Assembly (NCBI GenBank): GCA_024654505.1
Contig: JANLHN010000003.1
Span: 68,314-132,313, forward strand
DNA from: Nanobdellota archaeon
Lineage (GTDB): Archaea; Nanobdellota; Nanobdellia; Pacearchaeales; GW2011-AR1
Direction: 5' to 3'
DNA length: 64,000 nucleotides
The translations under genes and the position numbers were made by a program. Shown in pieces: positions 1 to 64,000 of this stretch. The notes beneath the pieces are model-generated. The model saw only the letters and a program-made list of their open reading frames with translations, did not search any database and was not told the DNA's origin. How positions within the stretch are numbered: position 1 is the stretch's first letter; each line of letters starts with the position of its first letter.

Positions 1-146
1 CGGTTTGGAAAGACTTCTACAGAAACTTCTGTGGATGTAACCTCTTCTATGGGTGTTCCCATGTTGGTAATTTTTTCTTCAATTTCTTTTGTTACCTTTC
101 CAATTTTCTTTTCAAATTCCTTACGGTTTACTGTTAGGATTGTCAT
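1..146 (-). CDS. pheT: phenylalanyl-tRNA synthetase beta subunit, N-terminal fragment (runs off window)
   Basis: Reverse-strand translation from ATG at 146-144 reads MTILTVNRKEFEKKIGKVTKEIEEKITNMGTPIEEV..., like archaeal PheT N-termini. Its ATG overlaps the TGA of the upstream hydrolase gene (ATGA). It lies in the same transcription unit as pheS. Confidence 0.45.
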   Translation of the reverse strand, partial: MTILTVNRKEFEKKIGKVTKEIEEKITNMGTPIEEVTSTEVSVEVFPN

Positions 147-712
147 TTTTCAATAAACTCCATTATTTCTTTTATTTCTTTAGTTTTATTAAAATGTTCT
201 TCATTATTCTTTGTAATAATATCTGCATCAAATATTTTCTCAAATATTTTCATATTGCTTAATGGAACATAGGGGTCATTTGTTGAAAATATTGCGAGAA
301 CTTTATTTAGGTGTCTTTTTGCTTCATCAAAATTTATTGGAACACTAACCCAAGATTTAACAATATTAACACTTTCAGGACCTTCTTCCTCTATAGATTT
401 TTGGTCCAATTTGGTCCATGGGGCAACAAAGATTGTGGGCCCAATAATAGTTTTTCTATCTAGTTGAGATAAATATCTAATTATTGTTTGACAACCCATA
501 CTATGGCCAACAAAAATAGTTTCATTGTCTAAATCTTTTAATGATTCTTTTAATTTAGCAACCCATTTATCCATTACAGGATTATCAGTATCTGGCATCT
601 GTGGTGCAATAAATTTTATATTTTTCTTTTCACATTCTGCTTTCAAGACTTCAAACCAAGGTTCACTATTTGGGCTTCCCCCCCACCCATGAATTAAAAC
701 TAATTTTTTCAT
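143..712 (-). CDS. alpha/beta-hydrolase, YdeN/RBBP9-like serine hydrolase
   Basis: 189 aa with a GHSMG nucleophile-elbow motif and LVLIHGWGG near the N-terminus. Translationally coupled between pheS and pheT through ATGA overlaps at both ends. Confidence 0.6.
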   Translation of the reverse strand: MKKLVLIHGWGGSPNSEPWFEVLKAECEKKNIKFIAPQMPDTDNPVMDKWVAKLKESLKDLDNETIFVGHSMGCQTIIRYLSQLDRKTIIGPTIFVAPWTKLDQKSIEEEGPESVNIVKSWVSVPINFDEAKRHLNKVLAIFSTNDPYVPLSNMKIFEKIFDADIITKNNEEHFNKTKEIKEIMEFIEK

Positions 713-2232
713 TTCATCCAGAACCTCATTTCTCTTAATTTATTTATATCATTCTTGTAAAGTTCTCTGAGGTCGTTGATTTCGTAGAACTTCATTAACA
801 TTCTTCCAAATCCTGGGCCCCAGGCTAGGACGGGAATGTTTTCTCCAAGTAATGGAACGACGACTTCTGGTCTGAACATTCCTGCCGCAATTAACTCAAC
901 CCATTGCTTTCTTTCCTCTACCCAAACATCTCCTTCGACACTTGGCTCCGTGTAGGGAAAATGTGCTGGTCGGAATCTTACCTTATCATAACCCATTTTT
1001 TTACAGAATTGTTTAAGATAACCTAGAAGGTGTCTAAAGTTTGCGTTTTTATCTATTACAATCCCCTCTGTTTGTAAAAGCTCGAATCCGTGACTCCAGT
1101 CGACCGTTTCATTTCTAAAATTGGTTCCCATTGCGAAATATTTTGCAGGGAATTCTTTATTTTCTGCTATTTTCTTAAGGGTTCTTGTGGATAAACAAGT
1201 TGTATGGGTTCTTAGTAAAACTCTTTTTGATTCTTCTTCATCCCATTTATAACTCCAACCTTTACTTCCATCAATTCCTCCTTCATGTGCTTTCCTAACT
1301 TGCTCAATTAATTTTTTATCTAATGGAAGTTTTCCCTTTAGGTTTTTGATAAAGAAAGTATCTTGCATTTCTCTAACTGGATGATCTTGTGCAGTAAAGA
1401 GTGTATCAAAATTCCAAAATCCTGTGGTTGTTAGGTCTCCACTCATTTCTTTGAATCCCATCTCAAGCCAGACGGACTTTCCATAGTCTATTGCTTGGTT
1501 TACAAAATGTCTTTTCCCCCCGTAAATCCTAGGGGAAGGAGAGGTTAAATCATATCTACGGAATTTCTTACCTTTCCAAGAACTCTGTTTTAAAATTTTT
1601 GGAGTTAATTGTTCTATTAAATTAATGTTTAGGTCCTTTGAAGCAATTTCTTCTCCTAATTTTGTTAATCTGACTTCTATAGTTTTTTGTTCTTCAACTT
1701 CAATAATGTCTTTTCTAGATAAAAGATTTTGGAGGGCTAATTTATCTTGTGCCTCTAACTTATCTAATTCTAAGGGAAGTTTCTCAATAAAAAGCTCTTC
1801 AATCATTTTATTACGGATTTCTCCGGGCTTAGCAACTAGATTGACTCTTCCACCATCAATTTGGATTATTGCTTTTTTCTTAAGAATTCCTACCGCAACT
1901 CTTGCCTCATTTTCATTCAAATCACAAACATTTTTGATTTCTCCAATAGGTATTGTTTTCTTTTCAACTAAATTGTCTAAAAGGGCCCGTTCTGGAAGCT
2001 GTTTTTTTAAGTAATTAATGCCTAAAATACCTAAAACAACTCGTTTTTTCCCTGAAGTTTTATCTTCAATAAGACCTTTATTTTTTAAGAAAGCGGTGGC
2101 ACGGAAGACTGTTGTCTTGTCTTGTCCAGACTTCTCGGAGATTTCATCTAGATTAGAAAAATCGCCAGTTAGATGTGGAAGGGTGTTCCGCTCTATGGGC
2201 GATAGAGATTCTATAAGAAACTTTTCCTCCAT
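709..2232 (-). CDS. pheS: phenylalanyl-tRNA synthetase alpha subunit (archaeal type)
   Basis: 507 aa. Class II core motifs FRPAHFPYTEPS and WGPGFGRMLM. Archaeal-length N-terminal winged-helix extension. Confidence 0.85.
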   Translation of the reverse strand: MEEKFLIESLSPIERNTLPHLTGDFSNLDEISEKSGQDKTTVFRATAFLKNKGLIEDKTSGKKRVVLGILGINYLKKQLPERALLDNLVEKKTIPIGEIKNVCDLNENEARVAVGILKKKAIIQIDGGRVNLVAKPGEIRNKMIEELFIEKLPLELDKLEAQDKLALQNLLSRKDIIEVEEQKTIEVRLTKLGEEIASKDLNINLIEQLTPKILKQSSWKGKKFRRYDLTSPSPRIYGGKRHFVNQAIDYGKSVWLEMGFKEMSGDLTTTGFWNFDTLFTAQDHPVREMQDTFFIKNLKGKLPLDKKLIEQVRKAHEGGIDGSKGWSYKWDEEESKRVLLRTHTTCLSTRTLKKIAENKEFPAKYFAMGTNFRNETVDWSHGFELLQTEGIVIDKNANFRHLLGYLKQFCKKMGYDKVRFRPAHFPYTEPSVEGDVWVEERKQWVELIAAGMFRPEVVVPLLGENIPVLAWGPGFGRMLMKFYEINDLRELYKNDINKLREMRFWMK

Positions 2233-2289
2233 GTATGATGAATATATTTAGAGTTTTTAAGGTTTAGTAAAGTAACAAAATCTCGGCAA

Positions 2290-4926
2290 CTAAGACTTTT
2301 TGGTTTCCTTATTTATACTTAAATCTCCTCTTTTCACTTTCATAATATCAAAAATTAATACTATGATTAATGAAGCAACAAAAGCTACCAAGATGTTCAT
2401 TGGTCCTATTGGAGTGGTCTCAAATGCCTTATTTAGGGGGGTATAAATGATTAGGGCTGTCGCAAATAGGGAAATTATTGAAGCATAAACAAGGGGTTTA
2501 TTTACTAGGGGAGAGCGATTCAAAACTCCCTTTCTAAATGACCGAAAATTAAAGGCATGTGCTATTTCAAATAGGATGAGCGTTAATAGGGCTGTTGTTC
2601 TTGCTACAATGAGCCCTTGATTTAAAATATTCAGAACAAGGTAGAATACCCCTAGAGTAATAATCCCCATGGTGGCTCCTCCAGTTAAAATTAATAAAAT
2701 GAGTTGCCTATCTAAAATATGGGACTTTTTTCGAGGTTTTTTGTTCATTACATCTTGAGAAGAAGGATTAAATCCTAGAGTAATTGCGGGAAGATTATCC
2801 GTAACTAAATTCATGAATAGGATTTGTAGAGCAAGCAAAGGCAAGGGTAATCCTAAAAGAATCCCTAAGAATATTACCAAAAGTTCGGCATAATTACACG
2901 AAAGTTGGTAAGTAACAAATTTTTGGATATTATTAAAAATTGTTCTACCTTCTTTGATTGCATAGACTATTGTGGCAAAATTATTATCTTTTAATGTTAA
3001 ATCTGCTACCTCTCTTGTGACATCTGTTCCTCCAATACCCATTGCGACACCAATGTGTGATTCTTTTAATGCAGGGGCATCATTAACACCATCTCCAGTC
3101 ATCGTTACTATCTCTCCATGTTCTTTTAATGCTCTAACGATTCTTAGTTTATGTTCTGGTTTAACTCTTGAGAAAATAACAGCACTTTTAACAATTCTAA
3201 ATAACTCCTTATCACTCATTTTGTCTAATTCTTCTCCATCAAAAATCTCTCCTCTTTTAAGATTGATTTGGTTTGCTATAGCTATCGCGGTTTCCTTGCT
3301 GTCTCCTGTTATCATTTTTATGTTTATCCCGGCAGCATAACACATTTTTATGGCTTCTTTTACTTCTTCCCTTGGAGGATCTTCCATCCCAACTAACCCT
3401 AAAAAAACCAATTCTTGTTCAAAATGGTCTTTATTTATTTGTTTTATTTTTTTGTAAGCAATGGCAATAGTTCTAAAAGATTTTGAAGTTAATTTTAGAT
3501 TCATTGTTATTATTTGTTTTTTGTCTTTCTCAAGAAGGGTGAAGATACCTTGTTCTCTTTGAATGTATTTACAATTCTTTAGGAGAACCTCAAGGGCACC
3601 TTTAGAGTATACATAATTCCCATCTTTTTCTTTAATTGCTACAGACATAATCTTTCTCTCTGAATTGAATGGTATCTCTTCTCCTCTTAAAAAATTTAAA
3701 TCGTCTCGGAAAATTCCAGCCTTTGCTGAGGCAATTAATAATGCCGCCTCTGTGGGGGTTCCCCTCATAAGGTATTCATTATTCGTTCCCTTTCTTTCAA
3801 TTTTAGAATCGTTACATAACACTCCAGCTTTTAGGAGAAGATTTAACGAGTTATTCTTCTTAATATCTATCTTTTTATTGTTACATAAAAAATCTCCTGT
3901 TGCCTCATAACCCGCTCCTGAAACTTCAAATAATTGATTATCACAGAAGATATTTTTCACAGTCATTTCCCCAGAAGTGATAGTTCCTGTTTTATCAGAA
4001 CATATAACTGTAGTTTCACCAAGAGTTTCAATAATTGACATTCGGTTAACTATTGCATTCTTCTGAGCCATTCTATATGCTCCCGTAGCCAAGGTCGTCA
4101 TTAGAACTACAGGAAATCCTTCTGGAAATGCCGAAACCGATAGGGCAATTACAACCATTAAAATATCTATTATTAATTCTGAAGATATGGAGGTACTTTG
4201 GATTAGCATTACAATTCCAGTTAAGATTGAAACAGTTAACGCTACAATGACCATATATTTAGTAAGGTTATTAACTTTTTTTTGTAGTGGAAGTTCTTTT
4301 TCGGCTGCCGAAATCATTCCAGCTATTTTTCCAAATTCAGTATTCATCCCTATATGCAAAACTCGGGCTACACACCTTCCATTAACAATCAAAGTTCCCA
4401 TAAATAGTTGACTTTCTCTTTTGTAATTTCTCCCACTTTTTGTTCCAATTTTCTTTATTTCTTGGGATTCTCCAGTCAATATTGCTTCATTGACTCTCAG
4501 TTCTTTTGCTTCTAAAACAAGACAATCTGCGGGTATCTTTTCTCCCGTTCTTAAAATTAGTATATCTCCTGGAACAATTTCTCTAGAAGGTATCTCAATT
4601 TCTTTTCCTTCTCGAACAACTATTGAAATTGGCATAATCATTTTTTTCAATGCAGAGATTGCTTTTTCGGCTCTATATTCTTGGAAAAATCCGACACCCA
4701 CTATAATAATTATGACTAACAAAATTGTGAATGCTGTAATAGATTTGCCAACAAAAAACGAAAGAAATACTGCTATAACTAACAAATATACAATAAAATT
4801 GTTTTTTATTTGTCTCAAAAGAATTTTTAATGGGGAAATTTTTAGGAGCTCTACCAATTCATTGGGTCCATATTTTCTAGACCTTTTTGTAACCTCTTTT
4901 TCTGTTAAACCTTTCAATTTTTCCAT
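2290..4926 (-). CDS. P-type cation-transporting ATPase (P2, Ca2+/cation pump-like)
   Basis: 878 aa. CSDKTGTIT phosphorylation motif, MITGDSKETA and TGDGVNDAPALK hinge motifs, about 10 TM segments. Confidence 0.85.
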   Translation of the reverse strand: MEKLKGLTEKEVTKRSRKYGPNELVELLKISPLKILLRQIKNNFIVYLLVIAVFLSFFVGKSITAFTILLVIIIIVGVGFFQEYRAEKAISALKKMIMPISIVVREGKEIEIPSREIVPGDILILRTGEKIPADCLVLEAKELRVNEAILTGESQEIKKIGTKSGRNYKRESQLFMGTLIVNGRCVARVLHIGMNTEFGKIAGMISAAEKELPLQKKVNNLTKYMVIVALTVSILTGIVMLIQSTSISSELIIDILMVVIALSVSAFPEGFPVVLMTTLATGAYRMAQKNAIVNRMSIIETLGETTVICSDKTGTITSGEMTVKNIFCDNQLFEVSGAGYEATGDFLCNNKKIDIKKNNSLNLLLKAGVLCNDSKIERKGTNNEYLMRGTPTEAALLIASAKAGIFRDDLNFLRGEEIPFNSERKIMSVAIKEKDGNYVYSKGALEVLLKNCKYIQREQGIFTLLEKDKKQIITMNLKLTSKSFRTIAIAYKKIKQINKDHFEQELVFLGLVGMEDPPREEVKEAIKMCYAAGINIKMITGDSKETAIAIANQINLKRGEIFDGEELDKMSDKELFRIVKSAVIFSRVKPEHKLRIVRALKEHGEIVTMTGDGVNDAPALKESHIGVAMGIGGTDVTREVADLTLKDNNFATIVYAIKEGRTIFNNIQKFVTYQLSCNYAELLVIFLGILLGLPLPLLALQILFMNLVTDNLPAITLGFNPSSQDVMNKKPRKKSHILDRQLILLILTGGATMGIITLGVFYLVLNILNQGLIVARTTALLTLILFEIAHAFNFRSFRKGVLNRSPLVNKPLVYASIISLFATALIIYTPLNKAFETTPIGPMNILVAFVASLIIVLIFDIMKVKRGDLSINKETKKS

Positions 4927-4927
4927 A

Positions 4928-6676
4928 TTAGTAGAGCAATTTATGAAGGTTCTTTAAACGGGCTATATGTTTTCTCCTAGCCCCGGAGAGTTTCTTATCG
5001 TCTGCCTTGAGGAGAGATATAATCTCCTCTCCAGCAACAATCTTTGGAGTGATTACATAATCTGCCCCCTCTTCATAAAATTTATTGGTTTCGCTTATCC
5101 TTCCACCAGTAACAATAACTTTTATGTGAGGGTTCTTTTGTTTTACTTTCTTAAGTAAATATAAATTATCTTCAAAACTTGGGGCAGTGGAGATAATCTT
5201 TTTGACCCCATAACTTGAATTGATAAATTGGATAACTTCGGGGCTAGAGATGTCTCCATAAATAGAAGAGATTTTTTTAGTAGTTAGGGCAGAGATTATC
5301 TCAGGGTTGTAATCTATGACTAACAATTTATCCTTTTTATCCATTAAGCCTTCAAGGAGAACAGAACCCATCCTATGTGCTCCAATTAGAATTATCTCTT
5401 TTTTATTACCTGAATGATAGCTCATACCTTCTCCAGCTGGAAGGAACCTAAGGAAAGAGAAGGGGTACTTGAACATGTGGAAAATATAACTCTTGAAATT
5501 GATAAGATAGGGGGTTATGGCCATGGTAATAATTGTGACTAGAATTATTGTGGAGAATATTGAATTATCTAGAACTCCCAAGTAAACCCCAAGCATTCCA
5601 ATAATTAAGGAGAATTCAGATAACTGGGCTAGAGAGATTGAGGTGAGAAAACTTGTTTTAGTGTGGTATCTCGCAGTTTTTAGTAAAATAAAAGTTATAA
5701 TTGGTTTGATTATTAATCCTACAATGAGTAAAAACCAGAATAGTACCATTCTTTCTTTAACTCCTGTGAAAACAATCTGCATTCCGAGTGCCACAAAGAA
5801 AAGGATAGCAAAAAAATCTCTTAGTGGGGAAACCTTAGACCCCAACTCTGTTTTAAAAGGAGAATTGGCTAAAGAGACACCGGCAATGAATGCCCCTATG
5901 ACTATTGATAGTTCTAGTAAGTAGGATGTAATGATAAATAAAAATAATACTGCAAGGGCAGATAAGAAAAGAAGTTCTCCAGATCTTGCCGCAAAATTAA
6001 ATAATTTGTTTAAAACATATTTTTGTAAGATTATTGCTCCAACAATTAGACTTATTAGTTTTACAAGAGACATAAGGATGGGGATTATGTTAAATCCTCC
6101 AGTTGTAAGAACGATAATTGCAAGTATTGCAATAAGGTCTTGTAATAATAGGATTCCTAAGATAATTCTTCCATGAAGAGTAACTAATTCCCCCCTGTCT
6201 GCTAAAAGTTTAACGTCGACCATGGTTGAACCAAACGCAAGGACAATACCTATATAGGATGCTTGAAGAGTAGTTAAGCCGAGCCAGTTTCTTAATAGGA
6301 CTGCTAAAATAAAAATAAATAATACTTGAAAAACCCCTATTAGGACAATTCTTTTTATGTTGGCTTCCTTAATCTTCTTGAAGGAAATCTCCAATCCTGC
6401 AGTGAAAAGTAAGAATGCAATTCCTATTTCTGAAAATGCATAAATAATCTCTAAATTTTTAACAAATCCAAGAACCAGGGGTCCGACAACCAATCCCGCT
6501 AGAACATAGGCAGGGATTAATGGTTGTTTTAGCATCCTTGCAATGAAAGCAAAAACAGCAGAAATGATAAGTATCAATGCTATATCAAAAATTATTGATT
6601 CTTCTGCGGGAAGATGGCCTATTTGATTTCCAATTTCCCCAACAAATCCTGAAACTAATCCTGTTATATCTACCAT
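4928..6676 (-). CDS. Kef-type cation:proton antiporter with C-terminal TrkA-N/RCK domain
   Basis: 582 aa. N-terminal polytopic Na+/H+-exchanger-like membrane domain. C-terminal Rossmann segment ILIGAHRMGSVLLEGL. Confidence 0.75.
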   Translation of the reverse strand: MVDITGLVSGFVGEIGNQIGHLPAEESIIFDIALILIISAVFAFIARMLKQPLIPAYVLAGLVVGPLVLGFVKNLEIIYAFSEIGIAFLLFTAGLEISFKKIKEANIKRIVLIGVFQVLFIFILAVLLRNWLGLTTLQASYIGIVLAFGSTMVDVKLLADRGELVTLHGRIILGILLLQDLIAILAIIVLTTGGFNIIPILMSLVKLISLIVGAIILQKYVLNKLFNFAARSGELLFLSALAVLFLFIITSYLLELSIVIGAFIAGVSLANSPFKTELGSKVSPLRDFFAILFFVALGMQIVFTGVKERMVLFWFLLIVGLIIKPIITFILLKTARYHTKTSFLTSISLAQLSEFSLIIGMLGVYLGVLDNSIFSTIILVTIITMAITPYLINFKSYIFHMFKYPFSFLRFLPAGEGMSYHSGNKKEIILIGAHRMGSVLLEGLMDKKDKLLVIDYNPEIISALTTKKISSIYGDISSPEVIQFINSSYGVKKIISTAPSFEDNLYLLKKVKQKNPHIKVIVTGGRISETNKFYEEGADYVITPKIVAGEEIISLLKADDKKLSGARRKHIARLKNLHKLLY

Positions 6677-6725
6677 CTTTTTCTCTTAAAGAATAATAGT
6701 TTGAGAGGTTTTTATAGATATTGAT

Positions 6726-7379
6726 TTAAAACCTTATACAATTTTTTGTTTGTTCGCTTGACATTCCAAGACTGGTTCCAAATGATTGTCTGGTCTTTTC
6801 ATTCTTGACTTCTTTTTCATCTCTTGCAAGGCTGGCTATTTTGATTTGGCACTTAGCTTTCCTACAAATCTTAATATTTTGCATGATTCTAGCAAGCCTT
6901 CTTGCTTTTTCTTTTCCCTTAACTTTAGAAACTTCTGAGAAGTTTATGAGGATTGTTATCTTCTTTTTTGCAGCTTCTTTTGCAACAACATGATTAATAC
7001 CCGAATCTCTTTGCTTTAGGGTGTCTGACTTATTCCCAGATTCTGGGGAGATAAGATAATTAATTTTGAGGGTCTCTACTGCCCTACGATTAAGGGCATC
7101 ATCTCCCCCTAGGAACGCAATTAGTTTGTTTGATTTCTTTAGAGATTCAACGATTCTTCTTGATTCTTTCTCTGAAGATTTGATTAGGTAGCCATCGCAT
7201 TCGTCTTTATTAGAAATTTCTGATTTTGTAGAAATTTCTTTTAGGAAGATTGAGTCTTTTGTTGGGAAAAGGTTGATGTCTTTCATAGATTTAGATAGGA
7301 AAGGGGATTTATAAAAAGTACTTTTTAAGCAGATAAGGCCCTTCTTTGATTGCTCAATAATCCTAGGTAATATTCCCAA
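6726..7379 (-). CDS. RNase P protein component 3 (Rpp30-like), probable
   Basis: C-terminal pattern GINHVVAKEAAKKKITILINFSEV...ARRLARIMQNIKICRKAKCQIKIASLA resembles archaeal Rpp30. The first ~30 codons overlap the neighbouring ORF, so the true start is probably the internal Met near 7286. Confidence 0.5.
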   Translation of the reverse strand: MGILPRIIEQSKKGLICLKSTFYKSPFLSKSMKDINLFPTKDSIFLKEISTKSEISNKDECDGYLIKSSEKESRRIVESLKKSNKLIAFLGGDDALNRRAVETLKINYLISPESGNKSDTLKQRDSGINHVVAKEAAKKKITILINFSEVSKVKGKEKARRLARIMQNIKICRKAKCQIKIASLARDEKEVKNEKTRQSFGTSLGMSSEQTKNCIRF

Positions 7380-7801
7380 ACTGCAGGCATGTCAGCAATA
7401 GCTTCTCTATCACTTTCATAAGCTCTAGAAAGGATTACTTGGTCGGGATCCTTAAGGCTTCCCCTTCCATCACCTTCCATGTTTTCGAAAACATGATAAA
7501 GAAAAAATGGGTAAAAATCTGGTTGGTCTTCCAGGGTACTTGGAAGAATTATTTTTCTTTCCCAAGGTTTTCTTCCAACCCCCTCCATTCTTCTTTTCTG
7601 TTGGAGTTGTTCTTCAGCTAATTCCCAGAACAATCTTTCCCTAAAATTTGAATCGCCCCGAGCTACCTTTCCTTGAATACTCGCATCTCTATTTATTGTT
7701 ACACCAACATACCATCCGGGTGTGGTAGGAAAACCACTAAAATCAGACCTGGTAGGATTATAAGCCCCAAAATCTGATAGTCTTCTAATTTCTTTTACCA
7801 T
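7325..7801 (-). CDS. hypothetical protein (locally GC-elevated)
   Basis: 158-aa ORF with no recognisable motif. Its 3' end overlaps the annotated Rpp30 ORF. Coding status uncertain. Confidence 0.3.
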   Translation of the reverse strand: MVKEIRRLSDFGAYNPTRSDFSGFPTTPGWYVGVTINRDASIQGKVARGDSNFRERLFWELAEEQLQQKRRMEGVGRKPWERKIILPSTLEDQPDFYPFFLYHVFENMEGDGRGSLKDPDQVILSRAYESDREAIADMPAVWEYYLGLLSNQRRALSA

Positions 7802-7831
7802 AAAAAGTCGAAAATTGGGTAATTTATAAAT

Positions 7832-8518
7832 CTATCCTCTAATCAAGGTTCCTCCAAAATCTCTTTCACCCTTGATGATTTTGTCAATAGATGCGACGGA
7901 GCCTACAATATAAGTTGAAATTCTTTTATTCATTATTACTTCTGCTGCCGATTGGTCAAGAACAAAATGTTGTCCTGCTTCATATTTTATCTTCTTTGCA
8001 ATTTCATTAAAATTTTTCCAACTAATTGCTTTTATGAATTTGGCTCTCTTATGGGTTTTTGGATTTGAAGTGTAAAGTCCTTTGATATTAGTGAGATTTA
8101 TGAATGGACATCCGAGATAACCGGCGATTTTAGCAGAGGTTCCATCAGAAGTATTATTTTCTTCATATCTTAGGGCCCCGGCAAAGACTACTTGATTTTT
8201 CAAAAGGAGGCTTTTTACCTTATGCATATTCTTTGGAATGTCTTCATTTGCTTTCTTTCCAAAGAGCCTACTCATAAACCCAGCATGAAAACGAGTTATA
8301 GCAATTCCGGAAAGTGATTGGTCTTTTGTGTTTTTATTCAATTTTTTTAATGAAGAAATATATTTCCTTGCAGTTGAACCCCCACCAGTTACAACAACAA
8401 ATTTATGTGTGGGGTGTGAATCAATCATTTTCTTAAATCGAATTAGGAAACTATTGTCAACTTCTTCTGGAATAATTCGAGATCCACCTAGGCTTATCAC
8501 CCACAATTTCTGCCTCAT
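7832..8518 (-). CDS. pyrH: uridylate (UMP) kinase, archaeal type / amino-acid-kinase family
   Basis: 228 aa. VVVTGGGSTARKYI matches the GGG..AR.Y nucleotide-binding loop of archaeal UMP kinases. Size is typical. Confidence 0.6.
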   Translation of the reverse strand: MRQKLWVISLGGSRIIPEEVDNSFLIRFKKMIDSHPTHKFVVVTGGGSTARKYISSLKKLNKNTKDQSLSGIAITRFHAGFMSRLFGKKANEDIPKNMHKVKSLLLKNQVVFAGALRYEENNTSDGTSAKIAGYLGCPFINLTNIKGLYTSNPKTHKRAKFIKAISWKNFNEIAKKIKYEAGQHFVLDQSAAEVIMNKRISTYIVGSVASIDKIIKGERDFGGTLIRG

Positions 8519-8676
8519 GTTTTATAATATAGAATTTGGTTTATATAAGTTTTGTAATGAGATTAATCGCCCGCATCTGATTTCGCCTAGATGCTCGCTT
8601 TAGGGAAGTTCAGTAATGTCTAATTCCTTTGATATGCAGAACAACTCAGATTCCTCCTAGGGATACCCAAAAAGAA

Positions 8677-8958
8677 TTACTTAACCGTAAACAACTTATC
8701 GTCATGAACATCAAATATGCCAAGTCTAACTCCAGAATCAAGCCAACCATGAGCATAGTTTAGGGCTGCGAAAGCATTGATTAGGTCTTCTTTTTCTTCG
8801 AAATGATGTGCATCTGAGATGTAATTTGTTACCATCTCAATTATTTCGTGGGCATCGGTTTCCATTCCGGGAATTATTTTTTCTTTAACTTCTACGAGGG
8901 CTGTTTCTGTTAAATTGAAATATTTTTCTACTTTTTCTAATGTTATTTCGTTTTGCAT
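8677..8958 (-). CDS. small conserved hypothetical protein
   Basis: 93 aa, acidic, helical. No assignable motif. Confidence 0.3.
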   Translation of the reverse strand: MQNEITLEKVEKYFNLTETALVEVKEKIIPGMETDAHEIIEMVTNYISDAHHFEEKEDLINAFAALNYAHGWLDSGVRLGIFDVHDDKLFTVK

Positions 8959-9016
8959 GTTTTATGAAAAAAAAGCGAGTTAATAAATCAATCGTTCCCC
9001 TAAGTATTTCTTCTTT

Positions 9017-9679
9017 TTATCTTGTTTCTAACATCGCATAGGGTGTCTGTTTTTTAATAATGAATTTTGACCCAATCATCTCTGAGACTATTGCGTTAAT
9101 AGAAAAGTTATCTACTGCTGCACGGAAAACACCCTCTGATAGTGGTACGTGAGCAGAATCAGCAACTCTTTCAAAAACTTCTTTTATTTCTTTGTCTGTT
9201 AAAACTATTCTAGTTATCTGTCTTTGTCCTACACGAATTATTCTTATTTGTTTACCCGGGCCAGGGCATTCAATTGAGGAAACTGATGGGTCATTTAAGA
9301 GGGGCATTAGTTTTCCATAGTCGTTTGTTGGTTTTGTTATAATTGTGTTTTGTGTTGGTAAAGGAATTGTTCTTGGAATAAATTGGTGTTGTTGATGGTA
9401 GGGGGGTGCTCTATTGAAATGTTGTCGTTGTGGTGGTCTAATAATCTGTCTTCTTGGAATTCCAATAGGACTAATCACTGTTGGTTTTTTTGGAGGGAGA
9501 ATCCTTTCTCCCATAGAAGCATGAACAACTCTTTCAGAAAACCTTGGAACTAGGTCGGCATGGATAACTTCTTTTTGTTCTCTTGGGAACTTTTTGTTTT
9601 TAATAGAGTTTAAAACTTTAAAGACTATTAACTGAACAAAAGGGGAGGAAGAAATAAATTCTATTCTTTCAGAATTCAT
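9017..9679 (-). CDS. hypothetical protein, Pro/Gln-rich low-complexity N-terminal half with globular C-terminal domain
   Basis: 220 aa. Compositionally biased segment PPQRQHFNRAPPYHQQHQFIP. Confidence 0.3.
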   Translation of the reverse strand: MNSERIEFISSSPFVQLIVFKVLNSIKNKKFPREQKEVIHADLVPRFSERVVHASMGERILPPKKPTVISPIGIPRRQIIRPPQRQHFNRAPPYHQQHQFIPRTIPLPTQNTIITKPTNDYGKLMPLLNDPSVSSIECPGPGKQIRIIRVGQRQITRIVLTDKEIKEVFERVADSAHVPLSEGVFRAAVDNFSINAIVSEMIGSKFIIKKQTPYAMLETR

Positions 9680-10140
9680 AGGCTTGGAAGTGGCTTGGGT
9701 CTTGGACGTTCAGAGCCAAGGGGCATTGAAGGAACCATTTCTGGGGCCTCGGACCTACCACGTAGTTTTCCCTCCATCAAGACTAAACCTTTGGCAATAG
9801 TTTTATTTTGGTCTAACAAAGAATTTATTTTTGTTATCATTTCTCTATCATCTACCTTTCCACCATGGGCTAGGTTCAATGCGGACTCTTCAAAAACTCT
9901 TAGTAATCCAGTAATGTTATCTGATAAAGCACCAAATTTTATAGAAAGATTTGTCATCGCATGTTGTAACCCGACGAAGTTTTCAATTAATAATTCCTCT
10001 CTCTCGCTGGCAGTCATTCTTTTTTTCTTGGGTTTTGAACTTGAAATATTTTTTGGAGCATGTTCCTTAACAACTGTTTTCTTTGTTCCGTCATGAGAAG
10101 TTGTCTCAGTAATAGTTCTTTTTACCACCCTCTTTACCAT
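9676..10140 (-). CDS. hypothetical basic / coiled-coil protein
   Basis: 154 aa. Lys-rich N-terminus, 4-nt overlap with the downstream ORF. Confidence 0.3.
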   Translation of the reverse strand: MVKRVVKRTITETTSHDGTKKTVVKEHAPKNISSSKPKKKRMTASEREELLIENFVGLQHAMTNLSIKFGALSDNITGLLRVFEESALNLAHGGKVDDREMITKINSLLDQNKTIAKGLVLMEGKLRGRSEAPEMVPSMPLGSERPRPKPLPSL

Positions 10141-10192
10141 GTTTTATTTAAGAAGGGGTTATTTATAAGGGTTTTGGGGAATATAATTAATA

Positions 10193-10264
10193 TGGGCCCA
10201 GGAGGAATCGAACCCCCGTCAACCGGGCTGGAGCCGGTTACCCTACCATTAGACCATGGACCCA
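10193..10264 (-). tRNA. tRNA-Trp (anticodon CCA), no intron
   Basis: Reverse complement folds as a cloverleaf. Acceptor GGGUCCA/UGGGCCC, U8, D-arm with GG. Anticodon stem ACCGG/CCGGU with loop CUCCAGC (anticodon CCA). T-arm GGGGG-UUCGAUU-CCUCC. Discriminator A. CCA is not encoded. Confidence 0.7.
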
Positions 10265-10298
10265 CAAGATAGTCTAGAACTAAGCGTTTTTAAATTTA

Positions 10299-10973
10299 TC
10301 AACCTATTCGTTTTATCTCTTCTATTTCTTGGTCTGAGATTGCGGCTCCTTTAAACTTAACCCCATAAAGGAGAGCATCTAGAAGGTCTCTACTTTTTTT
10401 GATTGGAATTAGATTCTTTTTGTATGCAATGTATAAAAGTTCTGGGGACCTGATGAATCTGTGGCGTTTTAATGGCTCCAATAATGAAAGTTCTGCGTCA
10501 AGAGGTGTGTGAAGCTTTTTTTCCATTAGTTTTTCTAAAGTTTGTGGTGCCTCTGTCAGGAGACGCGTTGTTCTTTCGTCGACGACAATTACACTATCAC
10601 ATTTACAAAGATTAGCGAAAGCTAAACAAGAAGCTTCTCCTTCTTGGATAATCTTTATCTTTTCTCCAGTTTGAGTTATTCTTAAAACACCATTAGTTAT
10701 TTTTAGAACGTTCTTTGTTTCTTTGTCTAATTTATCATCTTGAATAATTGATGAAGAAAGTTTTAGGATTCCCCTATCCAAAAAATCTTTTACTTGTATC
10801 GCTTCTAATTTATACTTTGGAATTTTCATCGGACGATCAATTACTTCCCTTTTAACTGAAGGGGTTATGATAAATTCGCCCTTAAAGACTCCCTTTAATT
10901 TTTCTAATACACTAATCATCCCACTCATTGTTAATGAGATTATCGGGCCTGAGTCAAAGATTAGGTATTTCAT
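10299..10973 (-). CDS. hypothetical protein, possibly PIN-like nuclease fold
   Basis: 224 aa. N-terminal LIFDSGPIISL resembles the first acidic strand of PIN domains. Weak call. Confidence 0.3.
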   Translation of the reverse strand: MKYLIFDSGPIISLTMSGMISVLEKLKGVFKGEFIITPSVKREVIDRPMKIPKYKLEAIQVKDFLDRGILKLSSSIIQDDKLDKETKNVLKITNGVLRITQTGEKIKIIQEGEASCLAFANLCKCDSVIVVDERTTRLLTEAPQTLEKLMEKKLHTPLDAELSLLEPLKRHRFIRSPELLYIAYKKNLIPIKKSRDLLDALLYGVKFKGAAISDQEIEEIKRIG

Positions 10974-11401
10974 AATATCTTAGTGTAGTAGACAAATTTA
11001 TTTCCTTTTTTATAATTTCTTTGAGCAAGTATTCTTTTTATTCGCGTATTTTCGATTTCTGTCATTGCTTCAATAATTTTTATTTTCTTTCTCTTAACAT
11101 CATTTTCGGCCATATCAAACATCGCCCTACCAATTCCTTGGTTACGATAGTCTTTTCTTACAACTGTTGTATGAAGGTAAACATAATCAATATAATACTC
11201 TACAAGCATACATCCCACAATTTTTTTCCCATCAAGTGCAATATAAAATTTATTGGTTTTTCTTCCAAGATAGTCTTTGATATTCTCCAAATCATATTCA
11301 ACCCCCTTCATTCCTTTGAGGTATTTTTCTCCCATATAAAGCTTTAATATTTCTTTCGCATCTTTCTTCTTTGCCAAAACAATTCTTATTTCTATCTTCA
11401 T
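10970..11401 (-). CDS. GNAT-family N-acetyltransferase
   Basis: 143 aa. Motif A RNQGIGRAMF (Q/R-x-x-G-x-G/A). Confidence 0.7.
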   Translation of the reverse strand: MKIEIRIVLAKKKDAKEILKLYMGEKYLKGMKGVEYDLENIKDYLGRKTNKFYIALDGKKIVGCMLVEYYIDYVYLHTTVVRKDYRNQGIGRAMFDMAENDVKRKKIKIIEAMTEIENTRIKRILAQRNYKKGNKFVYYTKIL

Positions 11402-12030
11402 TTAAAAATATCTTCAGCTATTTTAATTCTTCTTCTAACTGGCATACTAACAGAGGCTTTTGCGTTACTTATTGTAGATTGGCCGATATAAGACGCCATA
11501 TCCCAAAGACTTACGCCAAGAAGTGAGGCTGTTTGTTCTGAAGAGAGGCCATGCTCATATAATTTGAACGCTTTATTTATTTCAGCTTTTCTAAATACAT
11601 CCTTAATATACATCCCTAAATCTCCCGAAATTTTATTTAGTGAATCCCTAATTCTTCCTAAATAAAGTCTTGTTCCTTCAATATCCTCTTTTTCAAGAGC
11701 GGCAACGGCCGCATCTAAATTCTTTGTCATAGCTGCATGGAATTCTTTCCACCCCTCCATTTTTTCATAATGTTTTCTTTCCAACACTTTTCCTAATGAG
11801 TAAACTAAAACAGCTACAATAATATTATCAGGGTCTTGAGAAATTGTTGCGGAGTGGATTGTTTGATTTGATAAGTTCTTTAATTCATCAGAATTATCAC
11901 TGGCTACAAACTTCTTTGTTTCCCTCAAAATCCGAAGGATGTTTGGTACCTCTTCCATATATTTTTTAGGGAGGGAAGTTATATAAATCTTCGCCACATT
12001 TGAGTAATATGAATATATTGTTAGATACAA
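11398..12030 (-). CDS. hypothetical protein with C-terminal HTH-like segment
   Basis: 210 aa. The annotated 5' end overlaps the divergent PIN gene, so the true start is likely the internal Met near 11958. C-terminus LSSEQTASLLGVSLWDMASYIG is HTH-like. Confidence 0.3.
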   Translation of the reverse strand: MYLTIYSYYSNVAKIYITSLPKKYMEEVPNILRILRETKKFVASDNSDELKNLSNQTIHSATISQDPDNIIVAVLVYSLGKVLERKHYEKMEGWKEFHAAMTKNLDAAVAALEKEDIEGTRLYLGRIRDSLNKISGDLGMYIKDVFRKAEINKAFKLYEHGLSSEQTASLLGVSLWDMASYIGQSTISNAKASVSMPVRRRIKIAEDIFK

Positions 12031-12392
12031 ATTTCATTTTGACATGTGCTAGGCAGAAAATTGATTTTGTTAACTTGGCTGAGCAGATGATTAGTGAAAA
12101 GATTGAATGGATTGTTCCGCAAGATGTTCTGAATGAGTTAAAAAAAATAAGGGACAAACGAGAAACTAATTTAAAGGATAGAATGGCTGCAGAAGTTTCT
12201 TTAGAGATATTAGAAAAGTTGAAGCCAAAAGTTATAGAATTAAAAGGAAATAACCCTAACATAGACCAAAAAATAATTGATTATATTTCTGGGAGAGATA
12301 TGGTTTTGGCGACCTTAGACAAAAGCCTTAAATCTAAGATAGACAACAAAGTTCTGACAGTTAGGGGTAAGAAAAGTTTAGAGATTGTCTAA
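12000..12392 (+). CDS. PIN-domain protein (VapC/Fcf1-like nuclease fold)
   Basis: 130 aa. N-terminal ILLDTNFIL acidic motif, typical PIN size. Confidence 0.5.
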   Translation: MSNMNILLDTNFILTCARQKIDFVNLAEQMISEKIEWIVPQDVLNELKKIRDKRETNLKDRMAAEVSLEILEKLKPKVIELKGNNPNIDQKIIDYISGRDMVLATLDKSLKSKIDNKVLTVRGKKSLEIV

Positions 12393-12428
12393 CATAACCT
12401 TTATAAATCGAAATTTTCTTCATGTAAC

Positions 12429-13034
12429 ATGTTCTATGAGGTATTAGTAACGGATCATGTAAGGGTAGAGCCGAACAAGTTCGGTATGGATACTGATGAA
12501 GCTGTAAGGGCTCAACTTGAAGAATCTTATTCTGGTTTTCAAGATAGAGATATTGGAACTGTTGTCGCAGTTTTAGAAGTTATTGAGGTAAAAGAAGGTA
12601 TAATTATTCCTGGGGACGGGGCCGCCTATTATGAATCTACATTTAAATTAATTGTTTTTAAACCAGAATTACAAGAAGTTGTTTATGGAGTCATAGAGGA
12701 AATAACTAATTTTGGTGCTTTCATAAATATGGGTCCAATTATGGGTATGATTCATATTTCACAAACAATGGATGATTTTGTCTCTTTTTCTGATACTGGT
12801 ATTTTGAGTGGAAAAGATGGAAAGAAGACGCTTGTTGCTGGAGACAAATGTATGGCTAGAATAGTCGCTATTTCCTATAAAGGTGAAGAGCCAAAGATTG
12901 GGCTTACTATGAGGCAACACGGTTTGGGAAAACTCGATTGGATTAAGGTGGATAGAGAGGTTGCAAAGAAAAGAGCAAAGGTAGATATAGCAAAGGAAAC
13001 TAAGGCAACTAAAACTAAAGGGAAGAAGAAATAA
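12429..13034 (+). CDS. rpo7: DNA-directed RNA polymerase subunit E' (Rpo7) with S1 domain
   Basis: 201 aa. N-terminus MFYEVLVTDHVRVEPNKFG matches Rpo7/RpoE'. First gene of the conserved archaeal rpoE'-spt4-S24e-S27ae cluster. Confidence 0.8.
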   Translation: MFYEVLVTDHVRVEPNKFGMDTDEAVRAQLEESYSGFQDRDIGTVVAVLEVIEVKEGIIIPGDGAAYYESTFKLIVFKPELQEVVYGVIEEITNFGAFINMGPIMGMIHISQTMDDFVSFSDTGILSGKDGKKTLVAGDKCMARIVAISYKGEEPKIGLTMRQHGLGKLDWIKVDREVAKKRAKVDIAKETKATKTKGKKK

Positions 13035-13225
13035 TGGTATCTAAAGACAAGGCATGTTTGAATTGTAGATCAATTTATTTTGGAGACAAATGCCTTAATT
13101 GTGGAGAAACTCCTGCAAGTGAAACATTTAAGGGGAGAATTCATGTATTTAATTCTGAAAAATCTGAGATGGCAGATAATATGGGTTTGAGAAGCGAAGG
13201 AGAATTTGCGATAAAATCAAAATGA
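13034..13225 (+). CDS. spt4: transcription elongation factor Spt4 / RNAP subunit E''
   Basis: 63 aa. Zinc ribbon C-x2-C...C-x2-C (CLNCRS...CLNCGE). Start overlaps the Rpo7 stop. Confidence 0.7.
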   Translation: MVSKDKACLNCRSIYFGDKCLNCGETPASETFKGRIHVFNSEKSEMADNMGLRSEGEFAIKSK

Positions 13226-13590
13226 AAACACAAATAATCAGCCAAGAAAAAAACCCCTTTTTGAATAGGGAAGAAATTGTCTTAGGAATTACTTCAGAGA
13301 TAACTCCTAATGTGGATTCTATTAAAGAGGCTATCGGAAAGGATAAAGATTTAATAGTAGTAAAAAGGGTAAACTCAAATTTTGGAAGACAAACATTTAC
13401 CGCAAATATCTTTGTGTATGACTCTAAAGAGTCTAAAGATAAAGTAGAGACAATTCCTCAAAAAGTTAGAATAAAAATGGCAAAGGATAAAAAAGAAGCC
13501 GAAGAGGTTGCTAAGAAGGAAGCCGAAGCGAAAGCTGCTGAAGATGCTGCAAATGAAACAAAAGTTGAAGAGGTAAAAGATGGCGATTAA
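13222..13590 (+). CDS. rps24e: 30S ribosomal protein S24e
   Basis: 122 aa. NPFLNREEIVLGI...VKRVNSNFGRQTFTANIFVYDS pattern of S24e. Acidic/Lys-rich tail. Confidence 0.85.
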   Translation: MKTQIISQEKNPFLNREEIVLGITSEITPNVDSIKEAIGKDKDLIVVKRVNSNFGRQTFTANIFVYDSKESKDKVETIPQKVRIKMAKDKKEAEEVAKKEAEAKAAEDAANETKVEEVKDGD

Positions 13591-13816
13591 ATCTAAGATT
13601 AAGGGAAAAAAGAAACATAAAAATAAGAAAACCTCTGTGAAGTATAAAAAATATACTGTTGAAGGTGAGAAGATTACAAAAAAAGCTAGGAGTTGCCCTA
13701 GATGTGGTCCTGGAGTATTCTTATCTGTTGGAAAAGGAAGATCTTATTGTGGAAGATGTCACTTTACCGAATTTGAAAAAAGAAATATTGAGCCCAAATT
13801 AGAGCTCAAGAAATAA
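13580..13816 (+). CDS. rps27ae: 30S ribosomal protein S27ae
   Basis: 78 aa. Basic N-terminus plus C4 zinc ribbon CPRCG...CGRC. Confidence 0.85.
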   Translation: MAIKSKIKGKKKHKNKKTSVKYKKYTVEGEKITKKARSCPRCGPGVFLSVGKGRSYCGRCHFTEFEKRNIEPKLELKK

Positions 13817-14043
13817 TTCCCTAATACTTCTACCGGGTTCTGCCCACATCTATTTCGTTTTAATCCTGAATCTATTGCCCTAAGCGTATTGCTTATCATG
13901 GTCTTAAATAAATTTGGATAGAAATAATGTGAGCTAGATAATCCGGAGACTTATTTGAGTATTATATAAGTATCTTAATCTGTGAGACTATTTAAATGTG
14001 TGTAAGCGGTGCTTACTACAAAAATTTAAAAAATAAAAGTAAA

Positions 14044-14235
14044 TTATCTCTTTCCTATCTTTATTAATAATACACCCATTATTAACACTGCCCAACTTAT
14101 TGGACTAGTACTAAATCTAAGGGTGTCTCCAGAGTAACTTATTGTCTCTAAAAGAAATAAGATTACTACAAGCCAACCACTCCAAAGCTGATATCTTGAG
14201 AGATTATCTGAAGATTGTTTTTTAGCCATTTTCAC
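14044..14235 (-). CDS. small hydrophobic hypothetical protein
   Basis: 63 aa with one or two TM helices. Weak. Confidence 0.25.
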   Translation of the reverse strand: MKMAKKQSSDNLSRYQLWSGWLVVILFLLETISYSGDTLRFSTSPISWAVLIMGVLLIKIGKR

Positions 14236-14560
14236 CTCCTAAGAAAACTAATATAAGGAGATATTTAAGTGTTTTTAAAAGAGAAAGGGGGTGAGAAGAG
14301 CCCCAGAATTTTTGTAATGGTTATTTCCATCAATTTTTTAATGCCTTGAACGCAAAGCGTTCATCTTAGGTCTTATATAATATAACCCTAGGAGATGCGA
14401 TAAAGCGATCAAAATAGTTGCCTTACCGCTCTCTCCTGGGGAAAAAGAGGTGATAATATAGATAGGTACCCCTCCTTTTTAAACTTTTCTATCTGTTGTA
14501 ATTGGCAAGTGACATCAGTATACTAATTACATTTATTAATATGTTATCTTAAGACGGAGA

Positions 14561-15361
14561 ATGGAGAGGGAAGAGAGACTTGGGCAAGACCAGTTCTTTG
14601 ATATGATAACTCGGGATGAGCTTGGTTGGCAGGCAATAATTTATGACTTAATCAAGACCGAACAATTAGATCCATGGGATATTGATATTGGGATTTTGGC
14701 CGACAAATATGTAGGAATAATCCAACAATTAGAAGATGCTGATTTTTTTATATCCTCAAAAGTCCTTCTTGCCTGTTCGCTTTTACTTAGATTAAAATCT
14801 GAAATTTTAGTTAATAGTTATATTGTAGATTTAAATGAAGCGCTTTATGGGAGGGTAGAAAAGGAGAAATATGAGCTGGAAAGAATTGAAATTGATGAGA
14901 ACGAGCTCCCAATATTGATTCCCAGGACTCCTATGGCAAGACATAGGAAGGTAACCTTGGAAGAATTGATGAGTGCACTCAATAAGGCGGTCGATACAGA
15001 AAATAGAAGAATAAAAAGAGAAATAAAGGGAAAACAGGCAGCGGAATCTGCCTTGACAGTAATGCCTAAGGGAACCCATATTCCATTAAAAATTAGAGTA
15101 AAAAATATATTTGGGCTTGTTAAATTCCACATGGGGAAGGGGAACGACCATATGAAATTTTCTGAACTTGCACAAGATAGGGAAGAAAAACTCGCCTCTT
15201 TTGTTCCAGTTTTACATTTGGCTAATGATGGGAAGATATTCATTAGACAGCCCATTCATTTTGAAGAGATTCATTTAGGTCTAAAAATGCATCCCGACGA
15301 AGTGAGAGAGTTGGCTGAAGAGATTGGATTGGCTGAGATTAACGAGGAATCTGAAGAATAA
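14561..15361 (+). CDS. scpA: segregation and condensation protein A (kleisin ScpA)
   Basis: 266 aa. N-terminal signature DLIKTEQLDPWDIDIGILADKYV and LLLRLKSEIL match ScpA. Confidence 0.7.
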   Translation: MEREERLGQDQFFDMITRDELGWQAIIYDLIKTEQLDPWDIDIGILADKYVGIIQQLEDADFFISSKVLLACSLLLRLKSEILVNSYIVDLNEALYGRVEKEKYELERIEIDENELPILIPRTPMARHRKVTLEELMSALNKAVDTENRRIKREIKGKQAAESALTVMPKGTHIPLKIRVKNIFGLVKFHMGKGNDHMKFSELAQDREEKLASFVPVLHLANDGKIFIRQPIHFEEIHLGLKMHPDEVRELAEEIGLAEINEESEE

Positions 15362-15737
15362 GAATACTTTTAAAGGAGACTTATCAGATTGTTTGATGAT
15401 AGAAAATACTCAAGGGGTTGGAGATTTGAATGAAGGACCTTTTTCCTTAGAAGAACCTTTTCTTTTAGATGGGCTTTACGAATCGACGGGACCTGGATTA
15501 GAGAGGTTTGGATATCAAGGAGGTCATTTTTCAAGAAGAATTGTTTCGTCAAGAACTAAATATAGAATTGAGAGAGGAGGAAGATTGATTTCTGTAGGGG
15601 AAGAGACAGAACGATTCCAATTAGTTAAGGTTTATAGACTTCCTGGAGACGAAAATCCAAGAGTTATTTATCATAGACCTATAGGGCATTTTCTTATAGG
15701 TTCCTCTGGTCCTTTAGTTGAAGTAGATGGAAGATGA
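15324..15737 (+). CDS. small hypothetical protein, member of a tandem paralog cluster (beta-blade/NHL-like motif)
   Basis: C-terminal IGHFLIGSSGPLVEV recurs in the next three ORFs. Start likely internal (MIENTQG...) because the 5' end overlaps scpA. Confidence 0.3.
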   Translation: MDWLRLTRNLKNKNTFKGDLSDCLMIENTQGVGDLNEGPFSLEEPFLLDGLYESTGPGLERFGYQGGHFSRRIVSSRTKYRIERGGRLISVGEETERFQLVKVYRLPGDENPRVIYHRPIGHFLIGSSGPLVEVDGR

Positions 15738-15996
15738 CACCTTATTGAGGCCCGGAAGATTCCAAGGAGAAACTGGTTCTATATATTATCTCGATGGTGG
15801 GGTGGTTTATAGAGAAAAGATGAAGAGGTTTGGTCATTTGACATTTTTAGGTGCAGATCCGATGCCACATGCAGGGATTGTTTTAAACAAAAAAGGTATT
15901 AGGCTTTATGAAACTGGCACAGATGAAATGGTGAGATTGGTAGATAAATTAACACGGATTATAGGGGATGCTCCTACAAAGGAATCTAAAGATTAA
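15727..15996 (+). CDS. small hypothetical protein, tandem paralog 2
   Basis: 89 aa. GSIYYLDGGVVYRE...FGHLTFLGADPMP is similar to neighbouring ORFs. Confidence 0.35.
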   Translation: MEDDTLLRPGRFQGETGSIYYLDGGVVYREKMKRFGHLTFLGADPMPHAGIVLNKKGIRLYETGTDEMVRLVDKLTRIIGDAPTKESKD

Positions 15997-16005
15997 AAGT
16001 TTATA

Positions 16006-16209
16006 ATGGAATTTGGAAAATATGTTGATGAAGAAGGAATAACCTATGATTATAGTTCTTGGGGTTCTGTAACTTTTAATGGACATAAAGCCGTCTTAAC
16101 ATTTGTAGAGAAGGATGTATTTCACTTCATTAATCCAGACGGGGAGAGAGAAAGAAGTTCAGGAAGATTAACTAAAATTGTTGAAGAAGAAGCAGAACCA
16201 TCTCCTTAA
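16006..16209 (+). CDS. small hypothetical protein, tandem paralog 3
   Basis: 67 aa. N-terminus MEFGKYVDEEGITY parallels paralog 4 (GKYVDGNSTIY). Has its own ATG after a TATA-like tttata. Confidence 0.35.
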   Translation: MEFGKYVDEEGITYDYSSWGSVTFNGHKAVLTFVEKDVFHFINPDGERERSSGRLTKIVEEEAEPSP

Positions 16210-16241
16210 TTAAATTTGGGGAAAGTTTTTTAAATGGTGTT

Positions 16242-16532
16242 TTGTACCTTTTTGAAATAGTTTTTATTTATAAAATGGTTAGTAGAAATGAAGGAAAGTA
16301 TGTGGATGGTAATTCTACCATATATGTTTGTATAAGCAATCACTGGTATAGACATGTCCCTTCTGATAAAACACCAAGGGGAAGATTAGAACATCTTAAA
16401 GATGCAGTGTATGTGGGCTCTGGAAGAAATAGAGATATTTTAATTGGTCCAAATGAGAATGGAATGCCTATAGTTCATGCAGAAGGATTGACAAAAATTA
16501 GCCAAGATTGGAGAGAACTGTCTTTTCGTTAA
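16242..16532 (+). CDS. small hypothetical protein, tandem paralog 4 (NHL-repeat-like motif YVGSGRNRDILIG)
   Basis: 96-aa ORF whose likely start is the internal Met (MVSRNEGKYVDG...), preceded by an AT-rich promoter-like stretch. AVYVGSGRNRDILIGPNENG resembles a beta-propeller blade. Confidence 0.35.
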   Translation: MYLFEIVFIYKMVSRNEGKYVDGNSTIYVCISNHWYRHVPSDKTPRGRLEHLKDAVYVGSGRNRDILIGPNENGMPIVHAEGLTKISQDWRELSFR

Positions 16533-17661
16533 CTAATTCTTCTTTACCAGTCTTCATGTCTTTTAACTTAATTTTATTCTTTTTGACTTCATCTGCGCCA
16601 ATAATTATAACATAGGGAATCTTTTTTGAATTTGCATATTCCATTGCTTTTCCAATTGTTTTGTCAAGAATTAAATTAACCGATATATTCTTTTCTCGTA
16701 GGTTTTTTGTTAGTCTAATTGCTTCTGCATCTTGGTCAATTGAGATTATTTGGACTTTTGTAGAATCTCCTTGAATGTTTGAGAGAACGGCCATCCTATC
16801 TAAACCAAATGCAAAACCAAATGATTGGACATTCCCTGTTAAATAAGCCCCTCCAGCACAAATTGTTTCCTTCATTTCTTTTGTTCTAACCTCTAGAATT
16901 GTTCCGTTATAATAAGAAAGTCCTCTGGCCAGTGTAGGTGAAAATTCTATTTTAATCCCATAATCATTACAACGTTTCTTTAATTCTTTTATTTCTTTAT
17001 AAAAATTATATTTCTCAAAGGCTTTTTCTCCTTGATCAAATACTTTCAAAATTCTTTCAGCCCCAAGATTTTTTAAATTGTCTGCAACTTCTTTTTTAGG
17101 AAGTTTGTCTAACTTATCCAGTTCTTTGATAACTTGTTCTCTTTTCCTTTCTTCAATATTTTCAGAAACCATTATTTCATTAAGGAGTCTGCGATTATTG
17201 AAGTAAATAACTGGTTTTATACCTAGCTTATCAAATATATTCTTAATTAAAGAGAAAATTTCTGCTTCATCTTTTTGAGAGCTTCCAATTACATCTGCGT
17301 CACATTGGGTAAATTGCCTAAACCTATTTGTTGAAACGGGTTCATCTCTAAAGACCGGCCCCATTTGATATCTTTTGTAGGGAAGTTTTTGATTTTGAGC
17401 GATTCTTTTTAGTTGGAATGTGAATTCGTATCTAAGGGCTAATTTTCTTTTTCCACGGTCTTCTAGTTTGAATATTGAAGAAACAGCCTCGTCATTAGTA
17501 TTCTCTCCCCTAACAAACTCTTCAGATTCAATTACTGGCGTTTCCGCAGGCTCGAAACCATAAAGTTTGAAAGAATCTTCTATGATTGACCTAATCTTCG
17601 CTCTTTTTAGGGCTTCTTCTCCGATGAAATCTCGGAAGCCCTTTATTGTATTGGTGTTCAT
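16498..17661 (-). CDS. hisS: histidyl-tRNA synthetase
   Basis: 387 aa class II aaRS. N-terminal IKGFRDFIGEEALKR and overall HisRS architecture with C-terminal anticodon-binding domain. Confidence 0.85.
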   Translation of the reverse strand: MNTNTIKGFRDFIGEEALKRAKIRSIIEDSFKLYGFEPAETPVIESEEFVRGENTNDEAVSSIFKLEDRGKRKLALRYEFTFQLKRIAQNQKLPYKRYQMGPVFRDEPVSTNRFRQFTQCDADVIGSSQKDEAEIFSLIKNIFDKLGIKPVIYFNNRRLLNEIMVSENIEERKREQVIKELDKLDKLPKKEVADNLKNLGAERILKVFDQGEKAFEKYNFYKEIKELKKRCNDYGIKIEFSPTLARGLSYYNGTILEVRTKEMKETICAGGAYLTGNVQSFGFAFGLDRMAVLSNIQGDSTKVQIISIDQDAEAIRLTKNLREKNISVNLILDKTIGKAMEYANSKKIPYVIIIGADEVKKNKIKLKDMKTGKEELVNEKTVLSNLG

Positions 17662-18101
17662 TTTTTTATCTCCATCTCTTTTACAAATCTTCCAACTTTT
17701 TGGATTATTTGTTGGATACTATTTAGGATTCCTTTGTCATCTCCTTTTGTTCCTTTTACATCAGGAATTTGCCATTTAATTACTTTTAAGTTTGGTTTTA
17801 GATAAAATTTGCCCTTAAAGATATTTGGGACGTCATCAGCTGTAATAATAATTATATCTTGTTTAGATAATAAACTTGTTTTTAGATTTCTTGAACTTCC
17901 CCGAACCATTATCCCAAAGCTTTTTGCAGTCTCCCTTTGTTTCTTTACTAAAATCTTTTCTGGTTTAGTTAAACTATCTGATTTTATTATTCCTGCACTT
18001 TCTGCTTTTATATTTTTATTCTTGTTAATTTTTTTAAAGTAAGCTTCGGCTACCTTACTTCTGAATACATTGTGCTTGCATATAAATAATACGTTTATCA
18101 T
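17658..18101 (-). CDS. low-molecular-weight phosphotyrosine phosphatase / ArsC-like
   Basis: 147 aa. P-loop VLFICKHNVFRS (C-x5-R-S) at the N-terminus. Confidence 0.6.
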   Translation of the reverse strand: MINVLFICKHNVFRSKVAEAYFKKINKNKNIKAESAGIIKSDSLTKPEKILVKKQRETAKSFGIMVRGSSRNLKTSLLSKQDIIIITADDVPNIFKGKFYLKPNLKVIKWQIPDVKGTKGDDKGILNSIQQIIQKVGRFVKEMEIKK

Positions 18102-18925
18102 CTTTTCACCTCCATCTCTTTAGCTATAAGGAAACATTCTTCATTTAAATCTTTTCTGTCTCGAACGAAGATGAGAATATCTCCTCGTTCGGCATAAACC
18201 TCTTTTTCACCCTCTTTCCCTACCAAGGTTTTTTCTTCCATCTTTTCAAAATCTGCAAAATCTCTTGTTTTAATGAATGGAGAGGTTTTATTTTTGTAAA
18301 GAAAAATTATCTTTAGATATTCTTTTTTCTGGGTTGGTTCTATAGTTCCTTCTATGTTCTCTGCTTTGATTAAAAAATTCATTAGGGCTGCTTCTGCCCT
18401 CTTCTCTGATTCTGAATCTCCCAAATATCCTCCCTCAAATCCCATTGCAATTTTATTTTGAAGATTCATCCAATATTCTGTGGAACCCGGTTCAAACCCA
18501 TCCCAATTTGTAGTTATTAATTTACATGGCATCGACTTTGCAAATTCAAGACTTTGTGGTTCACAAACAATAAATGGTTTGGAATCCATACTATTACTAG
18601 CATGTAAATCTAAAAGAAAGTCTGCTTCGTTCAAATAGGGAATTATTTCTCTTGCTGTTTTTGCTTCTAAAGTATTAGACAATTTTTCAGGCAACTCTTT
18701 CATAAATGCTCTGTTGAGATTCATTCCAATAAACCTTTTACCTTCCTTGATTGCTTCTAAGTTAGCATAGATAAAAATAACTTTTCCGTTACTAATCTCT
18801 ATCGTTGTAATTATTCTATCAAATAGTTTGATGTTTCCAACCTCATTGCCATGCACTCCTGCAAGGACTACAGATGTCTTTCCAGGGTTCTTTCCAATTT
18901 TCTCAATTACTTTGATATTATTCAT
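18098..18925 (-). CDS. succinylglutamate desuccinylase/aspartoacylase-family zinc hydrolase
   Basis: 275 aa. VLAGVHGNEVGN zinc-binding motif of the AstE/AspA family. Confidence 0.65.
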   Translation of the reverse strand: MNNIKVIEKIGKNPGKTSVVLAGVHGNEVGNIKLFDRIITTIEISNGKVIFIYANLEAIKEGKRFIGMNLNRAFMKELPEKLSNTLEAKTAREIIPYLNEADFLLDLHASNSMDSKPFIVCEPQSLEFAKSMPCKLITTNWDGFEPGSTEYWMNLQNKIAMGFEGGYLGDSESEKRAEAALMNFLIKAENIEGTIEPTQKKEYLKIIFLYKNKTSPFIKTRDFADFEKMEEKTLVGKEGEKEVYAERGDILIFVRDRKDLNEECFLIAKEMEVKR

Positions 18926-19607
18926 TTTTCATCCCCCCATTATTTTCCCAACAAAACCAAGGGGTTCCATTTTTTGGATCGTTAAAAAGTTTTCTTCCTG
19001 ATCCAAAAGTGGTGTCCATGATTTTTAGCATAGCAGGATTTATAGTCCTATTGCAAATAAAAGAAAAATCATCTTTATCAACTTTCTCAAATCTTCTTGT
19101 TGAGACCAATCTTCCAAGACCCCTTCCTTGGAATTCATCAATCACTCCAGTTTCAGCACAATAAAATGCTCTTTCTGGATTGATTCCTCTTTCTTCAAGC
19201 AAGGGCCTCACTTTTTCGAAATCTACACTTTCTGTTCTTGTTTTAGGAATTTTATATCCCCAACTAAATCCAACTAAACTTCCACAAACATTTACTAGAT
19301 ATCCAACAAATCCAGATAATTGAATTGCTTCATCAATAATCTTTTCTTGATCTACTTTCTCAGGATAATAATCTACTAATCTAAGGGGATTTTCACATGA
19401 AGGGCAATATGTTCCATAATATGGAAGAAAAAAAGTATTTTTTCTTTTGTCTTCTCTTATTCTAGGATTCCCACTAAATTGAGCTTTACACCCAGCCGTA
19501 GAACAGGCCCTATCTTCAAACCACGGCGCACCACTGAAAACACTTTTATAGAGTTCATAACAATCTTGCTTATTATCCTCTGTCAAAGGAACAATGAACA
19601 TAATCAC
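18918..19607 (-). CDS. GNAT-like acetyltransferase with N-terminal Cys-rich segment (probable)
   Basis: 229 aa. AETGVIDEFQGRGLGRLV resembles GNAT motif A. Cys clusters CxxC near the N-terminus. Confidence 0.4.
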   Translation of the reverse strand: MIMFIVPLTEDNKQDCYELYKSVFSGAPWFEDRACSTAGCKAQFSGNPRIREDKRKNTFFLPYYGTYCPSCENPLRLVDYYPEKVDQEKIIDEAIQLSGFVGYLVNVCGSLVGFSWGYKIPKTRTESVDFEKVRPLLEERGINPERAFYCAETGVIDEFQGRGLGRLVSTRRFEKVDKDDFSFICNRTINPAMLKIMDTTFGSGRKLFNDPKNGTPWFCWENNGGMKNE

Positions 19608-19644
19608 AGCGTTTAAGCACTACCATGTTATTCTCCAGAAAAAA

Positions 19645-19886
19645 GGGTGGAAGCCGAGAATCTACTCACAATTTGCATCTCGCAATCAGATAAATCTTGA
19701 AATAAATCTTGATTAGATTGCTCAAAGCGAATTGTTCGCTCGGGCAACGCCCTCCTTCGATTCTTTAATTCAAGGGTGGAAGCCTGTTCGCAAAATGCAT
19801 CTTGGAAAAATCTATTTTCATTTGTTTTCCTCGAAGCGTTTTGCTCAAATCGAACTGTTCGATTCTTTAATTCAAGGGTGGAAGCC
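19645..19886. repeat. direct repeats of the tRNA-His 3' end and trailer (possible att-site remnants)
   Basis: The 27-mer cgattctttaattcaagggtggaagcc occurs at 19758-19784 and again at 19860-19886, where it spans the tRNA 3' end. The 18-mer gggtggaagccgagaatc (tRNA acceptor/T-arm) recurs at 19645-19662. An extended ~65-nt imperfect repeat starts at 19722 and 19841. Confidence 0.6.
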
Positions 19887-19948
19887 GAGAATCGAACTCG
19901 GGCTGTTCGGACCACAACCGAACGTTCTGCCACTAAACTACATCCACC
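19877..19948 (-). tRNA. tRNA-His (anticodon GUG) with encoded G-1
   Basis: Reverse complement folds as a cloverleaf. G-1 + GUGGAUG acceptor (one U-U mismatch), D-arm GUUU/AGUGGCA/GAAC. Anticodon stem UUCGG/CCGAA with loop UUGUGGU. T-arm CCGAG-UUCGAUU-CUCGG. Discriminator C pairing G-1. Confidence 0.75.
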
Positions 19949-20254
19949 ACAGCGTGCCCCACCGAATCTAAATAATAAATTTGGTAGAGTATTGTTAACA
20001 CTATTTAGTTGAAAATAAGATATAAAAAGATTGGGATTCGCTTTGGAGTTAATACTAGGTTGAACTACTTGTTCAGAAGTGCCGATAACTCCGTGTGCTT
20101 ATCATGTTTAAACTAATGATTGAGGGTTTTTAAAACTTCTGAATAGAAGTTTTAAACATGAAACATCTTCCTCTAGACCCACTCAGTAGATGTTACTTTT
20201 TAAGATTAACTAATCAATGAGAAGTTTTTAATACTTCTAAATTATAATCTCCTC

Positions 20255-20611
20255 ATGAAATGGAAGAGTTGGTTAGCAAGTATCTTGGGGGCGGTCGTAA
20301 TTTTGTTTTTATTCTTCTTTCTCTTTATAGGCTCTAATGTATATAGTCCTGATTTAGTTTATGTACTTTATTTTTTGATACCATTAATATTTATATTGAC
20401 ACTCCCTTTTATATTAGAAAAGACATATTTCAAAGAGTATAATGGACGAGGAATCATTATAGGTTCTATTATATCTTTTGTCATTTCTCTTATTTCCTAC
20501 TTTATTATTCCAGGAGAACTAGGTTTTGGAGGATTCGCTTTCTTTTTTATATGGGCAATAACTATTGTTATCTTCCTAATTGGGCTGATAATTTATTTTA
20601 TGAAGAAATAA
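20255..20611 (+). CDS. small integral membrane protein
   Basis: 118 aa, 4 predicted TM helices, followed by a GC hairpin plus T-tract. Confidence 0.4.
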   Translation: MKWKSWLASILGAVVILFLFFFLFIGSNVYSPDLVYVLYFLIPLIFILTLPFILEKTYFKEYNGRGIIIGSIISFVISLISYFIIPGELGFGGFAFFFIWAITIVIFLIGLIIYFMKK

Positions 20612-20721
20612 TTACTGGTTAAAATTAGTGATGGGGTCGTCAAACATTTTTCAAAAACGAAAACGCCCGCTCAAATGAGCTGGGCAGCTTTTCAAAATAA
20701 AAAAAGTTTTAGATTGAAGCT

Positions 20722-20892
20722 TTATTCTGAAGATTCAGTTTCTTCTTCAGGAGCTTCCTCAGTTGTTTCTTCCTCTACTTCAGCTTCTTCAGCTGGAGCT
20801 TCGGTTGTTTCTTCTTCCTCAGGAGCGTCTGTTGATTCTGCCTCAGCAGTCTCATCAGTCTCTTCTGTAGGAGTTACTGTTTCTTCTTCCAT
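20722..20892 (-). CDS. small highly acidic protein (Glu/Thr-rich), tentative
   Basis: 56-codon ORF MEEETVTPTEETDETAEAE..., below the ORF-track cutoff. Competes with a Ser-rich antisense ORF on the plus strand. Neither is verifiable. Confidence 0.25.
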   Translation of the reverse strand: MEEETVTPTEETDETAEAESTDAPEEEETTEAPAEEAEVEEETTEEAPEEETESSE

Positions 20893-20946
20893 AGATTGTG
20901 GACTAAAAAACCACTTATAAATGTGTGGGTTTTGCTACAAAGATTA

Positions 20947-21426
20947 TTAACACCCAATATAGAATAATTTGTGGGGAGTATAATCATAACATTCTCTTTC
21001 TTCGTAATCTCTTAAATAAGGAACATATCTATATTGGACTCTGTTTGGCTTTTCGTTAGAGTATCTCCATTCCCAATCATTGTCGTATCTTCTGTTGTCA
21101 TATCGGTCGTATCTATCGTCCCGGTTGTCATAACGATTCATATCCAGTCGAATTACCCTAACATCTTTGTAATCGTGATGCATTTCCCAATAGTCTTGGC
21201 TCTCTCGATAAGAATATCCATTTCTGTAGTAGTAGGTAGAATATCTGTCATCATTATCATAACTGACAGATATTGTTCTTGTTATAGCAGAATTTTCTTC
21301 CTTGTCGTAATAGGTTTTGGAAATCTTTTCTTTGTAATCATAAAATTGAGTTGCAGATACAAAACTAGCCAAAAACAAAAGTGCAAATAAAGAGACTAGT
21401 AATTTTCGATTCATTGATTGCCACAA
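20947..21426 (-). CDS. secreted Tyr/Asp/Arg-rich repetitive protein
   Basis: 159 aa. N-terminal signal peptide LLVSLFALLFLASFVSA, then RYDNRDDRYDRYDNRRYDND-type low-complexity repeats. Confidence 0.4.
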   Translation of the reverse strand: MWQSMNRKLLVSLFALLFLASFVSATQFYDYKEKISKTYYDKEENSAITRTISVSYDNDDRYSTYYYRNGYSYRESQDYWEMHHDYKDVRVIRLDMNRYDNRDDRYDRYDNRRYDNDWEWRYSNEKPNRVQYRYVPYLRDYEERECYDYTPHKLFYIGC

Positions 21427-21791
21427 GAATTTAGATGAAGAGATTCTCCATAGAATATCACCTGGTTTCCTGTTGCCGTCTTTTGTTGATAGTTATTATA
21501 CACCCAGCCATTGTTGCTACAACTGTCTAGAGTGATTTGTTGTTGTTCCATCATGTAAACGGTAATTGTAGGGTGTGGGGTTGGTTGATTGTATTGATTT
21601 ATTGGAGGTTGAGGTGCTTGTTCCTTTATGACGGTATGATATGTACCCATTGGTGTTCCCATTAAAACGGTTGGTTTGTAAACATCATTGTACATATTAT
21701 AATGTTGCACTCCACAGGTCAAATCGGCACTTACTAGACTGAATGAAAGGAGAGTGAATATTGTTGCTAAGAATAAAAATTTATTATTCAT
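21411..21791 (-). CDS. small secreted protein
   Basis: 126 aa. Signal peptide FLFLATIFTLLSFSLVSA. Gln/Pro-rich middle, 4 Cys. Confidence 0.4.
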   Translation of the reverse strand: MNNKFLFLATIFTLLSFSLVSADLTCGVQHYNMYNDVYKPTVLMGTPMGTYHTVIKEQAPQPPINQYNQPTPHPTITVYMMEQQQITLDSCSNNGWVYNNYQQKTATGNQVIFYGESLHLNSCGNQ

Positions 21792-21979
21792 ATTTAATTG
21801 AAGGTTTTTGGATATTTAAAGTATATTGTAATTGACTACAACATTCATTAGGCGCGTTCTCGCTTCGTTTGCTTTCGCACTTAATGATTAATGTGATTGG
21901 ATTAAACAAAGCTCCAAATAGCTTCAAATGAGATTGGAGCTTAAACAGGATTTAAATAGTATTTTTATTTAAGATAATC

Positions 21980-24202
21980 ATGGCAAAAGATTTTGATATA
22001 ATCGATATGGATGATGAGAAGACAGGAACATTCGCTGAGGCGTTGAAGAATGAAACCTCTAGAAAAATTCTGAATTATTTGAAAAAGAATAAATCTACTA
22101 TCACCGATATTGCCGATTCACTAAAGTTGCCTGTTTCAACAGTTCATTATAATATTCAAAAGTTGCAAAAAGCAGGTTTAGTAAAAGTTCATGATTTTCA
22201 CTGGAGTCCAAAAGGAAATAAAGTTTTTATATATACAATTTCTAATAAAGTAATGGTTTTCAGACCAGACAAGATGCCTTTCTTAGAGGTACATATGAAG
22301 GCAATATTGTCTATATTTTTGGTGGCAATAGCTTTAGTTGCAATAGTCGCTTACCCTTTTAATTCAAACGACGAACCAACAATGTTAAATAAGTTTAACA
22401 AATTTAGTTCTGAGAAGGAATTGCTTGATGCTCTTGAAAGTGCGAAGGATTCTGGAGGCTTTGGGGATATGGTCTTTGCTGCATTCGGTGGAGCAAAACT
22501 TGCTGTAATGGAAACTGCTGCGACAAGTAATGTTGGTGGTTCTTCAGGAGCTGATTATTCAGAAACGAATGTTCAGGTTGCAGGAGTTGATGAAGCAGAC
22601 ATCATCAAGACTGATGGAGAATACATTTATGCAATCTCTGATGGGAAATTAATAATCGCTAAAGCTTATCCAGAAAGTTCGGCAGAGATTCTTTTTGAAG
22701 GAAAAGTTGGGGATTTTTATGCTAATGAATTGTTTATTGGTGATGATAAGATATTAATCTTTGGAACAAAAGACTATCCTCAGGAAAATTATGGAAAAAT
22801 GGGAATTGCTGTTGGAGAAAGAATGCCCTATTATTATTCTCCTAGTGTGTCTGTAAGACTTTTTGATGTTTCAGATAGGGAAAATCCCGAACAAATCCGG
22901 TCTCTTGAATTTGAAGGGGGTTATATTACTTCTAGGATGATAGGCTCGGACGTTTATTTTGTTGTGAATTCATATCCCTCTTATGAAGATTGGGTTTGTG
23001 GAGATGTTGTTCCATTATATGCTGAAGCAAGAGGTGCAACTGAAATAAAATCTACAGACCTTGTGCCTATAGCTCCTTGCACAGATATTGGTTATATAGA
23101 CCATACCCCTACGCAAAACTTCCTTACATTAGCCTCAATTTCAATTGATGATGAAAATAAAGAAGTTGAGAAAGAAACAATTTTGGGATATGGGGAAAAT
23201 GTTTATGCATCTATAGATAATCTTTATATTGCTCAGACAAATTGGAACTTGGGTGACGAAAAACAAAAGACAGTTTTAACAAGATTCAGTTTAGATGATG
23301 GGAAAATTGAGTTTGAAGCGAATGGAGAGGTTCCAGGCCACATCTTAAATCAATTTTCTATGGATGAGTATGATAACTATTTTAGGATTGCTACAACCGT
23401 TGGAGAGGTTTGGAATTCTGAAGAAAAGTCAACAAATAATGTTTATGTATTAGACGAAGATTTGAAGATAACTGGAACTCTAGAAGGCCTGGCACCTGGA
23501 GAATCAATTTATTCAGTGAGGTTTATGGGAGACAGAGGATATGTTGTTACATTCAAGAAAGTTGACCCATTATTTGTAATTGATTTGGGGGACACTAGCA
23601 ATCCCATGGTCCTTGGAAAATTAAAAATTCCTGGTTATTCTGATTACTTGCATCCTTATGATGAAACACATCTTATTGGAATTGGAAAAGATGCTGTGGA
23701 TGCTGAAGAAGAATTGAGTGATGCTAGAAATTTGGATTTTGCATGGTATCAAGGTGTTAAAATGGCAATCTTTGATGTCAGCGATGTAGAAAATCCTATT
23801 GAAATGTATAAAGTTACAATCGGGGATAGAGGAACAGACTCTGAAGCTCTTCATAACCATAAAGCATTTTTGTTTGATAAAGAAAAGGAACTTTTAGTAT
23901 TACCAATAACTCTTGCCGAAATACAGGGAGAACAAAAAGAAGACAACCAATATGGAGATATAACATTTCAAGGTGCTTATGTTTATAATTTAAACCTGGA
24001 AGATGGGTTTGAGTTGAGAGGTAGAATAAGTCATCACGATTCAGAAAATGATTACCTAAAGTATGGTTACTATCCTGATTATAATTATAATATTCAAAGA
24101 AGCCTTTACATTGGAGACATCCTTTACACTCTATCAGGTAAAAGGTTACAATTGAATGATTTGGATAGCTTAGAAAAGTTGAAGATTTTGAACTTTATTT
24201 AA
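21980..24202 (+). CDS. membrane-anchored protein: N-terminal winged-HTH (ArsR-like) + TM helix + extracellular beta-propeller domain
   Basis: 740 aa. N-terminus ETSRKILNYLKKNKSTITDIADSLKLPVSTVHYNIQKLQKAGLV is HTH-like. TM helix at ~aa 105-125. The long C-terminal region matches the archaeal secreted beta-propeller family. Confidence 0.55.
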   Translation: MAKDFDIIDMDDEKTGTFAEALKNETSRKILNYLKKNKSTITDIADSLKLPVSTVHYNIQKLQKAGLVKVHDFHWSPKGNKVFIYTISNKVMVFRPDKMPFLEVHMKAILSIFLVAIALVAIVAYPFNSNDEPTMLNKFNKFSSEKELLDALESAKDSGGFGDMVFAAFGGAKLAVMETAATSNVGGSSGADYSETNVQVAGVDEADIIKTDGEYIYAISDGKLIIAKAYPESSAEILFEGKVGDFYANELFIGDDKILIFGTKDYPQENYGKMGIAVGERMPYYYSPSVSVRLFDVSDRENPEQIRSLEFEGGYITSRMIGSDVYFVVNSYPSYEDWVCGDVVPLYAEARGATEIKSTDLVPIAPCTDIGYIDHTPTQNFLTLASISIDDENKEVEKETILGYGENVYASIDNLYIAQTNWNLGDEKQKTVLTRFSLDDGKIEFEANGEVPGHILNQFSMDEYDNYFRIATTVGEVWNSEEKSTNNVYVLDEDLKITGTLEGLAPGESIYSVRFMGDRGYVVTFKKVDPLFVIDLGDTSNPMVLGKLKIPGYSDYLHPYDETHLIGIGKDAVDAEEELSDARNLDFAWYQGVKMAIFDVSDVENPIEMYKVTIGDRGTDSEALHNHKAFLFDKEKELLVLPITLAEIQGEQKEDNQYGDITFQGAYVYNLNLEDGFELRGRISHHDSENDYLKYGYYPDYNYNIQRSLYIGDILYTLSGKRLQLNDLDSLEKLKILNFI

Positions 24203-25196
24203 CGCTAAAAATAGCCTGAGCAATTTTCTCAACGAGTTCTGGTTGAATATAATGATGGAGGGTTACCTGATAGGAATCTTCCCAATTGCCAGATTTTTTA
24301 GAGAATTTTTTATGTCCTAGTTTTTCAGCAATTTTAATATAAAGTTTTTTAACCTCTTGTTTACTAGGGTGTTTATTCTTTTTGATAAATTTGTTGGCCT
24401 CTTCAGTTGCGTAATGAGAACGGACTATATGAGGGTAAAATTTTTTCCCACAATATCTTTCAAATGCTTTTTCAAATTCAGTGTCTTTTAGTGGATGACC
24501 AGAAAGATTGGTAAAGATAAAATCATTTTTACTTTTTGATTTAAGTATTTGTTTCAGTTGGTTAATTATTTCATTAGAAAAAGTTTCTGTTGTTTTTTGA
24601 GGAACGCCGTCTTTTGCAATATAATCGAATGTTACTTTGTTACCATAGACTTTGATGTTATTTTTCTTTAATGTAGTTAGACCTTTATGTTGGTTCTTAT
24701 TGTAATAAATTTCATTTCCAACACGCATTTTTGTTTTGAGGAGAATCAACATTGGAAGTGCGAGACTATCTTCTCTTAAGACATTCATAAGATTTTTCTT
24801 AAGGCGAGGAAGACATTTTGCGAATTCTGAGACTTTTTTATATTTCGATTCTTTAGAGAGTTTTCCTTTCTCTAAGGTATAAAGATAGGCGTAACTTCCA
24901 GAGGGATTTTTATAAATTACATCCCAATGAGAATGAGATTTCTCGTCGTGGATTTTTAAATCTGGTGAAAAAAGAGAGTAGTATTGATTTAATACCTGCC
25001 CATCTGGGAGAATATTAATTCTATTCTTTAGGAATTCTTTGTCTTTTGGATCTTGAATCAATTGGAGATTATTATGTTTTTTGAATAGTTCAATCACTTC
25101 AATTGCATTGGGAAATTCTGTTAAAGACTTTTTCCATGTTCCGTTAGAAAATTCTAATACAGAGAGATTTGGTTTGATTTTGTATGTTGTCACCAT
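24195..25196 (-). CDS. DNA topoisomerase IB (poxvirus/eukaryotic-like type)
   Basis: GNEIYYNKNQHKGLTTLKKNNIKVYGNKVTFDYIAKDGVPQ parallels vaccinia topo IB GNAKY...GLLTLKNKHIEI...FVGKDKV. C-terminal TLHHYIQPEL corresponds to the SKxxY catalytic-Tyr region. Start taken at the internal Met (25196). The upstream ORF extension covers the att repeats and is probably not coding. Confidence 0.6.
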   Translation of the reverse strand: MVTTYKIKPNLSVLEFSNGTWKKSLTEFPNAIEVIELFKKHNNLQLIQDPKDKEFLKNRINILPDGQVLNQYYSLFSPDLKIHDEKSHSHWDVIYKNPSGSYAYLYTLEKGKLSKESKYKKVSEFAKCLPRLKKNLMNVLREDSLALPMLILLKTKMRVGNEIYYNKNQHKGLTTLKKNNIKVYGNKVTFDYIAKDGVPQKTTETFSNEIINQLKQILKSKSKNDFIFTNLSGHPLKDTEFEKAFERYCGKKFYPHIVRSHYATEEANKFIKKNKHPSKQEVKKLYIKIAEKLGHKKFSKKSGNWEDSYQVTLHHYIQPELVEKIAQAIFSVK

Positions 25197-25230
25197 CTTT
25201 CTAAGATAAATACTTGCACCTTTATAAAAA

Positions 25231-25286
25231 TGCTCCCGCCTCGGCAATCGAAGATTGCACCCTCTGGTCGCTATGCTCCCGCCGAG
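25231..25286. repeat. putative attL: two partial direct copies of the tRNA-Glu 3' end (atgctcccgcc[g]) flanking a 15-nt hairpin
   Basis: 25231-25240 tgctcccgcc and 25274-25286 tgctcccgccgag match the 3' terminus of tRNA-Glu (36765-36777, tgctcccgccggg) over 11-12 nt. Hairpin gcaatcgaagattgc lies at 25244-25258. Confidence 0.5.
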
Positions 25287-25763
25287 TAAATCGCCAGCTT
25301 GGAATTTGCAGGGACGCAATTTTATTAAGATTCTAAGAGATCGCCTATTTTTAAAACTTGTCAATGCTGATTTATATTCTCCAATAGAGCATTTTCTATT
25401 ATTATAATTCAACACTTAATATAAACAGATAATGTTGTTTTAAAGAAAGACTTCTTCGCCAAAGCATGAATCAAAAATATCTCAGTAATACCTCAGAAAA
25501 AAATCTGAGATATCCCTTTAAGGAATTTAAAAATAAAAAAAGGCAATAAAAAATATGGAAAAAAGCAGAGTCACAATTACTAGGGGAATATTATGGGGAT
25601 CCACCCCTAGTAATCCTTTAATGTGCTTAAAATGGGGGCAGATTTAGCTTTAAAATGGAACCAGAAATAGTAAGCCAGCAAATAAGCAGAACATTGGAAG
25701 AGATGATTTCAAAATTAAAATTTATGATAGAAGAAATAGAATATCAAATCAAAGCAATTCACG

Positions 25764-25964
25764 ATGGCAAGGAAAAACACAAAGATTCACTTCGTAATTG
25801 AAACTTCAACTAAAGAGCTTTTGATAAGGGAAGCTCAAATGCAAGAAATTTCTTTAGCGGAGTTATGTAGGCAGAAACTAAAAAGAAATTCAAAATTAAT
25901 CAAAATTGAGATGATGTTAGAAGAATTAAATAAAAAACTTATAGAAAATGGCAAGATCCAATAA
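25764..25964 (+). CDS. ribbon-helix-helix (CopG/Arc-like) DNA-binding protein, probable
   Basis: 66 aa. N-terminal beta-strand then helix pattern KIHFVIETSTKELLIREAQMQEISLAELCRQKL. Immediately upstream of orc1/cdc6 on the island. Confidence 0.4.
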   Translation: MARKNTKIHFVIETSTKELLIREAQMQEISLAELCRQKLKRNSKLIKIEMMLEELNKKLIENGKIQ

Positions 25965-25976
25965 AGGCATAGATAA

Positions 25977-27164
25977 ATGCCCAGCTCCGATGGGATCTTT
26001 GAATTTAAAGGCGTTTGTGGGGCGATCCTGGGCTGTTTGTGCGGTTATTTTAGCCAAGGTGTTAGAATGATACTAAAAGATAAGGGTGTCTTTGACATTA
26101 ACCGCATTCCTTCGGTTATTCCTGTAAGAAATAATTTAATTGAAGAAATAGTAAATAAAATAAGATTAAGCGAGGTTTATCGGCTCTTCATTAGCGGAGT
26201 AACGGGGAACGGGAAAACAAGTTCTGTAAAAAGAGCTTTAGAAATTTTAGGTAATGAAATTATTCCAGTTTACATAAATTGCTCTGAAACAAATAGCTAT
26301 ACTTCAATTTCAAAACACATCCTTGAAATTGTAAGAGATAAGCCTTTTAGTGAAAAAGGAAAAAATAGAGATGAACTTGCTGATGAATTAAAAAGAATGC
26401 TTTTAACTAAAAGAACAAAGAAATTAGTTTTTGTTTTTGATGAAGTTGATAAACTAATAGAAAAGAAAGATAATCATGTGGATATATTCTCTCCGTTACT
26501 CAATTATGGGAAAGTTAGTTTTATTCTTATTTCAAATGATCCAAATATCTTTGGAAAAATGCAGGGAATGTTAAGAAGCAGGATGCAGTTAGAAGTTAAA
26601 ATGCTAAGTGCCTATCAGCCAGGCGATATTCTTGAAATATTAAAACAGAAAGCAGAAGAGGGTATGATTGAGGGAAGTTATGATATTGAAACCCTCGCAA
26701 CAATATCTAAGTTTAGCTCAGATATTTGGGGAGACATAAGAGTTGCAATAAAACTTTTAGAAAAAACAGCAGTTATTACAGAAATGCTTGGAAAAGATAA
26801 AATTTCAGAAGAAATTATTAAAGAAGCAATAAAGGACTTGCAGATGTCTGAAATAGATAAAGTATTTCCAACTCTTCCAAGGCATTTAAGATGGGTTGTT
26901 GTTGCTTTATGTTTAGAGTCAAGAAAAAATAATGGCTTTGCAGTCACATACCCAAACGCCTACGAAACCTATGGTTTACTTGCCCAAAAGGAGCGGTTTG
27001 GTAAGGTTGGAGATAGGCAATATAGAGCTTATTTAGATGATTTAGAAATGTTAAGGCTTTTTGATTTTCAATGGAAGCCTGCTGTTAATCGTCGTGGAAG
27101 GGTTAGAATAGCTATTCCCAAGTTTGATTTTGAAAGCTTTTTAGTTGGCATTTCTGCTGAATAA
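25977..27164 (+). CDS. Orc1/Cdc6-family AAA+ replication initiator (island-encoded)
   Basis: Walker A GVTGNGKTSSVK, Walker B LVFVFDEVDKL, sensor-1 ILISND, C-terminal winged helix. True start probably Met at 26067 (MILKDKGVFDINRIP...). Confidence 0.7.
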   Translation: MPSSDGIFEFKGVCGAILGCLCGYFSQGVRMILKDKGVFDINRIPSVIPVRNNLIEEIVNKIRLSEVYRLFISGVTGNGKTSSVKRALEILGNEIIPVYINCSETNSYTSISKHILEIVRDKPFSEKGKNRDELADELKRMLLTKRTKKLVFVFDEVDKLIEKKDNHVDIFSPLLNYGKVSFILISNDPNIFGKMQGMLRSRMQLEVKMLSAYQPGDILEILKQKAEEGMIEGSYDIETLATISKFSSDIWGDIRVAIKLLEKTAVITEMLGKDKISEEIIKEAIKDLQMSEIDKVFPTLPRHLRWVVVALCLESRKNNGFAVTYPNAYETYGLLAQKERFGKVGDRQYRAYLDDLEMLRLFDFQWKPAVNRRGRVRIAIPKFDFESFLVGISAE

Positions 27165-27318
27165 CGGAGATGAAGGGCACATGGGGGAGTGGGCTTCGCT
27201 TCCGTTAATACTCTTATACTCATATTAGAGCGAATAACGGAGTAATGGAATAAGATAATTAAGCTAAAAGAAAGATTTATAAACATATTATATTTCACCT
27301 AATAAGGTGAATTAAGCT

Positions 27319-27921
27319 ATGAATAAGATAGATACAATTTTAAGAGAAGCAAAGGGTAAAATCCTTACAAGAAAAGATTTTGATAGCTTGGCAACTAAGT
27401 ATAAATTTGATAAAGATACATTAAGAAAGGTCATGTTAAACAAAGGTTATCTAATAACTATTTTTAGAGGAGTTTATTATTTAAAAGATTACGAAGAAAA
27501 GAAATTAAATTCTTTAAAATATTCCCCTTATGAGTTATTAGCTCTCGGCTTGGAAAAGAAAGGAATTAAGTGGTATTTTGGTTTGAATACTGCCTTAAAG
27601 TTTCTTGGCTTAACTCATGAAGTTTTTCCAGTAAACATAGTAGTTAATGATAAGTTTAATAGAACAAAGCCAATGAAAATAGCTGGCTCTAGTTTCTTTT
27701 TTGTAAAATTAAAACCTTCTTTATTCTTTGATATAAAGAAAGAAAACACAGCAAATGATATATCTCTTTATTATAGCAATATAGAAAAAACTCTCTTAGA
27801 CTTGATTTACCTAAAGAAAGAGGTAGACCTAAAAGAATATAAATTTAATAAGTCGCTTTTTCTTAGGGAATCAAATAAATATAATAGAATAGTCAAAAAG
27901 AAAATAAAAGAGATGCTATAA
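27319..27921 (+). CDS. AbiEi-like antitoxin (type IV TA / abortive-infection partner), probable
   Basis: 200 aa, N-terminal wHTH-like region. Stop overlaps the start of the AbiEii-like gene (ATAATGG), the canonical AbiE operon layout. Confidence 0.5.
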   Translation: MNKIDTILREAKGKILTRKDFDSLATKYKFDKDTLRKVMLNKGYLITIFRGVYYLKDYEEKKLNSLKYSPYELLALGLEKKGIKWYFGLNTALKFLGLTHEVFPVNIVVNDKFNRTKPMKIAGSSFFFVKLKPSLFFDIKKENTANDISLYYSNIEKTLLDLIYLKKEVDLKEYKFNKSLFLRESNKYNRIVKKKIKEML

Positions 27922-36958: not shown

Positions 36959-37924
36959 ATGAAGAAGGGTTCAAAACCTCAAGAGATTAATGGATTAATA
37001 TTCCGGGAGTTAATTAAAAGGGGCTATTCTTTGGATGGGAATACAAGAATATGGGACGTTTCAGATTCCAAGTTATGGTATTTGAAACCTTATCAGGCAC
37101 AGGCCTATCTTGATTTGTTAGATTCTCAAGATTATAAATCTGGTTTTGCGCCGAAAGAAGAGATTATGATAAATGAGAATATACAAGAAATAGTTGATAG
37201 AGTTGGAGATACTCCTTTGAATATTATTGATTTGGGTTGTGGTGATGGTAGGAAGGCAGTTAAATTTATTGAAGAAATTGGAAAGAAAACAAAAGTTCGT
37301 TATTGCCCTATTGATATTAGTGCATTTATGGTAAAAAAAGCAATAGAAAATATCTCTAAGTTAAACCAAGGAGTGATTGTTAAGTCTCAATGGAATATTT
37401 CGGATTTTGAAAATCTAGAGAATGTTACAAATTTAATAAGCGATAAAGAATACCCTAAGAGTCTCTTTCTCTTGCTAGGTAATACGCTCAGTAATTTTGA
37501 ATTTCATGATTTACTTTACCAGATTAGAACGAGTATGAAATCAGGAGATAGTTTAGTTATTGGGAATGGTATAGAAAATGAAACTGTTGAAGAGGATATG
37601 GTGAGGTTTACAACAACTAACAAATATAACAATGAGTTCTTAGTGAAGATTCCAGAGCAATTAGGTTTTAATCAAAAGGATATCAAATTGAATGTAAGAT
37701 TTAAGAATCATCGTGTAGAATTTTATTACGATATACAAAAAGATTACCATATTAAATTTGGTGGAAGAGAAGTGAGATTTCAGAAGGGAGACCAAATAGT
37801 TGTTGCTGTTTCTTATCATTATTCTAAAGAAGATTTTACTGGTTTTTTGAACATTTATTTTGATGAAGTAATAACCAAGTTTTCAGATGATGGATCTTAC
37901 GGCCTAGCTTTTTGTAAAAAATGA
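36959..37924 (+). CDS. EgtD-like (Methyltransf_33) SAM-dependent methyltransferase
   Basis: 321 aa. IIDLGCGDGRK SAM motif and LLGNTLSNF motif, characteristic of histidine-N-alpha-methyltransferase-like enzymes. Confidence 0.55.
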   Translation: MKKGSKPQEINGLIFRELIKRGYSLDGNTRIWDVSDSKLWYLKPYQAQAYLDLLDSQDYKSGFAPKEEIMINENIQEIVDRVGDTPLNIIDLGCGDGRKAVKFIEEIGKKTKVRYCPIDISAFMVKKAIENISKLNQGVIVKSQWNISDFENLENVTNLISDKEYPKSLFLLLGNTLSNFEFHDLLYQIRTSMKSGDSLVIGNGIENETVEEDMVRFTTTNKYNNEFLVKIPEQLGFNQKDIKLNVRFKNHRVEFYYDIQKDYHIKFGGREVRFQKGDQIVVAVSYHYSKEDFTGFLNIYFDEVITKFSDDGSYGLAFCKK

Positions 37925-38352
37925 ATTCTAGAATGAAAAAAGAAATTATTGTTGCAGCCTCGGGATATTTTGACCCCATTCACATTGGACATATAGGATA
38001 TCTTAAGTTGGCGAAAGAGTTGGGAGATAAACTGGTTGTTATTGTTAATAATGATGAGCAAGCTGTTCTGAAGAAAGGAAAGCCATTTATGAAGCTAGAT
38101 GAGAGAATGGCTATTATTAAAGAACTCAGATGTGTTGATGAAGTTTTTGCTTCTGTTGATAAAGACTCCTCAGTTATCAATTCAATAAAAATAGTTAGGC
38201 CAAATATCTTTGCTAAAGGTGGTGATAGATTTGAGGGAGAGATTCCAGAGACCCCTATTTGTAAGGAAATTGGTTGTAAGATTGTTGATGGTTTGGGAGC
38301 AAAGATACAATCTTCTTCTAGCTTGATAAAGAATGCTGGGGAAGAAAGCTAA
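37921..38352 (+). CDS. cytidylyltransferase-family nucleotidyltransferase (RfaE-II/TagD/RibL-like)
   Basis: 143 aa. SGYFDPIHIGHI (HxGH) N-terminal motif. Start overlaps the upstream stop (ATGA). Confidence 0.6.
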   Translation: MNSRMKKEIIVAASGYFDPIHIGHIGYLKLAKELGDKLVVIVNNDEQAVLKKGKPFMKLDERMAIIKELRCVDEVFASVDKDSSVINSIKIVRPNIFAKGGDRFEGEIPETPICKEIGCKIVDGLGAKIQSSSSLIKNAGEES

Positions 38353-38394
38353 ACCTTTTTATATTTGATTTCTTGATTAGTTTGGAGAGCATAG

Positions 38395-38514
38395 GAGCCT
38401 ATAGCTCAGCCTGGTTTAGAGCGCCGGTCTTATAAGAATGGGATTCGTTAGAATCTTAGCATTTCTTCATTCGAAGAAAGCCGGAGGTCCTGGGTTCAAA
38501 TCCCAGTAGGCTCA
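38395..38514 (+). tRNA. tRNA-Ile (anticodon UAU) with ~44-nt intron at the canonical 37/38 position
   Basis: Exon 1 GAGCCUA-UA-GCUC-AGCCUGGUUUA-GAGC-G-CCGGU-CUUAUA. Intron carries its own 5-bp hairpin ucuuc/gaaga. Exon 2 A-GCCGG-AGGUC-CUGGG-UUCAAAU-CCCAG-UAGGCUC-A. Anticodon UAU read from positions 34-36. Confidence 0.55.
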
Positions 38515-38605
38515 TGTATGCAATCTTCGATTGCATAATGCCTAAATGAATTGAACTACGTTCAACCCTGTAGGGGGTTCTGGTGAACCCATCCCAGTAG
38601 GCTCA
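38500..38605 (+). repeat. direct duplication of the tRNA-Ile 3' end 91 bp downstream
   Basis: atcccagtaggctca (15/15) occurs at 38500-38514 and 38591-38605. A degenerate copy of the preceding variable/T-arm region and the shared 16-mer tgcaatcttcgattgc (38519-38534) lie between them. Confidence 0.55.
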
Positions 38606-38684
38606 TAGAAAAGATTTGACCCGGTAGGCACATGTTTAACTAAAGTATAATAATTCTTAAAAACTCTCATTTATCCAATTAGGT

Positions 38685-39065
38685 ATGTCAGGCGATATGA
38701 GAAAAAGTTATACTTCTAGATTAATAGATGGGATTGTGGGGCCTGGGCCAGCAAAGCATGCAGCAGCTATTATGGAATATTTTAGGAGGGATTCGGAAAG
38801 AACTCAAGGGTTTCCTCCAACACAGAGAATTGGAATGGTATGGCAAGGAATGTTACATCATGGAGTTCAACCTCTAATCTTAGAAGGAGATGTTGTTGAT
38901 CCCAGACTTCAACATTTGGGAAGAGAAGAACAGAGAATTTATTTGGAATTAGATAGTGCACAAATAGGACTTGATGTATGCGTACATAAGGGATTGGTTA
39001 ATTGTGCAACTAGACCAGATACAAAATATTCTCTTTCCGCAGCAGGTCTTGATTTTATTCGATGA
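38685..39065 (+). CDS. hypothetical protein
   Basis: 126 aa, no motif recognised. Confidence 0.3.
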   Translation: MSGDMRKSYTSRLIDGIVGPGPAKHAAAIMEYFRRDSERTQGFPPTQRIGMVWQGMLHHGVQPLILEGDVVDPRLQHLGREEQRIYLELDSAQIGLDVCVHKGLVNCATRPDTKYSLSAAGLDFIR

Positions 39066-39129
39066 AGATTCCAATAGGCTCACTTTTTAGTATACAAATT
39101 CTTAAAAACACTCCTTCGTTTTTTATTTT

Positions 39130-40776
39130 ATGGTGAAGTACATTTTCGTTTCTGGGGGTGTTATTTCTGGCGTCGGAAAGGGTGTTGCAACAGCGTCGGT
39201 TGGGAGAATACTAAAAGAATATGGATATAAAGTTACTGCGATAAAAATAGACCCTTATATAAATTGCGACGCTGGAACCCTCCGTCCAACAGAACATGGG
39301 GAAGTATGGGTAACTGAAGATGGTGGAGAAATTGACCAAGATTTAGGGAACTATGAAAGATTTTTAGAAACACCCATTCTAAAAAATAATGCCATTACTA
39401 CAGGTCAAATATATAAAACAATTATTGAAAAAGAGAGGCGGGGAGATTATTTGGGAAAAACGGTTTCAGTTATCCCCCACGTTCCAGAAGAAATTAAAAG
39501 AAGAATAGAAGAGGCATCAAAAAATTATGATATTGTTTTAGTAGAAATTGGAGGAACTGTTGGAGACTATGAAAACCTCCCCTTTCTTTTCGCTTCAAAA
39601 TCTATGGAGTTAGAATTAGGAAGGGAGAATGTTTGTCATATCCTTGTTACTTACATGCCTATTCCAAGCCATATTGATGAAATGAAAACAAAACTAACCC
39701 AATTAGCTATCAGATTACTCAGAGAAAATGGAATTCAACCAGATTTTATTTTTTGTAGAGGGAGATATTCTTTAGATGATATAAGAAAGAGAAAAATTGA
39801 ATCTTCATGTAATGTTTTTCCAAATTCTGTTATTTCCATGCCAGACGTTACTGGAGAGGGTACTGCTGGGACAATCTACACTGTTCCTCTTGATTTAGAG
39901 AAGGAAAAGTTTGGACAAAGAATTCTTGAAAGACTTAATCTTTCCAAAAGACGAGAACCGGATTGGAAAACTTGGGCCGAAATGGTTAGAAGAATTTCTT
40001 TTGCAGAAGGAGAAGTTAACATTGCCCTTGTAGGAAAATATATTGACGTAGGTAACTTCCAACTTACAGACTCTTATTTGTCGGTTTCTTCAGCATTACA
40101 ACATGCAGGAGTGAAAAATAATGTTAAAATAAAAATTCATTGGGTTAATTCAAAAGATATAGAAAAGGGAAGTGTTGATTTGTCTAAATATGATGGTTTA
40201 ATCGTCCCAGGAGGATTTGGTAATTCTGGTGTTGAAGGAAAAATTTTGGCTATCGAGTATGCAAGGAAAAATAATCTCCCTTTTCTGGGGCTTTGCTATG
40301 GCTTACAGATGGCCGTTATTGAATATGCAAGGAATGTTTGTAACCTGAATGCTAATACCTCTGAGGTTGACCCTGACGCGGAACATAAAGTGATTGATAT
40401 ACTGCCTGGACAGATTGGAATTTTTACTAAGGGGGGAACAATGAGACTTGGAGGATATCCTGCCTTCCTTAAACCAGATTCCCTTATTAGGAAGATTTAT
40501 GGTTTAAATGAAGTTAGTGAGAGACATAGACACAGATATGAGGTCAATCCTTCTTATCATAAAATTTTAGAAGAAAATGGTCTTGTAATCTCTGGAAAAA
40601 GTCCCGATGGAAGGCTTGCAGAATTTATTGAGCTCCCAGGCCATAAATTCTTTGTAGCAACACAGGCACACCCAGAATTTAAGAGTTATCCCACTAAGCC
40701 ATCTCCCCTCTTTGATGCTTTTGTTAGGGCGTGTGTTTTAGTTGAAGGAGTGAAAAACTATCCCAAGGAAATATAA
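39130..40776 (+). CDS. pyrG: CTP synthase
   Basis: 548 aa. N-terminus KYIFVSGGVISGVGKGVATAS, C-terminal class I glutamine amidotransferase domain (GLCYGLQ, HPEF). Confidence 0.9.
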   Translation: MVKYIFVSGGVISGVGKGVATASVGRILKEYGYKVTAIKIDPYINCDAGTLRPTEHGEVWVTEDGGEIDQDLGNYERFLETPILKNNAITTGQIYKTIIEKERRGDYLGKTVSVIPHVPEEIKRRIEEASKNYDIVLVEIGGTVGDYENLPFLFASKSMELELGRENVCHILVTYMPIPSHIDEMKTKLTQLAIRLLRENGIQPDFIFCRGRYSLDDIRKRKIESSCNVFPNSVISMPDVTGEGTAGTIYTVPLDLEKEKFGQRILERLNLSKRREPDWKTWAEMVRRISFAEGEVNIALVGKYIDVGNFQLTDSYLSVSSALQHAGVKNNVKIKIHWVNSKDIEKGSVDLSKYDGLIVPGGFGNSGVEGKILAIEYARKNNLPFLGLCYGLQMAVIEYARNVCNLNANTSEVDPDAEHKVIDILPGQIGIFTKGGTMRLGGYPAFLKPDSLIRKIYGLNEVSERHRHRYEVNPSYHKILEENGLVISGKSPDGRLAEFIELPGHKFFVATQAHPEFKSYPTKPSPLFDAFVRACVLVEGVKNYPKEI

Positions 40777-41049
40777 ATGTTAAACATTCCTAGTAAGGAA
40801 CCTAAAATGGCTAATATAAAAACAGAACCTCTAACCCTCAAGGTTCACGATGAAGATTTTGGAGGATGTGGGGCTATGGGTATAGATTCTAAAGGGGAAG
40901 ATGCAAGAGTATGTAATATGTATGAAGTGGGTTCTAATATTATTGTTTGTCCTGGTTTGGGAGGGGTGTGTGCTTATTTTCAAATAGATAGTTCTTTTAT
41001 GGTGCAAATAGATTCTAGATTGGTGCCTGCTTATGGGTGTGGTAAATAA
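40777..41049 (+). CDS. small Cys-rich hypothetical protein
   Basis: 90 aa with 7 Cys. Starts at the pyrG stop. Confidence 0.3.
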   Translation: MLNIPSKEPKMANIKTEPLTLKVHDEDFGGCGAMGIDSKGEDARVCNMYEVGSNIIVCPGLGGVCAYFQIDSSFMVQIDSRLVPAYGCGK

Positions 41050-41065
41050 ATAGAGAATAATATTT

Positions 41066-41278
41066 CTACTTAAGGTATTCTGCCCTATAATTTCTAATTG
41101 GGGCTTGCCTCATAGAAGGATGAACAGAGTAATCACCATGAGAATCTGCTGGAGAGTAGTATCTTCTTCCATCATCTTGGATTGTTCTATACCTAACCAT
41201 AAAATGTTTTTGAAAAATTGCCTTAAATATCTTTGGAGTATGTGTTATAATAACCTTTTTAACCAATGACTCCTCCAT
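41066..41278 (-). CDS. hypothetical small protein (doubtful)
   Basis: 70-aa ORF without features. Confidence 0.2.
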   Translation of the reverse strand: MEESLVKKVIITHTPKIFKAIFQKHFMVRYRTIQDDGRRYYSPADSHGDYSVHPSMRQAPIRNYRAEYLK

Positions 41279-41284
41279 TAAATT

Positions 41285-42466
41285 ATGTTATTGGGTTTGG
41301 TTGGGAAACCTTCTTGTGGGAAGTCTACTTTCTTTAAGGCAGCTACGCTAGCAGATGTTTTAATTGCCCCTTATCCTTTTGCTACCATAGAACCAAATCA
41401 TGGGATGGGTTATGTGCGTGTTAAATCTCTTTGTACTGAATTGGGAGTTAAATGTAATCCTCGAACCGGATTTTGTGATGGAAAAATTAGGTTTGTTCCG
41501 GTTGAGCTAATGGATGTTGCTGGTTTGGTTGAAGGAGCAAGTGAAGGTAAGGGTCTTGGAAATAAATTCTTAGATGATTTAAGACAGGCAGATTTATTTA
41601 TTCATATTGTTGATATCTCAGGAACCACAGATTCAAGGGGAAATGAGGGAAGTGGAGACCCTGTTGAAGATGCCAAAATGTTAGAAAATGAATTAAACAA
41701 ATGGTATGGAGGGATTTTCCAAAAAGTTTGGGAGAAGATGGCAAGGACAATTCAGACAAATAAACAGAATTTGGCCGAAGCCGTTGCAAAACAATTTTCT
41801 GGATTGAGAGTAACTGAAGAGGATGTTAAAGCAGTTTTAATAAAATTAAAGCTAGACCCCACTAAACCAAAAGACTGGTCAGAGGATAATCTAAAAGAAT
41901 TTACTAAGACACTCAGACATATGACAAAGCCAATGATTATTGCTGCTAATAAAGTTGATAAGAGTGGAGCTTCTGAAAATTTGGAAAGGTTGAAAAAAGA
42001 ATTCGGAGATATTTTAATTATTCCATGTTCTTCTGATGCAGAACTTTCTTTAAGACAGGCTGCAAATGCAGGATTGATTGAATATATTCAAGGAGAATCT
42101 TCTTTTAAAATCAATGAGGGAAAAGTTAATGAGGCACAAAAAAAGGCTTTGGATTCTATTCAGAAAAATGTTTTAGATAAGTTTGGTTCCACTGGAGTTC
42201 AAGAAGTTTTGGACAAAGCAGTATTTGATTTCTTAAAATATATTGCGGTATTTCCTGCGGGGTCAAGGTTAGCAGATAGTAAAGGGAATGTTCTGCCTGA
42301 TTGCTTTCTTCTTCCAAGTGGCTCAACAGCCTTAGATTTTGCATATTCTCTCCATACTGATATTGGAGATAGATTTGTTAGGGCTATTGATGTTAGGACA
42401 AAAAAAGCGGTAGGAAAAGACCATCCATTAAATCATAGAGACGGTATAGAGATTATGACTTCTTGA
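41285..42466 (+). CDS. Obg-family GTPase with C-terminal TGS domain (YchF/DRG-like)
   Basis: 393 aa. G1 LVGKPSCGKSTFF. C-terminal TGS-like segment AVFPAGSRLADSKGNVLPDCFLLPSGSTALDFAYSLHTDIGDRFVRA. Confidence 0.6.
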   Translation: MLLGLVGKPSCGKSTFFKAATLADVLIAPYPFATIEPNHGMGYVRVKSLCTELGVKCNPRTGFCDGKIRFVPVELMDVAGLVEGASEGKGLGNKFLDDLRQADLFIHIVDISGTTDSRGNEGSGDPVEDAKMLENELNKWYGGIFQKVWEKMARTIQTNKQNLAEAVAKQFSGLRVTEEDVKAVLIKLKLDPTKPKDWSEDNLKEFTKTLRHMTKPMIIAANKVDKSGASENLERLKKEFGDILIIPCSSDAELSLRQAANAGLIEYIQGESSFKINEGKVNEAQKKALDSIQKNVLDKFGSTGVQEVLDKAVFDFLKYIAVFPAGSRLADSKGNVLPDCFLLPSGSTALDFAYSLHTDIGDRFVRAIDVRTKKAVGKDHPLNHRDGIEIMTS

Positions 42467-42578
42467 GACTAGAGAAAATATAGTATTAAAAGATAAACCC
42501 CCTTTTTATGAGTATTGTTTTCAAAAATATACTTTTTAGAATACATCCCTTTATAATCTTTGATAAATTTGTGTAATT

Positions 42579-43532
42579 TTGATGGTAAGACATCTTGTTG
42601 AATCACAACAGTTAAGTGTGGATGCTCTATTTAAGATTTTCAAAAGAGCTGATTTTTTAAGAGCTCATCAGAAGTCTACACTAAAGAATAAATTACTAAC
42701 AACTCTTTTTTATGAGCCCAGCACCAGAACTCGTCTTAGTTTTGAATCAGCAATGTTGAAGCTAGGGGGTTCGGTAATTGGAACTGAAAGCGCAAAAGAA
42801 TTTTCTTCTGTTTCAAAAGGAGAATCTTTGGAAGACACTATTAGGGTTATTGGAGCATATTCAGATATTATTGTTCTTAGGTCAAGTGAAGAGGGTGCAG
42901 CGCTTAGTGCCTCTATGATAAGCAAGGTGCCCATAATTAATGGGGGTGATGGAAAAGGCCAACATCCCACACAAGCAATACTAGACCTCTATACAATTTA
43001 TAGAGAATTCAAAAGATTAAATAATCTTAAGATAGCAATTGTTGGAGATTTAAAGAGTGGTCGAACAGTCCATTCTCTTTGTTATCTTCTTGGGAAGTTT
43101 AAGAACATAAAGATTATCCTTATTTCTCCTCCCCATTTGAAAGTTGGAGAGAACATTAAAGAATATTTAACAAAACATAAAATCTTCTTTGAAGAAAGAG
43201 AGGATATGAATTCCATTCTACCTTTTGTAGATGTAGTTTATATGACTAGAATTCAAAAAGAGCGTATGTGTAAAACCGAGTATGATAAGGCAAATGGATG
43301 TTATAAAATTAATTTATCAAACATTAATCTGCTAAGAAGAAATACCCGAATAATGCATCCCTTACCACATGTTACAGAGATAGATTTGCCTTTCGAGGTT
43401 GAAGAAAATGATCCGAGGGTCGCTTATTTTCGTCAGGCCGAAAATGGTCTTTATGTCAGGATGGCAATTTTAGAAGATTTGCTTCTTTCAAAAAGAAGCT
43501 CTCGTCTAAGTATTTTACAAAGGAGAAGATGA
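42579..43532 (+). CDS. pyrB: aspartate carbamoyltransferase catalytic subunit
   Basis: 317 aa. STRTRLSFE carbamoyl-phosphate motif, HPTQA, HPLP motifs. No adjacent pyrI. Confidence 0.85.
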   Translation: MMVRHLVESQQLSVDALFKIFKRADFLRAHQKSTLKNKLLTTLFYEPSTRTRLSFESAMLKLGGSVIGTESAKEFSSVSKGESLEDTIRVIGAYSDIIVLRSSEEGAALSASMISKVPIINGGDGKGQHPTQAILDLYTIYREFKRLNNLKIAIVGDLKSGRTVHSLCYLLGKFKNIKIILISPPHLKVGENIKEYLTKHKIFFEEREDMNSILPFVDVVYMTRIQKERMCKTEYDKANGCYKINLSNINLLRRNTRIMHPLPHVTEIDLPFEVEENDPRVAYFRQAENGLYVRMAILEDLLLSKRSSRLSILQRRR

Positions 43533-43720
43533 AGTTGGGCAACTTCATCGTTAATATCCTACCCGAGCGCTTTGCGCATTTGTGAATACGTTGCTCAGAG
43601 TTGAGTTGAAAAAGTATGTTAAAGAATTGAGAATTTACTAAATGTTTTCTAAAAGTGAGCACTTTGGACTTGTCCTGGTGCGAGCGATTGATTTATTAAT
43701 GAAATATTCTTTTCAAATTT

Positions 43721-44122
43721 ATGAAATATAAAATGCTTTTAACAATCTTTTTGGTTGCAATCATTACTTCTGCACTCTTGGCGTTTGTTCCAATATCTAA
43801 CCTTTGTGCTCCAAACGACAATTCTTCTGGATGTTCTTTTGTTCAGAGTTCTACTTACAGTAAAATCTTAGGAGTGAATAATAGTTACATTGGGCTTGTG
43901 GCCTTTATTGCTTTGTTTTTTATCACCCTGTCACATATGTTTAGGCCGAGAAAAGAAAAGGAATTGATTATTTTGGTTGGTGTTGTGATTGCCTCCCTTC
44001 TTGCAGTTTACTTTATCTATCTGCAAGTTTTTATTTTGAAAGCGTTTTGCACATATTGTATGATTGTTGACGTTTTGAGTATATTGGCTTTAGTTATCGT
44101 GGGGATTTATGGGATGGATTGA
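43721..44122 (+). CDS. VKOR-family (vitamin K epoxide reductase-like) thiol-oxidoreductase membrane protein
   Basis: 133 aa, 4 TM helices. Loop Cys pair CAPNDNSSGC and TM CxxC (CTYC). Confidence 0.5.
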   Translation: MKYKMLLTIFLVAIITSALLAFVPISNLCAPNDNSSGCSFVQSSTYSKILGVNNSYIGLVAFIALFFITLSHMFRPRKEKELIILVGVVIASLLAVYFIYLQVFILKAFCTYCMIVDVLSILALVIVGIYGMD

Positions 44123-44175
44123 ATCACTTAGAAGTGGGAAGCTATATTTATAAGACTCCTTAACTAAAATAACTT

Positions 44176-44394
44176 ATGAAAATAAGGGTGATAGTCGTTC
44201 CGAATTCTGGTCGTCAAGAGATTTTGAAAATCTCTGAAAAAGAGTACAAGGTCTTCCTTAAGCGTTCTCCAGAAAAAAACAAGGCTAATGATGAATTAGT
44301 TGGCTTGTTAAAAAAAGAATTTAAATGTCCTGTTGCAATAATTCGGGGGAAAACGTCTAAGACAAAATTAGTTGAAATAAAAAATGGGAATTAA
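44176..44394 (+). CDS. DUF167/YggU-family small protein
   Basis: 72 aa. IRVIVVPNSGRQEI...KANDELVGLLKKEF...VAIIRGKTSKTKLVEI pattern of UPF0235. Confidence 0.5.
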   Translation: MKIRVIVVPNSGRQEILKISEKEYKVFLKRSPEKNKANDELVGLLKKEFKCPVAIIRGKTSKTKLVEIKNGN

Positions 44395-44788
44395 ATATAC
44401 ACATGCACCCGAACTAAGAGAGGTTGCTAGGGGGATTGTTGAACTTCTTGGATGGAATCATATCCTTTTGGAACATGTTTCTTTTTTGAGAAGTTTTGGT
44501 TCAAGTTCTCGAGGGACTATTGCCCGTTGCCATTCTCTTGGAAAGGCAATGCAGATGGGTATGGGACGAATAAAAGGATTTTATTTGATAGAAGTTATTT
44601 CTGAAAGGTTTGATAAATTATCTGAAAGAGAAAAGATTGAAACCCTAATTCATGAATTAATGCATATACCTAAAACTTTTGGAGGAGGATTTGTTCATCA
44701 TGATAGAGTTCATGATGAATCTGTCAAGAAAGTTTATGATCATTATTGTAATCTCAAAAATAAGGGAAGTGTAAATAGATGGTTTTGA
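44384..44788 (+). CDS. putative zinc metallopeptidase (HExxH; SprT/YgjP-like)
   Basis: 134 aa. HELMHIP zinc-binding motif. Confidence 0.4.
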   Translation: MGIKYTHAPELREVARGIVELLGWNHILLEHVSFLRSFGSSSRGTIARCHSLGKAMQMGMGRIKGFYLIEVISERFDKLSEREKIETLIHELMHIPKTFGGGFVHHDRVHDESVKKVYDHYCNLKNKGSVNRWF

Positions 44789-45075
44789 ATGAGATAAACT
44801 ACTTTATTAATGGGAAAAAAAGGAAAATTAAGGTTCAGGAAGTGTCTGTTTTTTCGACGGGATTAATGTTTAGATTAAATTCTCCACCACTCTTATTTAG
44901 CTTAAAAAAAGAAAAATGGTTCACAATTACAGGGATTTTTTGTAGGCCATTTAAGGCAATTTGGCTTGATGAAAAAATGCGTGCAACAAAGATTGTCGAC
45001 GTCAAAAATTGGAAAATAGGAATTTCTGGAAGAGGGAAGTATCTATTAGAGGTGCCTATAACTACCAAAAAATGA
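44779..45075 (+). CDS. DUF192-domain protein
   Basis: 98 aa. TGLMFR motif characteristic of DUF192. Confidence 0.5.
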   Translation: MVLNEINYFINGKKRKIKVQEVSVFSTGLMFRLNSPPLLFSLKKEKWFTITGIFCRPFKAIWLDEKMRATKIVDVKNWKIGISGRGKYLLEVPITTKK

Positions 45076-45172
45076 TAAATCTTCGACGATGGAGAGAGAT
45101 AGAAAGGTTTAAATAGAAATTTGTGTTCGGAGAAGTATTGTTTGTCAATAGGTAAAAAGGAGGTTAAAAAAA

Positions 45173-45316
45173 ATGGGAAAAATTATTGTAAAGGGCGTGG
45201 TTACTAGAAGGCCAGGACATTTGTATTACGTTGACGGAAAAGGAAATGTCTGTGAAGCTGTAATGGCTAGAGGCGGAAAGAAAAAGAAGAAGGTAGCTAA
45301 GAAAAAGAAAAAGTAA
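45173..45316 (+). CDS. small basic nucleic-acid-binding-like protein with poly-Lys tail
   Basis: 47-aa ORF below the ORF-track cutoff, MGKIIVKGVVTRRPGHLYYVDGKGNVCEAVMARGGKKKKKVAKKKKK. Strong SD-like aaggaggt 8 nt upstream. Followed by hairpin plus T-tract. Confidence 0.35.
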   Translation: MGKIIVKGVVTRRPGHLYYVDGKGNVCEAVMARGGKKKKKVAKKKKK

Positions 45317-45337
45317 ACCCTATCACAAATCATATTC

Positions 45338-45388
45338 AATGAACCTCCTTTAAGGGAGACTGGAGGTTCATTATTTTTTATTTTTTTA
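45338..45388. terminator. bidirectional hairpin terminator between convergent genes
   Basis: 11-bp perfect stem aatgaacctcc/ggaggttcatt with 13-nt loop, followed by attttttatttttttta. Confidence 0.5.
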
Positions 45389-46045
45389 TCCAAAATATTT
45401 TTCAATGTAGAATCTAATAAGTTGTTCCACTTCGGGGATGCAACTTTTGTCTTTTATTCCAACCTTTGTTTTCTTTTGAACGTCTTCTAATGTCTTTGCT
45501 CCTTCCAAAACCGCCTCTTCTATATCCTTGTCTGTAATCTTTAATATTTTATCAATAATCTTTGCTCCTTGCACAACAACCCTATCTTCTTTTCCACTTT
45601 TTCTGAAATAATTATTAATTGCCTCTCTAAGGGCCTTGTCCCCAAGGACAGAACAATGAAATTTCCTTTGAGGTAATCCTTTTAGTCTATTTGCAATATC
45701 TTGTGGTTTTATCTTTAATGCGTCTTCGATTTTCATTCCACCCTTTTCTGTAACCATAACACTAAGCATAGAAGTACTCCCAATTGCTGAAGCACAACCA
45801 AATGTTTGCCATTTACATTCTTTTATTTTGTTTCCTTTCTTATCAACTTTAATCCACATTTTCATCATATCTCCACATGCCGGACTACCAACCTGACCAA
45901 CACCACTTGCAGTCTTTCCATATTCTTTAGCGGCTGCTTCATCTTTTAGAAAATTTTTTGGATTAAAGAAGTGTTTTTTAACAATATCATTGTAAAACCA
46001 TTTCTTCCCCTCTACTTTTGCTTTCACGTCAACGTGTGTTTCCAT
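45386..46045 (-). CDS. nifU: NifU-like Fe-S cluster scaffold (IscU-type N-domain + BFD-like C-domain)
   Basis: 219 aa. GSPACGDMMKMWIKV...FGCASAIGSTSML cysteines of IscU/NifU. C-terminal Cys-containing domain. Adjacent to nifS. Confidence 0.7.
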   Translation of the reverse strand: METHVDVKAKVEGKKWFYNDIVKKHFFNPKNFLKDEAAAKEYGKTASGVGQVGSPACGDMMKMWIKVDKKGNKIKECKWQTFGCASAIGSTSMLSVMVTEKGGMKIEDALKIKPQDIANRLKGLPQRKFHCSVLGDKALREAINNYFRKSGKEDRVVVQGAKIIDKILKITDKDIEEAVLEGAKTLEDVQKKTKVGIKDKSCIPEVEQLIRFYIEKYFG

Positions 46046-46046
46046 C

Positions 46047-47282
46047 TTATTTATTTACTCCACTAATTTTTTTGTTATCTTCGCTGAGATATTCTTTAAA
46101 ATCTTCTGCTTTCAAGTTTACTGGGGAGAGATCTCGGAGTCTTTTTACTATTTTTGGAAAAAGGTTTATTAGTTTTTCTATTCCTTCTTTTGTAGTATTC
46201 TTTCCTAGAGTAAATCTCATACTTCCATGCGCGGCCTCGTAAGGAAGTCCTAGGGCTAAAATTACATGGCTTGGGTCTAAAGTCTTGCTTGTGCAGGCGC
46301 TTCCAGTACTGGCACAGATGCCTTCTTTATCAAGATAGAGAAGTGCTGCTTCTCCTTCAATATCTAAAATACTTATATTCACATTATTAGGCAATCTCTT
46401 TGTGGGGTGTCCATTTAAGAAGGCTTTTGGGATGGTTTTTAAAATTCCATCAATCAATTTGTTTGATAGTTTTGTTAATCTTTCGCACTCTAGTCCTTTG
46501 TCTTTTGATGCAATTTCTAATGCTTTTGCGAATCCAACTATTAAAGGAATGTTCTCTGTCCCGCTTCGAAGTCTTCTTTCTTGTCCTCCTCCATGAATTA
46601 GAGGTGTTAGAGTTACGCCTTTCCTTAAAAACAAGAGGCCTATGCCTTTTGGACCATATACTTTGCTCGCATTTAAGCTCATGAGATCCACACCAAGATT
46701 TTTAACATCTAAGTTTAAATATTCGGAAGCCTGACAGGCATCTGTATGAAATAAAACCTTATTTTTTTTACAAATTTCTGAGATTTCTTTTATGGGCTGA
46801 ATTGTTCCAATTTCATTATTGGCATACATAATGCTAACAAGAATAGTTTCACTTTTTATTGCCTTTTCTAATTCGTCTAGGCTAATTAAACCATATCGAT
46901 CTACATCAAGATAAGTTACTTCGTATCCTTCTTTTTCTAAGAATTCGCAGGTTTCAAGAACTGCAGGGTGTTCAGTTTTTTGTGTTATAATATGGTTTCC
47001 TTTTCCTAGTTTTTTGTTTTGATGATGTGCAATTCCTTTTATAGCCATATTAATGCTTTCTGTTCCACTTCCTGTAAAAATTATCTCTTCAGGTTCGCAA
47101 TTAAGAATTTTAGATATTGTTTCTCTAGAACTATCTAGGGCCTGTTTTCCTTTCAAACCTTCCGAATGCATGCTTCCCGGATTTCCATAAATTTGATTAA
47201 AATAGGGGAGCATTGCTTTGACAACTTCTTTATCTACAGGTGTTGTTGCGGCATTATCAAAGTATGTAGACTTTTTATCCAT
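46047..47282 (-). CDS. nifS: cysteine desulfurase (NifS/IscS class)
   Basis: 411 aa. PLP lysine region SLNASKVYGPKGIGLLF, HTDACQA, active-site Cys loop STGSACTS. Confidence 0.85.
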   Translation of the reverse strand: MDKKSTYFDNAATTPVDKEVVKAMLPYFNQIYGNPGSMHSEGLKGKQALDSSRETISKILNCEPEEIIFTGSGTESINMAIKGIAHHQNKKLGKGNHIITQKTEHPAVLETCEFLEKEGYEVTYLDVDRYGLISLDELEKAIKSETILVSIMYANNEIGTIQPIKEISEICKKNKVLFHTDACQASEYLNLDVKNLGVDLMSLNASKVYGPKGIGLLFLRKGVTLTPLIHGGGQERRLRSGTENIPLIVGFAKALEIASKDKGLECERLTKLSNKLIDGILKTIPKAFLNGHPTKRLPNNVNISILDIEGEAALLYLDKEGICASTGSACTSKTLDPSHVILALGLPYEAAHGSMRFTLGKNTTKEGIEKLINLFPKIVKRLRDLSPVNLKAEDFKEYLSEDNKKISGVNK

Positions 47283-47484
47283 CTTTCTTTTTAGAATTTA
47301 GTTTTGCGACTAATTCTTCGGGGTCTATTCCATGAACTATTGCCCCTTGTTCAATTGTCTCAAATTGTGCCATTGGACACATACCACACCCTAACCCTTC
47401 TTCTGCTAAAATTTCCATTGCTTCGGAGTTCGAATCCACTAAATCTGCAAATTTTGTATGTCTCGTTATTTTTTTGTTTTTCAT
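47275..47484 (-). CDS. DUF1858-like small redox-domain protein
   Basis: 69 aa. GLGCGMCPMAQFETIEQGA motif. Confidence 0.4.
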   Translation of the reverse strand: MKNKKITRHTKFADLVDSNSEAMEILAEEGLGCGMCPMAQFETIEQGAIVHGIDPEELVAKLNSKKKDG

Positions 47485-47487
47485 AAT

Positions 47488-47871
47488 CTAGGCCCCCATA
47501 TGTTTTGGGTCTGCATTACAATATTTAAGAACTTCTTTATTATATTTTTTGCAAACCTCGCAAGAAGATTTTGAATCTTTCATAAATTTCAATATCTTTT
47601 GCATTTCTGTGACTGCCATCTTGGGATTTTCAAAAACTATTTTTGCAGATTTTTCTACCTCTATCTTTGTTTCGTTGCTAAGTTTAATCTTATTAGCCCT
47701 TTTATTAGATAAATATTGAGATATGGCAGCCTTACTTATTCCAAGGATATTCCCTGCTTTTTCATAACTTAATTCGTATTTTTTAGTTAATAGTCTTGCA
47801 AGTTCTTTTCTTATTGCAGGTATAATATACCAGACTTCAATTTCCTGAGATAACAAATATGCCATGTTCAC
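47488..47871 (-). CDS. HTH-type transcriptional regulator with C-terminal Cys cluster
   Basis: 127 aa. HTH AGNILGISKAAISQYL. C-terminal CEVC...C. Confidence 0.45.
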   Translation of the reverse strand: MNMAYLLSQEIEVWYIIPAIRKELARLLTKKYELSYEKAGNILGISKAAISQYLSNKRANKIKLSNETKIEVEKSAKIVFENPKMAVTEMQKILKFMKDSKSSCEVCKKYNKEVLKYCNADPKHMGA

Positions 47872-47951
47872 AATAGTTAACCTTTATTTATAAATCTTTC
47901 GGATTAAGCTTTTCTAGTAATCTTTATAAAGGTAATATCTTTTTACAATAT

Positions 47952-48500
47952 ATGGTCCTTTGGGTTATTATTATAGTAGTAATTGTTTTGGCTATAGTTT
48001 TTTTTGCCTATTACAATAGGTTTGCTAGATTATCCCAACAAATTGATAATTCTCTTTCACAGATTGGTGTTCAGTTAAAAAAGCGAGTAGATTTGGTTCC
48101 AAATTTAATTAGTTCTGTTAAGGGGTATATGAAACATGAAAGTGCGGCAATTAAAACAGTTACTGATGCTAGAAAGGCTCTCGTTTCTGCTGAGGGTATT
48201 GAAAAGAAAATGAGGGCAGGTAATAAATTACAGTCTGCTTTGAAATCAATTTTTGCACTTGCAGAGAATTATCCAAACCTTAAAGCAAATGAAAACTTCT
48301 TACAATTACAACAAGAGCTTTCCTCTATTGAAGACAAGGTTGCATATGCAAGGCAATATTATAATGATGGAATTATGTCTTATAATATTATGACTAAAAC
48401 AGTTCCTGGAATGTGGTTTGCTTCGATATACGGGTTCAAAGAGAGAGAATATTTGAAAATTTCTGAAGCAGAAAAGGCCGTTCCTAAGGTCGAATTTTAA
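47952..48500 (+). CDS. lemA: LemA-family protein
   Basis: 182 aa. N-terminal TM helix, then the LemA conserved core (YPNLKANENFLQLQQEL..., YYNDGIMSYN). Confidence 0.7.
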   Translation: MVLWVIIIVVIVLAIVFFAYYNRFARLSQQIDNSLSQIGVQLKKRVDLVPNLISSVKGYMKHESAAIKTVTDARKALVSAEGIEKKMRAGNKLQSALKSIFALAENYPNLKANENFLQLQQELSSIEDKVAYARQYYNDGIMSYNIMTKTVPGMWFASIYGFKEREYLKISEAEKAVPKVEF

Positions 48501-48506
48501 TTATCT

Positions 48507-48956
48507 ATGGTTGAAGGTATTTCCCCTGAGAGGTTCCTTGTAGAAGTATTAGAAAGAGAATTGTTTAAGGTTATAGGAGAGAATAGTTATAGGGTAACCA
48601 GAGATAGTTCTAAAAGAATTTCTATTCCAAATGAAACTATTTATGAGGTAAAAAGGGGGGATAGACTTAGTGAAAAGGCTTTACTTCGTATTGTTCGTGG
48701 CGGTCCCTGTAGTGCTATTAGTGGTGTTAGTCTTGATTGTCAGGGAGATAGTATTGGTATTTTCTGGGCTTTAGGATACGCACTCGATTCTTTCGCTCAA
48801 AATAAGAGAGCAACTTACCCTTGGTTAACAGTCACAACACCATTTAATGGAAGGGAATATATCGAAGGGATAAGAAGAAGACACCCTGGGAGAGATAGGT
48901 CTGGGGATGAAAAAGCCGATGTTGGTGACTTAGAGAAAATGTCTTATAAGAAGTAG
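48507..48956 (+). CDS. hypothetical protein between lemA and htpX
   Basis: 149 aa, no motif. Confidence 0.3.
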   Translation: MVEGISPERFLVEVLERELFKVIGENSYRVTRDSSKRISIPNETIYEVKRGDRLSEKALLRIVRGGPCSAISGVSLDCQGDSIGIFWALGYALDSFAQNKRATYPWLTVTTPFNGREYIEGIRRRHPGRDRSGDEKADVGDLEKMSYKK

Positions 48957-49036
48957 TATATTCTAAAGTATATTTTATAAAGTATATGTTATAGTGTATA
49001 GGTTAATCTTATAAACTATTTTGTTCTTTCTATTTT

Positions 49037-49918
49037 ATGGAAAGAGTTTCATTTTATGATGAGATAGCACGAAATAAAAGGAATTCATTTTTTCTTTTGA
49101 CTTTTGTGTTTATTGTGCTTTTGCTTTTGACTTATGTGATTGGTCTTGCCGTCGGGGGAGATTACTTTTTTATTATCTTGGTTTTTGGGACAATTATCTC
49201 AATCCTTTATGTTGTTGGAGGTTATTATAATTCCCATAAGCTTGCCATCGCCTCGGTTAGTGGTAAACTTGCTGATGGTTCTCAATATCATCAGTATCAT
49301 AATATTGTGGAAGGGCTTAGTCTTGCGTCTGGAGTTCCAAAGCCAAAACTCTATGTGATGAACAATCCCCAGATTAATGCTTTCGCTTCAGGAAGGAATC
49401 CTGAGAACGCGGTTATTTGTGTGACTACTGGTGCTCTTGAGAATTTGAGTAAACAAGAATTGGAGGGTGTTTTAGCTCATGAAATGAGTCATATTGCTAA
49501 TTATGATATTAGATTTATGACTTTGACTGCAATCCTTGTAGGGATGATATCTATTATTGCACAGATATTTTTGAGAAGCCTTTGGTATGGGGGTGGGAGA
49601 GGTAGCAGCAATGATAAGGATGGTGCAATCTGGATGGTTGTGGGCATTGCACTGGCTATTTTGGCCCCTATTGTTGTCGCGTTAGTTCAATTAGCAATTT
49701 CTAGAAAGAGAGAATATGCTGCGGACTCTTCGGCAGTTAAGTTTATGAGGACGCCGACAGGATTAATTAATGCTTTGAAAAAGATTGGAGGAAATAAGCC
49801 TATGAAAGTCTCTGGAGCTGTTGCCCCTCTATTTATTGCTAATCCTAGCAAGACAAAAGAGTTGTTTATGACTCATCCACCTCTAGAGAAAAGAATTGCT
49901 AGACTGGAGAGGATGTGA
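49037..49918 (+). CDS. htpX: HtpX-like M48 zinc metalloprotease
   Basis: 293 aa. HEMSHI zinc motif. TM helices at N-terminus and middle. Confidence 0.8.
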   Translation: MERVSFYDEIARNKRNSFFLLTFVFIVLLLLTYVIGLAVGGDYFFIILVFGTIISILYVVGGYYNSHKLAIASVSGKLADGSQYHQYHNIVEGLSLASGVPKPKLYVMNNPQINAFASGRNPENAVICVTTGALENLSKQELEGVLAHEMSHIANYDIRFMTLTAILVGMISIIAQIFLRSLWYGGGRGSSNDKDGAIWMVVGIALAILAPIVVALVQLAISRKREYAADSSAVKFMRTPTGLINALKKIGGNKPMKVSGAVAPLFIANPSKTKELFMTHPPLEKRIARLERM

Positions 49919-49957
49919 TTAGGTAAATTTATATAACGAAGGACCCCTTATCTTATT

Positions 49958-50977
49958 ATGAACCTAAAAGAGAGATTTGATTTAATAACGCGGAATCTTC
50001 AAGAAGTTATTGGAGAAGAAGAGTTGAAAGAGAAATTAAACTCTAAGAAGGAATTTGTTGTATATTGGGGAACAATGCCCACGGGAAGCATTTCTATTGC
50101 TTATTTTTTCCCTATGTTAAAAATTGCGGATTTGTTAAAGGCAGGGTGTAGGGTAAAAATTCTAAATGCAGACCTCCATGCCGCCCTCGATTCTGTTCCA
50201 TGGGAAGAATTGGAAAAAAGATTTGCCTATTATCAAGAAGCTATAGAAACAATACTTAAGACATTAGGTGTAGATTTAAAGAAATTGGAGTTTGTTAAGG
50301 GTAGTGAATTACAACTTAATAATAAATATTTTGAAGATTTATTAAAGATGAGTACTTTTTCCAATATTCATGATGCGGTAAAGGCTTCCAGTGAAGTTGT
50401 TAAGGCTAGTGATAATCCAAAACTTTCTGGAGCAATTTATCCCCTAATGCAAGCTTTGGATGAAGAGTATTTGGGTGTTGATGCTCAACTTGGTGGGAAT
50501 GACCAAAGGAAGATTATGGTCTTTGCTAGGGAATATTTACCCAAGATTGGATATGAAAGAAGGATTGAACTATTAAATCCCCTAATTAGAGGTCTTGTTG
50601 GTGAGAAGATGTCTTCCAGTCAGAGGAATACAAAAATTGATTTGATGGATGATGAAGAATCTGTTAAAAAGAGAATTAACGGTGCTGACTGTGTTGCTGG
50701 AGACCCTAATAACGGCATAATGGCGCTTTTGAAATACTTTATCATGATTATCAAAGGAGATAAGGGAGAGAAGCTTGTGATTAAAAGACCTGAGAAGTTT
50801 GGTGGGAACATAGAGTATTCTAACTATGAAAGTATTGAAAAAGATTTTGTTTCAAAGAAACTTCATCCAATGGATTTAAAGAATGGTGTTGCTGGAGAGA
50901 TTAATAATTTATTGGTTGCTATTCGTAAAAATAAGAAGTTGAAGAAACTTCATGAGATGGCTTATCCAAAAGCTTAA
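49958..50977 (+). CDS. tyrS: tyrosyl-tRNA synthetase (archaeal type)
   Basis: 339 aa. Near-colinear with archaeal TyrRS (ILNADLHAALD, AIYPLMQALDEEYLGVDAQLGGNDQRKI, KMSSS, KRPEKFGGNIEYSNYE...LHPMDLKNGVA). The HIGH-motif position reads GSISIAY (histidines absent). Confidence 0.85.
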   Translation: MNLKERFDLITRNLQEVIGEEELKEKLNSKKEFVVYWGTMPTGSISIAYFFPMLKIADLLKAGCRVKILNADLHAALDSVPWEELEKRFAYYQEAIETILKTLGVDLKKLEFVKGSELQLNNKYFEDLLKMSTFSNIHDAVKASSEVVKASDNPKLSGAIYPLMQALDEEYLGVDAQLGGNDQRKIMVFAREYLPKIGYERRIELLNPLIRGLVGEKMSSSQRNTKIDLMDDEESVKKRINGADCVAGDPNNGIMALLKYFIMIIKGDKGEKLVIKRPEKFGGNIEYSNYESIEKDFVSKKLHPMDLKNGVAGEINNLLVAIRKNKKLKKLHEMAYPKA

Positions 50978-51001
50978 AACTTATCTTTCTAATTTATAAA
51001 T

Positions 51002-51853
51002 ATGGTTAAGAAACGCGCACTTGTATTATATTCAGGAGGGTTGGACTCCCGACTTGCTGTGAAGCTTATGCAAGATGAAGGCTATGAGGTAGAGGCTTTG
51101 TACTTTGCTCTGCCTTTTGGTTGTGGGTGTTGCAAGGAGGGATGCAACTTTAATTTTGCTCAGACTTCGGGGGTGAAGATGACGATAATAGATGTTACTA
51201 AAGAGCCTCTTCTTTCGGAATATATTGGGATTATTAAGAATCCCCGATATGGAATCGGGGCGGGAATTAATCCTTGTAAGGATTGTAAGATATTTATGTT
51301 TAAGAAAGCAAAAAAATATGCTGATGAGAAAAAGATTAAAGTTATTGCTACCGGAGAGGTGGTTGGTCAGAGACCTATGAGTCAAACCCAAAGCGGAATG
51401 AGAATTATAGACAAAGAAATTGGTTTTGAGATTAAAAGACCCTTAATTGAGATTGGAATAAATGGGAGAAGTCGAAAAATGCAAATGGCACTTGCAGAAA
51501 AATATGGGATTAAATACCCAAATCCTGGAGGTGGTTGTTTCTTATGTGAGAAAAGTCCGGCTAATAGGTTAAAGAATTTATTTGAAAAAGATTTTATTAA
51601 TGAAAAGACTTTGCCACTCACCATGATGGGCAGACATTTTTTTATCGACGGAGTTTGGTTTGTTGTTGCCAGAGATGAAAAAGAGTGTATTTTTTTAGAT
51701 GATTTTAAAGAAACTATTGTTGGTGGAAAGGGAATTCCTAGTGTTTATTCATCTGATAAAAAGGGGAAGGAAAATGCTTTAAAACTACAAAAAGCTTACT
51801 CTACTGGAGATAATGAAAATGAGCGAGATAAATTCAATGAATGGAAGTTATAA
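51002..51853 (+). CDS. ThiI-like PP-loop ATPase (tRNA 4-thiouridine/thiamine sulfur-transfer family), THUMP-less
   Basis: 283 aa. PP-loop LYSGGLDS at the N-terminus. ATGEVVGQRPMSQTQSGMRII matches the ThiI GEslGQVASQT motif. Several Cys pairs. Confidence 0.55.
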   Translation: MVKKRALVLYSGGLDSRLAVKLMQDEGYEVEALYFALPFGCGCCKEGCNFNFAQTSGVKMTIIDVTKEPLLSEYIGIIKNPRYGIGAGINPCKDCKIFMFKKAKKYADEKKIKVIATGEVVGQRPMSQTQSGMRIIDKEIGFEIKRPLIEIGINGRSRKMQMALAEKYGIKYPNPGGGCFLCEKSPANRLKNLFEKDFINEKTLPLTMMGRHFFIDGVWFVVARDEKECIFLDDFKETIVGGKGIPSVYSSDKKGKENALKLQKAYSTGDNENERDKFNEWKL

Positions 51854-51923
51854 AACTCAAAAACCTCGCATGTTTTCATTTATTCAATGGGATGAAAAAT
51901 GAAAAGAGAGATAAATTTGATGG

Positions 51924-52544
51924 GTGGAAATTGTGAAATATCCGTTTAATCTGGTTGCTAAGATTTCCCATTTAATAATTAGTCTCTTGTTTGCCTATTC
52001 TATTATTAGGGATTATTTTTCTGGAGTTTACTGGAGAATTCCTCTTTATCTTCTAGTTTTTCTCCTTTATTCTTTTGGCTTTTTTAAAATTAAAAATTTA
52101 TCGAATACCTCTAGAGTCTTTTTGGGGATTATAATGTTATTAGAATTGGGAGGGGAAAGTTTGTTTAGGCTTTTTTACACAACAGTTTATTATGACAAGA
52201 TTCTCCATTTTATAAATCCGTTTTTTATAATATTTATTACCTATGACGTGTTGGGAGATTTTGTTAAAGATAAAAATAAGAGGATTTACTTTTCTTTTTT
52301 TGGAGTGCTTATTATTGGGCTTATTTGGGAGTTAATAGAGATTTTCCTATTTACCTTTTTTAATGTTCCTCTTGTTGGCGTGGTCCTTACTGATTCTCTA
52401 ATAAAATCTTCTTCTAGTATTACTTTTTGGTTAAGCCCGTGGGTAGATACCTTTTATGATATCGTTTTAGATGTGCTGGGGGCCTTTTTTGCTTTAATCT
52501 TAATGATTATCCTCTACAAAAAGAAGGGGTTAAACCAAAAATGA
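51924..52544 (+). CDS. integral membrane protein
   Basis: 206 aa, about 6 TM helices. Confidence 0.35.
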   Translation: MEIVKYPFNLVAKISHLIISLLFAYSIIRDYFSGVYWRIPLYLLVFLLYSFGFFKIKNLSNTSRVFLGIIMLLELGGESLFRLFYTTVYYDKILHFINPFFIIFITYDVLGDFVKDKNKRIYFSFFGVLIIGLIWELIEIFLFTFFNVPLVGVVLTDSLIKSSSSITFWLSPWVDTFYDIVLDVLGAFFALILMIILYKKKGLNQK

Positions 52545-53023
52545 CCAACAAATATGTTTGGGAATTTACTAATCAAAGAAAACTGAACAAATCAGAGTTT
52601 TTAGATTACTTCGAGAGGAAAGTATTTAGGACAATTCGGAAGTATGATATGCTTCCAAAGGACAAAGCTATTATATTAAAGAAGTCCGAGGACCTGAATA
52701 CTACTGTTTTGAAGAAGGTGTTGGAAAAGAAGTTTACTGTTAAGTTTGGAGTGAAACCTGTTTTCTTTTCAGATAATTTATCTTTTGTTGCAGAAGAGAT
52801 TTTCAAGAAAATCTTGATGGGTAAATTTGAAGGTCCAAAACCAGAGAATAGGCCCCTTTATTTCCTTTCAGATAAAGAAGTTGAACTTTATGCTGAATTG
52901 GTTGGCCTTAAAGGAGATGTTAGAAAAAGAGACTCTAGAACTCGGGCTCTTTTTGATAAGTTTTTAAAGAAAAACCAAGACCTTGAGTTAAATATTGTTA
53001 GGGCTTTGGGACAAATTGTTTAG
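52541..53023 (+). CDS. hypothetical protein
   Basis: 160 aa. Its last ~15 codons are formed by copy 1 of a 42-nt direct repeat. Confidence 0.3.
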   Translation: MTNKYVWEFTNQRKLNKSEFLDYFERKVFRTIRKYDMLPKDKAIILKKSEDLNTTVLKKVLEKKFTVKFGVKPVFFSDNLSFVAEEIFKKILMGKFEGPKPENRPLYFLSDKEVELYAELVGLKGDVRKRDSRTRALFDKFLKKNQDLELNIVRALGQIV

Positions 53024-53495
53024 GCAAATGATCTTTGGTTATGTTCAGCATAACATTCTCTCCAACAATTTTTATAGAGTCTATAGGGATTGCTATTCTT
53101 TTCTTAGAAAAAAATAATGAGGATGTAGGTTTTGCATAAATTATTTTTATCTTGTTTTTCTCTCCATAAATGTCTATTGATGAAACCGCTCCAATTTTTT
53201 CCCCATTTTTATCAAAAACAATCTTCCCTTTTACATCATAAACCACTGTTATTTTTAAAAAAATGGCATGAGGGGTTATTTTACTAATGTAATTCTTTCC
53301 GATGGTCAATCCACTCCTAATAATTCCCTTATCTACAGATATCCCAATAAAATCTAAAGATTTTGAGTTAATTAATACTTTTTCCGCAACCCCAATAAAA
53401 GCTCCTTCCGAGTCTATAACATCTTTTCCCAATATGTCTTCGGAAGTTATTGCTTTAACTATTGCTTTGCCAGAAATACTTTTTTGTTGTCTCAT
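52998..53495 (-). CDS. PRC-barrel domain protein
   Basis: 165 aa. Two PRC-barrel-like halves (GKDVIDSEGAFIGVAEKVLIN..., GKIVFDKNGEKIGAVSSIDI). Confidence 0.5.
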   Translation of the reverse strand: MRQQKSISGKAIVKAITSEDILGKDVIDSEGAFIGVAEKVLINSKSLDFIGISVDKGIIRSGLTIGKNYISKITPHAIFLKITVVYDVKGKIVFDKNGEKIGAVSSIDIYGEKNKIKIIYAKPTSSLFFSKKRIAIPIDSIKIVGENVMLNITKDHLPKQFVPKP

Positions 53496-53946
53496 ATTTT
53501 GGTTTTAATACTATCGATTTATTTACATATTCCATTTTAGATGCCGGGATAAAAAACTCTCGGCTGAACAGGGAGCGAACATATACTCCTTTTAGATCAT
53601 TTCTCGTCCCATTTCTTACAACCTCTTTGACCCTTCCAATTATTTCACCTTTAGAGGTTATTACTTTTTTGTTTTTAATTAAAACAGAAACTTCTATATT
53701 CAAAATTACAGCGTCTTTAGATATCTTTGAAAAGTAATTTCTTCCAATATATATCTGTTTCTTAAGAACGTTCCCCCTCACAAGAATCCCCTCAAGACCA
53801 AAGCCCACCGGATTTATTCTTATCTCTGATATTCTTCCCACTATCTCTCCCCCCTTGGAAAGGACCCTTTTTCCGATTAATTTTCTTAAATTAATTGTTC
53901 TGTCGAGAGGTCGTTCAGTTCTTAATATTTGGTGGGGTCTTCTCAT
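53455..53946 (-). CDS. PRC-barrel domain protein (paralog)
   Basis: 163 aa. GKRVLSKGGEIVGRISEIRIN and SKGEIIGRVKEVVRN blocks, paralogous to the downstream gene. Confidence 0.5.
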   Translation of the reverse strand: MRRPHQILRTERPLDRTINLRKLIGKRVLSKGGEIVGRISEIRINPVGFGLEGILVRGNVLKKQIYIGRNYFSKISKDAVILNIEVSVLIKNKKVITSKGEIIGRVKEVVRNGTRNDLKGVYVRSLFSREFFIPASKMEYVNKSIVLKPKYETTKKYFWQSNS

Positions 53947-53975
53947 GTCGTTTTAAGGATAAGGGACTTTAAAAA

Positions 53976-54587
53976 TCATGCGGAGAACAATAAAAAGATT
54001 CCCGCAATAGCTAGATATTCTAAAATCTTTGCTAGGAGAGTTATTATAAACAGTCTTTTGAAGTTATATTTTGTTACTCCTAATGCGAAGATTAATAGGG
54101 GTGCGGGAAAAATAGGGATAATGTTAAAAATAAATATTCCATAAGCCCCATAATTGTTCATCCATCTCCTAGCCTTATACACTTTTTTCTTTGAAACAAA
54201 ATGTAACATAAAGTTGCTTGTTTTAAAACCAACAAAATAATTAAGTATTTGTGAGAGCATATATCCTACCATACACGTAAAAAGGGAAAAGAAAATAGGG
54301 TTTCCATTTACTAATCCATAGTAGAATATTAATTCATCTGCTGAAGGCATAAAGAATATTCCCCCTATAAAATGTTCATAAAGTAGGCCCATAGGAGTTA
54401 CATTCATGAAGTTATAATGGATGTAGTCCATCATTTCTCGGAGAAAGGGTGTTGTTTGAATTAAGTTGTACAAAGAGTTATAGAAAAAAATAACTAAAAA
54501 CAATAAGGCAAGAAGAATAATAATAGAAATTGCTAAAACCTTTCTTTTATGTGAAGGATCATTCTCTTGGATGTAATAGTGGTCCAT
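53976..54587 (-). CDS. DedA/TVP38-family membrane protein
   Basis: 203 aa, multiple TM helices, IIPIFPAPLLIFALG motif region. Confidence 0.45.
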   Translation of the reverse strand: MDHYYIQENDPSHKRKVLAISIIILLALLFLVIFFYNSLYNLIQTTPFLREMMDYIHYNFMNVTPMGLLYEHFIGGIFFMPSADELIFYYGLVNGNPIFFSLFTCMVGYMLSQILNYFVGFKTSNFMLHFVSKKKVYKARRWMNNYGAYGIFIFNIIPIFPAPLLIFALGVTKYNFKRLFIITLLAKILEYLAIAGIFLLFSA

Positions 54588-54776
54588 GAGTGTTACAAGA
54601 ATTTATTGTTTTTATAGTATGATGTTTTGGGTGTTCAAAGGCAAATCAAGACCTTGAGTTAAATATTGTTAGGGCTTTGGGACAAATTTGTTAGATTATT
54701 TTAGCTTAAGAGAGTGTTACCCCTATCTTGTAATGACAATAGTAAGGTTTAAATAGTGTAAAAAAATCTATTAATA

Positions 54777-55460
54777 ATGGCAAAAAGTGGTAGAATACCT
54801 GTCCCATTGAAAGTAGCATTATATGTTGGAGCTATAGCTGGGCTTTCAGGAGGTCTATATAGTCAATTAGATAGTATTCAACAAAGAAGGTCAAATAGGG
54901 AGGCAACTCACTATTCAGGTTCTGCAATTTCTGGAGGATCCGAAAGACCAGCTAGTCCTCTTGAAAGGGCTGTAGAGGGACCTGTTGTTGAAACTGCCCC
55001 TGTTGTCCCGGAAAGAGTTAATTACAGGACTGAAGACTTTTCTGAAGATACCGAACAAATTGCTCTTGCTAGAATGCTTTATGGAGAGGCTAGGGGGGAA
55101 TCTAATGCCGAAAATTTTGCTATTGCTTACTCTGCTATTAATCGTTCTACTGATGGTCATCGTTGGAATGGTGAAGGTGATTTAAGGGCGGTTGTTCATG
55201 CCCCTTGGCAATATTCTTGTTTTAATAAGGGTAGCGAAACACTTGCTGCATTAAAAGATCCCGAATCCGATGATTCAGTAAGATGGTTTGAATTATTAGA
55301 TATAGCTGGTAGAGCTATAGCTGGCGAACATCCAGAATTGAATTGTGGCCAAACACATTATTTTAATCCTAGACGTGCAAATCCAGATTGGGCTGATGAT
55401 TTAGAATTGATTGAGTTTGGGGGTAGAAATTTTGCACACACCTATAGAAGAGAGGACTAA
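54777..55460 (+). CDS. SleB/CwlJ-type cell wall hydrolase (Hydrolase_2 family), membrane-anchored
   Basis: 227 aa. IALARMLYGEARGESNAENFAIAYSAINRS, VVHAPWQYSCFN and GQTHYFNP...FGGRNFAHTY match SleB-domain blocks. N-terminal TM helix. Locally GC-elevated. Confidence 0.65.
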   Translation: MAKSGRIPVPLKVALYVGAIAGLSGGLYSQLDSIQQRRSNREATHYSGSAISGGSERPASPLERAVEGPVVETAPVVPERVNYRTEDFSEDTEQIALARMLYGEARGESNAENFAIAYSAINRSTDGHRWNGEGDLRAVVHAPWQYSCFNKGSETLAALKDPESDDSVRWFELLDIAGRAIAGEHPELNCGQTHYFNPRRANPDWADDLELIEFGGRNFAHTYRRED

Positions 55461-55464
55461 TTAA

Positions 55465-57543
55465 TCACTTATCCATTCTTTTTAAGAGGTCTTTAAGCTT
55501 TGCTTCGTTAGCTTCTTTGTTTTTGATTTCGGAGACAGAATAAACTTGTTTTTCTCCGATTTGTTGTGCTTTTTCAACTTTTAAATCTCTAAGCATCTTT
55601 TTCCTTATCTCTTCTGAAATTAATAGTTTATCATTATCAGAGTCTGCGATTCTCTTGGCAAAAGAAATTGTATTCCCAAGCCCAGTATATTTTAACTTCC
55701 CACCCTCTCTTGAAGTTATTAATTCCCCTGAGTGAACTCCTAAGTTGGCCACTATTTTACTATTGAATTTTTTGTTATGTAACTTTATTTTTTCTAGGAT
55801 CCTAGAGGCGGTTTTTACTGCTAGAACCTCGTTGTGATAGGTCTTTGTTACTAGTGGAGAAAATATCACAAAGGCGTAATCATTTCTCCAGTCAACAAGG
55901 CCTTTTGATTCTTTTGACTCATTAACTATTTGTTTTAACTCCTCTCTAGAATTATCACTTAAACTCTCTGAGTTCTTTATGCTTATTGCTACAATTGCTG
56001 AAGTATATTTTTCTCCTTTTATTACTAGGGCAGATTCTGCACTCCCTGCTTGTTTGCTTGTTAAATCCACCATGCTTCTATCTTCAGATTTGTAGTTTGC
56101 GGAATCTAAGCTTTGTGATGAAGGAGATTTATTTGTGAAATTTATGCTTTCAGAAGCCATGGATTTGAATGATCCTTTTATTCCAGAGACCATCTTACTA
56201 TTCCCCCCGAGGGTTTTTGTTTTTCTGTATTTCATAAAAAATATTACTCCCGTGGCACCAAGAATGATTATTAAAAAAATCCAAACTAAAGAGTAGTTAG
56301 TAAAGATTCCTACATTTTTTAAATCTTCAATAGATATTGCATTCCCTGTTAACATAACTTGACGGTTTATTGAGCTCTCTCCATCGTTGACGGCAACATT
56401 ATATTCTCCTTGGGGTGCTTCTAGTTTAAACTTTCTTATTCCTCCAATTTCAATATTGAGGAGTTCTAGGGTTTTTTTGTCTTCTCCAATCATAATATCA
56501 ATTGTTTTGTTATACAATGTGTTTCCAGCGTTGGTTACTGTTAAGATACCATCTTCAATCTCAAATTCTACTTTTTGTAATTCTAGTACATTAAATTCTA
56601 AATTTTCCCTAAGATCTCCAAATGAAGAAAATATGGTCCATGACCCTGCGGTTGCATTTTGAGGAAACTCAAAAGTTATAAACTCTCCCGATGAAACAAT
56701 TTTTTCTGATTCTTCGAGGCCTGGAGAGAGTAACCTTGCTGAGATTGACCCTTCCATCTTTTCTCCTGCTTGGTCAAAAATCTCTGCCCCAAAGGTTAAA
56801 GCTGTTCCAGGCAATACATCTGTTTCGGAAAGACTTGGGATTAGTGAAGAAGGAACTTGGTTTATTGTGAAACTTGCCTCCCCCTTTCCCTGGTTAAGAA
56901 CTCCATCAGTAGAGGTGTCGTAAGCAATTATTTCAATGGAGTAAGTTCCTGCCTTTGTGGTTTCTGGCATTGAGAATACTTCTGTGATATTGCCCCCAAC
57001 TATGGCTTTTGTTAAATCCACTGAGCCTGTTACCTGAATAAATCCATTTAATAAATCTCCATTTTCCTTTATAGCATTTATAGTTAGTTGAATTCCTTCG
57101 CCAGGATTGTAAGTTGCTTTATCTAGGTTTGGTGTAACAATAATATTATCCGTTACAGTAAATATTTTTGAGGAAGTGGCCATTGACCCCATCGTAGCTA
57201 TTAATTGACAGGAACCAATAATTGAAGATATATTTTCTATTTCTAAATCTTCTTTACTTAAAATTTTGTAGGGCAAGGGATATGTTTGTTCTAATTCTTT
57301 TGAAAATGCCCTAGCTGAAATTCTTAAAAGGTTTGACTTTTGTTCCCCACAAACCAAATCAATATTTAAATTTCCGGAATCGGCCCCGACTAATCCATCT
57401 GCAGTTACGTATAATCTGTCTCCAAGATTATAAACCTCTAATGGTTCTGAGAGAGAAATTGCTGCATTTACAAAACCAATTAAACCAAAAAATAACAAAA
57501 TCACCAAAACTTTTTTTATCATGAAATCTCTAGGCCGTTTCAC
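55465..57543 (-). CDS. receptor-like membrane protein with C-terminal class III nucleotidyl cyclase homology domain
   Basis: 692 aa. Signal peptide, ~400-aa extracellular region, TM helix LVWIFLIIILGATGVIFF. C-terminal IVANLGVHSGELITSREGGKLKYTGLGNTISFAKRIADSDNDKLLISEEI aligns to the cyclase core ikiGihsGpvv...Y.v.GdtVN.AsR.es. The first metal-binding Asp position appears substituted. Confidence 0.4.
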   Translation of the reverse strand: MKRPRDFMIKKVLVILLFFGLIGFVNAAISLSEPLEVYNLGDRLYVTADGLVGADSGNLNIDLVCGEQKSNLLRISARAFSKELEQTYPLPYKILSKEDLEIENISSIIGSCQLIATMGSMATSSKIFTVTDNIIVTPNLDKATYNPGEGIQLTINAIKENGDLLNGFIQVTGSVDLTKAIVGGNITEVFSMPETTKAGTYSIEIIAYDTSTDGVLNQGKGEASFTINQVPSSLIPSLSETDVLPGTALTFGAEIFDQAGEKMEGSISARLLSPGLEESEKIVSSGEFITFEFPQNATAGSWTIFSSFGDLRENLEFNVLELQKVEFEIEDGILTVTNAGNTLYNKTIDIMIGEDKKTLELLNIEIGGIRKFKLEAPQGEYNVAVNDGESSINRQVMLTGNAISIEDLKNVGIFTNYSLVWIFLIIILGATGVIFFMKYRKTKTLGGNSKMVSGIKGSFKSMASESINFTNKSPSSQSLDSANYKSEDRSMVDLTSKQAGSAESALVIKGEKYTSAIVAISIKNSESLSDNSREELKQIVNESKESKGLVDWRNDYAFVIFSPLVTKTYHNEVLAVKTASRILEKIKLHNKKFNSKIVANLGVHSGELITSREGGKLKYTGLGNTISFAKRIADSDNDKLLISEEIRKKMLRDLKVEKAQQIGEKQVYSVSEIKNKEANEAKLKDLLKRMDK

Positions 57544-57603
57544 TATTTAAATATTTAGAAACACCACAACAATTCTTATAAATAGTCATTATCTGGATTA
57601 TTT

Positions 57604-57840
57604 ATGAAATTTAACAATTTGAGCCTTGTTGGGATGCTAGGAGGGTTTATTTTTACTATTTTGGCCGGGCTAAGGTACTTTGCGCTTTATCCAGACTTGG
57701 ATAGGGCCCTAGCCTATTGCGTATTAGGTTTCTTAGTTATAGGGATTTCTTTTGTGTATGGAAGACTAAGAATGGCTGAAGACACCCTTCTTGCAGTAGA
57801 GAACTATCTAGCTGATAGGCCTTGGGATTTAGAGATGTGA
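57604..57840 (+). CDS. small membrane protein
   Basis: 78 aa, two TM helices. Confidence 0.3.
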   Translation: MKFNNLSLVGMLGGFIFTILAGLRYFALYPDLDRALAYCVLGFLVIGISFVYGRLRMAEDTLLAVENYLADRPWDLEM

Positions 57841-57875
57841 GTTAGATTTAAATAGAACTATTTCTTTTTGTTTTT

Positions 57876-58572
57876 ATGAAAACACCCGGTATAATTGGGG
57901 GCCTTGGGCCTGAAACGACTGCAAAGATTTACTTAGCTTTGGCTATGCAAACGTCCAAGGAATATCCGTGGAATTTTGATTTCTAATGTCTCGTTTCCTA
58001 AATATTTAGAGGAAGAAATCGGTTCTAAAGGCGGCGATGCCAAATTGATTTTGCCTTATCTCTTAAAATCGGTTAGACAATTAGAATCTGCGGGGGCCGA
58101 TTTTATTGTTCTTCCTTGTAATACTCTTCACTCTTTGATGCCTACTTTGAAAGAATATACCTCGCTGGAATTTGTTGATTTAGTGGTAGAGGTGTCTAGA
58201 GAGGTTAGAGAGAGTTATAGAAAGATAGGAGTTCTTTGTACTAGTAAGACAAGAAAGGAGAAAATTTATGATAGCTCGTTAAAGGGTGTTAAGATAGTTT
58301 ATCCTGGCGATTTTGAGCAAGAGGAGATTTCAAGAATTATCCTTAGAATAATAAATAAAACTTCAAAGGTTGGCGATAGAGAATATCTTGAACGGGTTAT
58401 TGAGAATCTATTAGAAGAGGGTGCTGAAAAAGTTCTTCTTGCGTGTACTGATTTAGGCAACTTGGTTAAACACAATCAAAGGGTTTTAGATACTACTGAT
58501 ATGTTAATAGAGACAACCCTAAGAAAGATGAAAGAGTTTAAATATAATAAAAGCGAGGCTAGGTTATGGTGA
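57876..58572 (+). pseudogene. aspartate/glutamate racemase interrupted by a +1 frameshift
   Basis: Frame A from ATG 57876 gives MKTPGIIGGLGPETTAKIYLALAMQTSKEY..., a racemase N-terminus, and stops at 57984. Frame B from ~57958 continues NIRGILISNVSFPKY...ADFIVLPCNTLH...LLACTDL. One extra nucleotide near 57956-57960 separates the two frames. Confidence 0.6.
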
Positions 58573-59684
58573 AATCAGTAGTAAACCCTTGGGAAGTAAC
58601 TGGAGAAGTCAATTATGATAAATTGATTAGGGATTTTGGTGTGAAGAGGATAGATAAGGATTTATTGAATAGAATCAAATCAATTACAGGAGAGATTCAT
58701 CCAATGCTTAGAAGAGAATTCTTTTTTGCACACAGAGACTTTGAACCTATTTTAGATCAATATGAAAAGGGAAATAAGTTTTTTATTTACACTGGATGTG
58801 GTCCCTCCGGACCACTACACTTAGGCCATTTGGGTACTTGGATGTTTACTAAATGGTTGCAGGATAAATTTGATGTAGAAGTTTGGTTTCAATTTACTGA
58901 TGATGAGAAATTTTTATTTAAACAAAAGTCCTATGAAGAGATTCAAAAATGGACGAAGGAAAATATGTTAGATGTGATTGCTTTAGGTTTTAATCCTAAA
59001 AAGACTCATTTTATAGTGGACACCTGGCATGCCAACCTTTTGTATCCTGAAGCGATTAAGTTTGCTAAAAAAATAACATTTTCGACAGTTAAGGCCGCTT
59101 TTGGTTTTACTAATGATAGAAATATAGGGGAAATTTTTTACACCTCAATGCAAGCTGTTCCAGCAATTCTTCCAAGTGTTTTAGCAGGTAAAATGATTCC
59201 TTGCCTAATTCCTTTAGGAATTGACCAGGACCCACATTTTAGGGTGGCTCGTGATGTTTACCCTAAATTGGGTTATCCAAAACCAGCAATTCTTCATGGA
59301 AAACTTTTGCCTCCTTTAAAGGGAATGGAAGGGAAAATGAGTAGTAGTGAAGAAACTGGTGCAATTTTAACAACAGATGACGCAGCAACGGTAAAAAATA
59401 AAATTAATAAATATGCTTTTTCGGGTGGACAAAAAACCACAGAAGAACATAGAAAAAAGGGCGGAAATACTGATGTTGATGTTTCCTTTCAATATCTTAA
59501 AATAATATTTGAACCAGATGATAAAAAGTTGGCAGAGATTAAAAGAAAATACGAATCTGGTGAGATGTTAACTGGGGAGCTGAAGGCTTATTTGATTGAA
59601 AAGATAAATGCTTTCTTGAAAGAACATCAAAAGAAGCGGGAAGAAGCTAAAGGGAAAGTTGAGGAGTTTTTATTTAGTAGATAG
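58566..59684 (+). CDS. trpS: tryptophanyl-tRNA synthetase (archaeal/eukaryotic type)
   Basis: 372 aa. NPWEVTGEVNYDKLIRDFG N-terminus, GCGPSGPLHLGHL HIGH region, KMSSS. Confidence 0.85.
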   Translation: MVKSVVNPWEVTGEVNYDKLIRDFGVKRIDKDLLNRIKSITGEIHPMLRREFFFAHRDFEPILDQYEKGNKFFIYTGCGPSGPLHLGHLGTWMFTKWLQDKFDVEVWFQFTDDEKFLFKQKSYEEIQKWTKENMLDVIALGFNPKKTHFIVDTWHANLLYPEAIKFAKKITFSTVKAAFGFTNDRNIGEIFYTSMQAVPAILPSVLAGKMIPCLIPLGIDQDPHFRVARDVYPKLGYPKPAILHGKLLPPLKGMEGKMSSSEETGAILTTDDAATVKNKINKYAFSGGQKTTEEHRKKGGNTDVDVSFQYLKIIFEPDDKKLAEIKRKYESGEMLTGELKAYLIEKINAFLKEHQKKREEAKGKVEEFLFSR

Positions 59685-60510
59685 GGCTTTGGGGAAGAGT
59701 TCTGCTTCCTAAAATTTGAATACCTTCTTTGGTGATATTCATTCCGACAGGTTTTCTTTCATGTGAGGTTCTTCGCATCTTTGCTATTCTAATTGCTCGG
59801 TCTCCGGAACCAGTTATACCTGATTCGTAAAGAATTGTTACAGAATCTGAAAGGAACCTTAGAATGTCTGTTTTTGTCCATTCTCCTTCCATTTGAGGTT
59901 GCATTCCCTCTCCTTCTAAACTTTCATCGGCAAAGACGGTTGTAACTTTTAATCTTTTCATTAATGAGGATAATTCAAATATTGTTTGTCTCATCTTTCC
60001 AGAGTCGCTTAAATTTAGGGCGAGGACAGATACTGGATCAAAGCAAATTCTTCTTAGATTATTCTTTGAAATAACTGATGTTAGTTCCGTCTTTAATTCT
60101 GCAATAGAGGTTTGTGGAGAAAACCTCATAAATTTCATTCTACCTTCACTGCTTGGTCTTGCAAAGTCCCAACCATATGCTCTACCATCATTTATAGTTT
60201 CCATGATATCTGGTTCGAACGAGCAATAAAGACCATTCTCGTTGTATTTACTTAATCCGTTCCAAAGAAATTGTAAAAGGAAAGTTGATTTTCCTGAACC
60301 TGGTCCCCCTATGACAAGATTATCCGAATTCCTAACGAATCCTCCTTGGCATAAATTATCAAATCCTATAATCCCTGTTGGACACCTATCTATCACCTCT
60401 TCGACCATGTTAGGGGATAGAGTAAGAGATTTATAAATTCTTTTGTTTAGACCGTCAATCCTCTTCTTGTTCGTCTTGTAATAAGGCAAGGAGTTCTTTC
60501 TCCGACCCAA
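59674..60510 (-). CDS. KaiC-like RecA-superfamily ATPase
   Basis: 278 aa. PTGIIGFDNLCQGGFVRNSDNLVIGGPGSGKSTFLLQF (Walker A). Likely start at internal Met (MVEEVIDR...) given overlap with the upstream ORF. Confidence 0.6.
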   Translation of the reverse strand: MGRRKNSLPYYKTNKKRIDGLNKRIYKSLTLSPNMVEEVIDRCPTGIIGFDNLCQGGFVRNSDNLVIGGPGSGKSTFLLQFLWNGLSKYNENGLYCSFEPDIMETINDGRAYGWDFARPSSEGRMKFMRFSPQTSIAELKTELTSVISKNNLRRICFDPVSVLALNLSDSGKMRQTIFELSSLMKRLKVTTVFADESLEGEGMQPQMEGEWTKTDILRFLSDSVTILYESGITGSGDRAIRIAKMRRTSHERKPVGMNITKEGIQILGSRTLPQSPIY

Positions 60511-60934
60511 GGTAAGGGTGTCTTCTTCTAAGATCTCTTACTGTTTCCAACCTAAATTCTCTCCTTACATATCCTCTTAAGAAGAGGACATTTCTAAAAT
60601 GTCGTGCAATATTATAATTCTGCTCTTCCCTGTTTCTTTGATCAAATCCTTCTGGTAATTCAGGAATCTCATCACCTGGAGATTCTGCTACCCAAGCATA
60701 TAATTCTACCCCTCTATACCCACTTTCTTGGAGAGTATCTGCTAGGCAGGAACTATGGTGTCCATCTAATAATACAAGCCTTCTACTAGACCCTAAGAGT
60801 TCTTTTGTTGGTACTACTATTTTTTTTGGTCTTTCTAAATAACTTCTATAAATTCTTCTTATATCTCCTCTTATTAAAGAATGTTCTATTGGTTTTAACA
60901 TTCCCGGCTCAGATACTCTTACTAGTTCTCCCAT
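60455..60934 (-). CDS. hypothetical protein with ParB/Srx-like DGHH motif
   Basis: 159 aa. RRLVLLDGHHSSCLA resembles the ParB-N/sulfiredoxin fold motif. GC-elevated. Confidence 0.3.
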   Translation of the reverse strand: MGELVRVSEPGMLKPIEHSLIRGDIRRIYRSYLERPKKIVVPTKELLGSSRRLVLLDGHHSSCLADTLQESGYRGVELYAWVAESPGDEIPELPEGFDQRNREEQNYNIARHFRNVLFLRGYVRREFRLETVRDLRRRHPYLGSEKELLALLQDEQEED

Positions 60935-61027
60935 GGGGCTACTGGAAAATCTCCCTATTTAAAAGTTTATTGTAAGGGTAATTGGGATAAGAGACAATTT
61001 TATAAACTTGCCAGAACTTAGGTTTTT

Positions 61028-62734
61028 ATGAAAACACTTAACTTACATTGTGATTATATTAAGTTTAAGGCTTTGAAAAAAGCGTTAAAATCGGTTGATG
61101 AGATTGCGCCAGGACAGAAGCTAGAGGGTTCTTCAAAGGACTGTTTAGTTGTGATGGTTGCAGTCGAGAAAGGAGATTCTTTAGAATCTGTTGATGCTTT
61201 GGTTAAAGATATTAAAGATATTTCATCTCAAGTTAAAACGAATAATATTGTTTTATATCCCTATGCACATTTATCTAGTAATTTGGGGAGTCCCCCTCTT
61301 GCCGTCGAGATTTTGAATAAAACTGCTCTTGGTTTAAATGGGTTTGATGTTGTTTCTGCCCCCTTTGGTTATTATAAAGAATTTGAATTGAAGGTCAAAG
61401 GACATCCCCTTTCGGAATTGTCTAGGTCCATTGTTGTGGGGGGAGATGAGGTTGCTGAGGAAGGGTTAAGTGATGTAGAAATAAAGCATTTACTTAGAGA
61501 AATTTCTAAAGCCAAATTGGATACATCAAAGTTGAAGGAAAATGACCATAGAATTTTGGGGGGCCGAATGAATCTTTGGAGTTTTAACAACGTCGCCCCG
61601 GGGATGGTCTTCTGGCACGATAAAGGATTATTTATCAAAAATCAGCTAATTGATTTTTGGAGACAAGAACATAGAAAAGAGAATTATCAAGAAATATCCA
61701 CACCACAAATAATGGATTCAAAAATCTGGAAGGTTTCTGGTCATTGGGATAAATATAAAGAGAATAATTTTATAACTAGCTATGAGAAAAGACCCTTTAT
61801 TGCAAAGCCAATGAATTGTCCTGGAGGAATGCTTGTTTATAATAGTAGCCCTAAATCTTATAGAGATTTACCATTGAGAGTTGGAGAACTTGGAATTGTT
61901 CATAGAGTGGAACTATCAGGGGTTTTGTCAGGATTATTTAGAGTAATACAATTCACCCAAGATGATGCTCATATTTTTTGTAAGGATAATAAACAAGTTA
62001 AGGAAGAGATATTTAACCTTGTTGACCTAATTAAAAGATTTTACAAAGTATTTAATTTAGATTTTGACCATTTAGAGTTGTCTACTCGTCCAGAAAAAAG
62101 AATTGGCTCGGATAAGGATTGGGATACTGCGGAAAAAATATTAGAAGATGTATTAAAAGAGAAGAAAATTAAATATAAAATTAATAAAGGGGATGGAGCA
62201 TTTTATGGTCCAAAGATTGATTTTCATGCTAAAGATTCCTTGGGGAGAACTTGGCAATTATCAACCATCCAATTAGACTTTGCTCTTCCAGAAAGATTTG
62301 AATTGAAATTTACAGATGAGAAGGGAAATGAAAAAAGACCTATAATGCTTCATAGGGTTATTTATGGCTCAGTTGAAAGGTTTTTGGGAGTTCTCACAGA
62401 GCACCTTGATGGAAAATTTCCATTGTGGCTTTCTCCAAACCAGGTAATGGTTATGAATATGAATGAGGATGTTTTGGGCTTTGCTAAAGAAGTCTATCAA
62501 AAACTTTTTGACGATGGTATAAGAGTTGAAATTAATGATAAAAATGAGTCTATTGGAAAGAAGGCACGTGATGCTCAAATTCAAAGATTTAATTATCTCG
62601 TTACCGTCGGAGAAAAGGAAATGAAAGAAAAGAAGGTTGCTGTTCGTTCAAGGGAAAGTAATGAAATCAAGTTGATGAAATTGGAGGAGTTTATTGAGAT
62701 GATTAGAGAGGAGATTTTTAGGAAAGAGATTTAA
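61028..62734 (+). CDS. thrS: threonyl-tRNA synthetase (archaeal type with N-terminal editing domain)
   Basis: 568 aa. Archaeal-specific N-terminal domain (MKTLNLHCDYIKF...). Class II core with Zn-binding region and C-terminal anticodon-binding domain. Confidence 0.85.
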   Translation: MKTLNLHCDYIKFKALKKALKSVDEIAPGQKLEGSSKDCLVVMVAVEKGDSLESVDALVKDIKDISSQVKTNNIVLYPYAHLSSNLGSPPLAVEILNKTALGLNGFDVVSAPFGYYKEFELKVKGHPLSELSRSIVVGGDEVAEEGLSDVEIKHLLREISKAKLDTSKLKENDHRILGGRMNLWSFNNVAPGMVFWHDKGLFIKNQLIDFWRQEHRKENYQEISTPQIMDSKIWKVSGHWDKYKENNFITSYEKRPFIAKPMNCPGGMLVYNSSPKSYRDLPLRVGELGIVHRVELSGVLSGLFRVIQFTQDDAHIFCKDNKQVKEEIFNLVDLIKRFYKVFNLDFDHLELSTRPEKRIGSDKDWDTAEKILEDVLKEKKIKYKINKGDGAFYGPKIDFHAKDSLGRTWQLSTIQLDFALPERFELKFTDEKGNEKRPIMLHRVIYGSVERFLGVLTEHLDGKFPLWLSPNQVMVMNMNEDVLGFAKEVYQKLFDDGIRVEINDKNESIGKKARDAQIQRFNYLVTVGEKEMKEKKVAVRSRESNEIKLMKLEEFIEMIREEIFRKEI

Positions 62735-62785
62735 TCGTTCGAATTTGACTTCATCTAAATTCTCGCTTTCTAGGAACATTAGTGA

Positions 62786-63187
62786 ATGTGTTATACTTTC
62801 TTTGTGATGAGTTGGCCAAGTATGTTAAGAGTTTGCGGCATTACCTCATGTTTTTTCTTACGCGAGCACCTTACTGGAGATTGGCGTGAGCGATTATTTT
62901 ATAAACAATCTTTATCTTACATAAACATGAACTGGACAAAATTGGTTTTGATGTTTCAGGCGGTTATTACTCTAGTTATTGGTTTGGTATTTCTTGTGCA
63001 GGTTATTAATCTTAATGCCCAGGATATTAGTAAATTAAAGGTAGACTTAGGCTCTGGAGTTACTTTTGGTGATGGAGATGCCTTGGGAATAATTGATGTA
63101 AAACAAAGATATACTGTCGCAGCCTATATCCTTCTAGTTGTCGGACTAATTGAAATATTGATTCTAGCCAGATTGTTTAGTAATTAG
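62786..63187 (+). CDS. small membrane protein
   Basis: 133-aa ORF, true start probably internal (MNWTKLVLMF...). 2-3 TM helices. Confidence 0.3.
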   Translation: MCYTFFVMSWPSMLRVCGITSCFFLREHLTGDWRERLFYKQSLSYINMNWTKLVLMFQAVITLVIGLVFLVQVINLNAQDISKLKVDLGSGVTFGDGDALGIIDVKQRYTVAAYILLVVGLIEILILARLFSN

Positions 63188-63198
63188 AGAAGTTTATT

Positions 63199-63564
63199 TT
63201 ATTTTTTCTTTTTGAACCAACCTATAAAAAACAAAATTCCTATTAAAAATGCTGGGCCAGAGATGATTAATGACCAAGAGAACATGTACCATTCTAATTG
63301 GGGATTTATCAATAAGAGAAAAATATATAATAATCCCACAATAATAAAAGCAATTCCTCCCACCCATTCATATTTCCAAGAGATTAATAAAATCACAAAT
63401 AAAAGAAAGGATGGAATATTATGGAGGAATAGCGCCAAAATTGTTTGCCAAAAACTGAGCCCCATACCAAAAACATCAAAGGAAAAGAGGGCCAAAAAAC
63501 AGATAAATATAATTGATAAAATTCTTGGGGTCCAATAAAGGAATTTGTTAACCTCTTTTTTCAT
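63199..63564 (-). CDS. small membrane protein
   Basis: 121 aa, 4 TM helices. Confidence 0.35.
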   Translation of the reverse strand: MKKEVNKFLYWTPRILSIIFICFLALFSFDVFGMGLSFWQTILALFLHNIPSFLLFVILLISWKYEWVGGIAFIIVGLLYIFLLLINPQLEWYMFSWSLIISGPAFLIGILFFIGWFKKKK

Positions 63565-63642
63565 GTTTAACCATTAGAAATAGGTGTATTTAAATTATGC
63601 TGGGAGCAGATAATGTTTTAAACAGATTTGAAATATAATTTC

Positions 63643-64000
63643 ATGAAAGTTGTAGAATTGTTTAAAGAATTGAAAGAAACTGAAGGATATGGAGAGTTTA
63701 TCTCTGAAAATCCTTCAGCATATTTATCCGCTGGATTTTTTATTTTGGATTTAGAAAATCGGACCGAACAAATTCAATTAGACTTTTATCTTCCCAAAGA
63801 AAAGAAGATGGCGGCGTTTGAATTTCCTTTTAAGGCGGCTAAGATTTTTGATGAAGAAATGAAGGAGATTGTGCCCCTTTCTCTTGATTTGAAATTTGAC
63901 ATTGATGATTTAAAAGATGTTTGTAAAGAAATAATAAAAAAGAATGGTTCTGGAATGGTTCTTAATAAGATTATTGCCATCCTAAAAGAAGGGCAATGGA
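63643..64000 (+). CDS. hypothetical protein, 5' partial (runs off window)
   Basis: ATG at 63643, open to the window end. Confidence 0.3.
   Translation, partial: MKVVELFKELKETEGYGEFISENPSAYLSAGFFILDLENRTEQIQLDFYLPKEKKMAAFEFPFKAAKIFDEEMKEIVPLSLDLKFDIDDLKDVCKEIIKKNGSGMVLNKIIAILKEGQW

Follow-up and report, generated by a model that had tools for sequence, protein, structure and literature searches.

A conserved hairpin module between repeated copies of the tRNA-His 3′ end in a Nanobdellota archaeon

Introduction

The 3′ ends of tRNA genes are classic landing pads for integrative elements, and the att copies left over there are usually dismissed as scars. Integration into tRNA genes has reportedly been divided by Williams into T-loop and 3′-end sublocation classes, and She and colleagues are said to have described pNOB8-type integration with decayed remnants in Archaea. 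Among the derivatives without an enzyme of their own, CIMEs are cis-mobilisable, att-flanked and integrase-less derivatives of ICEs in Streptococcus, with lengths of kilobases, and MITEs are non-autonomous transposon derivatives with a fixed-length target duplication made by the transposase. The integron attC sites and the attP of CTX-phi are recombination sites in the form of folded hairpins.

At the locus described here, the ‘scar’ behind tRNA-His is a conserved, structured unit of ~100 nt, referred to as M, which stands behind different tRNAs with the matching tRNA end each time. Like the attL/attR of tyrosine-integrase islands, the M locus displays a 3′ tRNA insertion with a regenerated tRNA and stacked copies, and the old 3′ end is displaced as a direct repeat of 13-20 nt; unlike in these islands, the bounded segment has only ~100 nt per unit, is geneless and comprises a conserved hairpin common to different tRNAs and genomes. 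M shares with CIMEs and MITEs the element ends without an enzyme, the flanking recombination sites, the inverted arms, the variable interior and the patchy occurrence, but differs from them in the ~100-nt size of its unit and in that its ‘duplication’ is a tRNA end of variable length. As for MITE/REP features, inverted repeats with a short variable interior are present at M, and neither a fixed-length duplication nor many dispersed copies were seen in 64 kb. The resemblance to attC and CTX-phi attP lies in the long imperfect hairpin with a variable apical loop, in the association with a tyrosine recombinase and in a hairpin base that pairs the T-stem strand of the core with an inverted copy, whereas sequence similarity, a cassette array, an integron integrase and evidence of single-strand recombination are all lacking at M. 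Finally, M is reminiscent of archaeal non-canonical tRNA introns and split-tRNA leaders through its hairpin in a T-arm-like context, a weak resemblance to a tRNA-His intron and its DPANN lineage, but it has no usable bulge-helix-bulge, its hairpin lies outside the functional tRNA, and the 3′ piece is too short for an exon half. Literature searches brought up no description of such a module.

Results

Two further copies of the tRNA-His 3′ end lie downstream of the gene

The stretch of DNA analysed (64,000 nt, hereafter the window) belongs to an archaeal MAG with NUV97_ locus tags, has a G+C content of ~34%, encodes Orc1/Cdc6, topoisomerase IB and HisRS, and has an intron-containing tRNA; exact look-ups of its own proteins matched no record. 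The features at tRNA-His are as follows.

19876-19947, minus strand: tRNA-His(GUG), detected by ARAGORN and by Rfam (RF00005, 60 bits)
19874-19893, minus strand: repeat copy 1, attL-like core, consisting of the last 18 nt of tRNA-His plus TT
19772-19784, minus strand: repeat copy 2, ggcttccaccctt, a partial core without gattctc
19643-19662, minus strand: repeat copy 3, attR-like core, gattctcggcttccaccc plus tt, an exact 20-mer

The tRNA-His gene is intact according to both ARAGORN and Rfam, with its G-1 encoded at 19948, and since it lies on the minus strand, ‘downstream’ refers to lower coordinates. Its 3′ flank reads ttgaattaaagaatcgaa... on the minus strand. By a repeat search, the exact 29-mer ggcttccacccttgaattaaagaatcgaa, comprising 11 nt of the acceptor 3′ strand and 18 nt of trailer, was found at 19858-19886 and again at 19756-19784 (offset 102 nt downstream), so that repeat copy 2 plus the next 16 nt (to 19756) equals the 29-mer in common with 19858-19886; the exact 20-mer gattctcggcttccaccctt, comprising 18 nt of tRNA-His (T-loop G57 to the discriminator) plus TT, was found at 19874-19893 and again at 19643-19662 (offset 231 nt downstream). 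An earlier, sequence-only reading of this locus had noticed both repeats, ~100 and ~230 bp away, and is confirmed in this; its lengths of 27 and 18 nt fell short of the true ones by 2 nt each. The 64 kb contain three exact occurrences of GGGTGGAAGCC (19645, 19774 and 19876), and four matches, the fourth at 673, were obtained when ≤1 mismatch was allowed, versus 0.37 expected, a number reached by 0 of 100 shuffles.

X1 (19785-19873) and M2 (19663-19771), the segments between the repeats, are homologous and can be aligned but have diverged with indels, which explains why Tandem Repeats Finder reported no array at the tRNA-His repeats. No integrase is adjacent, as noticed before, and none is encoded within ±5 kb of the repeats, the nearest one being 15.6 kb off at tRNA-Glu, and the 231-bp segment that they bound holds artefactual ORFs only, with no integrase gene. 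Three ORFs, 19628-19933(-), 19732-19971(+) and 19776-20012(+), overlap tRNA-His and the repeats; the earlier view of the repeat-spanning ORFs as artefacts is borne out, reasonably so because the duplicated peptide STLELKNR merely mirrors the DNA repeat.

Related genomes have an empty site at tRNA-His

The DNA beyond the last repeat copy contains two features.

19608-19644, minus strand: ancestral trailer, which opens with a T6 run (19639-19644), continues with ctggagaataac and leads into the start region of the 229-aa gene, defined by comparison with L007, L008 and L009
18918-19607, minus strand: 229-aa gene, with protein homologues of 42-49% in relatives

The 229-aa gene has few relatives, and all of their contigs have tRNA-His just upstream. 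In L007, where the gene product is 49% identical, the tRNA end ...tttcaccc is directly followed by ttttggaggcaatgcttaaatg...ctgattatcttcatt, and the L007 trailer compared with that of the window reads cacccttttggaggcaatgcttaaatg...ctgattatcttcatt. In the window, the orthologous trailer (tttttt ctggag...tgcttaaacgctgtgattatgttcatt) adjoins the last copy and not tRNA-His. The three loci L007, L008 and L009 all display the tRNA-His end directly followed by a T-run, GGAG and the orthologous gene, namely an empty site, and the more distant L001, L003 and L004 agree with the arrangement of L007.

Compared with related genomes, the region is therefore an insertion with direct repeats of the tRNA end. 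Because the tRNA-His end of the relatives directly precedes the matching T-run trailer, the last copy is the ancestral one, and the ~231 bp between tRNA-His and the T-run trailer are inserted DNA between att-like direct repeats, namely 19663-19893 (equivalently 19643-19873) with a 20-nt direct repeat on either side. The original tRNA-His 3′ end and terminator, now displaced, are copy 3 and the T6 run behind it.

All loci with this tRNA-His 3′ end belong to MAGs of Woesearchaeota, Pacearchaeota or Nanoarchaeota, which places the window among DPANN genomes, and nine species-representative genomes with exactly this end (L010-L018) were used as a comparison set. No copy was present downstream of tRNA-His in six of them (L010, L011, L013, L015, L016 and L018, the last for the 79 nt downstream only, which do not reach far enough to show the next gene). 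HisRS starts 10-60 nt past tRNA-His in L010, L013, L015 and L016; a phosphatase gene comes first after tRNA-His in L011, as in the operon of the window; and a small gene lies between tRNA-His and HisRS in L012. In L014, the closest relative by HisRS (70%), tRNA-His is followed by 100 N, which makes the spacer unreadable. A survey of 21 tRNAs yielded downstream copies of at least 15 nt only at tRNA-His and tRNA-Ile of the window, tRNA-His of L017 and tRNA-Phe of L019, and copies of ≤9 nt at the remaining tRNAs.

Anatomy of the inserted module

Self-comparison and homologues in other genomes show that the insert consists of two tandem units of a conserved ~100-nt hairpin module, M, and not of a random scar. 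The first reading had interpreted the region as stacked att-site scars, of which the insertion at the tRNA 3′ end, the att-like repeats and the stacked copies are retained, in agreement with the empty sites in relatives, but the DNA between the repeats is a defined hairpin module instead of an arbitrary leftover.

19785-19873, minus strand: X1, decayed copy of M (self-comparison, alignments, nhmmer, fold z=-2.2)
19663-19771, minus strand: M2, well-preserved copy of M (homologues in L017, L019 and L020; nhmmer E=7.8e-18; palindrome statistics; folding)
19757-19765, minus strand: inverted T-loop copy of M2, AGAATCGAA
19739-19745, minus strand: T-stem 5′ copy of M2, gcccgag
19716-19735, minus strand: left arm of M2, ACAATTCGCTTTGAGCAATC
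19688-19715, minus strand: A+T loop of M2, 28 nt
19668-19687, minus strand: right arm of M2, GATTGCGAGATGCAAATTGT
19663-19667, minus strand: gagta of M2

Taken in order, M starts with a 7-8-nt direct copy of the variable-loop/T-stem 5′ strand of the cognate tRNA (gcccgag, ggcccgag or gtcgaggg), which is followed by cga and the left arm ACAATTCGCTTTGAGCAATC, by a loop variable in both sequence and length (3-36 nt; 16-28 nt in the four M copies and 3 nt in the reduced versions), by the right arm GATTGCGAAATGCAAATTGT and gagta, and finally by the G57-to-discriminator part of the cognate tRNA plus TT. The two inverted arms of 20 nt each pair at 16 of 20 positions, and folding shows the hairpin closed by the cognate T-stem. 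X1 begins with gaattaaagaatcgaa, contains the hairpin AATCGAAcagTTCGATT and after it TTGAGCAA, and retains a recognisable right-arm remnant, GATGCATTTTGCGAACAG; its left arm was matched by the M profile at 19841-19861 (nhmmer, E=0.19), and a T5 run is found at about 19807-19811. The modules include stretches copied from the T-loop in inverted or direct orientation, such as AGAATCGAAC, TTGAAC/GTTCAA and GGGTTC/GAACCC. The k-mer sharing of the modules with cognate and non-cognate tRNAs was also compared, and is uninformative because T-loops are universal.

M recurs behind different tRNAs in other genomes

In L017 (Nanoarchaeota B62T1B5), two cores lie 159 nt apart at tRNA-His, and the DNA between them is a homologue of the second unit of the window. 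The M arms are ~90% conserved although HisRS of L017 is only 54% identical to that of the window, whereas closer relatives by HisRS (58-62%; L016, L010, L015 and L013) are without M. The duplication in L017 covers about 68-83 nt including trailer. A two-arm pattern drawn from the homology of the window and L017 retrieved two metagenome contigs, of which L019 has M behind tRNA-Phe with gattccctctcgtcccatt at its end, which is the 3′ terminus of that tRNA and not of tRNA-His, and L020 begins inside M and runs into a third tRNA-like end. Across L017, L019 and L020, identity in the arms is about 90% or higher. Thus, M is conserved at different tRNAs (His and Phe), each time with the cognate 3′ copy, and its distribution among relatives is patchy. 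The earlier idea that the element or elements are gone has to be abandoned, as the hairpin module is still in place, with its arms ~90% conserved in L017 and with a counterpart at tRNA-Phe in L019. Related genomes had been proposed as the check between variable scars and a conserved structure, and they point both ways: most are without the repeats, which makes these variable, as scars would be, and one relative has the same conserved structured module.

Searches of M against Rfam 15 brought only tRNAs to threshold, and a permissive search gave chance-level matches to snoRNA/miRNA families (E>=1.5). Viral contigs scanned for the tRNA core with and without its trailer, for the two-arm pattern of M and for each arm alone gave no match, nor did blastn of the region against phage and plasmid collections, and among these viral contigs, phage and plasmid records no full-length element with M-type arms was found. 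When the M arms, translated in all frames and concatenated, were compared with a set of 5.8 billion proteins, seven word candidates emerged and none scored.

Reduced modules at tRNA-Ile and tRNA-Glu

The 64 kb contain three occurrences of the palindrome GCAATC-N-GATTGC versus 0.06 expected, and each of them lies between a tRNA 3′ end and its downstream copy, i.e. at tRNA-His (the apex of M2), tRNA-Ile and tRNA-Glu.

38395-38514, plus strand: intron-containing tRNA-Ile(UAU)
38515-38605, plus strand: reduced module behind tRNA-Ile(UAU) (palindrome, folding, repeat)
36764-36838, minus strand: tRNA-Glu
25231-25284, minus strand: reduced module at the tRNA-distal end of the tRNA-Glu island (repeat and palindrome)

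The tRNA-Ile module has a perfect 9-bp palindrome, TATGCAATCttcGATTGCATA (38517-38537), placed 5 nt after tRNA-Ile, two T-loop-derived hairpins and a 15-nt copy of the tRNA-Ile 3′ end at 38591-38605, with a degenerate third copy of this end at about 38620-38633; it folds with z=-3.4 in the sense and -4.9 in the antisense direction. The tRNA-Glu module consists of copy A, CGGCGGGAGCATA (25272-25284), then 31 nt containing GCAATCttcGATTGC (25244-25258), then copy B, gaGGCGGGAGCA (25231-25242), and a T-run. An identical 15-mer, GCAATCTTCGATTGC, is present at the Ile and Glu sites. With the island taken out, tRNA-Glu is again followed by the 31-nt palindrome module, the 3′ copy, the T-run and the next gene, which is the architecture at tRNA-His, and so three of the four tRNAs of the window carry such modules. 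The lengths of the duplications at modules vary, being 12, 15, 19, 20 and, in L017, about 68-83 nt.

A tRNA-integrating island and its integrase family

A full island of the tRNA-integrating kind, with inverted arms, lies in the same window at tRNA-Glu.

25285-36762, minus strand: complete integrated island at tRNA-Glu (Pfam, composition, repeat, arm inverted repeat)
35508-36746: tyrosine integrase of the island (Pfam), 17 nt after tRNA-Glu
36734-36757 (P′) and 25294-25318 (P): inverted-repeat arms of the island, with a score reached by 3 of 2000 shuffles

The island has a low G+C content, carries a D12 methyltransferase, DUF6339 and AbiEii as cargo, and has at its boundaries a direct repeat of 13 nt from the tRNA end, CGGCGGGAGCATA. 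The ends of the L022 island are inverted repeats too, with a score reached by 0 of 2000 shuffles, so in both islands with definable ends (window and L022) the ends beside the two cores are mutual inverted repeats. With 2280 proteins at E<=1e-10 and top matches of 59-66% identity, the integrase belongs to a very large, conserved DPANN family. The sampled members are encoded directly after tRNA-Glu (L021) or tRNA-Asp (L022-L030, L032 and L033); a 16-nt repeat of the tRNA-Asp end was found 7 kb away in L022 and L024, and no repeat within 10 kb in L032 and L033. A search of viral contigs for relatives of the integrase returned none. In L034, a contig with a family-B DNA polymerase and an integrase of the family, no tRNA precedes the integrase, and its place is taken by a 27-nt palindrome that combines sequence of both tRNA-Glu ends, 5′ and 3′; the attachment regions in this integrase family can therefore be tRNA-like mini-structures.

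ATTGCG-N3-6-GCAAATT occurs only twice in the window, in the right arm of M2 and in the P arm of the island (N5 in the latter); in both cases a copy of a tRNA end follows closely downstream, and the orientation is the same. Blind alignment of the M right arm with the island P arm gave only a marginal similarity, with p of about 0.05, and other comparisons of M arms with island arms by blind local alignment were not significant.

Discussion

Origin of the stacked modules

The explanation that we favour, and to which we give an even chance, is that the tRNA-His insert represents stacked, miniature, integrase-less derivatives of tRNA-integrating elements, with X1 decayed and M2 preserved. Elements of the DPANN tyrosine-integrase family would recombine with the 3′ part of a tRNA gene and supply their own copy of this part, by which the tRNA would stay intact (attL), and the original 3′ end would be pushed downstream (attR) with its old terminator still behind. 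Full elements would have inverted-repeat arms beside both cores; in M, having no cargo, the arms would abut and form a long hairpin with a variable loop, so that an element losing its cargo would come to look like M, a hairpin of two arms flanked by two tRNA-end copies. The doubling could reflect a second integration into the tRNA end regenerated by the first, or unequal crossing-over between direct repeats, and the two units would have diverged thereafter. This integrase family may have made or moved M, the hairpin arms of M are putative integrase-binding arms, and any order of the integration events is likewise tentative.

Several observations are left unexplained by this favoured reading. 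The T-stem 5′ copy stands to the left of the hairpin, unlike in a simple P′-loop-P fusion, and M therefore resembles a T-arm with a hairpin replacing the T-loop; the L017 duplication includes trailer, which one clean site-specific event would not give; and the 15-mer is identical at the Ile and Glu sites. In addition, successive integration predicts that X1, which adjoins the tRNA, is the younger of the two units, but X1 is more decayed than M2. A circle of 110-130 bp is also too small for an easy double-stranded recombination substrate, which speaks against the favoured derivation.

A bolder proposal, which we regard as possible though improbable, is that site-specific integrases have their own equivalent of MITEs and that M represents it, as a new and self-contained class of miniature mobile elements. 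It would be a ~100-nt hairpin with only recombinase arms and a T-arm/acceptor mimic of the target tRNA, which would ride the DPANN tRNA-integrase family in trans, possibly as a folded hairpin like attC and CTX-phi attP, and retarget between His, Phe, Ile and Glu by copying the cognate T-stem and 3′ end. The host setting is that of genome-reduced DPANN archaea with an unusually large and conserved tRNA-targeting integrase family, and if M is mobilised in trans, it would provide a minimal substrate for defining the recognition by these uncharacterised archaeal integrases, mark past integration events and supply pseudo-att sites that allow islands to stack.

Other explanations

M could instead be another palindromic mobile repeat (REP/REPIN- or MITE-like), which a transposase or repair with template switching has directed to the T-loop or 3′ end of tRNAs with duplication of the target, unrelated to the tyrosine integrase. 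The 20-nt arms matching at 16 of 20 positions around a hypervariable loop of 3-36 nt, the presence of GCAATCTTCGATTGC at two tRNAs and the make-up of the modules from inverted and direct T-loop copies all fit such a repeat, and the variable duplication length suits repair or copy-choice better than a fixed crossover. However, no transposase was detected among the 30 window ORFs scanned with Pfam, just three palindromes exist in 64 kb with every one at a tRNA end, and the duplication is defined by the tRNA boundary rather than by a fixed stagger. The integrase is the only recombinase of the window with a demonstrated taste for tRNA 3′ ends, and an origin of M as an independent mobile repeat is considered unlikely.

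M might also function as a structured RNA co-transcribed with the tRNA, in which a T-arm/acceptor mimic and an extended hairpin are processed by RNase P/RNase Z, so that the downstream mRNA regains its native 5′ end or comes under regulation. The fold of the L019 module (z=-2.8) does combine an acceptor-like stem with the cognate T-stem and a long hairpin, the T-stem pairing of the modules shows covariation with the tRNA, being CCGAG/CUCGG at His and GAGGG/CCCUC at Phe, a G·U wobble is tolerated in the tRNA-sense strand of the window copy, and the module is always located between the tRNA and a co-oriented gene with a T-run after the last copy. Against such a role stand the patchy distribution among relatives, the lack of an Rfam match and the equally good folding of the two strands. 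In L017, both members of one arm pair have changed, to a non-compensatory G·G, transcription should halt at the T5 run of X1 before it reaches M2, and the Glu mini-module is without the 5′ acceptor-like strand. When a ‘minihelix’ was considered, in which the 5′ part of the module pairs with the cognate acceptor strand, the duplex energies were no better than those of non-cognate or shuffled partners. An RNA function of M is quite improbable as the explanation of the locus.

Very unlikely, in our estimate, is the descent of the modules from an intron-containing or split tRNA, by which the hairpin would come from the intron and the following piece would be a truncated 3′ exon. Both M arms have collinear counterparts in the canonical 37/38 intron of the L012 tRNA-His (ATTCGCTTTtgaCAA ... 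AAATGCAAATcGcGA), the M profile matches exactly this intron within the 659 kb searched, and the hairpin sits inside a T-arm copy, as a T-loop intron would. The similarity to the L012 intron is nevertheless weak (E=3.9; p=0.01-0.2 in shuffles), and no in-register bulge-helix-bulge motif was detected by a scan calibrated on that intron, the sole good one, with the tRNA T-arm paired with ccgagCGAAcaaTTCG, being such as would destroy the tRNA. Moreover, the copies span only positions 57-73 (His), so that they make no functional 3′ half, a full tRNA-His is present, and the same architecture at tRNA-Phe would demand an identical decay twice.

Least probable of all, and to be given almost no weight, is an origin by slippage or unequal exchange alone, in which the tRNA 3′ flank was tandemly duplicated on the spot with no foreign DNA; the sequence-only reading had offered such a duplication as a second origin. 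The 102- and 129-nt units do run head to tail with an exact 29-mer in common, and the 159-nt period of L017 includes trailer sequence, but the inter-repeat sequence has no source in the ancestral locus and recurs on an unrelated contig behind tRNA-Phe with that tRNA's own end, and Tandem Repeats Finder gives no array. Judged by L019 and the empty sites, slippage as the origin is in effect refuted and could have acted only as the step of unit doubling, to which unequal exchange probably contributed.

For genome annotation, ORFs called across such regions should be treated as artefacts, as exemplified in the window by a 101-aa ORF and an N-terminal extension of topoisomerase IB.

Gene order at tRNA-His

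By comparing positions 16498-19947 of the window with loci of related genomes (L010, L013, L015, L016 and L017, and also L001-L004, L011, L012 and L014), we found that in many DPANN genomes the HisRS gene lies directly downstream of tRNA-His in the same orientation. Only 10-60 nt separate the tRNA from the HisRS start codon in L010, L013, L015 and L016, while at least one small gene is placed between the two in the window and in the L001-L004 group. Such adjoining and co-oriented positions in many genomes suggest that tRNA-His is co-transcribed with the gene of its own synthetase. In L014, the closest relative by HisRS (70% identity to that of the window), exactly 100 N stand between tRNA-His and the HisRS start (~3391-3490), i.e. 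at the place where M, the conserved ~100-nt hairpin module with two inverted arms behind the tRNA-His of the window, would be; this run may reflect either a gap in the scaffold or masking.

Other sequence features were observed near tRNA-His. Upstream of it in the window, A+T-rich inverted and direct repeats (20102-20242) precede a gene for a 118-aa membrane protein, and include the perfect pair TTTAAAACTTCT/AGAAGTTTTAAA; a second copy is located ~98 nt further. In distant relatives, an isolated T-arm-like gagttcaattctc is located ~320 nt downstream of tRNA-His (L001 1368-1395); sharing 9 nt with the T-loop of tRNA-His, it may be an old fragment or a chance match.

Intron-containing tRNAs in relatives

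Rfam detected two intron-containing tRNAs that ARAGORN missed. In the tRNA-His of L012 (6479-6606), the intron is 56-57 nt long and occupies the canonical position 37/38; its sequence is weakly collinear with both arms of M. The tRNA-Glu of L021 (9755-9922), a locus with a member of the integrase family described below, has an unusually long intron of ~95 nt.

An island integrated at tRNA-Glu

25285-36838: low-G+C island of 11.5 kb, integrated at tRNA-Glu

A 13-nt repeat, CGGCGGGAGCATA, delimits the island on either side, and the two island ends form an inverted repeat. Its tyrosine integrase (35508-36746) starts 17 nt past tRNA-Glu, and the island also encodes a D12 DNA methyltransferase, an AbiEii toxin, DUF6339 and UPF0489. 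The integrase belongs to a remarkably large and uniform family, with 2280 database proteins at E ≤ 1e-10, more than 100 of which are ~385 aa long and 59-66% identical to the window protein; nearly all members with an organism name derive from MAGs of Nanoarchaeota or Pacearchaeota, and a single record bears the label Methanococcoides.

A member of this family is also encoded on contig L034, together with a family-B DNA polymerase, nucleases and a restriction-modification pair. Instead of a tRNA, caTGCTCCgggtagtctcggcaGGAGCAtg (L034 9955-10003) precedes this integrase, namely the 5′ end and the 3′ end of tRNA-Glu fused as a palindrome, which may represent the attP of a free element.

At the island edge, the topoisomerase IB ORF (406 aa, 24195-25415) has an N-terminal extension of ~73 residues, which merely translates the copies of the tRNA-Glu end and a palindrome lying between them. 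The ATG at 25195, downstream of a T-run and a TATA-like tttataaa, is probably the true start.

Structured DNA behind tRNA-Ile(UAU)

38395-38640: intron-containing tRNA-Ile(UAU) and the structured region trailing it

Downstream of this tRNA lies first a perfect 9-bp palindrome, TATGCAATCttcGATTGCATA, and then a pair of hairpins made up of T-loop sequence and its complement. The 3′ end of the tRNA recurs after them as a 15-nt copy (38591-38605) and, in degenerate form, as a third copy (~38620-38633). Both strands are strongly structured here (z = -3.4 and -4.9).

What the first reader, a model, noticed from the sequence alone, without database searches (positions are those of the whole stretch)
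25231..25286. Shared 16-nt palindromic motif tgcaatcttcgattgc at two tRNA-fragment repeat loci
The hairpin-forming 15-16-mer gcaatcttcgattgc is found at 25244-25258 (as its reverse complement, between the two tRNA-Glu 3'-end copies) and again at 38519-38534, between the two copies of the tRNA-Ile 3' end. Two exact occurrences of a 15-mer, both sandwiched between duplicated tRNA 3' termini, are very unlikely by chance in 64 kb. This suggests a conserved recombination or arm-type site, or a relic of related integrative elements. The motif resembles a T-arm (UUCGAUU loop) and could be a mini tRNA-like structure.
Basis: seen in the sequence. Interest (0 to 1): 0.5.

Follow-up and report, generated by a model that had tools for sequence, protein, structure and literature searches.

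The report
Shared hairpin in tRNA integration scars
The same 16-base palindrome sits in two short stretches of foreign DNA left behind downstream of a tRNA-Glu and a tRNA-Ile gene of a DPANN archaeon, most likely as a leftover of related integrating elements; the phenomenon is a familiar kind, and the palindrome's own role is unproven.

Summary
TGCAATCTTCGATTGC occurs exactly twice in the window (25244-25259 minus strand, 38519-38534 plus strand). Each copy lies between direct copies of a tRNA 3' end. The window is a DPANN archaeal genome. tRNA-His, tRNA-Glu and tRNA-Ile each carry three or more direct copies of their 3' end downstream, and the last copy keeps the T-run and the next gene's promoter. 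Between tRNA-Glu and its second copy lies an intact 11.5 kb integrative element. It has a tyrosine integrase, Orc1/Cdc6, AbiE, PDC-M33 and a methyltransferase, with inverted repeats flanking the att core. A 93%-identical integrase in another genome has the same arms, and there a single tRNA-end copy adjoins its distal arm. The closest relative has both tRNAs with no duplicates and no palindrome. The palindromes therefore sit in short, integrase-less, att-flanked inserts of the kind produced by serial integration and decay. The mini-tRNA idea is rejected. The motif was not found in any other DPANN locus examined, so its function (dyad binding site or RNA hairpin) stays inferred. One point is unexplained: short inserts in several DPANN genomes start with a strong perfect hairpin, and the intact elements do not.

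The parts
38517..38537 (+). Palindrome copy 1: tatgcaatc-TTC-gattgcata, a perfect 9-bp stem with a 3-nt loop. It starts 2 nt after the end of tRNA-Ile and contains the shared 16-mer at 38519-38534.
25244..25259 (-). Palindrome copy 2: the shared 16-mer TGCAATCTTCGATTGC with a 6-7 bp stem. It lies 12 nt after Glu 3'-end copy 2 and 2 nt before copy 3.
38395..38514 (+). tRNA-Ile(UAU) gene with a 44-nt intron. Its last 15 nt (38500-38514) are att core copy 1.
38515..38590 (+). Ile insert 1, 76 nt, non-coding, with three hairpins. It holds palindrome copy 1.
38591..38605 (+). tRNA-Ile 3'-end copy 2 (exact 15-mer; 16 nt exact including the following T).
38620..38632 (+). Degenerate further copy of the tRNA-Ile 3' end (cccggtaggcaca, 11 of 13 positions).
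   Evidence: read directly
38606..39067 (+). Ile insert 2, 462 nt, containing a 126-aa ORFan (38685-39065).
39068..39082 (+). tRNA-Ile 3'-end copy 3 (2 mismatches). It is followed by a T5 run and the promoter region of CTP synthase, so it is probably the original tRNA end.
36765..36837 (-). tRNA-Glu(UUC) gene. Its 3' end (36763-36775, CGGCGGGAGCATA) is att core copy 1.
25285..36762 (-). Intact integrated element, about 11.5 kb and low in G+C. It carries an integrase, Orc1/Cdc6, AbiEi/AbiEii, PDC-M33A/B/C, a type II methyltransferase and a UPF0489 protein.
35508..36686 (-). Tyrosine integrase (392 aa) immediately downstream of tRNA-Glu.
36734..36754 (-). Inverted repeat of the tRNA-proximal (P') arm, ttggaattttgtggggacgca, starting 8 nt after the core.
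25299..25318 (-). Inverted repeat of the distal (P) arm, tgcgtccctgcaaattccaa, ending 14 nt before core copy 2.
25272..25284 (-). tRNA-Glu 3'-end copy 2 (exact 13-mer), the distal att site of the intact element.
25242..25271 (-). Older Glu insert, 30 nt between the two 13-nt core matches. It holds palindrome copy 2 and is absent from the homologous element end in L166.
25229..25241 (-). tRNA-Glu 3'-end copy 3 (11 nt exact). It is followed by a T5 run and the TATA box of the topoisomerase IB gene, so it is probably the original tRNA end.

Best explanation
The two palindrome copies are pieces of foreign DNA left at two tRNA genes by site-specific integration.

In this DPANN archaeon, elements with a tyrosine integrase recombine with the 3' end of a tRNA gene. 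Each event restores the tRNA with an element-borne copy of the 3' end and pushes the previous copy downstream. Repeated events plus deletion of the element bodies leave arrays of the form tRNA - insert - 3'-end copy - insert - original 3' end.

Before the present 11.5 kb element arrived, tRNA-Glu was followed by a 30-nt insert, and tRNA-Ile is still followed by a 76-nt insert. Both inserts begin, 2-12 nt after the att core and in the same orientation, with the same dyad-symmetric 16-17-mer.

I infer that the two inserts descend from related elements, or from one element family able to use both tRNAs. I also infer that the palindrome was a functional module of the arm next to the restored tRNA. 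Most likely it was a dyad binding site for the integrase or an accessory factor. It also forms a stable hairpin in the tRNA trailer transcript.

What is shown: the repeats, the intact element and its arms, and the absence of duplicates and palindrome next to the same two tRNAs in the closest relative. What is inferred: common descent of the two inserts and any present or past function of the palindrome.
For: 1. Motif and flanking tRNA-end copies are confirmed.

2. An intact element lies between Glu copies 1 and 2. The integrase is adjacent to the tRNA, G+C is low and the cargo is defence genes.

3. The element's arms are inverted repeats flanking the core. They are conserved in L166, whose integrase is 93% identical and which sits at tRNA-Glu(CUC). 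There, only one decayed tRNA-end copy adjoins the distal arm, and a T-rich flank follows it. The extra 43 nt with the palindrome is therefore not part of that element's end.

4. In all three arrays the last copy is the one followed by a T-run and the next gene's promoter.

5. The closest relative, L165 (68% identity in the adjacent methyltransferase), has tRNA-Glu and tRNA-Ile in the same arrangement with no duplicates and no palindrome.

6. A clean filled-versus-empty case exists in the same lineage. L008 has a 589-nt insert at tRNA-Ser(GCT), and its distal copy carries the flank that directly follows the tRNA in L005 and L015.

7. A related integrase family is seen integrated at tRNA-Asp, in P-core-P' junctions without the tRNA (L172, L176), and with an extra core copy 1.6 kb upstream (L176). 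This points to elements that are mobile and that pile up in tandem.

8. Across 25 DPANN tRNAs, copies of the 3'-end 13-mer occur downstream in 6 and never upstream or inverted.

9. The literature describes tRNA fragments made by integration in archaea (PMC9897764) and the integrate-decay-reintegrate (CIME/accretion) model (PMC5704250).
Against: No intact element carrying the palindrome was found. The motif is absent from all 34 DPANN loci fetched and from IMG/VR in any relevant context. The first 120 metagenome hits contain no DPANN-like, tRNA-adjacent case, and that scan was truncated.

The two inserts share nothing except the 16-mer. The intact elements of the one integrase family present have no strong hairpin next to the tRNA (best stem 4 bp), and their arms are unrelated in sequence to the palindrome. 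Decay of that family therefore does not obviously produce these inserts.

Perfect conservation of 16 nt in two otherwise unrelated scars is not what neutral decay predicts.
Confidence: 0.6

Rival explanations
1. The short inserts are themselves a class of miniature, non-autonomous, att-flanked modules of about 45-130 nt. Each has a core copy, a strong hairpin, a spacer and a second core copy. They would be moved or generated in trans by DPANN integrases. The 16-mer would mark one such family that has used both tRNA-Glu and tRNA-Ile.
For: The architecture recurs in different genomes with different sequences: window His (two homologous tandem units), window Ile, L001 tRNA-Ser(CGA) and L162. A perfect hairpin with a stem of at least 7 bp lies within 50 nt downstream of 5 of 25 tRNAs, against 1.4% of random windows and 0 of 25 upstream. 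Four of those five are the tRNAs that also have a 3'-end copy 73-100 nt downstream. The intact elements lack such a hairpin. L179 shows the same kind of module at the 5' end of tRNA-Ile.
Against: No two inserts at different loci are alike over their length. Only the 16-mer is shared. No presence/absence polymorphism of a short module was seen; L162 and L164 are identical here. A circle of about 100 nt is a poor recombination substrate. The sample is small (25 tRNAs).
Confidence: 0.15
2. The palindrome is a host-functional element kept by selection. It would act as a hairpin in the pre-tRNA trailer (3'-end processing or insulation from read-through), or as a dyad operator for a transcription factor.
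For: The hairpin is stable. It lies 2-12 nt after a tRNA end that is, or once was, the functional one, and in the same orientation both times. The tRNA-proximal copies have lost their T-run terminator. Other tRNAs have unrelated strong hairpins in the same place, including L165 tRNA-Glu, which has no duplicate. The Glu copy lies about 15 nt upstream of the topoisomerase IB TATA box.
Against: It is absent downstream of the orthologous tRNA-Ile and tRNA-Glu in relatives. At the Glu locus it is now 11.5 kb from the tRNA, so it cannot serve that tRNA. Its distance to the next promoter differs greatly between the two sites, about 15 nt against about 110 nt. There are only two copies in 64 kb.
Confidence: 0.1
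3. The palindrome is a tiny dispersed palindromic repeat (REP- or MITE-like) that happened to land in two intergenic scars. It might be related to the hairpin repeat family that shares its 13-16-nt apex in some metagenome contigs.
For: AT-rich non-coding contigs carry 5-10 copies each of CAATCTTCGATTG at the apex of longer hairpins whose lower stems differ from copy to copy yet stay complementary (L049, L075, L149, also L042 and L058). The two window copies share no flanking sequence.
Against: Those contigs have few long ORFs (none or two of 80 aa or more in L149 and L049), no tRNA or Rfam hit, and look nothing like a gene-dense DPANN genome. They were found because the scan was for this exact word, in a collection large enough to give hundreds of chance hits. 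In the window there are only two copies, both inside att arrays. None occurs in the other DPANN DNA examined.
Confidence: 0.07
4. The motif is a T-arm mimic or mini tRNA-like structure, or a decayed T-arm of a longer tRNA 3' duplicate.
For: It contains TTCGATT, a T-loop-like heptamer. In the Glu insert, AGCGACC upstream and GCGGGAGCA downstream match the sequences that flank the T-arm of tRNA-Glu.
Against: The fold is a 9-bp stem with a 3-nt loop, not 5 bp with 7 nt. There is no complementary 5' acceptor strand. There is no Rfam tRNA hit at E <= 1. At tRNA-Ile the motif follows a complete tRNA and does not replace a T-arm.
Confidence: 0.03

Closest known systems
Integrative elements of archaea and bacteria that target tRNA genes through a tyrosine recombinase (attL/attR made of a duplicated tRNA 3' part; for example PYG1 of Pyrococcus yayanosii, cited in PMC9897764)
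   Same: The integrase lies next to the tRNA. The element is bounded by direct repeats of the tRNA 3' end. The tRNA is restored by the element's copy and the original end is displaced. The cargo is defence and replication genes.
   Different: The host is a DPANN archaeon. The repeats are short (11-16 nt exact here, against 44 bp for PYG1). The att site has 20-35-nt inverted repeats on both sides of the core. The integrase family is unusually uniform, about 60% identity over more than 2000 database proteins.
CIMEs (cis-mobilizable elements) and tandem accretion at att sites, described for streptococcal ICEs and IMEs (PMC5704250)
   Same: The inserts are att-flanked and lack an integrase. At tRNA-Glu the insert lies in tandem with an intact element at the same tRNA. 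This fits the integrate-decay-reintegrate scheme.
   Different: These inserts are far smaller (30-462 nt) than described CIMEs, which are kilobases long. Here the newest element lies next to the tRNA. No cis-mobilization has been shown. The case is archaeal.
Core and arm binding sites of tyrosine recombinases (dyad-symmetric sites around a 6-8 bp overlap)
   Same: The motif has dyad symmetry, lies immediately next to the att core, and has a fixed orientation relative to it.
   Different: The spacer between the half-sites is 3 nt, too short for a crossover site. The sequence is unrelated to the arms of the intact elements found here. Binding has not been tested.
REP/BIME or MITE-type dispersed palindromes
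   Same: A short perfect palindrome in intergenic DNA, identical at two places with unrelated flanks.
   Different: There are only two copies in 64 kb. There is no terminal-inverted-repeat plus target-site-duplication structure of its own. Both copies are confined to att arrays.

Membership tests
tRNA-targeting tyrosine-integrase integrative element (applies to 25285-36762) | A tyrosine recombinase gene at one end, adjacent to the target tRNA | tested here: met
   Phage_integrase PF00589, E = 5.8e-12, in ORF 35508-36746, which starts about 80 nt after tRNA-Glu.
tRNA-targeting tyrosine-integrase integrative element (applies to 25285-36762) | The element is bounded by direct repeats identical to the tRNA 3' end | tested here: met
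   The exact 13-mer CGGCGGGAGCATA is at 36763-36775 and 25272-25284 (0.2 expected by chance).
tRNA-targeting tyrosine-integrase integrative element (applies to 25285-36762) | An unoccupied site in a related genome, and the same element ends elsewhere | tested here: met
   L165 tRNA-Glu has no integrase and no duplicate. L166 has the same arms at tRNA-Glu(CUC).
tRNA-targeting tyrosine-integrase integrative element (applies to 25285-36762) | Excision or circular attP form demonstrated | not tested
   A P-core-P' junction without the tRNA was seen only for the related tRNA-Asp family (L172, L176). Reads of the source sample are not available.
Decayed att-flanked remnant (CIME-like) in tandem accretion (applies to the two palindrome-bearing inserts) | Flanked by att copies, lacking integrase and transfer genes | tested here: met
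   The inserts of 30 nt and 76 nt lie between tRNA-end copies and hold no ORF.
Decayed att-flanked remnant (CIME-like) in tandem accretion (applies to the two palindrome-bearing inserts) | In tandem with another element at the same att site | tested here: met
   Glu: intact element, copy 2, insert, copy 3. Ile: insert 1, copy 2, insert 2 with an ORFan, copy 3.
Decayed att-flanked remnant (CIME-like) in tandem accretion (applies to the two palindrome-bearing inserts) | Recognisable homology of the remnant to an intact parent element | tested here: not met
   No intact element with the palindrome or other insert sequence was found in the fetched loci, IMG/VR or the truncated metagenome scan. The arms of the resident integrase family differ.
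tRNA-like structure / T-arm mimic | A 5-bp stem with a 7-nt T-loop stacked on an acceptor helix, recognisable by a tRNA covariance model | tested here: not met
   The fold is a 9-bp stem with a 3-nt loop. There is no Rfam hit to tRNA at E <= 1 in 38505-38690 or 25200-25330.
Dispersed palindromic repeat (REP/MITE-like) | Many dispersed copies in the genome | tested here: inconclusive
   There are only 2 copies in the 64 kb available, even at 3 mismatches. The rest of the 369 kb source contig could not be retrieved.
Casposon (considered because of inverted repeats plus a 13-nt target duplication at a tRNA end) | A Cas1-family casposase and a family B polymerase | tested here: not met
   Pfam finds a tyrosine integrase and no Cas1 or PolB among the nine large ORFs of the element that were scanned.

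The most novel reading that the evidence does not exclude
DPANN archaea harbour a previously undescribed class of miniature att-flanked hairpin modules of about 45-130 nt (tRNA-end copy, perfect 7-11 bp hairpin, spacer, tRNA-end copy). These would be generated or moved by their very uniform tRNA-targeting integrases and would accumulate in tandem next to tRNA genes. The 16-mer palindrome would mark one family that has used both tRNA-Glu and tRNA-Ile.
Probability: 0.15. Interest if true: 0.55.

Novelty: new member of a known kind. Interest (0 to 1): 0.3.

Why it matters
Mobile elements of DPANN archaea are poorly described. This window shows an intact defence-gene island at a tRNA and arrays of att scars at three of four tRNAs. 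It also belongs to an integrase family that is abundant and unusually uniform across Nano-, Pace- and Woesearchaeota. These facts suggest that tRNA-directed integration is a main route of gene flux in these small genomes.

For annotation, the tRNA fragments must not be called as genes. The shared palindrome, and the link between short inserts and strong hairpins, give a concrete handle for a genome-wide survey. By itself the palindrome is a small detail of an ordinary process.

Tried and rejected
1. Thaumarchaeal origin, my first guess from the topoisomerase IB gene and the AT-richness. Rejected: relatives of the topoisomerase IB and methyltransferase are Woese-, Pace- and Nanoarchaeota MAGs.

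2. Casposon reading of the inverted repeats plus 13-nt duplication. Rejected: no Cas1, and a tyrosine integrase is present.

3. Synteny around topoisomerase IB in 20 genome loci. Uninformative: about 50% identity and no tRNA-Glu nearby.

4. Retrieval of the source genome by exact protein look-up. It failed twice.

5. IMG/VR searches. The 16-mer gives 21 hits at the chance level, all in unrelated contexts. The integrase family is absent.

6. Metagenome scan of the 16-mer. It was truncated at 120 rows. The hits were chance matches plus one unrelated non-coding repeat family.

7. The palindrome as a deletion junction of two element-end inverted repeats. Rejected: both copies have the same TTC centre and asymmetric distances to the cores.

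8. Primer-binding-site reading of the fragments. Rejected: there is no TGG for the CCA end.

9. Split-tRNA 3' half or T-loop intron reading. Rejected: there is no valid T-arm before the downstream copies, and the first copy already completes a canonical tRNA.

10. Homology of the 126-aa ORF to the 126-aa ORF in L162. None. It is an ORFan.

11. Weak similarities I judged to be chance: ACCAG..AGGG near both palindromes, and TGCAAT inside the element arm.

Full report
**1. Observation.**

The 15-mer GCAATCTTCGATTGC occurs exactly twice in the window, at 25244-25258 (minus strand) and 38520-38534 (plus strand). There is no further match at up to 2 mismatches and no further copy of the 17-mer at up to 3 mismatches. 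The shared exact stretch is 16 nt.

At the second site it is the centre of a perfect 21-nt hairpin, tatgcaatc-TTC-gattgcata (38517-38537), with -8.5 kcal/mol and z = -6.2. At the first site only 6-7 bp of stem remain.

- The first copy lies between CGGCGGGAGCATA (25272-25284) and a 2-mismatch copy (25229-25241).
- The second lies between the end of tRNA-Ile (38500-38514) and an exact copy at 38591-38605.

Exact 16-mer repeats as such are not rare in this AT-rich DNA. A Markov control gives about ten. However, a palindromic 16-mer with 7 G+C shared by two pre-defined intervals of 30 and 76 nt is not a chance event.

**2. What the surroundings are.**

The window is a DPANN archaeal genome. Relatives of its topoisomerase IB and of the methyltransferase at 36959-37924 are Woese-, Pace- and Nanoarchaeota MAGs. 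The methyltransferase is 100% identical to a protein of an NCBI MAG 'archaeon' on a 369,652-bp contig.

There are four tRNA genes: Trp, His, Glu(UUC) at 36765-36837 on the minus strand, and an intron-containing Ile(UAU) at 38395-38514. The real tRNA-Glu is therefore 11.5 kb from the 'tRNA-Glu fragments' of the finding.

Between them lies an integrated element, 25285-36762.
- A tyrosine integrase lies directly downstream of the tRNA (a generic integrase by PHROGs, with a weak match to XerA).
- It also has an Orc1/Cdc6-type ATPase, AbiEi/AbiEii, the candidate defence system PDC-M33A/B/C, a type II methyltransferase and a UPF0489 protein.
- Its G+C is lower than that of the flanks.
- Just inside the two 13-nt direct repeats are imperfect inverted repeats. 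One is ttggaattttgtggggacgca, 8 nt after the tRNA. The other is tgcgtccctgcaaattccaa, 14 nt before the distal copy.

An integrase 93% identical (P0121) in another MAG (L166) sits next to tRNA-Glu(CUC) with the same two arms. In L166 the distal arm is followed by a single decayed tRNA end and then the host flank. The 43 nt that follow the distal arm in the window (the 30-nt insert with the palindrome, plus a third tRNA-end copy) are therefore not part of this element. They were already there when it integrated.

**3. Arrays of tRNA-end copies.**

Each of His, Glu and Ile has three or more direct copies of its 3' end downstream.
- His: 19876-19890, about 19774-19784, and 19645-19659.
- Glu: as described above.
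- Ile: 38500-38514, 38591-38605, a degenerate copy at 38620-38632, and 39068-39082.

In each array only the last copy is followed by a T-run and the promoter of the next host gene. For Glu that gene is topoisomerase IB and for Ile it is CTP synthase. This is what serial integration at the 3' end of a tRNA gene produces: each event displaces the older end. The two His units are homologous to each other.

**4. Comparison with other genomes.**

- The closest relative available is L165 (68% identity in the methyltransferase). It has tRNA-Glu, the methyltransferase and tRNA-Ile in the same arrangement, with no duplicates and no palindrome. Its tRNA-Ile is followed at once by a T-run, a TATA box and the GTPase gene.
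- Other relatives also lack the motif.
- In a different lineage, L008 has a 589-nt insert at tRNA-Ser(GCT). Its distal copy carries exactly the flank that follows the intact tRNA in L005 and L015, which is a clean filled-versus-empty pair.
- A further branch of the same integrase family (P0218) is found integrated at tRNA-Asp. Its arms are inverted repeats of each other over about 35 nt. It is also found as a P-core-P' junction without the tRNA, and with an extra core copy 1.6 kb upstream. This points to mobile elements that pile up in tandem.
- The integrase family is very large and uniform: more than 2000 proteins at about 60% identity.
- In 25 DPANN tRNA genes, the terminal 13-mer recurs downstream in six and never upstream or inverted.

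**5. Interpretation.**

The two palindrome copies lie in short, integrase-less, att-flanked inserts. In the terms used for bacterial elements, these are decayed remnants in tandem accretion (PMC5704250). tRNA fragments of this origin are well known in archaea (PMC9897764).

Both palindromes start 2-12 nt after an att core that is, or was, the end of the working tRNA. Both have the same orientation. I therefore take the palindrome to be a module of the tRNA-proximal arm of a related pair of elements, most likely a dyad binding site. It would also form a stable hairpin in the tRNA trailer. This last step is inference.

**6. What does not fit.**

- No intact element with this palindrome was found. 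It is absent from all DPANN loci fetched and from IMG/VR in any relevant context. It is also absent from DPANN-like contexts among the first 120 metagenome hits, and that scan was cut off.
- The inserts share only the 16-mer.
- Short inserts in several genomes begin with a strong perfect hairpin. Five of 25 tRNAs have a stem of at least 7 bp within 50 nt downstream, against 1.4% of random windows. Four of those five are the tRNAs with a tRNA-end copy 73-100 nt away.
- The intact elements have no such hairpin.
- L179 shows the same kind of module at the 5' end of tRNA-Ile.

This leaves room for a more interesting reading, in which these are miniature modules of their own kind. I rate that at about 0.15.

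**7. Rejected readings.**

- Mini tRNA or T-arm: the geometry is wrong, there is no acceptor partner, and there is no Rfam hit at E <= 1.
- Casposon: no Cas1.
- Deletion junction of two terminal repeats: the centre is identical in both copies.
- Primer-binding site: there is no TGG.
- Split tRNA or T-loop intron: there is no valid T-arm before the downstream copies.
- The repeat family in AT-rich non-coding metagenome contigs carries the same 13-16-mer at the apex of longer hairpins. It has few long ORFs and no tRNAs. It was found because the exact word was searched in a very large collection, and I treat it as unrelated.

**8. Verdict.**

It is a new member of a known kind and of modest interest.

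Noticed in passing
window 19645-19947 (minus strand): tRNA-His is followed by two homologous tandem units of about 102 and 125-130 nt, each ending in a copy of the tRNA 3' end. A 29-nt repeat occurs at 19858-19886 and 19756-19784, and a 20-nt exact copy at 19643-19662. Each unit has its own perfect hairpin followed by ttgagcaa (aatcgaaCAGttcgatt and agcgaaCAAttcgct). The second hairpin's 5' arm lies in a 21-nt insertion that matches its altered 3' arm.
   Followed up: partly
window 25285-36762: The integrated element is a defence island. It carries AbiEi/AbiEii (27319-28841), the candidate system PDC-M33A/B/C (29293-32742, the last protein being a DUF6339) and a type II N6-adenine methyltransferase (32749-33909). 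It also has an Orc1/Cdc6-like ATPase and a UPF0489 protein.
   Followed up: partly
window 52976-53018 and 54647-54689: An exact 43-nt direct repeat flanks about 1.63 kb holding three minus-strand ORFs (165, 163 and 203 aa). The first copy overlaps the 3' end of ORF 52541-53023. It may be another att-flanked insertion, this time at a protein-coding gene.
   Followed up: no
L049, L075, L149, L042, L058 (JGI Ga0316218, Ga0316221 and Ga0316223 contigs): These are AT-rich, non-coding contigs packed with palindromes. The core CAATCTTCGATTG recurs up to 10 times in 3.3 kb as the apex of longer hairpins whose lower stems differ from copy to copy yet stay complementary. There are no tRNAs or Rfam hits. 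The origin is unknown and it is probably unrelated to the window.
   Followed up: partly
proteins P0121-P0240; loci L166-L177: The integrase belongs to a very large and unusually uniform DPANN family, more than 2000 database proteins at about 60% identity. Members sit next to tRNA-Glu(UUC), tRNA-Glu(CUC) and tRNA-Asp. Their att sites have 20-35-nt inverted repeats on both sides of the core. The family is absent from IMG/VR.
   Followed up: partly
L179 3500-3760; L177 and L178 upstream of tRNA-Glu: L179 has a 19-nt copy of the 5' end of tRNA-Ile (with 7 nt of upstream flank) about 105 nt upstream of the gene. It is followed at once by the palindrome aaggaaaacTAgttttcctt. An 11-mer, ataagctaaag, occurs on both sides of the tRNA. 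L177 and L178 carry tandem decayed tRNA-Glu pseudogene units with duplicated promoter regions.
   Followed up: no
L008 11068-11754 compared with L005 and L015 around 11027: A 589-nt insert with one small ORF and no integrase lies at the 3' end of tRNA-Ser(GCT), flanked by cccagtctcggcgt. Sister genomes have the empty site.
   Followed up: yes
window 38606-39116: A 126-aa ORFan (38685-39065) has no homologue other than itself among 5.8 billion proteins. It lies between two tRNA-Ile end copies. A 28-nt promoter-like stretch recurs at 86% identity after both copies (38644-38671 and 39089-39116).
   Followed up: partly
window 38395-38514; L165 1919-2037; L179 3617-3735: tRNA-Ile has a UAU anticodon and a 44-nt intron. 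The gene order tRNA-Glu, methyltransferase, tRNA-Ile is shared with the closest relative (L165), and the methyltransferase-tRNA-Ile adjacency also with L179.
   Followed up: no
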